DNA of 64,000 bases, from positions 434,001-498,000 of the forward strand of contig NIVC01000291.1 of assembly GCA_002269645.1 (NCBI GenBank), read 5' to 3'. The notes under the pieces were generated by a model, which did no database searches, was not told where the DNA came from, and was given only the letters and a program-made list of their open reading frames with translations. Numbering within the stretch: position 1 is the stretch's first letter; each line of letters begins with the position of its first letter. The position numbers and the translations under genes are program-made. Below are positions 1 to 64,000 of this stretch, piece by piece. The DNA is from Macrostomum lignano. Lineage: Eukaryota.

Positions 1-3000
1 AGCGAGCGGCAGCGCTTCATGGCGGGCCAGAAGCTGGCGGCCGTCATCTCGGATGCGGCCTCCACCGGCATCAGTCTGCACGCCGACCCTGGCTGTGCCA
101 ACACCCGCCGGCGGGTGCACGTGACCGCCGAGCTGCCCTGGTCTGCCGAGAAAGCGGTGAGGCCCGATGCACTGTAGTCTGAATGCCGATCCTAATTAGA
201 AAGCATGCAGGATTTTGTGAATATCCCATTGGGTAGCTTTGTGAATATCCCATTGGGTAGCTTTGTGAATATCCCATTGGGTAGCTTTGTGAATATCCCA
301 TTGGGTAGCTTTGTGAATATCCCATTGGGTAGCTTTGTGAATATCCCATTGGGTAGCTTTGTGAATATCCCATTGGGTAGCTTTGTGAATATCCCATTGG
401 GTAGCTTTGTGAATATCCCATTGGGTAGCTTTGTGAATATCCCATTGGGTAGCTTTGTGAATATCCCATTGGGTAGCTTTGTGAATATCCCATTGGGTAG
501 CTTTGTGAATATCCCATTGGGTAGCTTTGTGAATATCCCATTGGGTAGCTTTGTGAATATCCCATTGGGTAGCTTTGTGAATATCCCATTGGGTAGCTTT
601 GTGAATATCCCATTGGGTAGCTTTGTGAATATCCCATTGGGTAGCTTTGTGAATATCCCATTGGGTAGCTTTGTGAATATCCCATTGGGTAGCTTTGTGA
701 ATATCCCATTGGGTAGCTTTGTGAATATCCCATTGGGTAGCTTTGTGTATATCCCATTGGGTAGCTTTGTGTATATCCCATTGGGTAGCTTTGTGAATAT
801 CCCATTGGGTAGCTTTGTGAACATCCCATTAGGTAAATTTGTAAATATCCCATTTGGATGGTAATCTATTGTCGTTCCTTTTGGTATTTCTCAGTCACAT
901 TTGGGATAATAAATATGGGATTTGTATCTGCAACAGCTCGGTCATTCCTGAGCATCCCAAATCCCAACTCAGGTGCAGCAGCTGGGCCGCACGCACCGCT
1001 CAGGCCAGTCCAGCGGCCCCGTCTACCGCCTGGTCTGCCTGGACCTGGCCGGCGAGCGCCGCTTCTGCTCCGGTGTTGCCAAGCGGCTGCAGACTCTGGG
1101 CGCCCTGACCAAGGCCGACCGGCGGGCCGCCCTGGTTGGCGACCTCGGCCACCTCAACTGTGACACCGGCCGCGGCAGGGCGGCCCTGCGCCGGCTGTAT
1201 CAGTACACTGCGGCCGGCCGCCTGCTGCGGGGCGTAAGCCTGCCGGAGGTCTTCGACGGCGAGGTCTCGACTGAGCAGGAGGGCGTGCGGGTGAGCATAC
1301 AGGAGGAGTCATGTTTGAGAGGCATGAAGTTGGGAGTTGGGAGAGTCATGGCTAATGTGAGAGTCATGGCTCAAGTGAGAGTCATGGCTCAGGTGTTGAA
1401 GGCATAGCTCAGGTGAGAGTCATGGCTAAGGTGAGAGTTATGGCTCAGGTGTTGAAGGCATAGCTCAGGTGAGAGTCATGGCTAAGGTGAGAGTTATGGC
1501 TCAGGTGAGAGTCATGGCTCAGGTGTTGAAGGCATAGCTCAGGTGAGAGTCATGGCTCAGGTAGGAGAGTCATGGCTAAGGTGAGAGTCATGGCTCAGGT
1601 GAGAATCATGGCTCAGGTGTTGAAGGCATAGCTCAGGTGAGAGTCATGGCTAAGGTGAGAGTGAGTCATTGCTCAGGTGAGAGTCATGGCTAAGGTGAGA
1701 GTCATGGCTAAGGTGTGAAAGGCATAGCTCAGGTGAGAGTCATTGCTCAGGTAGGAGAGTCATGGCTAAGGTGAGAGTCATGGCTCAGGTGAGAATCATG
1801 GCTCAGGTGTTGAAGGCATAGCTCAGGTGAGAGTCATGGCTAAGGTGAGAGTGAGTCATTGCTCAGGTGAGAGTCATGGCTAAGGTGAGAGTCATGGCTA
1901 AGGTGTGAAAGGCATAGCTCAGGTGAGAGTCATTGCTCAGGTAGGAGAGTCATGGCTCAGGTGAGAGTCATGGCTCAGGTGAGAGTCATGGCTCAGAGTC
2001 ACCAGAGAAGAATCCGAACTTTCCGTTAACTTTACGAGCTCGTAATTTGAAACGCCGCTCCCACCTTGGCCCCGCAGCGGCTGCAGGCCTGCCTGCTGGA
2101 AATGGACATCTTCGAGCGCCTTGCCGAGCCCAGCGGCAAGTGTCGCCTCCGCGATGGCGAGACGGGCTCGGTGAATCGCTTCCTGAACAGGCTGCTGGGG
2201 CTGCCGGTGGCTGAGCAGGCCTGTCTGTTCCGCTACTTTCTGGCCGCCTGCGGGCTCGAGCCCGCGCCCGGCTTTGGTGAGCGACCTGCACTGACTGCTG
2301 CTCCCATTCCCTGTCTTCCCATCTTCCCATCCATCTCCCCTATCTTCCCACCCATCTCCCCTATCTTCCCACCCATCTCCTCTATCTTCCCATCCATCTC
2401 CTCTATCTTCCCACCCATCTCCCCTATCTTCCCACTCATCTCCCCTATCTTCCCATCCATCTCCTCTATCTTCCCACCCATCTCCTCTATCTTCCCACCC
2501 ATCTCCCCTATCTTCCCACCCATCTCCTCTATCTTCCCACCCATCTCCCCTATCTTCCCACCCATCTCCCCTATCTTCCCACCCATCTCCCCTATCTTCC
2601 CATCCATCTCCCCTATCTTCCCACCCATCTCCCCTATCTTCCCACCCATCTCCTCTATCTTCCCATCCATCTCCTCTATCTTCCCACCCATCTCCCCTAT
2701 CTTCCCACCCATCTCCCCTATCTTCCCATCCATTTCCTCTATCTTCCCACCCATCTCCTCTATCTTCCCACCCATCTCCCCTATCTTCCCACCCATCTCC
2801 TCTATCTTCCCACCCATCTCCCCTATCTTCCCACCCATCTCCCCTATCTTCCCACCCATCTCCCCTATCTTCCCACCCATCTCCTCTATCTTCCCATCCA
2901 TCTCCTCTATCTTCCCACCCATCTCCTCTATCTTCCCATCCATCTCCTCTATCTTCCCACCCATCTCCTCTATCTTCCCACCCATCTCCCTATCTTCCCA

Positions 3001-4142
3001 CCCATCTCCTCTATCTTCCCACCCATCTCCCCTATCTTCCCATCCATCCCATCTGTCTTCAAATCCTGTCTTCATGTCCTCCATTTCTTCCAGTATGAAA
3101 GTTTTGTGACGAATAGAAAGTCTATTCGTCCATGCACCTATGCGAGTGCGAGCTCTCCCTCCCCATCGCCAGCACTCGAATTCCCAAATCCCCTCCCGCA
3201 GGCCCCGCAGACGCCGCTTCTCCCAGCTCACCTCTGGCGGCATCGGCGACAGCAGACGACGACTGCCTGGCGGAGCTGCGCGCCGACTCCATCCGGCTGG
3301 TGTCGCCGCCAGCCGAGGCGTTTCAGCAGAGCTGCCTGCCGGCCGGCCTGCTGTCCCGCCAGGTCACCGCCGTCACCCTGGAGATCACCAGGAGGCTGCG
3401 GCGCCGGCAGCCTCACCAGAGCCAGCAGCGGACTCCGCAGCGCACAGTGACTGAGCGGCTCACCCTGCTCTGCGGCTCCGTGCTGCCGCTGCTGCCCGCG
3501 CTGGAGGCCTGCCTGGCCGCCAACTGGGCCGCCCTGCGAGGCCTGCCCGCCTCTCGTCGTCGCCTGCGGTTCCTGCGAGCCCGCGTCGACGCCGATAGCG
3601 AAGCCGACCCCGACGCCGCTGGCGGCAGCCGTCGGTTTGTTGGCCTCCGATTCCCCGCTGCGCTGCTGCGGGCCGCCGAGGCGGAGCTGGGGCGCCGGCG
3701 GCTGCTGGCCCAGCAGGCGGAGGCCGCCTCTGGACCGACGGCAGCTTCAGCGGCGGCCGGCGCAGCGAAGGAGGAGGCTGTGGCGCCGGTAGACGAGCGG
3801 CTGAAGCGCCGGGCAACCACGGCACCGCCAACCATTCGAAGCTTTTTCGCTCCGGCGGCCGCTGCGCCTTCACCTTCGCCCTCGCCAGTTCATGCCGCGG
3901 CGGCCAGCAAGCGGAAGAGCTGTGGAGCAGCGGCGGCCGCCCCCAGCCCGGCCAAGCAGGCCCGCATCAGCGACCTGTTCGCCGCCAGGCAGCCGGACGA
4001 GTCGGTCTGCCCGAACTGCGACAAGCAGCTGCCGGCCTCCGTGCGGCCCCGGGACCACTGGGCCGTCTGCCTCGTTGTGGGGGCCAGCGGCCCGGCCGGT
4101 GCGGAACCAAAGCAAGAGAAACTGGACAGAGATGCAGCTTAG
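1..4142 (+). CDS. SBNO: Strawberry notch (SBNO)-like helicase, C-terminal part (5' end outside the window); exons 1-156, 973-1290, 2078-2276, 3202-4142
   Basis: Spliced translation gives [29 protein letters not shown]...[17 protein letters not shown]|[12 protein letters not shown]...[28 protein letters not shown]...[22 protein letters not shown]. This matches the SBNO helicase-C motifs ([71 protein letters not shown]). All introns are GT-AG with consistent phases (0,0,1). The last acceptor could be at 3202 or 3211 (same frame). Confidence 0.9.
214..855. repeat. 24-bp minisatellite (TTTGTGAATATCCCATTGGGTAGC), ~26 copies, in an SBNO intron
   Basis: Near-perfect tandem units are directly visible and explain ORFs 71..853, 192..824 and 205..864. 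Confidence 0.97.
1341..1995. repeat. Compound minisatellite based on GTGAGAGTCATGGCTCAG and GTGTTGAAGGCATAGCTCAG, in an SBNO intron
   Basis: Alternating 18-21-bp units are directly visible. Confidence 0.95.
2318..3050. repeat. 21-bp pyrimidine-rich minisatellite (CCCATCTCCCCTATCTTCCCA), in an SBNO intron
   Basis: Tandem units are visible; gives ISPIFPP and GGKIEEM periodic ORFs. Confidence 0.95.
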
Positions 4143-4637
4143 TTGCCAGGTTTAGGAGCTGCTCAGAACTGCTCTGGGCCTGGCTTTTCTGCTTGAGATT
4201 GGGGCCAGCTGGGCAGCCAAGCTTGAGTTCGTGGCTGTGTACAGGTGGCATACCAGGTGATGGCTGTGTACAGGTGGCATACCAGGTGATGGCTGTGTAC
4301 AGGTGGTATACCAGGTGATGGCTGTGGGTGACAAGTGAAGGTGATTGAGAGGGGTTGCTTGCTGAGTCACCAGTGCAGAGCATTTATACTTTAAATATTT
4401 TATTCTATTTACGGTACAGTTTGGCAAGATTGGCGGCTCAGTTCGAGCTGATCTTCCAGTCTCATTGCGAGCTCCCCATTTTGCGAGTTTCGCATTCTCT
4501 CGCCGATAGCTTCTCCCGTGTCTAAGATTATTTTATTTTCTAGTTCAAATATACTTCGTAGTTTGCTTCAAGCTTGTGTATATTGCTAAAGTACAAGTGT
4601 CTCTAGACCCGTTAAAATCACTTCGATTTTTGTCGTG

Positions 4638-6050
4638 TATTACTTACTTACTTACTACCGACGGGGGCAGAGCGCCGCGAATAGGCCGCGAGGCCCCTAT
4701 CGCAACCCCAAGCTAAAAACAGAAAGGCGTTAGCCTTGGGGCTGCGACCACCCCTCGCCGGCAGCAGAAGAGCTCGCGAGAGTGGCGTCTGCGATCTTCA
4801 TCCGCCCAGAATCCCGAACGAATGCGCGTAGGTCACGGATCCGGTCCGGAGTGGTGAGTTCGTCAAGCCTTAGCGGATGACCGAGGTGATGCCTCCGCGC
4901 CTCGTTGAAGTGCGGGCAGAAAGTGACGTGGTGCGTCGAGGTTTCCTCTTCTAAATCACAGAATGGGCAGATAGGGGAGCAGCCACTTTGCAGTGAAATG
5001 TCTCTGGAAGAAGCCATGGCCAGTAATGACCATGCACATCTCCCTGAGGTTAGTTTTACTTAAGAAGATTAGATATTCGGATACTTTCCGGTTAATGGCA
5101 GGCATAGCCTTTCGTGCTTGCCGGTATTCGGAGCAGCTGTCCCAGTGAGTCTGATGCTGGCGGTTCAGCCAATCTTGAATGGCGCGGTTGAGCGATGACT
5201 TCGGAGAAGGTAACTTGACTGAGCGTTGCGCTCCATCAGGGGTGCAACCCCGCTTGGCAAGCTGATCCACAAGCTCGTTGCCGAGGATGTTGCTATGGCC
5301 TGGTGTCCAGATAACATTGATCCTGTTGAGAATCGCTAGGGTCTGCAAGCTTTTGAGGCAGTCTGAAACTGACTTGGTTGAGAGCTTGATGGAAGACAAG
5401 GCCTTAATAGCGGCCTGGCTGTCAGAGTAAAAATAAATGTCAAAGCTGCTGATGCCAGCTTTGTGCAAATGCTCAGCGCACTGGTTGATAGCTACAACTT
5501 CGGATTGAAAAACCGAGACATTCTCACCAAGATGAAGACTCTCTTGTAAGATCGCCTCACCCTTGTGGAAAATGGCAATGCCTGCACCAGCGAGACCGTC
5601 ACAAAGGGATCCGTCAGTGAAGCAGTGAATACCTTGGCTTCTCCGGTTGATGCCCACGTCCAGCGGGTGACTCCCTCTCGGTGGAAGAGTACACTTGAAG
5701 CCCCTCCTGAGGATGAGAGTGGGGGATTTGCAGTCCACCTCGTCTAAATTGAGGTGGATGCGTTGAAGATCGCGACGGATGTAGTCCAGATGCGGGAAAA
5801 GAGTCTTCTCGGGCATGAAGCCTGAGAGCATGTTAGCAATAAATTTATCACAGATGAGACGCGTGGCGCCCTTCATCGCCTCAGCTCTAATGAACAAATG
5901 CAGCGGAGGCATGCTGAGGATGGTGTTGAGCCCCTCGTAAGGGGTGGATGGATACGCACCGGTGATGGCTCGGCAGATGTTACCCTGCAGTTGGTACAAC
6001 CGGTCCTTTTGTCGTGTATTACTGGATTCCGCACCGCCTACTTCTAGTAA
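4638..6050 (-). mobile_element. 5'-truncated non-LTR retrotransposon (RNase H-bearing, LOA/I-group-like): post-RT region, RNase H, C-terminal zinc finger, (GTAA)n tail
   Basis: [26 protein letters not shown] is the post-RT motif. RNase H motifs are [25 protein letters not shown] and [19 protein letters not shown]. After a 1-nt frameshift near 4990 comes ITGHG...[24 protein letters not shown] x3 tail lies at ~4638-4657. No RT domain and no TSD were found. Confidence 0.88.
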
Positions 6051-6139
6051 TAGAATGCGGTCCACTGTCTTATATTCCGCTAAAAAATAAGGATTGACAA
6101 GCTGGTGACCAGAGATAATGACTATTTTAACCAAGTGGG

Positions 6140-6625
6140 AATGACCTGTGAGGATGATGAACTGGTAGTGAGCATAATGACGGAATGACCAGTGAGGATA
6201 ATGACGGAATGACCAGCGAGGATAATGACGGAATGACCAGCGAGGATAATGACGGAATGGTCAGGATGATGGAATGACCAGCGAGGATAATGACGGAATG
6301 ACCAGCGAGGATAATGACGGAATGGTCAGGATGATGGAATGACCAGCGAGGATAATGACGGAATGGTCAGGATGACGGAATGACCAGCGAGGATAATGAC
6401 GGAATGGTCAGGATGATGGAATGACCAGCGAGGATAATGACGGAATGGTCAGGATGACGGAATGACCAGCGAGGATAATGACGGAATGACCAGCGAGGAT
6501 AATGACGGAATGGTCAGGATGATGGAATGACCAGCGAGGATAATGACGGAATGGTCAGGATGACGGAATGACCAGCGAGGATAATGACGGAATGGTCAGG
6601 ATGGTGGAATGACCTGTGAGGATAA
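6140..6625. repeat. Compound minisatellite (GGAATGACCAGCGAGGATAATGAC and GGAATGGTCAGGATGAT units)
   Basis: Tandem units are visible next to the LINE 5' end. Confidence 0.93.
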
Positions 6626-6696
6626 TTTTGGTTAACCCAGGTTGGTTCCGTGTTTAGCCTGGAGATATATGTACTTTTAATGGCTTTGTTTGAACA

Positions 6697-6828
6697 GGAG
6701 GTTGTAGCCTATTGGTTAGAGCCTCTAAATCACGACTGAAAGGTTGGGGGTTCGATTCACTATCCCACTGGAACAATTTGTGTCCTTGACCAAGACACTT
6801 AACTCTGCATTACTTCAGTTCACCCAGA
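6697..6828 (+). mobile_element. Truncated tRNA-derived SINE (same family as 14413-14717)
   Basis: A-box-like TAGCCTATTGG and B-box GGTTCGATTC, then TGTGTCCTTGACCAAGACACTTAACTCTGCA...TTCACCCAG. Aligns by eye to the longer copy. Confidence 0.75.
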
Positions 6829-6844
6829 ATTTGTCCTCATTGAT

Positions 6845-7425
6845 AATTCCTATTGGGATACTCGTAATAATGGTCATCTATCCTCATTGATAACTCCTAT
6901 GGGGATAATAATGGTCATCTATCCACATTGATAACTCCTATTGGGATAATAATGGTCATCTATCCTCATTGATAACTCCTATGGGGATAATAATGGTCAT
7001 CTATCCTCATTGATAACTCCTATGGGGATAATAATGGTCATCTATCCACATTGATAACTCCTATTGGGATAATAATGGTCATCTATCCTCATTGATAACT
7101 CCTATGGGGATAATAATGGTCATCTATCCTCATTGATAACTCCTATTGGGATAATAATGGTCATCTATCCTCATTGATAACTCCTATGGGGATAATAATG
7201 GTCATCTATCCTCATTGATAACTCCTATGGGGATAATAATGGTCATCTATCCTCATTGATAACTCCTATGGGGATAATAATGGTCATCTATCCTCATTGA
7301 TAACTCCTATGGGGATAATAATGGTCATCTATCCTCATTGATAACTCCTATGGGGATAATAATGGTCATCTATCCTCATTGATAACTCCTATGGGGATAA
7401 TAATGGTCATCTATCCTCATTGATC
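6845..7425. repeat. 41-bp minisatellite (CTATCCTCATTGATAACTCCTATGGGGATAATAATGGTCAT), ~14 copies
   Basis: Period of 41 measured between 6961 and 7002. Confidence 0.96.
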
Positions 7426-8125
7426 CTATTTGGTGAATAATTGCCAATTCCTCACAGTTAACTCCGTCAGAATTATCCCTATATGATCGAATGCCCAATG
7501 GGGATAAATGTTATTGCTATCCCAGTGCAGTATGACTGACCAATGAGGATATCCCGATAGTAAGGCCATGGCTAGCGGCAATATGAAACATTTTCATTCC
7601 AATAGACTCAGAAGCGGCAGTTCCTCATGAGCCGGGACTCGCACCTGCCTCAGGTAATTAACTGTGTTTAGCGCCGGTGCAAATATTGCCCTCAAGCCGG
7701 TGGCTGCTGGCTGCCAATCGTCACGCGTCGGAGATCCTAATTGCGCTTGAGAAGGCGAGAGGGCACAGGGCTGCCAGCTCAAAGCCCTGCTCAGCTTCTT
7801 GGGGAGGTCTCTGGCCACTCCAGCACGGACTCGAGTCCCTTCCCGAGTCGCGCCGCTGCTTCCGATTGAAGTTCGGACGGGGGCAGCCACGCAGCAATCG
7901 CCCACTTGAGCGGGGGTGGCTGCGGCTTCCCGCTCGATCTCCCGCGGCCATTGGGGCAGCCCGGCCTGCCCGCTGCGATCCGCCTCTGCCCTCTAATCAG
8001 GGGAACATTTTCTCCCCTGGGCGGGGAGATTTCTGCAGTAGCTATAGGGAGGCTCGTTTGAAGAAATCGACTGGGTTTAAAAGTTTGAGCTGCCATTTTT
8101 TAAAAATAGTCCCGCTTTGAGAGAA

Positions 8126-11100
8126 ATGAACCGGAGCCGGGGGTTCGCGCCCGCGACAGCGTCCGCTCTGTGGCTCTGCGTTATTTTCTTTGGCGTGGCT
8201 CTCAACTCAGGTGAGCGGCCGTGTGCGATGCTTGACCTTAAATTGCGTAAGCAGCCAGGGTCTCCATGGGATTGTGCAGGCAGCCAGGGTCTCCATGGGA
8301 TTGTGCAGGCAGCCAGGGTCTCCATGGGATTGTGCAGGCAGCCAGGGTATCCATGGGATTGTGCAGGCAGCCAGGGTTTCCATGGGATTGTGCAGGCAGC
8401 CAGGGTCTCCATGGGATTGTGCAGGCAGCCAGGGTATCCATGGGATTGTGCAGGCAGCCAGGGTCTCCATGGGATTGTGCAGGCAGCCAGGGTTTCCATG
8501 GGATTGTGCAGGCAGCCAGGGTATCCATGGGATTGTGCAGGCAGCCAGGGTCTCCATGGGATTGTGCAGGCAGCCAGGGTTTCCATGGGATTGTGCAGGC
8601 AGCCAGGGTCTCCATGGGATTGTGCAGGCAGCCAGGGTATCCATGGGATTGTGCAGGCAGCCAGGGTATCCATGGGATTGTGGTGCGGAGCAGCCAGGGT
8701 CTCCATGGGATTGTGGTGCGGAGCAGCCAGGGTCTCCATGGGATTGTGGTGCGGGGCAGCCAGGGTTTTGTATGGGATTGGGGTGCGGAGCAGCCAGGGT
8801 CTCCATGGGATTGTGGCCTGGAGGAAAGGCGGGCAGCCAGTGCTTCCAGGGTGTCTATGAGCCATGGATCCAAGGGTCTAAGGAGAGGCCATCAAGGATT
8901 ATTGGGGCTCAGGCCATTATGTGTAGATGGCCTAGGTCATTTTGCTGCAAACAAGGTGAAAAATGCTGTCAGTGGAGCTCGAGGGCCCCCAAGTCTTGAG
9001 GCTCCGGACTCGAGTGACCCCCGAACCCGCCGCTGAACCCGCAGGAGCGCTTGCCATCGAGGCGGCCAAGAAGCTGTTCACGGACCTGATGAACCGCACG
9101 AACTACAGGTCCTATGTGCGCCCCGTGACCAACCACTCGCAGCCGGTGCTGCTGTACATGAACCTCAGCCTCACCCAGATCCTTGACGTGGTGAGCTCGC
9201 GAACGAAATGCTCTCCGGCCTCAGCAACTCCATATCTTGGCATTTTTTCAAATTCCAGGACGAAAAGAACCAGATAGTGACGCTGAACATGTGGGTGTTC
9301 CAGCAGTGGTTCGACCCGAACTTCCAGTGGGACCCGAGCCACTACGGCAGCATCCACGAGCTGCACGTGCCGTCGGACGAAATTTGGACGCCGGACCTGG
9401 TGCTCTATAACAAGTACGGGGTCCGGGCCGCATTCAGCTGCTAAAACCGGCCGTTCAGCGGCCAATACGGTGTTGCTCAACTGCCAATACTCAGTTGCTC
9501 AACTACCAGTTGCTTAACTGCCAGTACTCAGTTGCTCAACTACCAGTTGCTTAACTGCCAATACTCAGTTGCTCAACTACCAGTTGCTTAACTGCCAATA
9601 CTCAGTTGCTCAACTACCAGTTTCTCAACTACCAATACTCAGTTGCTCAACTACCAATATTTAGTTGCTTAACTACCAATACTCAGTTGCTCAACTACCA
9701 ATATTTAGTTGCTTAACTACCAATACTCAGTTGCTCAACTACCAATACTCAGTTGCTTAGTTACTCATTTATCAAATACTCAGCAGCCAAATCCTCATGT
9801 GCACACAACCCCCTTAGCGCCGGTGGCGACTGGGATCTCGGCAGCTCGGCGAACAAGGTGAACGTCCTGAGCGACGGCACAGTGCTGTGGCGGCCGCCGA
9901 TCATCTTCAAGAGCCAGTGCGAGATCAACGTGGAGTTTTTCCCATTCGACACGCAGATCTGCACCCTGAAGCTGGGCACGTGGACCCACAACGGCTACCT
10001 CATCGACCTCCGGCACGTGGCCCAGAAGGCCGAGGCCGACCGGACCGGCATGAAAAACTTCGACAACTGCGAGGCGTTCATCGACTACGCGGTGGACCTC
10101 AGCCAGTTTGTGGACAACGTGGAGTGGGACATCCTTGGTGAGCTGGCTTGATGAGGCTACTCAGCCGGAAGCTGGGAGCTGTTAAATTGAATCAGGTGAA
10201 AACTGGATTATTTTGAAGCTGTTAGATAGAAGCCGTTAGATGAAAGCTGTAGATGGGGCTGGTAGATGGAAGCTGGTAGATGGAAGCTGGTAGATGGAGC
10301 TGGTAGATGGAAGCTGGTACATGGAGTTGGTAGATAGAAGCTGGTAGATGGAAGTTGGTAGATGGAAGCTATTAGATGGAGCTGATAGATGGAAGCTGGT
10401 ACATGGAGCTGGTAGATGGAAGCTATTAGATGCAGCTGGTAGATGGAAGCTGGTACATGGAGCTGGTAGATGGAAGCTATTAGATGGTGCTGGTAGATGG
10501 AAGCTGGTACATGGAGCTGGTAGATGGAAGTTGGTAGATGGAAGCTGGTAGATGGAGCTGGTAGATGGAGCTGGTAGATGGAAGCTGGTAGATGTAAGCT
10601 GGTGGATGGAAGTTGGTGGATGGAAGCTGGTAGATGGAAGCTGGTAGATGGAAGTTGGTGGATGGAAGTTGGTAGATGGAAGCTGGTGGATGGAAGCTGG
10701 TAGATGTAAGCTGGTGGATGGAGCTGGTAGATGGAAGCTGGTGGATGGAGCTGGTAGATGGAAGCTGGTGGATGTAAGCTGGTGGATGGAAGTTGGTGGA
10801 TGGAAGCTGGTGGATGGAAGTTGGTGGATAGAAGCTGGTAGATGTAAGCTGGTGGATGGAAGTTGGTGGATGGAAGCTGGTAGATGGAGCTGGTAGATGG
10901 AAGCTGGTAGATGGAAGCTGGTAGATGGAAGCTGGTAGATGGAGCTGGTAGATGGAAGCTGGTGGATGGAAGTTGGTGGATGGAAGCTGGTGGATGGAAG
11001 TTGGTAGATGGAGCTGGTAGATGGAGCTGGTGGATGGAAGTTGGTGGATGGAAGCTGGTAGATGGAAGTTGGTGGATGGAAGTTGGTGGATGGAAGCTGG

Positions 11101-14100
11101 TAGATGGAAGTTGGTGGATGGAAGTTTGTGGATGGAAGCTGGTAGATGGAAGTTGGTGGATGGAAGTTGGTGGATGGAAGCTGGTGGATGGAAGCTGGTG
11201 GATGGAAGCTGGTGGATGGAAGCTGGTGGATGGAAGCTGGTGGATGGAAGCTGGTGGATGGAAGCTGGTGGATGGAAGCTGGTGGATGGAAGCTGGTGGA
11301 TGGAAGCTGGTGGATGGAAGCTGGTGGATGGAAGCTGGTGGATGGAAGCTGGTTTTCCACAGATTCGCCCCATGTCGAGAGAGCTGCACAGAGAAGCACG
11401 AACTTCATTCAGCTTGGCTTGCAAGTTCCCGCCTGTCCTTCTATTTTCTAAACCAAACCCTGGCAGAGTTCCCCGCCCTCCTCGTTGGAGTTTGCCAAGA
11501 CAGGACCGCCTGACAGCCTGCGCGAACGCCCCCCCCCCTGCTCGTGGATCAGCCAGGCCGGTCAGCTGAGGCCCGCCCGCTTAACCCAAACAGACAGTTG
11601 CCAAATTGGCTCAGCCAGTGAATCGAATCCTGCCGGCTGAATCCCCATCCGCCCTGACCCGCTGCCCGCCCGCCTGACCACCGAGGCAGATGAATAAATT
11701 CGAGCTGCGGAGAAGGAAAATTGCATTTCCGCGATCTCGGCCTAGGGGGGGGGGCAGAAGACCTCCGGGCGGGACCCCCCGGACCTCCCCTCTCTCTCTA
11801 TTAATTAGCGTTTGAAACAGAGGCGCATGGTGGAGGCAAAACTGCTGGGGATTTCCAGCAAATTGAATTGCTGCCGCCCGGCCGTCCCCGGCTGGCAAGC
11901 CGGGTCACAGCCTCGCCCGTCTCGCCTCCTCTTTGCTGGGGCGCCTCGCCGGGTCCTTCGTGTCTCGGGTGTGGCCCGCTGCAAACAGCTCTCTCTCTCC
12001 GGGGGGGATTAGCTGGGCCTTGGAATTCGATCTGGAGTTCCGTGCGGACGCTAATCACATTGATTCGCCTCGGAGAGTGCCGTTTTCCCATTCCCCCCCC
12101 CCTGTCCCGGGCGGCGTCCCTCATCTGGCCAAGGTGAGAGCGGCGGGGCGGGGCAGCAGATTTCCCCGCCGGGAGGATTTGCGCTGGAAACTTTCTGGGG
12201 GCTGGGGGTGGGCGTGTGGGAGATTTTCTCTGATCCCCGGTGCCGGCCCCGGGCAGCTCAGTGGAGCGCCGATTCTGTGTCGGTCGGCCGAGGGGAAACT
12301 TGAGTGGCCGATCGAGCGGGCCGGCCCTTCAGTATGCAAATAATAACAATAAGCATAGGGCCTGGGCTCAATCAATCGGACAGGGACTTAATCATAACTG
12401 CGACCCTCACCCGCCCAGCTCACTCCACAGCTCAGAGCTTTGAGCTCTCTTTGAGGGTGTGCTGTGAGCAGAGCTGCTCCTGCGCTCCCTGCCGCAGCTC
12501 AAATCCCGAAATCTTGGGCGCGGGAGATTTCGATCCAGGACTATTGGAGAGGGAACAGTGCTGGACTGAAAATCACTGCTAACTGTGTATTGGTTAGTAG
12601 CGGCTCTCACTGCAGCTCCCGGGAAGGGACAGCGGCTCTCACTGCAGCTCCCGGGAAGGGACAGCGGCTCTCACTGCAGCACCCGGGAAGGGACAGCGGC
12701 TCTCACTGCAGCCCCCGGGAAGGGGACAGCGGCTCTCACTGCAGCCCCCGGGAAGGGGACAGCGGCTCTCACTGCAGCCCCCGGGAAGGGGACAGCGGCT
12801 CTCACTGCAGCCCCCGGGAAGGGGACAGCGGCTCTCACTGCAGCCCCAGGGAAGGGGACAGCGGCTCTCACGCAGGTCAAATTCGGTTTGTAATTCGCTG
12901 TCTTCTAAGCCTCACGTGACCACCGTCCCGCGCCCAGAGGTGACGGCCAAGAGGAACATCCAGATCTACCGCTGCTGCCCGGAGCCCTACCTGGACCTGC
13001 TGTTCTCGCTGAAGATCCGTCGCAAGACGCTCTTCTACGGCGTGAACCTCATCTGCCCGTGCCTGGCCATCAGCTTCCTCACCATCCTCGTCTTCTACCT
13101 GCCCGGCGACTCTGGCGAGAAGATGTCCCTGTCAATCAACATCCTGCTGTCACTCACCGTGTTCTTCCTGCTCATCTTCGACATCTGCCCACCGACCTCT
13201 CTGGTGGTGCCGCTCATACTCAAGTACCTGCTGTTCACTATGATCCTGGTCACGCTGTCCGTCATGGCCACGGTCATTGTGCTCAACGTGCACTGGCGGT
13301 CCCCGGACACGCACATCATGGCACCCTGGGTTCGCCAGGTGTTCCTGCACACCTTGCCGAAACTGCTGTTCATGAAGAAGCCCGACAACAGGGAGGGCAC
13401 TGAAGATGCCAAGGTTGGTCATTCCTGACCCAATCCAGTTCTTGCTGACCCTTCCTGACCCAATCCAGTTCTTGCTGACCCTTCCTGACCCAATCCAGCC
13501 ATAGACAATTCTTAACCCAGTGACCCATTCTGCCAGCCCAGACCTCTCCAAATCAAATTGAGCAAATCCCGCCATGAGTCAATGAGCCACAATCCTGACC
13601 CACTCCGACCCGCCACCGACACACCGACAGCTCGATGAGCGCGCACCCGGCAGCCTCGGCCAGACGGCGCACCAACAGCAGCCTGGCTGGCAGTTCAACT
13701 GGCGGAGCTTCGACGAGTGTCGCTACGGCGACGGCGGCGGCTGCGGCGAGGTTGGCTGCGACCACGGCATCGCCTGCGACGTCGAGATGGCGCTGACTGG
13801 TGTCAGGAACATCTCCAGCCACTTGAAGTTTCTTGAGCGGAACACCACTGTAAGTTCTGGACCGCTGACCCACTATGCAGTCTCAGTGGTCAGGATAGCA
13901 TGTCCCTGACCCACTATGCAGTCTCAGGGGTCAGGATAGCATGTCCCTGACCCACTATGCAGTCTCAGGGGTCAGGATAGCATGTCCCTGACCCACTATG
14001 CAGTCTCAGGGGTCAGGATAGCATGTCCCTGACCCACTATGCAGTCTCAGGGGTCAGGATAGCATGTCCCTGACCCACTATGCAGTCTCAGGGGTCAGGA

Positions 14101-16018
14101 TAGCATTCCCTGACCGGATGCAAGGGTGGCATCACTCGCAGCTCAGAGCTGCTACCCTATCACAGCATTTTTATGCAAGCAGCTTATTCAACTGTTGTTA
14201 AACTCTCATCTGCACCGGCCCATGAGCATTTTGCCAGAGGGCAATCACGCAATTTGTCTCGCTCTGGCGGCAAAGTTGCTTTACTTGTGCTGGTGGTGGC
14301 GAAGGCACAGACCTTCTGGGCTCTTCAACTATTTCACCAATCCTTGCCAAATTGTCAAATTTTATGTTAAGGAGCTGAATTATCGATCAGGTTGTTCCCT
14401 AGTTGCAGTCTAGGGGCTTGTAGCCTAGTGGTTCGAGCGTCGGACTCACGACTAGAGGTCGGAGGTTCGATTCTCGACCCACTGGAAACAATCTGTGTCC
14501 TTGAGGAAGACACTTAACTCTGCACTGCTTCAATTCACCCAGCTGTAAAATGGGTTACCAGCATTAGCTGGGGTAATTGAGGGTGCGTGTGGCGACCCCC
14601 CCCTCCCCCCAGTCCTTGGACTGAACAGCCGTACGCAGCTTTCAGATGTGCCGCGCAATAGCTGCGGCTGAGATTTCGACTGCACATCTGGCCATTAGGG
14701 CACTTAAATTACTTACTCTTAGTTAAAACCGAAGCTGGAGGGCGCAGGCCAACTTCATTCTGCGTCTTACTGGGAGTGCTTCAATATCTCGACTATCTTG
14801 CATGCTAATCTGATCTGATCTGGCTTCCCCTCTTGAGCAGCCGCTCAGGGCTGAGTTCGATCCCGTTCCCGGCACCTCCAGCTCATTTGCCAATGTTGGC
14901 CTGCAGCCCCGGATCGGCTGAGCAAACCTGCTGATTTTCAAACAGAAACTAAAATACATTTGCCTCCCCCCGAAATGTGAGACCAAAGCCGATTTGCCGC
15001 TTGCAGATTCGGGACGAATGGAAGTACGTGGCCGTGGTGCTGGACCGGCTGTTCATGTGGCTCTTCAGCAGCGCCGCTGTTATTGGCAAGTGACAGCAAC
15101 ACACAGAGTTTCTGCGACTCATTTAGGAACTTTCGGAGATCTATACCAACCGCCAAAGAACTACCATCAAAGGGACAATCGGCCCCTTGGTAACGCCAAC
15201 CAAAGAACTACCATCAAAGGGACAATCGGCCCCTTTGTAACACCAACCAAAGAACTACCATCAAAGGGACAATCGGCCCCTTGGTAACGCCAACCAAAGA
15301 ACTACCATCAAAGGGACAATCGGCCCCTTTGTAACACCAACCAAAGAACTACCATCAAAGGGACAATCGGCCCCTTTGTAACGCCAACCAAAGAACTACC
15401 ATCAAAGGGACAATCGGCCCCTTTGTAACGCCAACCAAAGAACTACCATCAAAGGGACAATCGGCCCCTTGGTAACGCCAACCAAAGAACTACCATCAAA
15501 GGCACAATCGGCCCCTTTGTAACACCAACCAAAGAACTACTAGCAAAGGGACAATCGACCCCTTTGTAACACCAACCAAAGAACTACTAGCAAAGGGTTC
15601 ATCTGTCCCTTGTAAAGGCCAGTTCAAAATCACCGCTCGTAGCTCCACATGTTATCAATTTATAGTTGGTTCAGGCAAATTTTTAGAACTGATCTGAACA
15701 AGTTTTGACCACTCAGAGCTACTATTAGTAATGAGAACGGATTAAATGTATTAGTAAAAATTACAATAGGCCGTTTAAACAACCAACTATTAAAAATATC
15801 GAAAGCGCAGCAGCAGACATTAGAAACTTACAGAGTTATCAACATGATACTGGCAGTAGTAAGTACAGCGCGCACTCTCACCCGAAACAGGCGCAGTGGG
15901 CATCTTCATGCAGGCGCCAAGCCTCACGGACTACACGGACCAGCTGACCAGGTACAACACGCAGGACCGCATAGCAACCATACAGCGGAACTGCAGCGGC
16001 TCCAAGAGCAAAGTCTGA
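8126..16018 (+). CDS. Nicotinic acetylcholine receptor alpha-type subunit (cation-selective), 535 aa; exons 8126-8210, 9045-9190, 9259-9413, 9818-10137, 12938-13413, 13631-13849, 15007-15085, 15891-16018
   Basis: Signal peptide MNRSRG...FFGVALNS; [10 protein letters not shown]; Cys-loop [15 protein letters not shown]; loop B GTWTHNG; loop C vicinal cysteines YRCCPEPY; M1-M3 with GEK linker; MA helix [16 protein letters not shown]; M4 [17 protein letters not shown]...[10 protein letters not shown]. Exon phases sum to 1608 nt. The last intron needs a GC donor. Confidence 0.95.
8250..8820. repeat. 29-bp minisatellite (GGCAGCCAGGGTCTCCATGGGATTGTGCA), nAChR intron 1
   Basis: Period of 29 measured; explains the overlapping periodic ORFs at 8077-9036. 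Confidence 0.96.
9470..9760. repeat. 17/22-bp compound repeat (CTCAGTTGCTCAACTACCAATA), nAChR intron 3
   Basis: Directly visible. Confidence 0.9.
10235..11352. repeat. 13/14-bp purine-rich minisatellite (GATGGAAGCTGGTG/A), nAChR intron 4
   Basis: Directly visible; explains the HQLPSTSF and [13 protein letters not shown] ORFs. Confidence 0.96.
12590..12872. repeat. 33-bp minisatellite (GGACAGCGGCTCTCACTGCAGCCCCCGGGAAGG), nAChR intron 4
   Basis: About 8 units; 11-aa periodic ORF. Confidence 0.93.
13866..14112. repeat. 41-bp minisatellite (GACCCACTATGCAGTCTCAGGGGTCAGGATAGCATGTCCCT) x6, nAChR intron 6
   Basis: Period of 41 measured. Confidence 0.95.
14413..14717 (+). mobile_element. tRNA-derived SINE with CORE-like central domain, ~305 bp
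   Basis: A box TAGCCTAGTGG and B box GGTTCGATTC. The central TGTGTCCTTGAGGAAGACACTTAACTCT...CAGCTGTAAAATGGG resembles the CORE consensus (GTGACCTTGGGCAAGTCACTTAAC...CTGTAAAATGGG). Ends in a TTAC repeat. A second copy lies at 6697. Confidence 0.8.
15145..15590. repeat. 47-bp minisatellite (CAACCAAAGAACTACCATCAAAGGGACAATCGGCCCCTTTGTAACAC), nAChR intron 7
   Basis: Period of 47 measured. Confidence 0.95.
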
Positions 16019-16121
16019 CATCGCTACTACACTAAAGTACAAAGTACACAATTTGAACAAACTTTCAACCGTGCAACGCGTATAGAATTGAATTTTTCGC
16101 TGATGTTAGTACTAACAGTAG

Positions 16122-16618
16122 CTGGGGCGTCGCTATGAATTTTATGGTGGGGGACAAAGCCAATAATTCTACTCTAATAATTCTAGGCTCTCATCTTAGC
16201 GCCATAGACTCTCATCTTGGCGCCGCAGGCACTCATTTTGGCGCCGCTGGCACTCATTTTGACGCCGCAGGCTCTCATCTTGGCGCCGCAGGCACTCATT
16301 TTGGCGCCGCTGGCACTCATTTTGGCGCCGCAGGCTCTCATCTTGGCGCCACAGACACTCATTTTGGCGCCACAGATACTCATTTTAGCGCCGCAGGCAC
16401 TCATTTTGGCGCCGCAGGCACTCATTTTGGCGCCGCTGGCACTCATTTTGGCGCCGCAGTCACTAATTTTGGCATATTTTAGCGCCATGATGCAAAATTT
16501 TTGATTTCCACAACGGGTCAGCATGGTTGGGGAGGGGGGGCAAAGCATTGGCATGTCCCCCCCATAGATTTTACTGGGGGAACTTGTCCCCCCTGTCCCC
16601 CAGGTGGCGACGCCCCTG
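16122..16618. mobile_element. MITE-like element with 14-bp imperfect TIRs and an internal 21-bp minisatellite
   Basis: Left end CTGGGGCGTCGCTA versus reverse complement of the right end CAGGGGCGTCGCCA (12/14). AGTAG flanks both sides (16117-16121, 16619-16623). Internal (GGCACTCATTTTGGCGCCGCA)n at ~16190-16480. Confidence 0.55.
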
Positions 16619-17532
16619 AGTAGTGGAATTTCGTAGTGCAGCAGACTGTACTGGCATCGGCAGAAATAGAATTCTTAAACATTTTAAGCAACAAAATTCA
16701 TGGTGTGATAAAAACTGCTATAATTTTTTTGTTATCAATCATCTCAATACCCAAAATACAATATTCTCGAATCCTAAACTGGCTCTTTCTCCGACAATTC
16801 CTAGGCTTCAAAACCCAGTTTATAAAATAAAAATTTACTCAACTATACGCGTAAATCCGTAAATCCCTGTTCCACCAACAGTCTCTCGAAGGGGCCGTAG
16901 CCAGTGGTTCAGCCGCGCTGATGTCCACCCAGGGATCTCTGCAGTCACAGGGCTAACTGGAATCTCGGGGTCTGTGCAAATAATGAACTTAAAAGCCAAA
17001 CCCCAAGGCACAGTGAAGTGTACATGTCTAACGACAAACAAAGTTAGGGCCGCTGTACACTCCTGTGTGGTGTGTGCCGGCGCGTATGACTGCGTACGTA
17101 AACGCACGCTTGTATGTATGTGTGTGCATTGTGTACCTGCTCAGGGGATTCGGCAGAATGGGCAGCAATGCCGATTGTGTGACAATATCGGTTAAGTTCC
17201 TCAGTTCTTCTCAAACTGCACTCAATGTATGCATGTGCGTAATGTAGAGTTAAGGCTTGAACTACCACTTGCATACTTACTCGTACACAGGTGGGCTCAT
17301 AGCGCTGCTCTTGACTTTGGTTGAGTCTTCTTCAAGTGATTTTTCTTTCCGCTTTCACCTTCATGGCATTGATTCTATCTACAGTTTAGTTAGTACTTAA
17401 ATAAATGAACAGAAGGCAGATTTTTAGATCATCTCTTCGATCGCGAATCGAACATATTATATTTGGATGCTCGAAAACCGAGTGGTAGGATCTAAGATAG
17501 CCAACTTAATTCTCTGAAGCAAAATTATTTGC

Positions 17533-19056
17533 TCAATCCTGCTTGAGCGGCGGCTTGTCGGGCAGCTGCGGGACAGCAAGGCCGTATTGCATGGCCAGCC
17601 TCTTGAACACGGTGATGTGGAAGAATGCCATCAGCACCTCCATGTCCTTCTCGGTGAGGTCCCTCGGGTACTCCTTGCGCTCAATGGTGGTCTTGGAGTA
17701 AATTCCGCCGACGTAGGACTTGGAGTTCTGGATGTACTGCACATTGGGAGCCAGAATGAAGGCCTGGGCAACGTTCACCACAATGACGTTGTACTTGCCG
17801 TCGCCACGGTTGGCGCAAACGACGTCGACGAACTGGACCTTGCTGGTGGAGGACCGGTCAGCGTTGAAGGCGATGTCGAAGTCGTTCCAGGTCTGGGACT
17901 CTGCCATGGAGCCGATGATGATGGCGTCCTCGACGTTCTGGAACACGTCCGCGTTGAGGTTGATGAGCCTGGGTAGAACCCTGAGGTAGGTACCCAGGAG
18001 ATTGTCCATGTTGATGCCGATCGTCACAGAGGTCTTGGCGGTCTGCTCGTAGCGGGAGAAGCCCTCGCCAGCGACCTCCTTGATGATGGTGCTGGTGCTG
18101 GTAGTCTTGAAAATGTTGATCAGCTTCGGGACGATGTCGAGACCAGCGCTGATCAGTCCGATGGCAGTCATGGGGTCAATGTAAGCCTGCTCCATGCCAG
18201 GGACTTCGATGTCCAGCATTCTGGCGAAGCGGCCAAGAGCGGCCTGGCAGAAGAAGGACTTCAGCAGCTCGACATCCTCCAGCTTCAGCTTGGCGGGAAT
18301 GCGCTCAACGCGGATGTTGGCGCGCTGCACCAGACCCCAGGCGTAGCTCTTGCGCTCCTCGATCAGCACGATGTCCGGAGCCAGCTGGAAGGAGCTCTTG
18401 AAGTCGGCAATCATGAAGTCGTAGGTGTTGTGGGCCAAGTCGCGGTGGCCCAGAACGCAGACGTATTTGCAGTTGGAGCCGCTGTCCTGATCGAAGATGA
18501 TATCGATGAGGCTCCAGTCGGTGTTATCAGCGAACTTGATGATCTCCATGCTGGCCAGGAAGCCGTCGCGCTTGTCGTTCTTGATCTCCAGGGTGTCAGT
18601 CAGGTAGGCGGCGAAGGCGTCGAAGCTGTCGGCGTCCACGCCCTCGATGGCCTGCATGGAGGCGGACTGGCTGTAGTGGGTGTAGCCGTTGTTGGTGACC
18701 CTCTGCAGCTCGACCGGCAGGGCGGTGCTCTTCGATTCGATCAGGTTCTTGATGCTCGGGAACCGCTCGGCCCAGGTCTTCAGCTTCGGGCCCAGTCCGC
18801 GGGTGAACGGCTCGGGGTTGCGGTACACTTCATGGTGCTTCGGCTGGAAGTCGTAGCCGTAGTAGTTGGTGGCGCTGAAGGTGTTCTCTGCGAGGTCAGA
18901 GTTGGTAGTGAATGAATGCATTTTGTAAGTTCTTGGTTGTGTTCAAAATACGTAGCAGTCTAAGACATATCTCGACGTAATGCAAATAGATTTGGAGCTG
19001 ATTGACTTACCAGCGGCCGCAAAGGCAGCAAGGGAGAGCAGAATGACGAGCTTCAT
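17533..19056 (-). CDS. Secreted protein of unrecognised family, ~466 aa, with two tandem ~200-aa homologous domains; exons 19056-19011 and 18887-17533
   Basis: Exon 1 is MKLVILLSLAAFAAA (signal peptide) with donor GTAAGT. The acceptor CTCGCAG at 18888 is in frame (phase 1) with the 462-aa ORF. Strong GC3 codon bias. The internal repeat is visible (FQLAPDIVLIEERKSYAWG versus FILAPNVQYIQNSKSYVGG). Confidence 0.85.
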
Positions 19057-19114
19057 CGTGCAGTGTCTATCGAGGCAGGCTCGAGGCTGAAATTTCGTTT
19101 TTAAATCTCACCAA

Positions 19115-19123
19115 TTATATATA
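19115..19123 (-). promoter_or_regulatory. Candidate TATA box of the secreted-protein gene
   Basis: The minus strand reads CTATATATAATTGG ~60 nt upstream of the ATG, with a TCAGCC Inr-like motif ~30-35 nt downstream. Confidence 0.5.
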
Positions 19124-19728
19124 GAGAAAATTTAGACAGGTCTCGCGAGCTCCAGAAGACGCCTCGGTAATTTGTTTCTGCTGTGGGAAGCGAACACTTG
19201 CCCGATTTGGTGCTGTCAAAATTTGGACCCTCAGTAGCTAGTTGCCTTCTCGGGCGGGCAGCCTTCCGCAGCTGGTGACTAACTATACTTGACTGATTAG
19301 GTTGACTTTGAGTTCGGTTATCCCAAGCAGCCGCTAATAGTCTCACGACTTGTCAGTCCTGGAATATCGCTCTCTGTTCTTGACAAGTCTTACTAAACCT
19401 CTGTTCTTGACAAGTGACAGCATGGCTATGCATTCGTGCCTGTCAAACTCGAGCCGATAATGCCACTCGCTTGTCACTGCTTATACGATGGTTCAGACGG
19501 TTGCGAGTATTATTTGCACTTTTTGTGCCTTTTGCGATGTTTGCGATGGACTTCTATAGAATTGCGAGCTCGTAGATGCTTTAGCGGCTTTGGCTCGTAT
19601 TTTAGGTAAATTTCGCCTTTAAATTAGAGAGCTACGGCTCTCAAGCAATGCAGCAGATTTCACACCACCTAAATTTCACAACGCCTAAAAGCACTATGGA
19701 GATTTGGTCTTTCTTTGTGGTGTTCTTC

Positions 19729-20256
19729 TGCCGTGGTCGCAGCCAACTTTGCCACAGCCGCCGCCGTCACCGTCGAAGCTCCGCCAGTTGAACTGCCAGC
19801 CAGGCTGCTGTTGGTGCGCCGTCTGGCCGAGGCTCGTCGAGCTGTCGGTGTGTCGGTGGCGGGTCGGAGTGGGTCAGGATTGTGGCTCATTGACTCATGG
19901 TGGGGATTTGCTCAATTTGATTTGGAGAGGTCTGGGCTGGCAGAATGGGTCACTGGGTTAAGAATTGCCTTATGGCTAGATTGGGTCAGGAAGGGTCAGA
20001 AAGAACTGGATTGGGTCAGAAGGGTCAGCAAGAATTGGATTGGGTCAGAAGGGTCAGCAAGTACTGGATTGGGTCAGGAAGGGTCAGCAAGAACTGGATT
20101 GGGTCAGGAAGGGTCAGAAAGAACTGTTTTGGGTCAGGAAGGGTCAGCAAGAACTGGATTGGGTCGGGAAGGGTCAGCAAGAACTGGATTGGGTCAGGAA
20201 GGGTCAGAAAGAACTGGATTGGATCAGGAAGAACTGGATTGGGTCAAGACTGACCA
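19729..20256 (-). pseudogene. Inverted partial duplicate of nAChR intron 5 plus the 5' part of exon 6 (source 13416-13769), frameshifted
   Basis: The reverse complement aligns almost continuously with 13416-13769. The exon part has a 14-nt and a 12-nt deletion. The 30-bp intron repeat has ~9 copies here versus ~2.5 at the source. Confidence 0.9.
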
Positions 20257-20411
20257 GTGTTGTGATCTATAGCGCTCTTCCTGTTATCGGGTTATATACC
20301 ATATTGAATATACTGTATAGTACAAGCGGAAAAAGTATAGCCTCTTTGCTACCCGCTGGATCAATATGTATACATGTATGTTGATATATACATTTGCTCC
20401 TCATTAGGAAG

Positions 20412-20782
20412 TGACGTGACGCGAAAGTCAGGAGCTGATTGTTGCTTAATAACTAATGTGAATGCTTGCGATATATTTGTAGAATAGCCAAAGTAACTTG
20501 ACGAGTTAAAGACCGAGAGAAATAGCTTAAATATTGTAAATATTGAATTTCACTGATGCAGTGGCACTGTGAGTGGAGAGAGTACAAAATGGTAGAGATT
20601 AAGGGGCGAGGCAATAGCTAGCGCTATGATGCACATGGAACAGAGTAGAGTACGCATAGAGTACACAATGATTTACTGAGTACACGCAGATCGCAAGCTG
20701 CAAACAGAGTGACTAAGCGAAGTTAAACAAACAAACCCCCCCCACAGTTACACAGCTCACAACCCAAGCAACCGTCACTTCA
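20412..20782 (-). repeat. 3' LTR of element A (371 bp)
   Basis: Direct repeat of 28060-28429, next to the PPT GAAGGGGGGAGA. Confidence 0.95.
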
Positions 20783-20854
20783 TCTCCCCCCTTCGAATCG
20801 AGCTGGTGGCAGGCCCCTTGTCGAACGAATCGGATAGCGAGGCAGCTTCACCGG

Positions 20855-22110
20855 CTAGGGGCCGGCGGTGCTTTCAGCCATCGGCTCCGGCCGATGCAAC
20901 TCGGTTGGCTCCCCGCCCTGCAGTCCGATAGCTTCGCCATCTTCAGCGGATGCAGTAGCGGCGTCGCCGCCACCGCCGCTCTTGGTATCTTGGCAGCTGG
21001 TCTGCGGCCTTGACAGCATCGCATCGTCGTCTGTGGCGCGGGAGGTTGCCGGATCATCGGCTCCGGCCTCGATGCGTTCACTCAGCTGGTCTGCATGCGC
21101 CAGGACGGTGCGACCGCCTTGACGGGCGATGATGGCCGTGTTCGTCCCTTTTTGCCATAGAAACTCGGCCGGCTCGCGCTCCAGCCCTGCGCCTGGTGCG
21201 TACCAGATGTTGGCTCTAATTGGCGTCTTCATCGTGATTGGATTGCGCAGCTGCCGTCCCATGAGCTGTGCTAGACTCTGGGTCCGACCGGCGTGTGGAA
21301 TGCACCTGTAATTGAGTAGGAGTCTGAACAAGAATGAGTTGTACGGCTCCAACGCTTGGTCCCTGGCCGCCGACGCCCTCTTGATCGAGCCGACCATCCG
21401 TTCCGCAAGTCCGTTCGATTGAGGATGCCTTGGAGGAGTTTTGAGGGCTCGACAGCCGATTCGCTCAAGCCAGGACAGCAGTCCGGCGTCGTGATACTCA
21501 GCGGCATTATCACTAACTAGGACGTGCGGGACACCGTTTCTAGCGAACACTGACTGAAGAGCGGCCTTAACAGTCGCAGCATCGCGGTTTGGCACTCTCA
21601 GGACCTCAGGCCATCCTGACATAGCATCGACTAGAATGAGCACCAGTCCAACCTTCGGGATTGTGGCGTGGTCCATATGCACGCGATGCCACGGCTCGTC
21701 TTCCTTTGGCCACTGATGTACCGTAGGTGTGCCAGAGGGCCGAATTCGCGTGCAGGTGGGGCAGTTGCGTACGTGCCGCTCCACGTCCGTGCAATATCCT
21801 GGCCACCAGGCCGAGTTGCGGATGAGTGCGCGAGTTGCCATGGCTCCCTGATGCGATTCATTGTGGACCTGATCCAGGACGCGCTGCCTGAGTGTCGCAG
21901 GAATCACCGGTCGATCACCGTAGCAGAGAATGCCGTCGTCTATCACTAAGGCATGGCGAACTGATTTTTACAGCCTCTCAGCTGGGGAGCATCCTGACCA
22001 TCTGCTTGATGCGACTCGCTCAGCAATATCTTGGAGTAGACGATCGCGCTGGGTCTCCGCTTGCAGCTCCTCCCATGGAATCACCGGGCTGCCAGCCCAA
22101 TGAACCAGAA
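20855..22110 (-). pseudogene. Element A integrase (with upstream linker containing a premature stop)
   Basis: HHCC zinc finger (VHNESHQG...WWPG...CPTC) and DDE motifs VHMDHA, VSDNA, SNGLAERMV. The upstream frame reads WEELQAETQRDRLLQ...RL*KSVRHALVIDDG. Confidence 0.9.
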
Positions 22111-22561
22111 CCAACTTTTCTGTGCCCGCGATGCCGCGGAAAACCCTGAACTTGCCTGATCGTTAATTTTCTGGTAGTCCATAGGTTCACAAGGACAAAT
22201 TGTTTCATGTCTTAACTGGGTGAAGAGGTAGCTCTGGGGTGGTTCTTAGATTTTACGATGCCATGTAATTGTCCAGAGGATTGACGACTACAATTTACTT
22301 GTAAATGTAATTTATCCCCCACTTGGGCCTGGTCTTGTAGTCTGGTGAAACCAATAAACCAATAAACCAATTGGTGAAACCAATAAAAACAACTCAAAAT
22401 TTATTTGGCCCGGCCAAATAAATGGCAGAACCAATTAAAACTATTTAAAGTTTATTTGGCCGAAAAACAAAAAACGTTTCATAAAAAACAAAAAGCAACA
22501 AGTAGCAGCCCAGTCATTCGCCGGGAAAGAGTCGAATAATATTTTCTACTTAGGTTAAAAT

Positions 22562-23780
22562 CTAGTCAAACTGAATTCGAATTTTGTTTGTCTCACCACA
22601 AATCTCCACTCGCATTTTTTTCCCTGGTTGCCCAACGCACAGAGGGTCAGATGGAGGCACTGCGTTAACCGACTCACCAGGCTTAGCTGGCACAGCTGAT
22701 CTGGCAAATCCGAGGACGTCTCTAGCAACCTTCTCGTGCCCAACAGAAACTCCAATGTAACGCTCAACGGCTGAGCTGCTGTGGCCGGTAACTCGACAGA
22801 TGTCAGCGTGTTCTACCCCTGCCTCATGCAGCCGGGTCGCGCACGTCTTCCTTAAGCTTTGGTTAGTGTAACGCAGCGTGTCGTCCGGTGCTACTTGACC
22901 CAGGAGCCCCTTGACTGTATTTGCTAGAGTATGACGTCCGATCGGTCCTTTCGTGTACCATTCAGTTCCCGAATTCGGCTTCCAGTTTCTGTTCACTGCA
23001 AGAAACAGCGCCTTTGAGCAGCCACTTGGACGATGACTTACGTACTCCTTGTACGTGCAGACAACACATCTTTCATGGCTAGCTGAGTGAAAACCGCGAA
23101 CGACCTTTGCCTCCGCACGCAGACTCTTCAGACCACCCTGGTTCGTCTTTGAAATTCGATTGTCCTTGAATTCGAGACACTCGTCGCCGTCTGCCATGCC
23201 GATAGTAATCTGTCGATCGAACTCTAGGTCTCTCAGTTCATTCCCCCACGCAAGGCGAAATGCAGACCAATAAGCCAAATGACTGAGTCGCTGAGTTTCT
23301 TAGGTGTAGATAATCCGAGAATGCCTTCGTCCCAAAGCTTGTCCTCGCTTGTACTAGCAATTACCGCAGACCTGTTCAAACCTGCGCCTTTGCCAGCTCT
23401 TGTAGATTCCTTCATAGCAACCTCCAGCGCTTTCCTACTCTCCATGAACTCCTTATCTTTCCAAAGACTCCAGTCTCGCTTTAGTACAGCTTGCAGATGG
23501 AATTGGATCATGGACACGAAATCCTTCAGTGTAGAAGCACAGTACCTCTCACCGTCTTTATTCCTCACCTCAAGAATAAAAAACTTCAATAAATAATTCA
23601 GGTCCGACCTTGACATCTCCGGGAGCTCTTTCAAGACCATCAGAGATTGCCCTCCGCCTTCTGCCCAAGCTATCTTCTTCATGTTGTGCCACTCCTGAAA
23701 CGTTTTCACCATCCATGCAGCTTTTTTCTTCGTATTTTCCGGGTAGTTTTCCTCTATTTTCCGCTCGATGCGGACAAGCT
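22562..23780 (-). mobile_element. Crypton-type (DUF3504/ZMYM-KCTD1-related) tyrosine recombinase, split by a 1-nt frameshift at ~23243
   Basis: N-terminal ENTKKKAAWMVKTFQEW and LNYLLKFFILEVRNKDGERY. Catalytic-region motifs HFALRGG-NELRDL, SKTNQGGL, YTKGPIGRHTL, TNQSLRKTCATRL and TGHSSSAVERY give R-K-(H>Q)xxR-H-Y, which is the Crypton pattern. Confidence 0.88.
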
Positions 23781-24690
23781 GCTGAACCGCGACCTCTGCC
23801 TGTCCGATGGGTCGAAAGCTCTCGCCCGTGTAGGTGCGCAGCACCGTGGATGTCGGCGACAGACGGAGACCCGGCAGAACATCCTCTTGGAGACTCTTCG
23901 GGATGACGGTGAGGGCGGAGCCGGTATCCACCTCGAAGCGACATGGCTTGCCTTGGAGCAGCAGCTCGACCGCCAGACCCTTGCTCGATCCGCTCTGCCT
24001 AATGCTGAAGAGGGGCTCCTGCAGCTCAGCCGGCTCTGGGTCCAACTTGTGCAGCTTTGAAGACCTGCACACCTTGCGGATGTGCCCGACTTTGCCGCAG
24101 TTGTGGCACTTGGCCTCACGAAGCTTGCACTGCTGCCGACTGTGGGCGCCGCCGCAGCTTGCACACGCGCCTGAGGCAGCAGCTGCCCGCATAGCGTTGG
24201 CTTGAGCTCCGGGCGGCTGACGGGGAGCCTGCTTGTTGAGCTCTTTGGGCGCAGTGGGCTTCTTGTGGAGGCGCAGGTGAGCGACTGCTTCGGCACGGTG
24301 CGCCATCTCCGACGACGATTTTTCCGCTGCCTCCAAAGCGTCGACTCTGGCCACGAGCGTCTTGAAGTCGGGCTGTTCGATCTCCAGCAGCTTTGCACGG
24401 TGCACGTCACTGCGGAGACCGAAGACAAACTGGTCGCGCAGTCTCTCGTCCAGATTGCTGATGCAGTGGGATCCGTCTGACCCGTCCAGAGTGAACTCAA
24501 ATTTGCAGTGCTCCGAGGCAGCTTTTAGGCCAGCAATAAAGTCCGCGAGACTCTCGCCGGGCTTCTGCACGCGCCGTTGAAAGCGGAATCTGGCGGATAG
24601 CATTGACGTCTTGGGAGAGTAATGTGCCTTCAAGACAGCAGCTAAGTCTGAGTATGACTTGGAGGTCACCACATCACGCCAGTCAAACAT
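23233..24690 (-). CDS. Chimeric ORF (485 aa): truncated Gypsy-B Gag + aspartic protease fused in frame to the N-terminal half of the Crypton recombinase
   Basis: One stop-free frame contains KSYSDLAAVLKAHYSP, a double CCHC knuckle (CASCGGAHSRQQC, CHNCGKVGHIRKVC) and protease FEVDTGS, then switches at ~23780 to recombinase sequence. Whether it is expressed is unknown. Confidence 0.6.
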   Translation of the reverse strand: MFDWRDVVTSKSYSDLAAVLKAHYSPKTSMLSARFRFQRRVQKPGESLADFIAGLKAASEHCKFEFTLDGSDGSHCISNLDERLRDQFVFGLRSDVHRAKLLEIEQPDFKTLVARVDALEAAEKSSSEMAHRAEAVAHLRLHKKPTAPKELNKQAPRQPPGAQANAMRAAAASGACASCGGAHSRQQCKLREAKCHNCGKVGHIRKVCRSSKLHKLDPEPAELQEPLFSIRQSGSSKGLAVELLLQGKPCRFEVDTGSALTVIPKSLQEDVLPGLRLSPTSTVLRTYTGESFRPIGQAEVAVQQLVRIERKIEENYPENTKKKAAWMVKTFQEWHNMKKIAWAEGGGQSLMVLKELPEMSRSDLNYLLKFFILEVRNKDGERYCASTLKDFVSMIQFHLQAVLKRDWSLWKDKEFMESRKALEVAMKESTRAGKGAGLNRSAVIASTSEDKLWDEGILGLSTPKKLSDSVIWLIGLHFALRGGMN

Positions 24691-24946
24691 TCCGACTGGG
24701 CTGCGCCGATTGTGCCTGTTGTCAAGAAGGACGGTTCGGTAAGGATCTGCGGCGACTACAAGCTCACCTACAATGCAGAGTCTAGGCCGGAGCTGTACCC
24801 ACTGCCGCGCATTGAGGACTTATTTGCAAAGCTGGGTGGCGGCTGCAAATGGTCCAAGCTGGACATGTCAAACGCCTTCCTGCAGCTGCCATTGTCTGAG
24901 GACAGCAAGCCCTTCTTGACCATCAACACGCAGCGAGGCCTGTACG
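24673..24946 (+). pseudogene. Gypsy-B reverse transcriptase N-terminal fragment
   Basis: ITPVKHSDWAAPIVPVVKKDGSVRICGDYK...YPLPRIEDLF...SKLDMSNAFLQLPL...TINTQRGLY. Truncated before YxDD. Confidence 0.92.
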
Positions 24947-25903
24947 CTGAACCAGGCCGACCCGCCCAAAGCGCCGGTGCAACCGTGGCCGTTTCCTGCT
25001 GAACCTTGGGCGAGGCTGCACCTGGACTTCGCCGGCCCCGTTAACGGTCGCACGTACCTAGTCATCGTGGACGCCTTCAGCAAGTGGCCGGAGGTTCATC
25101 AGGTGCACAGCGTTACGTCTGCTGCCACCATCGAGCGACTCCGCGAGGTCTTCGCCAGACTGGGCATTCCCCGGGTGTTGGTCTCCGACAACGGCACGCA
25201 GTTCACCTCCGCGGAGTTCGGCGAGTTCACAAGGCGCAACGGCATTCGGCATGTTTTCTTGGCGCCGTTCCATCCGGCAACGAACGGCCAAGCGGAGAGG
25301 TTCGTTCAGGTGCTCAAGCGACATCTACTCAAGAGCGGGCACTCGACGGCGGCACTACAGCGGATGCTGCTGTCCTACCGCAACACGCCGCACTCGATCA
25401 CTGGCGAGGCTCCCAGCCAGCTGCTCATCGGCCGCAGACTGCGCAGTCGGCTGGACCTGCTGATGCCATCGCTGACGAGCAGCATGCAGCAGCACCAAGA
25501 GCGGCAGGTCGAGCAGCAGCCGCATGCGCGCGAGTTTCAAGTCGGCGACCGAGTTCTACTGCGCGACTTCAGCTCCAACGCTAAGGCTGGCGGCGGCACT
25601 CGCTGGGCGGAGGGTAGCGTCGTGTCCGCTAGATCCCGCAACTGCGACGTTGAGGTCGGCGGCGCTCTCCATCGGCGGCACACGGACCAGCTGCTGACGA
25701 GCTCGCTGCCGGAGGCCAACCCGTTGCCACCGGCCGCTGTCTCCGATGAACCGCATTCGCCGCCCACCGAGCAAAGCGAAGGCGACGGCGGCAATGACGC
25801 GCCGCAGGATGACGCGGCCACCGCCGCCGCTGACCGGCCGAGCAGTCCGGCGAGGCGCTACCCGCAGCGTCGAAGGCAGCCACCTGAACGCCTGCAACTT
25901 TGA
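24947..25903 (+). pseudogene. Gypsy-B integrase core and C-terminus (HHCC domain deleted)
   Basis: PPKAPVQPWPFP, PWARLHLDFAGP, VSDNGTQF, TNGQAERFV, TPHSITGEAPSQLLIGR. Joined to the RT fragment by a large internal deletion. Confidence 0.92.
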
Positions 25904-25973
25904 TCCTGAATTTGAACTGACTCTGACTTCGAACGAACTTTGCTAGGGAATGTTTCGAACTTTAGGGGGGAGA

Positions 25974-26294
25974 TGTCAGATAGCTTAGTTATACGTATGG
26001 CATTGGCCACTTAATAGTTCACTCAGTTAGATTATTATTATTTGTTATTTGATTTTAGTTCTAGTGCACCCTTGCCACCCCAGCGTCGGGGGCTGGAGTT
26101 ATCTAATTCACTTTCTTCTCTCTCTTGTTGGCCAGCGCGGCACCCACCCCTAATCTCAATCTAGTAATTTATGCTGACTAAGTGAATTCAATTTAATAAA
26201 TACTGCGACACCACGCATAAGATTTCGCGTGTGTTTTTCCACTTCCAATTTGCAAATACTAGTCTCGTTTGCGCACTCGGCTCATAACCTCACA
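25974..26294 (+). repeat. 3' LTR of Gypsy-B (solo within this window), ~321 bp
   Basis: Follows PPT AGGGGGGAGA (25964-25973), starts TGTCAG, contains AATAAA (26195), and ends CTCACA where element A's RT is interrupted. Confidence 0.75.
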
Positions 26295-28059
26295 GGACTT
26301 TTGAGTCGATCTCTGAGTCAGATTTTCCGCCGAGAAGAATGTCGTCCTGATAAACTATCTTGCCGGTGATGTCAGTAAGGACAGATTCCATTGCCTTTTG
26401 AAAGATAGATGATGCAGATTTGAGACGCTTATAGCGATAGAGGCCCAAAGGTGTGGCGATGGTGGTGATCTCTCTGCTGTCTTCGTCAAGCTCTATCTGC
26501 AAATATGCATCTGAGAGGTCGATTTTGGAGAAGTGCGACATTCCAGAGGTCTCCGCAAAGATTGTCTCCATCTCAGGCATTGGGTACGTATCATTGCACA
26601 CCTGGTGATTAACTCCTGCCTTAAAGTCAGCACAGACGCGCACCTTTCCGTTAGGTTTCAGCACACTGACAATTGGTGAGGCCCACTGGCTCCCTCCGGC
26701 TGGAACAGGTTCGATTATCTGCTCAGCCTCCATTCGCTTGAGTTCCTCGTTAACCCGGTCTCGCAGGTGAATGGGAACGGGCCTAGCTGCGCAGTAAAAC
26801 GGTTTTGCTCCATCAACAAGGCGAATCTTGGCTTTGAAGTTTTTGAGACATCCTAGCTGGCCGACAGCGTTGATTGTAATAGCGTCCCCTTGCAGCTTGA
26901 TGACGTCCATTCCCAGCAGTCCATGTGGTTTGCTGGCCTCCGTGACGATTAAGTCCAGTGTGACAAAGTTGGTGTCAGTTTCTAGGGAGGCAGTGAATTC
27001 TCCTAGACAGGAAATGCTGGATCCGTCGTACTGCCTGAGTGTTCGCCTGCACTTCCTGAGGGAAGGGCGGCCGAGCTTGACCCACAGATTTTGCGGAAGT
27101 AGACTCACCTCGGCGCCCGTGTCAATCTGCATGGGCAGGGTCCGACCATTGATCTTCGCTTCGTGAAAGAGTCCGGTGCTACGCCCTGGAGCGACCACGA
27201 AAATGTCGGCTGGCTCTTGGTCCTGATTCTCATGATCGCTTGTCGTTTCTTCTTGGGTCAAGTGCACTTCTCTGGATCTGCAGACCGCCGCAAAATGATT
27301 CTTTCGTTTACACTTGGTGCACCTCTGACCAAAGGCTCGGCAACTGCCTTTGGGGTGAGTTGTACCGCAGTAATTGCACCTGCCTTTACCAGCCGCTCCT
27401 GAGGACTTGGCTGCCGCACCGGCCGTTCTTGGTTGACCTGCAAAAGCGATCTCCAGGGGAACGGGCGCGCCTGATGAAGCGGTGTTGGTCGTACCCTTAT
27501 TGTACTGTTGGATTTGCTCGAGCTGCTGCAGGTTTTGCAAGATATCGTCAAGAAGTTTTTCTTCGCCTCGAAGCTGCTCCAAAATTCTCTTCTTGTGTTC
27601 GGGAGAGGCAAGGCCGTCGATTAGCCTCATTGCGATGAGGTCGTTTTCCTTGGACTGCTTGGCCCCAAGTTCCTCGAATTCGCAGAGTGCCGCCGCTGCT
27701 CGAAGCCGACGGTAGTAAGTGCTGATCGATTCACCCGGCTCTTGTTTGAGGCTTAGAAATCTGGTGCGTTCAGCGATGACCAGCCTTTTCTTAGGCCGGA
27801 TTGTTGCTGTTGCTAGTGTCTCGATTTCGCTAAATTTGAATGCCTCCAGCTTTTTTGGTGCAGCCATCAGAGAGAGCGTCCGGATCGCCTGTAGTCCAGC
27901 CTTTGATAGGAACAAGTCAGTCTTATCCCGCGCTTCGTCCGTGTCCGTAAGTTTCTTAATGCGGGCCGTGGCGGAGAGCTGCTGCATCCATGCCTCAGCG
28001 AGTTCAGGATCGTTGAGGTTGAGTTCTTGACTCCGAATTTCGCCTGCTTGCGACGCCAT
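26295..28059 (-). pseudogene. Element A gag-protease-RT (N-terminal half), interrupted by the Gypsy-B LTR
   Basis: Double knuckle CNYCGTTHPKGSC and CTKCKRKNHFAAVC; protease MQIDTGA; RT WASPIV, RVCADFK, KIDLSDAYLQ, YQDD. The usual PFG motif is missing (YKRL-KSASSIFQ). Confidence 0.92.
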
Positions 28060-28429
28060 TGACGTGACGCGAAAGTCAGGAGCTGATTGTTGCTTAATAA
28101 CTAATGTGAATGCTTGCGATATATTTGTAGAATAGCCAAAGTAACTTGACGAGTTAAAGACCGAGAGAAATAGCTTAAATATTGTAAATATTGAATTTCA
28201 CTGATGCAGTGGCACTGTGAGTGGAGAGAGTACAAAATGGTAGAGATTAAGGGGCGAGGCAATAGCTAGCGCTATGATGCACATGGAACAGAGTAGAGTA
28301 CGCATAGAGTACACAATGATTTACTGAGTACACGCAGATCGCAAGCTGCAAACAAAGTGACTAAGCGAAGTTAAACAAACAAACCCCCCCACAGTTACAC
28401 AGCTCACAACCCAATCAACCGTCACTTCA
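28060..28429 (-). repeat. 5' LTR of element A (370 bp)
   Basis: Direct repeat of 20412-20782, immediately followed on the minus strand by ATGGCGTCGCAAGCAGG (PBS and start codon). Confidence 0.95.
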
Positions 28430-29289
28430 GGAAGTCAAAGTGACATCTTTTACTCACATGTCTGAATGTACCTAAATCACCACCTACATGTAGTTGCAGC
28501 GCTGAAAAGACACGCATTTTTTTTTATTTTCACCAGCACGTTCTCTCAATTTTAATGATTTGACGTGTCAAAACTAAAAAATTAATAGCATGCAGCTCCG
28601 GCATACTTGGTTGGGGTATGTTCGCCCGCCGGATGTTAGGGAATAAACTATTCGCATCTGATTTCATCATTTCGAACACCCAAATTATGCCACGCAGCTT
28701 CTATATTATTGACTTCGACATTACGAGTATTGAGTCCTGAATTCCATTGTGTATTGTACGCTCGTATTATACCTGGCTGAGGGCCACGAAATACCGCATT
28801 AAAAAACTAACAGATCGATAAATTAAAATACAACGCGTACTGCAAAAATGCCTACTCTAAATTATACAGAACTTTTACAAGCGTATTTAACAGTGGGAAT
28901 AGCAAGCCATTTTTCCGCCCGTCGAACTACCAAGGGTAATTCCCGCCCCCCCGCCTGACATTTTTTTGCTTCACCGGAACGAAGCAACGCAGGCACACGA
29001 AATTCAAGAACACAGACTAACTTTTTGTTGCGCAACTTCTCAAACAAGAATCGAGTTGCCAGCCCTCCGGACCGTCGAGATATTCGACGATTCTGCCAGA
29101 AAGTCGGATTTTTTCTATAAGCGCCAGTGTATTCAGTACACCCCTGTGCGCCAATCAGCACTGCGCCTCAGTGCAGCCTTGCCAAGCCTCCAAATTTCAT
29201 CAGCACATCGATCACATGTGTCTGCATCAGCTCTGACTTCGTTGGTCACTGGCCTTCACCCAGGCGGAGCTTCTGGATCTTCAGCAGCC

Positions 29290-29867
29290 GGCACCATTTG
29301 ACTATGAACACCCTGATGCGAATTTCTCTAGTTTTGCTGATCAAGCCTCGGCAGTGGGCAAACCTCAACTGCTGGACATCCTCAGCTGGTCTCTCAAGCA
29401 TTCCGTCATCACCCGGACGCCGTCGGCACCTTCAAGAAGACAAGAACATGACTATGGACACCCAAATGAGAAGATTTTTTGTTTTTTAGCAATTTTAGTT
29501 ACTTTTACTTAATCTTGAGTTCATACAGAAAATTTGATAGTTTTTTGTATTTTTTCTCTTGGCGAAAATTCAGTTCAATTTACGGTTCAATTAACTAATT
29601 ATGTCATCACGTCGGGTGATGACAGACTGTTGGAGAGTCTAGCTCAGAATGGACCAAAGTCGCATGGTGTAATCTGTTGAAGGCGCCGACGGTGTCGGGG
29701 TGACGACAAAGTACTTGAGAGACCAGCTGAGAATTTTCGGCAGTCGAGGCTTGCCCACTGTCGAGGCTTGATCAGCGAAACTAGAGCAATTCGCATCAGA
29801 GTGTTCATAGTCACCTGGTGCCATCTGTTCAAGGTGCCGACGGCGTCCGGGTGATGACGGAATGCTT
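29290..29867. repeat. Inverted repeat pair (~29290-29440 and ~29676-29867) with an AT-rich spacer
   Basis: The arms align by eye (GACTATGAACAC.CTGATGCGAATT.CTCTAGTTT.GCTGATCAAGCCTCG.CAGTGGGCAA.CCTC and AAGCATTCCGTCATCACCCGGACGCCGTCGGCACCTT). Confidence 0.85.
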
Positions 29868-32022
29868 ACCACGGTGCCGTTTTTGAGAATCCCGACTCCT
29901 GATATGACAAACGCAAATTAATACATTGCCATTAAAATTTTAGTGCGCTCGTAGCTCGCACGGGATAAGACCAAAATTTCACAACGCCTTTTAAAAGATG
30001 CTGCATTTTGAGTTTTTGGTGACGATACAACAATACGTAGAAGCTACAATACCTTCCGCTGTAAGTAGTAACTAATGCACGAGCAGTTGGTACACCGATA
30101 AATATAGTTCATACGTTTGTTATATCGTTATAGATACCAGCTATTTTGAGCCTAATTTTTGCAATTGCGATATTACAATTTCCACATTGTGTACGCCTGG
30201 GCCTGGGCATGGCAGCGGCTGGCGGGTAGAGAGGTTCAAATCGCAACCTATGATAGACCAAAATTATCTAAATAAGTCCACTCTATCCTAGGGTTGTGTC
30301 TCTTTGATTGACGTTTACCTGCCCCGCTCCAGAGGGAGGCTCGCTGCTATCTGTGCGCATCTGCAGCTCGGTGGTCTGCTGCACTGCACGCGGGCCAATG
30401 TTTAGACATGTCACCGTTTACATGTAGTCCACCCGACACCCAAGCCAGGTGAGCCAATTGCAAATTCATTTGAGCCCGCAGTGCCAGTAGATAAGAACGA
30501 CACTTCCAACTAATATAAATATCTTTTAGAAGCAGCCACAGAAAGCAATTTCTGTGCTGGCGCAACTGTGGGGATTGGAGCTGCGGGACTTTGCTGGCCA
30601 AAATCTTATCTATTGCTGGCCGAGCCGCATGGCAAACCGACGGCTTGGAGAAAATCGAGATAACGCGCTCGGATAGACTTGCGATTAATTTGCTGCAGTG
30701 AAGCATCTGGGCCGGAGACGTGTGGAAGTCACGTCAACCTGGCCGAGCTAGTTTTTATTCAGGTGGGGAAGGCAAGCGGCCGCGGGCATGTCTTTGCGCT
30801 GGGTGATCGGAGAGAGGAACCAGGGCTTGTCTGCCTTGTCAAACTGGACAGCCCAAGATGGTGCTTCGGCGTGGTTGTAACGAGCCCGCCAGCAGATTCC
30901 GAACTCCCTGGCTGAGCAGGGAACACTAAAGATTTTTAGTGGCGCCACAAGACCTAGAGAGCCTTGGACTGAGGCTGGCTGCCTCTCTTTCCCAGCCGGC
31001 AGCCGCCAAAGCCGCCAAGATACCGACGCCACAAAGTCAAACAATTGCCGCAGAGCAACCAGGTTTGGATCAATGATTTATTTCCCTGTAGTTCATCGTC
31101 CGAAATCCATCCATCGTGAATAGCGAAGCGCATATATCTGATATTTTCTACAGAGAGCGGCAGACACTGACAGTTCTTTCTTACCTGCCAGTTTCTACTT
31201 GCATCGGCCCGCTTACTTTGCGATTGCAATATAGCAGAGGGGCAGGTGCGGGCAGGTGGGGGGCAGGCGGCGCGGAGAGGGGCGGATGCAAAGGGGCTGT
31301 CATTCCTTACAAACAAGTGCAGCGGAGCCCGCGGGGGAGTTGCAACTTGATGGATTGTTTATTCTGATAAATGGGCTTCTCTCGGCCTCCTCCCACCCCT
31401 CCCTAACTTAATGTCTTGCCTCTGCCTTAAAAATAGCAGCCCACCCAGTCCCCTTCAGATGGTCCGAGCCAATGGGGGACAAGGGAAATCCTTATTTCTC
31501 ATGCCACCCGTGCGGAGCAGCGCGTAAAGTGGAGAGGAGAGGAAAGGAGGGACAAGAAACCTTTTTATATAAATTGGTCGCCCACCCCGAACCCCCCAGC
31601 CATTTCAAAGCCCCGCCCAAGCGGCATTTTCTACCCCCCAACCCTCCCTCCGGCCCGGGCCTGTCAAGTAGCGCCCGGCACTGGAAAGATTTATTACCCT
31701 CGGGCCCGGCTGTACCCGCTTGCATTCTCATTTTGATTATTAGCTGACAGGCCTCTGTTACGGAGAAGCAAAGGCATAAAGCGAGTCAAGCGACTCAAAG
31801 CAACCCCATCCATTATTATACGCAGCGGAGCAAGTGGCCCGAAAACTGCTGCAGAAAGCCACCTGATCTTATTCTTCGACTCCAGCAAAGTAAAAGAGTC
31901 TTTGCACTTGCAGCAACCCATAACAACTCCGTGTAAGCAATAAGCATAATTCCGCCACCAGTCATCAGGAGAAATCGCACGGCCCTGGCCTCGGACTTGC
32001 AGAAGTTGCACAGGAACAGATC

Positions 32023-32059
32023 ATGTTTCTCGCATGTTTGCTTTTACTCCTGTTTGCAG
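32023..32059 (+). other. Candidate orphan signal-peptide exon (MFLACLLLLLFA, phase-1 donor), possibly an alternative first exon of the PTK7-like gene
   Basis: ATG, a hydrophobic stretch and a CAG|GTGAGA donor. The phase matches PTK7-like exon 2 at 45283. Confidence 0.35.
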
Positions 32060-35000
32060 GTGAGAATTTATATTTTGCTTGTTGCAAATTGCCATTCCAG
32101 TCATAAATCATGTGCCACTGTGCCATGACATATTAGTTTATATTGTTGGTCCAATGGTGAACAACTTAGTAACATGCGACGTAGAAAAATTTACATGTAA
32201 AATAAATAACGTTTGGTAATAACTATGACTGTGGGTCAGCTACTTAGTACTACTACTTGGGGTGGGCATAGGTTGGCCGTCGGTCGGCCGGATCGGCCGA
32301 CTCGGTGTTGCGCATGTAGGGTCTGGTGGAACACCACTGGGCTCTAGTCTAGGCTAGTAGGCTGACGCTGACCCCCTTGAAAAAATTAGGGGGTCCGACC
32401 GTCCGGGGTCAGGACTCAGGACCCTCCCCGCCCCACTTTCCGAGAAACAGAATTTTTCGTTTGCCCTTTCGTAGTTATCTTGTCATTGATTCTTAAAAAA
32501 TAGCTCAATCTCTGAGCAGGAACTTTTCAAATTGAAAATGCCTTTAAAAGATTTTCAGTTTCAGTTGAAATAAGCTTTTAAGCTGTCATAAGATGAAATG
32601 CTTTGATCTTAGCTGTTCGTATGCGAAAACTTCTTATGCATCGATTTGTAAGGTGCGACTGACGCTCATCATCAATCATTGGCAGTCATTTCCTCCCATG
32701 GGCTGTACTGTACCCTATTGTGGGCAATGCTAGTATGACATGATGAGTCATTCATATTCATACTGCATAACTGCATACTGCATAATGCATACATACTGAT
32801 CTGGGAGCGAGCCTCAGGCGGCAAAGGGGAATCGACGCTTCCTTATTTTAAAGCCCACTTTGCAGCAAAACTCGGTTTAGCTTAGATGGGTGGGTCGCTT
32901 TCACAAAGCAAGAAATTTCACATGCTCGAAAACAGTAAAATTCATTAGCTCGAAACTTCATTAACTCATTCCGAAAGTTTTTGAGCTTATTTTTTGGCTT
33001 TGGTTGCTCTGTTTATAAATTTATTTCACTTATCTTTTAACAAATGCAGTATCGGTTAGCAAAATTCGCGGTCTTTTGAATGAATTAAATTCTATATTCT
33101 AATTTAAAAACCTATAATTATCAGCTGTGAAAATAAAAAAATCTACAAGTTTTTAAACTTGGCAGTTCAGCAGCTGGTAGCCTGGTGCAGCTGGGCCGTG
33201 GGCTGGGAGATGTTGCCGCATTCAGCTACTCGCACAGCCCAGAAATGTCCCCATGCGATTATCTTTTATTTCTATCGGTCAACCAAAAGTTTCCCAAACC
33301 AAAGAAGACGTGCTGAAAAAGGATCATGAGATTTTTTGTTAAAAGATGCAAGTCTGTTACTTGTTGATGCTGGGACTGACTATTTAGTTGAGTAAATATT
33401 ATTATATGCTTTTAGATGCCTTTGGCTCTGAGTCTCTGACTATATAATTTGTAAAAAAAGCGCAAGAACTATCTTACTTGCAGTTTGTGTAGTTTTACGT
33501 TAGGAATAGGAAAGGAAAAATACTAGTAGTCTAGTAGTCATTTTATTATGTACTCTAACAAAGACACAAATAACAGTCTACTGGTTCACAAGACTTAGCT
33601 TTAGTCCAAACGAGTCAGACAGACAGTAAAGGCCAAGGCAAGCTTAAGGGCCCTATTATTATTTGCTGAACTTGGACTATACAACTAAACCCCCCCCCCC
33701 GGGGCCCGCCCTGCCCTCCTCTCAAGGCGCGTGCACAATTGTACAGACAGACCGATCGATAATTCCTGGACCCCCTCGCTTCGACCCACAACCATTTCTA
33801 TTATTGAACTTAGCATTATATCGGCGCCGTGGTTTGAGAGGGTGACAGGGGTCGTTAATTTTCTATAATATTTGAAGAACATTTCTTTCGTCGCCTATAC
33901 GGCGTATGTAGCTCGTAAAATTTATAATAAAAGTACAAGATGCGGTGATGGGGGAGTAAGTCTAATAATTATGTTAAAGAATTTTATGGTTTAAGGAATG
34001 TTAGTTTCAGCTTAAATATAATCAAGCAATCTTAGTCTTCGTCTTTTGTGGTTTGTGTTTTGCTGAGCAGTGAGCATGAGCACTGGCCATTAAGCTGTCT
34101 AACAGCCTATTGTTTTCGTGTGACTAGTTGGCAATGGCAGTCGATTTCCAGCGCTATATGTAATCCAAGCGTAAGGCAGCCGGTAGCCTTATTCCCCGGC
34201 TTTTCTTAATCCGATCATCGAAACTTATCTGCTGGTGAAAATGAAAAATAAGGTCCCAAATCCGAAGCACCGTCTCCCTGTTTGGCATGCTGCCAAATCG
34301 CTGAAGCTGAACTAAAATCGCTGCACTATTAGGCGTAAGACGAGGTTCTAAAAGACGAGCCTCGTGGTGGGCCAAGACTCAAGAGTCAGTCCACTAACCG
34401 GCAAGCTCGGGACTCAGGACTCAAAACTCGTGTGCATGCGTGCGTGGAAATGGCAAAGCCAAGCTGCGGGATACTAGTTGATATATTCTGACTTCTATTA
34501 TTCCTAACACGGCTGCTCATGATTTATGACTAGTGATTGCGACTTGCGAGCTTGAGCTTAAGTCGCTGACCGCCTGCTGTCTGCCAGCCCTGCTTAATTA
34601 AATAACCTCCCGAGTCTTAACTCACAGACTCACAACATAGTCACATTTAGATCCGAGTTTAGACAGGAATCTGGGGATTTTATTCGGGAATCTATTAGCT
34701 CAGACTTGCTCCGCAAGGTGCACACTCGAAATCTCAGGCTGGGGTCCGGCCAGCTGTCTGGGCCACTTGCCTGTAACTGCTGTTATCTTATCAGTTCTAC
34801 CGGACCAGGGTTCCAGTTCGAGCCCGATTCGAGACATGGCTAGCAGTGGGACTTCCCAACCTTGCCCAGGGAAGGAGGGGGATTAACAAATTCAAATCGG
34901 CGCCAACACTTCTCCCTGGAAAGAAGCTTTTTGCTTCATGGGTTTTTTCTTTAAATTTTTGTCGGGCTACAGCCCAGCCAGCCAATTCTCATGAGTTTGG

Positions 35001-35419
35001 CAGCAGATTTGCCATGGCTCTGATTTATTGCTCCTGTCCTGCCTACGGCTCGGCCTGGACCTGCCTGAGCTTATCTCCCAACTGCCCGATTAGCTACCGG
35101 CTAACCGCCTTAATTACTTAATGCGCTGCAGATTGCGGGGTCGGGCCCGGGGCTGCCAATCTTCCCGATGCCCACTCGAGTCTCGGTGACGGTCTCTGAC
35201 TTGGCGTTTTGAAATCGTTTTATTGCTTCAAAAATTTCGAGGGTATTTCAGCAAAGTATAAATTTATTTAAAGTTCCACTTTATGAATTGGTGCTGGGTG
35301 TCCGCTTGATCTGAATGACTTTAGTTCCGGTTTGAGGCGAGTTTCAACTATAGGGAGCTCTGCTATCTGCGAATTGAGAATTTTAATATCTTCAACAATC
35401 TTGGATTAGGATCGGGTTG

Positions 35420-36075
35420 CCATCACAAACCCGAAATATCACAGACCCGAAATATCAGAAACCCGAAATATCACAGACCCGAAATATCAGAACCCCGAAA
35501 TATCAGAAACCCGAAATATCACAGACCCGAAATATCAGAAACCCGAAATATCACAGACCCGAAATATCAGAAACCCGAAATATCACAGACCCGAAATATC
35601 AGAAACCCGAAATATCACAGACCCGAAATATCACAGACCCGAAATATCACAAACCCGAAATATCAGAAACCCGAAATATCACAGACCCGAAATATCACAA
35701 AACCGAAATATCAGAAACCCGAAATATCAGAAACCCGAAATATCACAAACCCGAAATATCACAAACCCGAAATATCCGAAACCCGAAATATCAGAACCCC
35801 GAAATATCAGAAACCCGAAATATCACAGACCCGAAATATCAGAAACCCGAAATATCACAGACCCGAAATATCAGAAACCCGAAATATCACAGACCCGAAA
35901 TATCAGAAACCCGAAATATCACAGACCCGAAATATCACAGACCCGAAATATCACAAACCCGAAATATCAGAAACCCGAAATATCACAGACCCGAAATATC
36001 ACAAACCGAAATATCAGAAACCCGAAATATCACAACCCGAAATATCACAAACCCGAAATATCACAAACCCGAAAT
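35420..36075. repeat. 16-bp minisatellite (ACCCGAAATATCACAG/AGAA)
   Basis: Period of 16 measured; inverted partial copies at 36125-36180. Confidence 0.95.
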
Positions 36076-37404
36076 CATAACTCTGAAAACCAAAATATGG
36101 CGTTGTGCGTTTCTATAGCATTTTCCGAGTTATGATATTTCGCATTTATGATGGAATGCGTTTTTTGGAGTTGTGATTCCCCCCCCCTCCCTATGATCTT
36201 GTTTTTTGACTCAGAAAATGAGTTAAACAAAACTCAGACAAAGGAATGATTATTAAGTTTCATATTGCTAACAAGAAAATGTTTCATATGCTAATACAAA
36301 GTGTACGCTAGTGTATACAGCGTCCTCTCTTCATCAAATCATCTGTTTGTCCCTAGCGAAGGGAGATTTGCCGCCCTGCAGCTGTTTTGATTGATGACCC
36401 GCCCTTCTGTGTACAAGCGAACGTATCTGTCTAGGATATGCTGAGCTATATTTTATTCTGTCTTGGTTCCCATCCGAACAAAGACCTCGGGTGCATGCTA
36501 GAACTTAGAAGTTGGGGAAGAATAGCAAGGCGGGGGGGGGGCACGGAGTGCCGCAATGCGTGTGCAAGGAGTGCGCACTCATGAGCCTCGGCCCTCGAAA
36601 CCTCGGACTTGGTTTCTGAGGTCTGATGAAGAAGTGTGGCTTAGAGTGGCACCCCTGCAAGCTTCGAGTTTGGGCATAAAGAATTATGACGCATGTTCAG
36701 CTATTCAGTTGATTTGCTGGCCAAAAGTGATTTTTCTGGATCCTCTGACGCCTTATCTGTTAGCGAGCGTGTTAATCTGGGACATTATGCTAGACTTGCG
36801 AGAGAGGAAATCTCGGGATGGTGAGAGAGTCAGCAAAAAGGTGAGAAGTAGAGTCAGAGAGGGAGAGTCAGAGTCAGTGTGTCGCGAGATTGAGAGTCAG
36901 AGAAGAAGAGGATGGGATGCTGATGCTGAGAGCCATGGAATGGAAGGCATGAGAGGCTGCGAGTCAGAGGAGCCGGGTGATTTGATGAGGCTTGCTGGTT
37001 AGGCAACAGGCAGACTCGCTACATTGAATATCAATGAGGCCTGTCCTGAGCCAGCTCGCCCGACTGTTTACTTTAGCGGATTAATTGAATGCAGGGCTGC
37101 TGCGCTATCAGTGTACCGGGTCGGGCTTGTATCCATGTGTCTTCGCCAAGCAGCTTGAGAGAGAGGGAATGCTAACGTGAGAAACTGTGCGATGAATAGG
37201 GCTCGACTCCGTTCTGTATTTCAGCTGCAACTGCAACTGTTATTTCGGTTCCCAGACAGGGCCCCAGCCTGAGGGCTTGCAACTACATTATTGAAGTTTT
37301 GGCTGCCCGAACTGCAGAACTTCCACACTGTCTGGCAGTGGTTGTCAGATAGGAGATTGCATGCCTTCCTCACGAGATTTGCCCCTTCCACCGAGGTTCC
37401 GGTT

Positions 37405-37690
37405 CACCCATGAGATTTGCTCTCCGCCCGAGATTTACCCATGAGATTTGCTCTCCGCTCCAGATTCACCCATGAGATTTGCTCTCCGCTCCGGATTCAC
37501 CCATGAGATTTGCTCTCCGCCCCAGATTCACCCATGAGATTTGCTCTCCGCTCCAGATTCACCCATGAGATTTGCTCTCCGCCCCAGATTCACCCATGAG
37601 ATTTGCTCTCCGCTCCAGATTCACCCATGAGATTTGCTCTCCGCCCCAGATTCACCCATGAGATTTGCTCTCCGCCCCAGATTCACCCCT
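37405..37690. repeat. 31-bp minisatellite (CACCCATGAGATTTGCTCTCCGCCCCAGATT) x~9
   Basis: Period of 31 measured. Confidence 0.94.
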
Positions 37691-38369
37691 TTCTGATCCT
37701 CAGTGCTCAAAGGCCACAGTATCGAGGCAGCGAATACCGGTCCTTTCGCACTCCTTGGCCCGGGTTCTGCTTGTGTGAGCCGGGGCAAGGGAGTTTCTCT
37801 TTCCGCTCTCTGTCTCCCTCTCCCATGGGAGCCCATTGATCATCGGGCATCGGTCAGAATGAGATCAAGCACGCTGTGCTATCAGGGCTGCGCATGCATT
37901 TACAGTTTGTTTAACCCTAATTTGCTTTCCCTTGCTTCTGCCTGGCCTGCGAGTATCTATGTGGCCTGATCTCCAACCGACCCTGCGTATGCGGCGACCA
38001 GTGGGATCCAGCATAGACCCGGGGTGTCCGCCTGACGTCTGTGCGCCTGTCAACCGGTGTCCGGAGTCGATTGCTCATAAATCATTCCTTGCCGACTGTC
38101 GCCCCTTCAGCCTATGAGTGCTGTAGGCTGTGGGCTGAGAACTGTGCTCAAATTATGCTCACTTTAGATTACTTCTGTCTGTCGGCTATGCGGACCTTCC
38201 GAGGGCTCGATTTATCTTGCCTGCGGCATCAACTCGGATTTGTCTGGAGCTGCCACACATTTCTCGACTTGCTTGGCTGCTCTGGCAGCTTTACTTTGTT
38301 GGATGCACTCCCATGGCCGCCTCAGGGGCTTCTGCTAAGTTTGACGACCCATCTAGCCCCTCGATCTTA

Positions 38370-39845
38370 TCTTCCCGCATCTCAACCTTTATCTCCTCTC
38401 ATTTTCCTGCATCTCACCCTTTATCTCCTCTCATATTATCTTCCCGCATGTCACACTTTGTCTCATCTCTCATCTTCCCGCATCTCACCCTTTATCTCCT
38501 CTCATCTTCCTGCATCTCACCCTTTATCTCCTCTCATATTATCTTCCCGCATGTCACACTTTGTCTCATCTCTCATCTTCCCGCATCTCACCCTTTATCT
38601 CCTCTCATCTTCCCGCATGTCACCCTTTATCTCATCCCTAATCTTCCCGCATCTCACCCTTTATCTCCTCTCATATTATCTTCCCGCATGTCACCCTTTG
38701 TCTCATCTCTCATCTTCCCGCATCTCACCCTTTATCTCATCCCTCATCTTCCCGCATCTCACCCTTTATCTCCTCTCATATTATCTTCCCGCATGTCACC
38801 CTTTGTCTCATCTCTCATCTTCCCGCATCTCACCCTTTATCTCATCCCTAATCTTCCCGCATCTCACCCTTTATCTCCTCTCTCATCTTCCCGCATCTCA
38901 CCCTTTATCTCATCCCTAATCTTACCGCATCTCACCCTTTATCTCATCCCTCATCTTCTCGCATGTCACCCTTTGTCTCATCTCTCATCTTCCCGCATCT
39001 CACCCTTTATCTCCTCTCTCATCTTCCCGCATCTCACCCTTTATCTCCTCTCTCATCTTCCAGCATTTCATCCTTTATCTCTTTCTCATCTTCCCGCATC
39101 TCATACTTTATCTCCTCTCTCATCTTCCCGCATCTCATCCTTTATCTCCTCTCATCTCCCCGCATCTCACCCTTTATCTCTTTTCTCATATTCTCGCATC
39201 TCACTCTATCTCATCTCTCATCTCCCCACATCTCACCCTTTATCTCTTTTCTCATATTCTCGTATCTCACTCTATCTCATCTCTCATCTCCCCGCATCTC
39301 ACCCTTTATCTCTTCTCTCATATTCTCGCATATCATCCTTTATCTCTTCTCTCATCTTCCCGCATCTCATCCTTTATCTCTTCTCTTATCTTCCCGCATC
39401 TCATCCTTTATCTCATCTCTCATATTCCCGCATCTCACCATTTATCTCCTCTCATCTTCCCGCATCTCACCCTTTATCTCATCTCTCATCTTCACGCATC
39501 TCACCCTTCATCTCATCCCTAATCTTCCCGCATCTCATCCTTTATCTCCTCTCTCATCTTCCCGCATCTCATCCTTTATCTCCTCTCTCATCCCGCATCT
39601 CACCCTCTATCTCCTCTCTCATCTTCCCGCATTTCACCCTTTATCTCCTCTCTCATCTTCCCGCATCTCACCCTTTATCTCCTCTCTCATCTTCCCGCAT
39701 TTCAACCTATATCTCATCCTAATCTTTCCGCATCTCACTCTGTATCTCCTCTCTCATCTTCCCGCATCTCACTCTTTATCTCCTCTCTCATCTTCCCGCA
39801 TCTCATCCTTTATCTCTTCTCTCATCTTCCCGCATCTCACTCTTT
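38370..39845. repeat. Degenerate pyrimidine-rich repeat (TCTCATCTTCCCGCATCTCACCCTTTATCTCC)
   Basis: Directly visible; source of the Ser/His/Leu/Pro-rich spurious ORFs. Confidence 0.92.
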
Positions 39846-40742
39846 TAACATCTTTCATTCATCTCCCTCGCCAGCTCGTAAATCCCCCAGCCAGAATCAG
39901 AATGGCGATTACCTGCCCTTCCTGCTGCTGTTAAGTCGCGTATAAAATTTTCCCAAGGTCCGGTGTGCCAAAGCTGGCAAATTCCAGCTGGGCTGTCCAA
40001 CGCTGGAAAGCAGCTTCTCCGAGAGTCCTGGCGCAACGCGAGCTCCTGGCCGCTTGTCGGGGAGGGGGGGGGTATCTGCCTGCCCGTGTCTGCTGTCTGC
40101 CTGTCTGTCCGCCTGCCAAAGCTGATTGCCAGCATGCAGCTGGTGCCGGGCCGTCAAAGTCTGTCGGAGGGAGATGGAGTGCCGCAACGCTTTGCACAGT
40201 TTTTGGCTGGAACCCCCAGGCTGTCTGGACTCGGGCTTTCTCTTCTGTATTCGAATTAGAAACCAGCTTTTTCCTGCCATCAGCGAAAGTTCTGTTTGTT
40301 GGGCAAGAAGGGAAGTTCGAGACTGATGGCCGAGAGGCAGCTCGGACTTTTAACTGTTGCAGACTGGACATTATGGAAGCTTAGCTGTTGTTTTTAACCG
40401 AAAACTAATCAGCATTGGACCTTATATTTACGAGTACTTTGCTCCTCCATAGAAGAAACGCGATGACTTTCTGTCTGTGCTACTTTTCCTTGGTCAGTAG
40501 TATCACTCGGGCGATTTCGATATCTGAACTGAAGGCAAATAGCTCTGCAATTGCTGCGCTTTGATAAAGCACGAATTAAGATTAATAGAAGCTTTTGGTA
40601 TTGGTTTTATTCTCACTCTTGCACCTGAGAGCATGTAGTGTATCTAGGGCAAGCGTGAAGTGACGTGCGAATACCACCAAGACTTAGACAAGTTTGAGGT
40701 GGACTTTTTGATTACTTTTCGGCGAGTTTGAGCGAGGGTGGA

Positions 40743-41812
40743 TCATAGGCCAGTTTGAGACTAGGTCATAGGCCAGTTTGAGACTAGGTCATAGGCCAGT
40801 TTGAGACTAGGTCATAGGCCAGTTTGAGACTAGGTCATAGGCCAGTTTGAGACTAGGTCATAGGCCAGTTTGAGACTAGGTCATAGGCCAGTTTGAGACT
40901 AGGTCATAGGCCAGTTTGAGACTAGGTCATAGGCCAGTTTGAGACTAGGTCATAGGCCAGTTTGAGACTAGGTCATAGGCCAGTTTGAGACTAGGTCATA
41001 GGCCAGTTTGAGACTAGGCCAGTCTGAGACTAGGTCATAGGCCAGTCTGAGACTAGGTCATAGGCCAGTTTGAGACTAGGTCATAGGCCAGTTTGAGACT
41101 AGGCCAGTCTGAGACTAGGTCATAGGCCAGTCTGAGACTAGGTCATAGGCCAGTTTGAGACTAGGTCATAGGCCAGTTTGAGACTAGGCCAGTCTGAGAC
41201 TAGGTCATAGGCCAGTCTGAGACTAGGTCATAGGCCAGTTTGAGACTAGGTCATAGGCCAGTTTGAGACTAGGCCAGTCTGAGACTAGGTCATAGGCCAG
41301 TCTGAGACTAGGTCATAGGCCAGTCTGAGACTAGGTCAAAGGCCAGTCTGAGACTAGGTCATAGGCCAGTCTGAGACTAGGTCATAGGCCAGTCTGAGAC
41401 TAGGTCATAGGCCAGTCTGAGACTAGGTCATAGGCCAGTCTGAGACTAGGTCAAAGGCCAGTCTGAGACTAGGTCAAAGGCCAGTCTGAGACTAGGTCAT
41501 AGGCCAGTCTGAGACTAGGTCATAGGCCAGTCTGAGACTAGGTCATAGGCCAGTCTGAGACTAGGTCAAAGGCCAGTCTGAGACTAGGTCATAGGCCAGT
41601 CTGAGACTAGGTCATAGGCCAGTCTGAGACTAGGTCAAAGGCCAGTCTGAGACTAGGTCAAAGGCCAGTCTGAGACTAGGTCATAGGCCAGTCTGAGACT
41701 AGGTCATAGGCCAGTCTGAGACTAGGTCATAGGCCAGTCTGAGACTAGGTCAAAGGCCAGTCTGAGACTAGATCATAGGCCAGTCTGAGACTAGGTCAAA
41801 GGCCAGTCTGAG
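40743..41812. repeat. 23-bp minisatellite (GAGACTAGGTCATAGGCCAGTTT/TCT), ~46 units with an internal 85-bp higher-order repeat
   Basis: Period of 23; a 16-bp truncated unit recurs at 41013, 41098, 41183 and 41268. Confidence 0.96.
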
Positions 41813-42628
41813 CCTCTGTGCCTCAGTGTTGTAACCTAGATGAATATTTGGAGAATTTTCCTTTCAAATAAAAATAAAATCATTGCTTAAACAATAAACT
41901 TTACTGCCAAATCAGCGCACCTGTCAGCACGTGTGCCAACTATCGAACTGAGGTTGAGAAATTTCAATTGTATTTCTCACCTGCTAACATTTGAGTTTAT
42001 AAAATACCTGGCGGAGAGAGAAGCTGCCTACTCAAATTCGGCAGTGCTCTCAGAAGTTGCCGCTATCTCACTGCTCAGCCCTGGTCACCTGGAATGCTTA
42101 TTAGCTGCCAGTTTTTACTGCGGTCTTCAACAAAAGCAGTCAGTTAAAAAAGGCTGGCAAACTTCAGCACTGCATTGGCTCCAGCATAATACTTACTGCC
42201 TCTCTCACGCTCTGCACCGCCCCCTGTCTCCCGCTATCTGACTCCCCCTCTGTGCCCCCCCCCTCGCTCCTGATTTTGATTTACGACTAGAAAGAAGGCG
42301 GTTCAATTCTGTGGGGCTTTTCTTTTCCGCGTTTCATTTTCGCGAGAGCGGGTGTCCATTGCTACTGGCACTGCTTTGGGGACTCCGGGCAGGGGGGGGG
42401 GTGCAGACTGAAGGGTTGGCGCTGGTTGGCTGGCCTGGCTGGGTTGGCAGTCCTTATTACTTATATATAGAGATATTTGCACATACTCTGTCAGCGCACT
42501 CTGCATATAACTGGAAATGCCTTGCAGAGCACCCCGCTTCCTCACAGCGCTCCAATAGCTTTTTCCTGTCCAGCTCCCCCATGCTCTAACTGGGGCCCCG
42601 CCGTCCCCATCTGCTCGCCGATTCCGAC

Positions 42629-60993
<18,365 letters not shown>

Positions 60994-61019
60994 ACTCTGT
61001 GTTTTGACTGCGATCTGTT

Positions 61020-61320
61020 GGCTGTAGTCTTTGTTTTCATCTGGAGGATTTGCTGGCAGCTGGGATCGGGTCTGTGGGCTGTAGTCTTTGTTTTCATCTG
61101 GAGGATTTGGTGGCAGCTGGGATCGGGTCTGTTGGCTGTAGTCTTTGTTTTCATCTGGAGGATTTGCTGGCAGCTGGGATCGGGTCTGTTGGCTGTAGTC
61201 TTTGTTTTCATCTGGAGGATTTGCTGGCAGCTGGGATCGGGTCTGTTGGCTGTAGTCTTTGTTTTCATCTGGAGGATTTGCTGGCAGCTGGGATCGGGTC
61301 TGTTGCCTGTAGTCTTTGTT
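61020..61320. repeat. 57-bp tandem repeat x5 just after the PTK7-like stop codon (3' UTR)
   Basis: Period of 57 (61021 versus 61078). Confidence 0.95.
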
Positions 61321-61979
61321 TTTGGCCGGGATTCGGTTATCCTTATCAGCAGAGCTACAACAAAATTCCACAAGAAACGCTCTATTCGCGGCCAACGGAG
61401 TTCGACAATCGCAGGCCGAAGATGATGACCGCTAAAGCACATTGGCCCAAGAGCACGCAAGCTGGCTGATTCGATGCATATTTTTGTACAAAACTTTCTG
61501 TAAAATTTCAACTTTATGCCCAACTTCTACTGTGCACTAAGTAGTAAGCAGAGCTTTTGTGCGCCAATTTTTGTCAGCCTAGTGACGAAAATTTTTAGTA
61601 TATCGGATATTGTTTGGATGGAGTTTTGCCTTAGTGCTATTTTTTTCTTTTACCTGATGAGCTTATTCAATTATTTATTGTGCAGAATCCGCGCCATCAC
61701 ATTATTCACACCATCTGTCTGACTTGCTGTCATGTACTTTCTTCGATCGGATCAGTGCTTTGTATGTCGGTGCTTTGATCTCTGAGCTTTTTTGCCTTGA
61801 ATTTTTTTGCAGCCAGGCTAAACAATTTAGCTGCTTGATTGCTAATTTGCTGTCACAGATGAGAGTTATCCGCCAAATCACTTTGAGCTTAGTGGCTTTG
61901 TCAGAAACAGTACTTGATTTCAGTGACTGAGATAGGGCATTCTTGCGTTTGTAAACATGTAGCTGCCCTCAGTGATCAA

Positions 61980-62602
61980 ATGAACCCCTACCCCCACTGT
62001 ACACTCCCGATCAACTGAACCCCTACCCCACTGTACACTCCCGATCAACTGAACCCCTACCCCCACTGTACACGCCCGATCAACTGAACCCCTACCCCCA
62101 CTGTACACTCCCGATCAACTGAACCCCTACCCCCACTGTACACTCCCGATCAACTGAACCCCTACCCCCACTGTACACGCCCGATCAACTGAACCCCTAC
62201 CCCCACTGTACACTCCCGATCAACTGAACCCCTACCCCCACTGTACACTCCCGATCAACTGAACCCCTACCCCCACTGTACACGCCCGATCAACTGAACT
62301 GAACCCCTACCCCCACTGTACACGCCCGATCAACTGAACCCCTACCCCCACTGTACACGCCCGATCAACTGAACCCCTACCCCCACTGTACACTCCCGAT
62401 CAACTGAACCCCTTACCCCCACTGTACACTCCCGATCAACTGAACCCCTACCCCCACTGTACACGCCCGATCAACTGAACTGAACCCCTACCCCCACTGT
62501 ACACGCCCGATCAACTGAACCCCTACCCCCACTGTACACTCCCGATCAACTGAACCCCTTACCCCCACTGTACACTCCCGATCAACTGAACCCCTACCCC
62601 TA
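61980..62602. repeat. 35-bp minisatellite (ACTGAACCCCTACCCCCACTGTACACTCCCGATCA)
   Basis: Period of 35 measured. Confidence 0.96.
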
Positions 62603-64000
62603 ATGTTCACTCCCTACACCTACTGCACCCTTCTCTCAAAAGCATCACAGTTTGCCGTACTGAATCAGCACTTTCTTCTGCCACTGCCATGGTTCTCTAG
62701 AGTAGCGAGTGCCTCAATACGATTATTCGATTTGATCTCCCTATTTCCATCTGTTATGTTGTTAGCTTTTTCTAAACAAATCATTTTTAAAGCTTTCCAT
62801 TTGCTTCAGTGTTGCTTTTAGTCTAGTGCATTGAGGTACTTATTAATAACTTGGTCTAGTCTAACAGACCGGCTGCAGGTGGCTTCCGTAGTGGCCGAAG
62901 CGATCAATCTAACATTATTTTGTCTTACTAGTCCTGTATTTCGAATACATGAAACTTTCATTCGAGCTACTGACTGATGCGTGTAAGCCTGGCGCAGTAC
63001 TAATTACACTTAGATGTTATTCCTTAAATAACTTTAACCCTAACTGCAACCCCACCCGGATTCGAGCTTCTTGCTTTGCAAGTCAATACGGCAGTCTCTG
63101 CTCAAATATACATACGTGTAAGCATATAACTTACTGCATGCATGCATATGAAAACTAAACGTTTGAGCTTTTCAATGATTTGCTTTTTTTCGGTGTGTGT
63201 GTATGGCAGGTTCAGTTCAATTATTGCTGTACATTTAGTTGCATGCAGATGTAATGCATATTTGCTTTCAGATAGCTCGCGCCTCTGCCTGTTCGTTCAC
63301 GTGTGAAACTTCCTGACACGCAACGCAACTGCGTCGACACATGGCAGCGCAGATGGAAATAGTAAAATCATGTTTACATCTGTAGATTAAAAGAAATTCA
63401 TTCGAAATACCTTTCACTTGAGTTTTATACACAATTTCATGCTAAATTGTTCATCTAAACTACATGTAAGTGTACAATGCACATGGTACATGTGTCTGCA
63501 TGTTTTGCAGTCTATTTGAATACATGTAGAAAGAAAAGCATGCATTTCTAAAATAGTTTTAATTACCTGAATGCATCCATGTATAATTTGGAACACGGAG
63601 AAGGAACTCTTGGGATTCTCTGCCGAATTCAGGCTCGTGTACTGACCTCTCAATGCGGTCGCTCAATCTACTTTTATGCAGGACGCGAAGTCTCTGACGG
63701 GATCAGACGGGATCAGACAGCTCGAGCACTCAATGTTTTTAGCATTATGCATTACGGTTACAATTAATATAAGCAGTGTTATACTTACATGTGCAGATAC
63801 AACTTGGAGGGTATTGGTATGCGACGCTAACATCCCACCGCGATAAGCATAACGAAAAAGGGGCCCGCCTATTTCTATCGCTGAAATGAGACTTTTGTTC
63901 AATAGGAAGCTTTTGTGTGCGCATACAGTACCTATGCATAGACAATTTCTGATGCAACTCCAGTTGCATCATACGGGTTTATTGCATTTCTGATGCAACT

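Follow-up and report, generated by a model that had tools for sequence, protein, structure and literature searches.

What does a gene encode that stands at positions 17533-19056 of a 64,000-nucleotide stretch of Macrostomum lignano DNA (the window), and to what, if anything, is its product related? A first-pass annotation, made from the letters of the DNA, had described a secreted protein of two tandem domains, each led by an amphipathic helix, and had proposed it as a candidate cytolysin. The question divides into whether the gene is genuine, whether its domain belongs to a recognizable family or fold, and which activity would best account for such a protein.

Gene structure and selection

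In the list of open reading frames (ORFs) for the window, the minus strand carries one of 462 aa (18921-17533), and the unspliced translation from 19056 runs from a signal-peptide-like start through an in-frame stop and on into this long ORF. On the donor side the DNA reads ATGAAGCTC...GCCGCTG and then GTAAGT; on the acceptor side, 123 nt further, it reads ...CTCGCAG and then AGAACACC, delimiting a GT-AG intron. Joining 19011 to 18887 (46 + 1355 nt, divisible by three) restores the frame and removes the in-frame stop. The outcome is a two-exon minus-strand gene with a 466-aa product and coding limits of 17533-19056, so that the interval first assigned to the gene coincides exactly with the start and stop of its coding region. 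The spliced protein begins with MKLVILLSLAAFAAA joined to ENTFSAT and is identical over its 466 aa to GenBank PAA86220.1 ('hypothetical protein BOX15_Mlig009159g3', Macrostomum lignano). A second scaffold bears a 99%-identical copy, g1, of Mlig009159. The splice is borne out independently by an intron-less, transcript-like 1.5-kb contig (L001, seen in a single JGI sample and a single SRA assembly), which has the same junction and a 466-aa product that is 82% identical. A partial GenBank product, PAA65952.1, includes at its 5' end translated UTR that begins near 19089, in agreement with a start site ~30 nt 3' of the TATA-like box. Both this promoter element and the compactness claimed for the gene, with a single intron free of satellite, are borne out (Table 1).

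Compared with the product of contig L001, dN/dS is 0.20 at a dS of 0.50, which places the reading frame under purifying selection. The gene is genuine, under selection and already deposited as a hypothetical protein.

Table 1. Features of the gene and of the predicted structure of its second domain copy. Positions are those of the window, except where copy-2 residue numbering is given.
Feature	Position	Strand	Detail or basis
TATA-like box TATATATAA	19115..19123	-	58 nt 5' of ATG, from DNA letters
Exon 1, 46 nt	19011..19056	-	ATG and signal peptide MKLVILLSLAAFAAA, phase-1 donor
Sole intron, GTAAGT...CGCAG, 123 nt	18888..19010	-	39% GC, without tandem repeat
Exon 2, 1355 nt	17533..18887	-	mature protein and stop codon (17535-17533)
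N-terminal tail, residues 16-43, outside the repeat	18805..18887	-	pLDDT 29-40, full-length model
Domain copy 1, residues 44-253, 'first-position' subtype	18175..18804	-	FP.(I/L)K helix motif; hmmsearch
Domain copy 2, residues 255-466, 'terminal' subtype	17536..18171	-	hmmsearch, AlphaFold2 pLDDT 89.7
Helix alpha0 of copy 2 (PMTAIGLISAGLDIVPKLINI)	18112..18174	-	DSSP of model; pLDDT 77-82
beta6-beta7 hairpin of copy 2	17668..17745	-	KSYVGG at tip, preceded by LAPN beta5-beta6 turn
C-terminal helix alpha3 of copy 2 (EKDMEVLMAFFHITVFKRLAMQ), 22 residues	17587..17652	-	DSSP of model
Copy-2 helices	alpha0 3-23, alpha1 58-72, alpha2 77-91, alpha3 177-198 (copy-2 numbering)		DSSP of model
Copy-2 strands beta1 to beta4	beta1 27-36, beta2 41-57, beta3 98-106, beta4 114-124 (copy-2 numbering)		DSSP of model
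Copy-2 strands beta5 to beta7	beta5 129-143, beta6 146-156, beta7 161-171 (copy-2 numbering)		DSSP of model

An old internal duplication

The signal peptide ends in an AxA cleavage site, confirming the secretion signal first read from the sequence, and leaves a mature protein of 451 aa, 50.9 kDa and acidic pI (5.3). There are four Cys in the protein, none of which forms a family-wide pair, and no N-glycosylation sequon. The N-terminal tail is fast-evolving (50% identity to the relative that is 82% identical overall) and is probably disordered, as judged from the model. The remainder of the protein is occupied by two halves of ~205 aa each that align at 26% identity over 195 aa (BLASTP, E=3e-18), and the five motif pairs on which the claim of a tandem repeat had been based all fall in register.

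The second copy belongs to the 'terminal' subtype, and it is this subtype that stands alone in single-domain relatives. The best matches of copy 1 are the first copies of two relatives, P0006 and P0008 (39% and 33% identity, respectively), and copy 2 is 32% identical to the second copies of the same two proteins. Each copy is thus nearer to its counterpart elsewhere than to its own partner (26%), which indicates that the duplication is old. A recent internal duplication as the origin of the two-domain form is ruled out on these grounds, the copies being closer to their equivalents in other proteins.

Conserved motifs and predicted structure

Six motifs recur in the family: G.GF at the beta1-beta2 turn, W..D..F, GG.CKY, F.LAPD at the beta5-beta6 turn, S..GG at the beta6-beta7 tip and P..(L/I)T..D....FF....K.FA in alpha3. 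Both copies in the window gene have all of them, with LAPN and KSYAWG as tolerated variants. The beta6-beta7 hairpin, together with the beta5-beta6 turn before it (consensus F.LAPD..I..S..GG), is the most conserved stretch of the family. Over 69 diverse domains (17-31% identical to domain 2 of the window gene), the columns conserved at 90% or more hold only G, F and P, and the lack of any invariant polar residue argues against an enzyme. In the comparison with the 82%-identical relative, alpha0 (90%) and alpha3 (100%) are among the best-kept elements, and the alpha1-alpha2 hairpin of copy 2 is the fastest-evolving one (56%).

An AlphaFold2 model of copy 2, built from the 69-sequence alignment, has a mean pLDDT of 89.7 and a pTM of 0.70. 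It predicts an alpha/beta domain in the order alpha0, hairpin beta1-beta2, helical hairpin alpha1-alpha2, meander beta3-beta7 and long alpha3 (Table 1). The KSYxxG segments had been taken for protruding hairpins, and KSYVGG does form the tip of the predicted beta6-beta7 hairpin. The full-length model, from 19 two-domain sequences, reached a pLDDT of 66 and a pTM of 0.51 with beta1 modelled as a helix, and its low confidence precludes a reading of how the two domains pack.

The first and last helices of the domain have different characters. Each copy does start with a predicted helix, as first described, but the helix of copy 2 is hydrophobic, net-neutral and rich in small residues (muH 0.32, mean H 0.52, net charge 0) and is thus no cationic helix of lytic type; alpha0 is conserved along with the domain, is not cationic and has only weak amphipathicity. 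Across the family, the median alpha0 has a moment of 0.41, 33% Gly/Ala/Ser/Thr and 16% charged residues, and in the first-position copies, copy 1 of the window gene included, it is charged and bears an FP.LK motif. The alpha3 of copy 2 is hydrophobic on every face (muH 0.07), a moment from which it is taken to be a buried core helix. The burial of alpha0 and alpha3 and the lack of an internal cavity are judged solely from the periodicity of the sequence.

Searches with these models and sequences returned no described relative. Foldseek found no match at E<=1e-3 for the copy-2 model among 350,542 PDB chains and nothing in the PDB for the full-length model. Rows for MHC class II (TM 0.13-0.16) and GFP were set aside as noise (TM 0.1-0.2). 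No consistent match was present in Pfam (the protein, 20 full-length relatives and the 69 domains) or NCBIfam (the 69 domains), and PDB sequences were not matched by either a single-sequence or a 69-sequence profile search. The first-pass statement that no family could be named therefore stands for Pfam, NCBIfam and PDB sequences, and no housekeeping or enzyme fold was matched. As far as Pfam, NCBIfam and the PDB show, the family and its fold appear to be undescribed, the fold being judged from one Foldseek-searched model. The step to a cytolysin is unsupported, as a confident model (pLDDT 89.7) has no pore-former match, but it is not refuted.

Size and spread of the domain family

Contrary to what the first-pass annotation had implied, the domain, though nameless, is no orphan; eukaryotes carry it in at least 450 sequence clusters. 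HMMER, run exhaustively with a domain profile of four rows, recovered 450 representatives of 50%-identity clusters (E<=1e-3), of which 277 reach E<=1e-10 and 26 reach E<=1e-30. Both halves of the window protein match the domain profiles A1/A2 end to end (positions 1-204 and 1-212). Among the best 149 of the 450, one copy of the domain is present in 118 proteins, two in 30 and three in one, the 833-aa P0096, which has three matched stretches in the domain table. In 136 of these 149 the last copy lies no more than 15 residues from the C-terminus, and a crude heuristic finds a signal-peptide-like N-terminus in 96 of 136 members that start with Met. Many single-domain relatives have a low-complexity, pro-region-like spacer after the signal peptide, and one relative (P0007) has a C-terminal membrane anchor. 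No known domain co-occurs with the family domain in the 20 full-length relatives and 69 domains compared with Pfam or the 69 domains compared with NCBIfam.

Among 20 relatives looked up by cluster, two sources have names, M. lignano and Ancoracysta twista, a predatory protist (EukProt); nearly all members come from environmental assemblies or transcriptomes. The genes that accompany relatives on their contigs are eukaryotic (HECT, mitochondrial carrier, Ras, WD40), and the GC content of such contigs lies between 24% and 66%, so that the family is spread over very different eukaryotes. Scanning these contigs for tRNA, as a check for the ciliate code, found none. A whole-protein, word-indexed search of 5.8 billion proteins returned Macrostomum only; the word-indexed search with the 69-sequence profile returned nine proteins, none of them named. 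Pattern scans of IMG/VR gave no confirmed relative.

Within M. lignano there is a second paralogue group, Mlig000053.g1/g3 and Mlig031413.g1 (PAA93599.1, PAA78934.1 and PAA93605.1). In this group and in the environmental P0006, the two domain subtypes of the window gene recur in unchanged order, with identities of 32-39% between first copies and 31-32% between second copies. Unlike the window gene, most relatives of this type are extended at the N-terminus by a region in which four Cys are conserved. From its similarity to the domain (HHalign probability 76%, E 2.3e-5), this region of the three-part relatives looks like a degenerate third copy.

Codon use, expression and surroundings

The strong codon bias first noted for the gene is real (GC3 0.88, ENC 31; GC3 0.57-0.77 in nearby transposon ORFs). 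Bias this extreme points to very high expression, and the gene is probably highly expressed. The prostate, adhesive and cement glands are located in the tail plate. Positional RNA-seq counts for the paralogues come from the supplements of Brand et al. 2020 (PMC7336406): Mlig000053.g1 has counts of 0/0/0/353 and the label 'Tail', and Mlig000053.g3 has 0/9/39/549, where the four columns are assumed to be head, testis, ovary and tail.

The gene stands alone among minisatellites (52 TRF rows) and retroelement fragments on both strands (integrase, protease-RT, RNase H), and a second copy sought within the 64-kb window was not found. These surroundings give no hint as to the function of the gene. 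It should be noted that the ORF is not a chance product of the adjoining satellites; this origin is ruled out by the absence of tandem repeats from it, its dN/dS and the existence of homologues.

Discussion

The explanation placed first, and held tentatively, is that the gene encodes a secreted, non-catalytic protein that binds membrane or lipid. It is ranked ahead of the others on the strength of the stored hydrophobic helices without a disulfide, the membrane-anchored relative and the similar predicted fold in giant viruses. The mechanism would begin with a 51-kDa secreted protein composed of two anciently duplicated copies of a ~205-aa alpha/beta domain, in each of which a small-residue-rich alpha0 and an all-face-hydrophobic alpha3 would be held against the antiparallel sheet without a conserved disulfide lock. 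Outside the cell the protein would engage a hydrophobic target, most likely a membrane or lipid surface belonging to prey, to microbes, to gametes or to a mating partner, upon which the helices would become exposed or inserted; pore formation would be one version of this step. That the product is extracellular, that it targets a membrane or lipid and that it has any lytic activity are all presumptive. Several observations run against a membrane role. The protein has no sequence or fold likeness to known membrane-active proteins in Pfam, the PDB or Foldseek, its alpha0 is uncationic and only weakly amphipathic, and the protein as a whole is acidic (pI 5.3). The amphipathicity of alpha0 is itself a poor discriminator, since helices that pack on a sheet are all amphipathic.

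The codon bias and the tail-restricted paralogue would be just as compatible with an abundant secretion of structural or reproductive kind. The main alternative, itself somewhat unlikely, is that the protein is an abundant structural or matrix part of a gland secretion (rhabdite/mucus, adhesive, cement/shell or seminal fluid), where it would self-assemble or bind partners and have no membrane activity. In addition to the extreme codon bias and the mostly tail counts of Mlig000053.g1/g3, this would be consistent with an acidic protein that has no conserved catalytic residue, with the one to four copies per protein in the family, an arrangement common in matrix proteins, and with the pro-region-like low-complexity spacer of many single-domain relatives. 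The protein lacks, however, the repeats, cross-linking motifs and Cys-, Tyr- or Gly-rich composition typical of adhesive and matrix proteins, its domain is a compact globular fold, and the similar predicted fold in giant viruses would be hard to explain.

A soluble carrier of a lipid or hydrophobic small molecule, with the ligand lodged between the sheet and the helices as in START/Bet v 1 or BPI-like proteins, is unlikely. Folds of the START, Bet v 1, TULIP and lipocalin type are numerous in the PDB, yet none was matched by Foldseek, and the muH of 0.07 for alpha3 suggests a filled core and not a cavity lined by an amphipathic helix. These points weigh against features that would suit a carrier, namely secretion, two tandem ~200-aa alpha/beta domains like those of BPI/LBP and the lack of catalytic residues. 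An enzyme of an unrecognized class is very improbable: secreted alpha/beta proteins of such size are often hydrolases, but only Gly, Phe and Pro reach 90% conservation over the 69 domains while K, S and R positions vary, the Asp of LAPD is replaced by N in the second copy of the window gene itself, and no enzyme family was matched in Pfam or NCBIfam.

If membrane or lipid binding is indeed the activity, a broader proposal can be made, though as a whole it is unlikely to be correct. The domain would found a structural class of its own among proteins that insert into membranes (pore-forming or fusogenic), used by phagotrophic and predatory protists and by giant viruses. The Macrostomum lineage would have retained it or acquired it horizontally, and would then have duplicated it and put it to use in gland secretions, be it for defence, the handling of prey or sexual conflict.

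The family comprises at least 450 clusters, mostly of secreted proteins, with no Pfam model, solved structure or described function. RNAi, in situ hybridisation, transgenesis and positional RNA-seq exist for M. lignano, and this tractability makes it a good place to assign the family its first function. Membrane activity, if demonstrated, would bring a new fold into the repertoire of pore-formers and fusogens and link the secretory biology of protists, giant viruses and animals; a structural or reproductive role in secretions would still make the protein a new kind of building block for the products of flatworm glands. A database entry for the family would connect hundreds of proteins now labelled 'hypothetical'.

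Comparison with known systems

Among known toxins, the closest resemblance is to the Cyt/volvatoxin A2 type (PF01338), which shares with the window protein a small, Cys-poor, secreted alpha/beta domain. The order of its elements (helices, hairpin, helical hairpin, beta-meander) is loosely like the one predicted for the window domain. The window domain differs in that it ends in a 22-residue all-face-hydrophobic helix and is tandemly duplicated. PF01338 was not found in the protein or its 69 relatives, and the family profile had no match among PDB sequences. Actinoporins consist of a beta-sandwich and two helices, whereas the domain here has four helices (two of 21-22 residues) and a single meander sheet, and neither PF06369 nor Foldseek gave a match. 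For the aerolysin/ETX-MTX2 and MACPF/CDC groups there was likewise no Pfam or Foldseek match, and the beta1-beta2 hairpin, with its alternating K/E, is unlike the uncharged, Ser/Thr-rich insertion loop of beta-pore-formers. The first-pass annotation had named actinoporin, Cyt/volvatoxin and aerolysin as folds for comparison; no sequence or Foldseek match to them was obtained, and no Cyt/volvatoxin, actinoporin, aerolysin or MACPF chain was present among the 50 best Foldseek PDB rows. Divergence from one of the known families of pore-forming toxins (Cyt/volvatoxin, actinoporin or aerolysin-like) is thus the least probable explanation of all, since the Cys-poor, secreted nature of the protein and its loose element-order likeness to the Cyt type stand against the lack of a Pfam toxin match for the protein and 69 relatives and of any PDB-profile or Foldseek match.

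With respect to lipid binders, the helix-grip fold of START/Bet v 1 has a similar count and order of elements (a-b-b-a-a-b5-a), a likeness that favours the carrier reading, but the non-amphipathic alpha3 makes a ligand cavity unlikely. The BPI/LBP/CETP proteins are also secreted and consist of two homologous ~200-aa alpha/beta halves in tandem; there was no match to the Pfam LBP_BPI_CETP family and no structural match. The START/Bet v 1 (SRPBCC) and TULIP lipid binders were matched by neither Foldseek nor Pfam. The likenesses to Cyt-type cytolysins, START domains and BPI-like proteins extend no further than element order or architecture.

The nearest counterparts in sequence are the M. lignano paralogues, and those in predicted structure are proteins of giant viruses in BFVD; both sets are uncharacterised. 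The viral proteins are of similar size (206-266 aa) and share only 10-12% identity with the window domain, the structures compared are predictions on both sides, and IMG/VR pattern scans did not recover these proteins by sequence. Edafosvirus A0A3G4ZYQ2 and Borely moumouvirus A0A6G6ADX5 are the weaker of these matches. The three strongest, Hyperionvirus A0A3G5A862, Terrestrivirus A0A3G4ZN21 and A0A650DA38, match essentially the whole copy-2 model over 195-210 columns, with Foldseek E-values of 1.6e-7 to 7.6e-7, a probability of 1.00 and a TM of 0.57.

Genomic setting of the window gene

The protein of the window gene is included in an older UniProt entry, A0A1I8F1J1 (P0005, 887 aa), which carries the name 'Lipase_3 domain-containing protein'. 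This model undergoes a frame shift ~20 codons ahead of the window-gene stop and then continues into other sequence. As the entry looks like a frameshifted or fused model, the Lipase_3 name should not be carried over to the window gene.

The gene is flanked by dispersed fragments of LTR retroelements on both strands, recognizable by their integrase, protease, reverse transcriptase (RVT_1) and RNase H domains (Table). Interspersed with these fragments is a 485-aa ORF with a QRICH1 match at exactly the gathering score; DUF3504 and an aspartyl protease are also matched, more weakly and below threshold. With these three matches together, the ORF looks less like a host gene than like an element of Crypton type or one related to a domesticated recombinase. 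Minisatellites with units of 14–60 bp crowd the window, and the majority of the long 'ORFs' listed for it are read-through of these repeats. The 27-bp satellite generates spurious ORFs of >1,340 aa in three frames, and a further 51 tandem repeat (TRF) rows occur beyond it, three of which are included as examples.

Table. Positions of the window gene, surrounding ORFs and selected repeats
Feature	Window position	Strand	Basis
ORF, RNase H	4956-6134	-	domain match
Tandem repeat (example)	10215-11353		TRF
Window gene	17533-19056	-	
b1 of copy 2	18073-18102		structure models
ORF, integrase (Integrase_H2C2 + rve)	20855-21946	-	domain match
ORF, 485 aa	23233-24690	-	QRICH1 match, 30.8 bits
ORF, rve	24977-25903	+	domain match
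ORF, gag-aspartyl protease + RVT_1	26290-28059	-	domain match
Tandem repeat (example)	38365-39845		TRF
Tandem repeat (example)	40743-41812		TRF
27-bp satellite, ~135 copies, 98% identity	54606-58241		TRF

Domain structure

The first strand of the domain (b1) is predicted differently by the two structural models. In the confident single-domain model b1 of copy 2 is a beta-strand, whereas in the low-confidence full-length model this stretch and its equivalent in copy 1 form two short helices. Alignment depth may have produced this disagreement artificially, or the structure may be genuinely ambiguous here.

The extra region of the three-part relatives (the N-terminal ~200 aa of P0006, P0007, P0011, P0012, P0015 and P0158, among others) is matched by HHalign to the domain's second half (probability 76%, E 2.3e-5). 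Four conserved cysteines in a C...C......C.C-type pattern are present in this region and do not occur in canonical copies.

Relatives of the window gene

Positional RNA-seq counts in the Brand et al. 2020 supplements (PMC7336406) are 0/0/0/353 for the three-part paralogue Mlig000053.g1 and 0/9/39/549 for Mlig000053.g3. If the four columns stand for head, testis, ovary and tail, expression of both is tail-restricted. These paralogues (P0008 and P0155) are located outside the window, and Mlig000053.g1 shares one 893-kb scaffold with Mlig031413.g1 (P0156).

Among the other relatives, P0112 (790 aa) has a marginal arthropod-defensin-like match (Pfam PF01097, residues 544–571, E 0.0011) between two domain copies, which is sub-threshold (19.3 bits versus a cut-off of 20.4) and limited to this one protein. 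P0180, a single-domain relative of 239 aa, occurs as an identical protein on 24 contigs. The six listed (L004–L009) originate from six separate JGI and ENA samples, and all have ~24% GC and fragmentary Ras and WD40 genes. These features suggest that P0180 comes from a eukaryote with a strongly AT-biased genome, which would be common in a habitat that has been sampled often.
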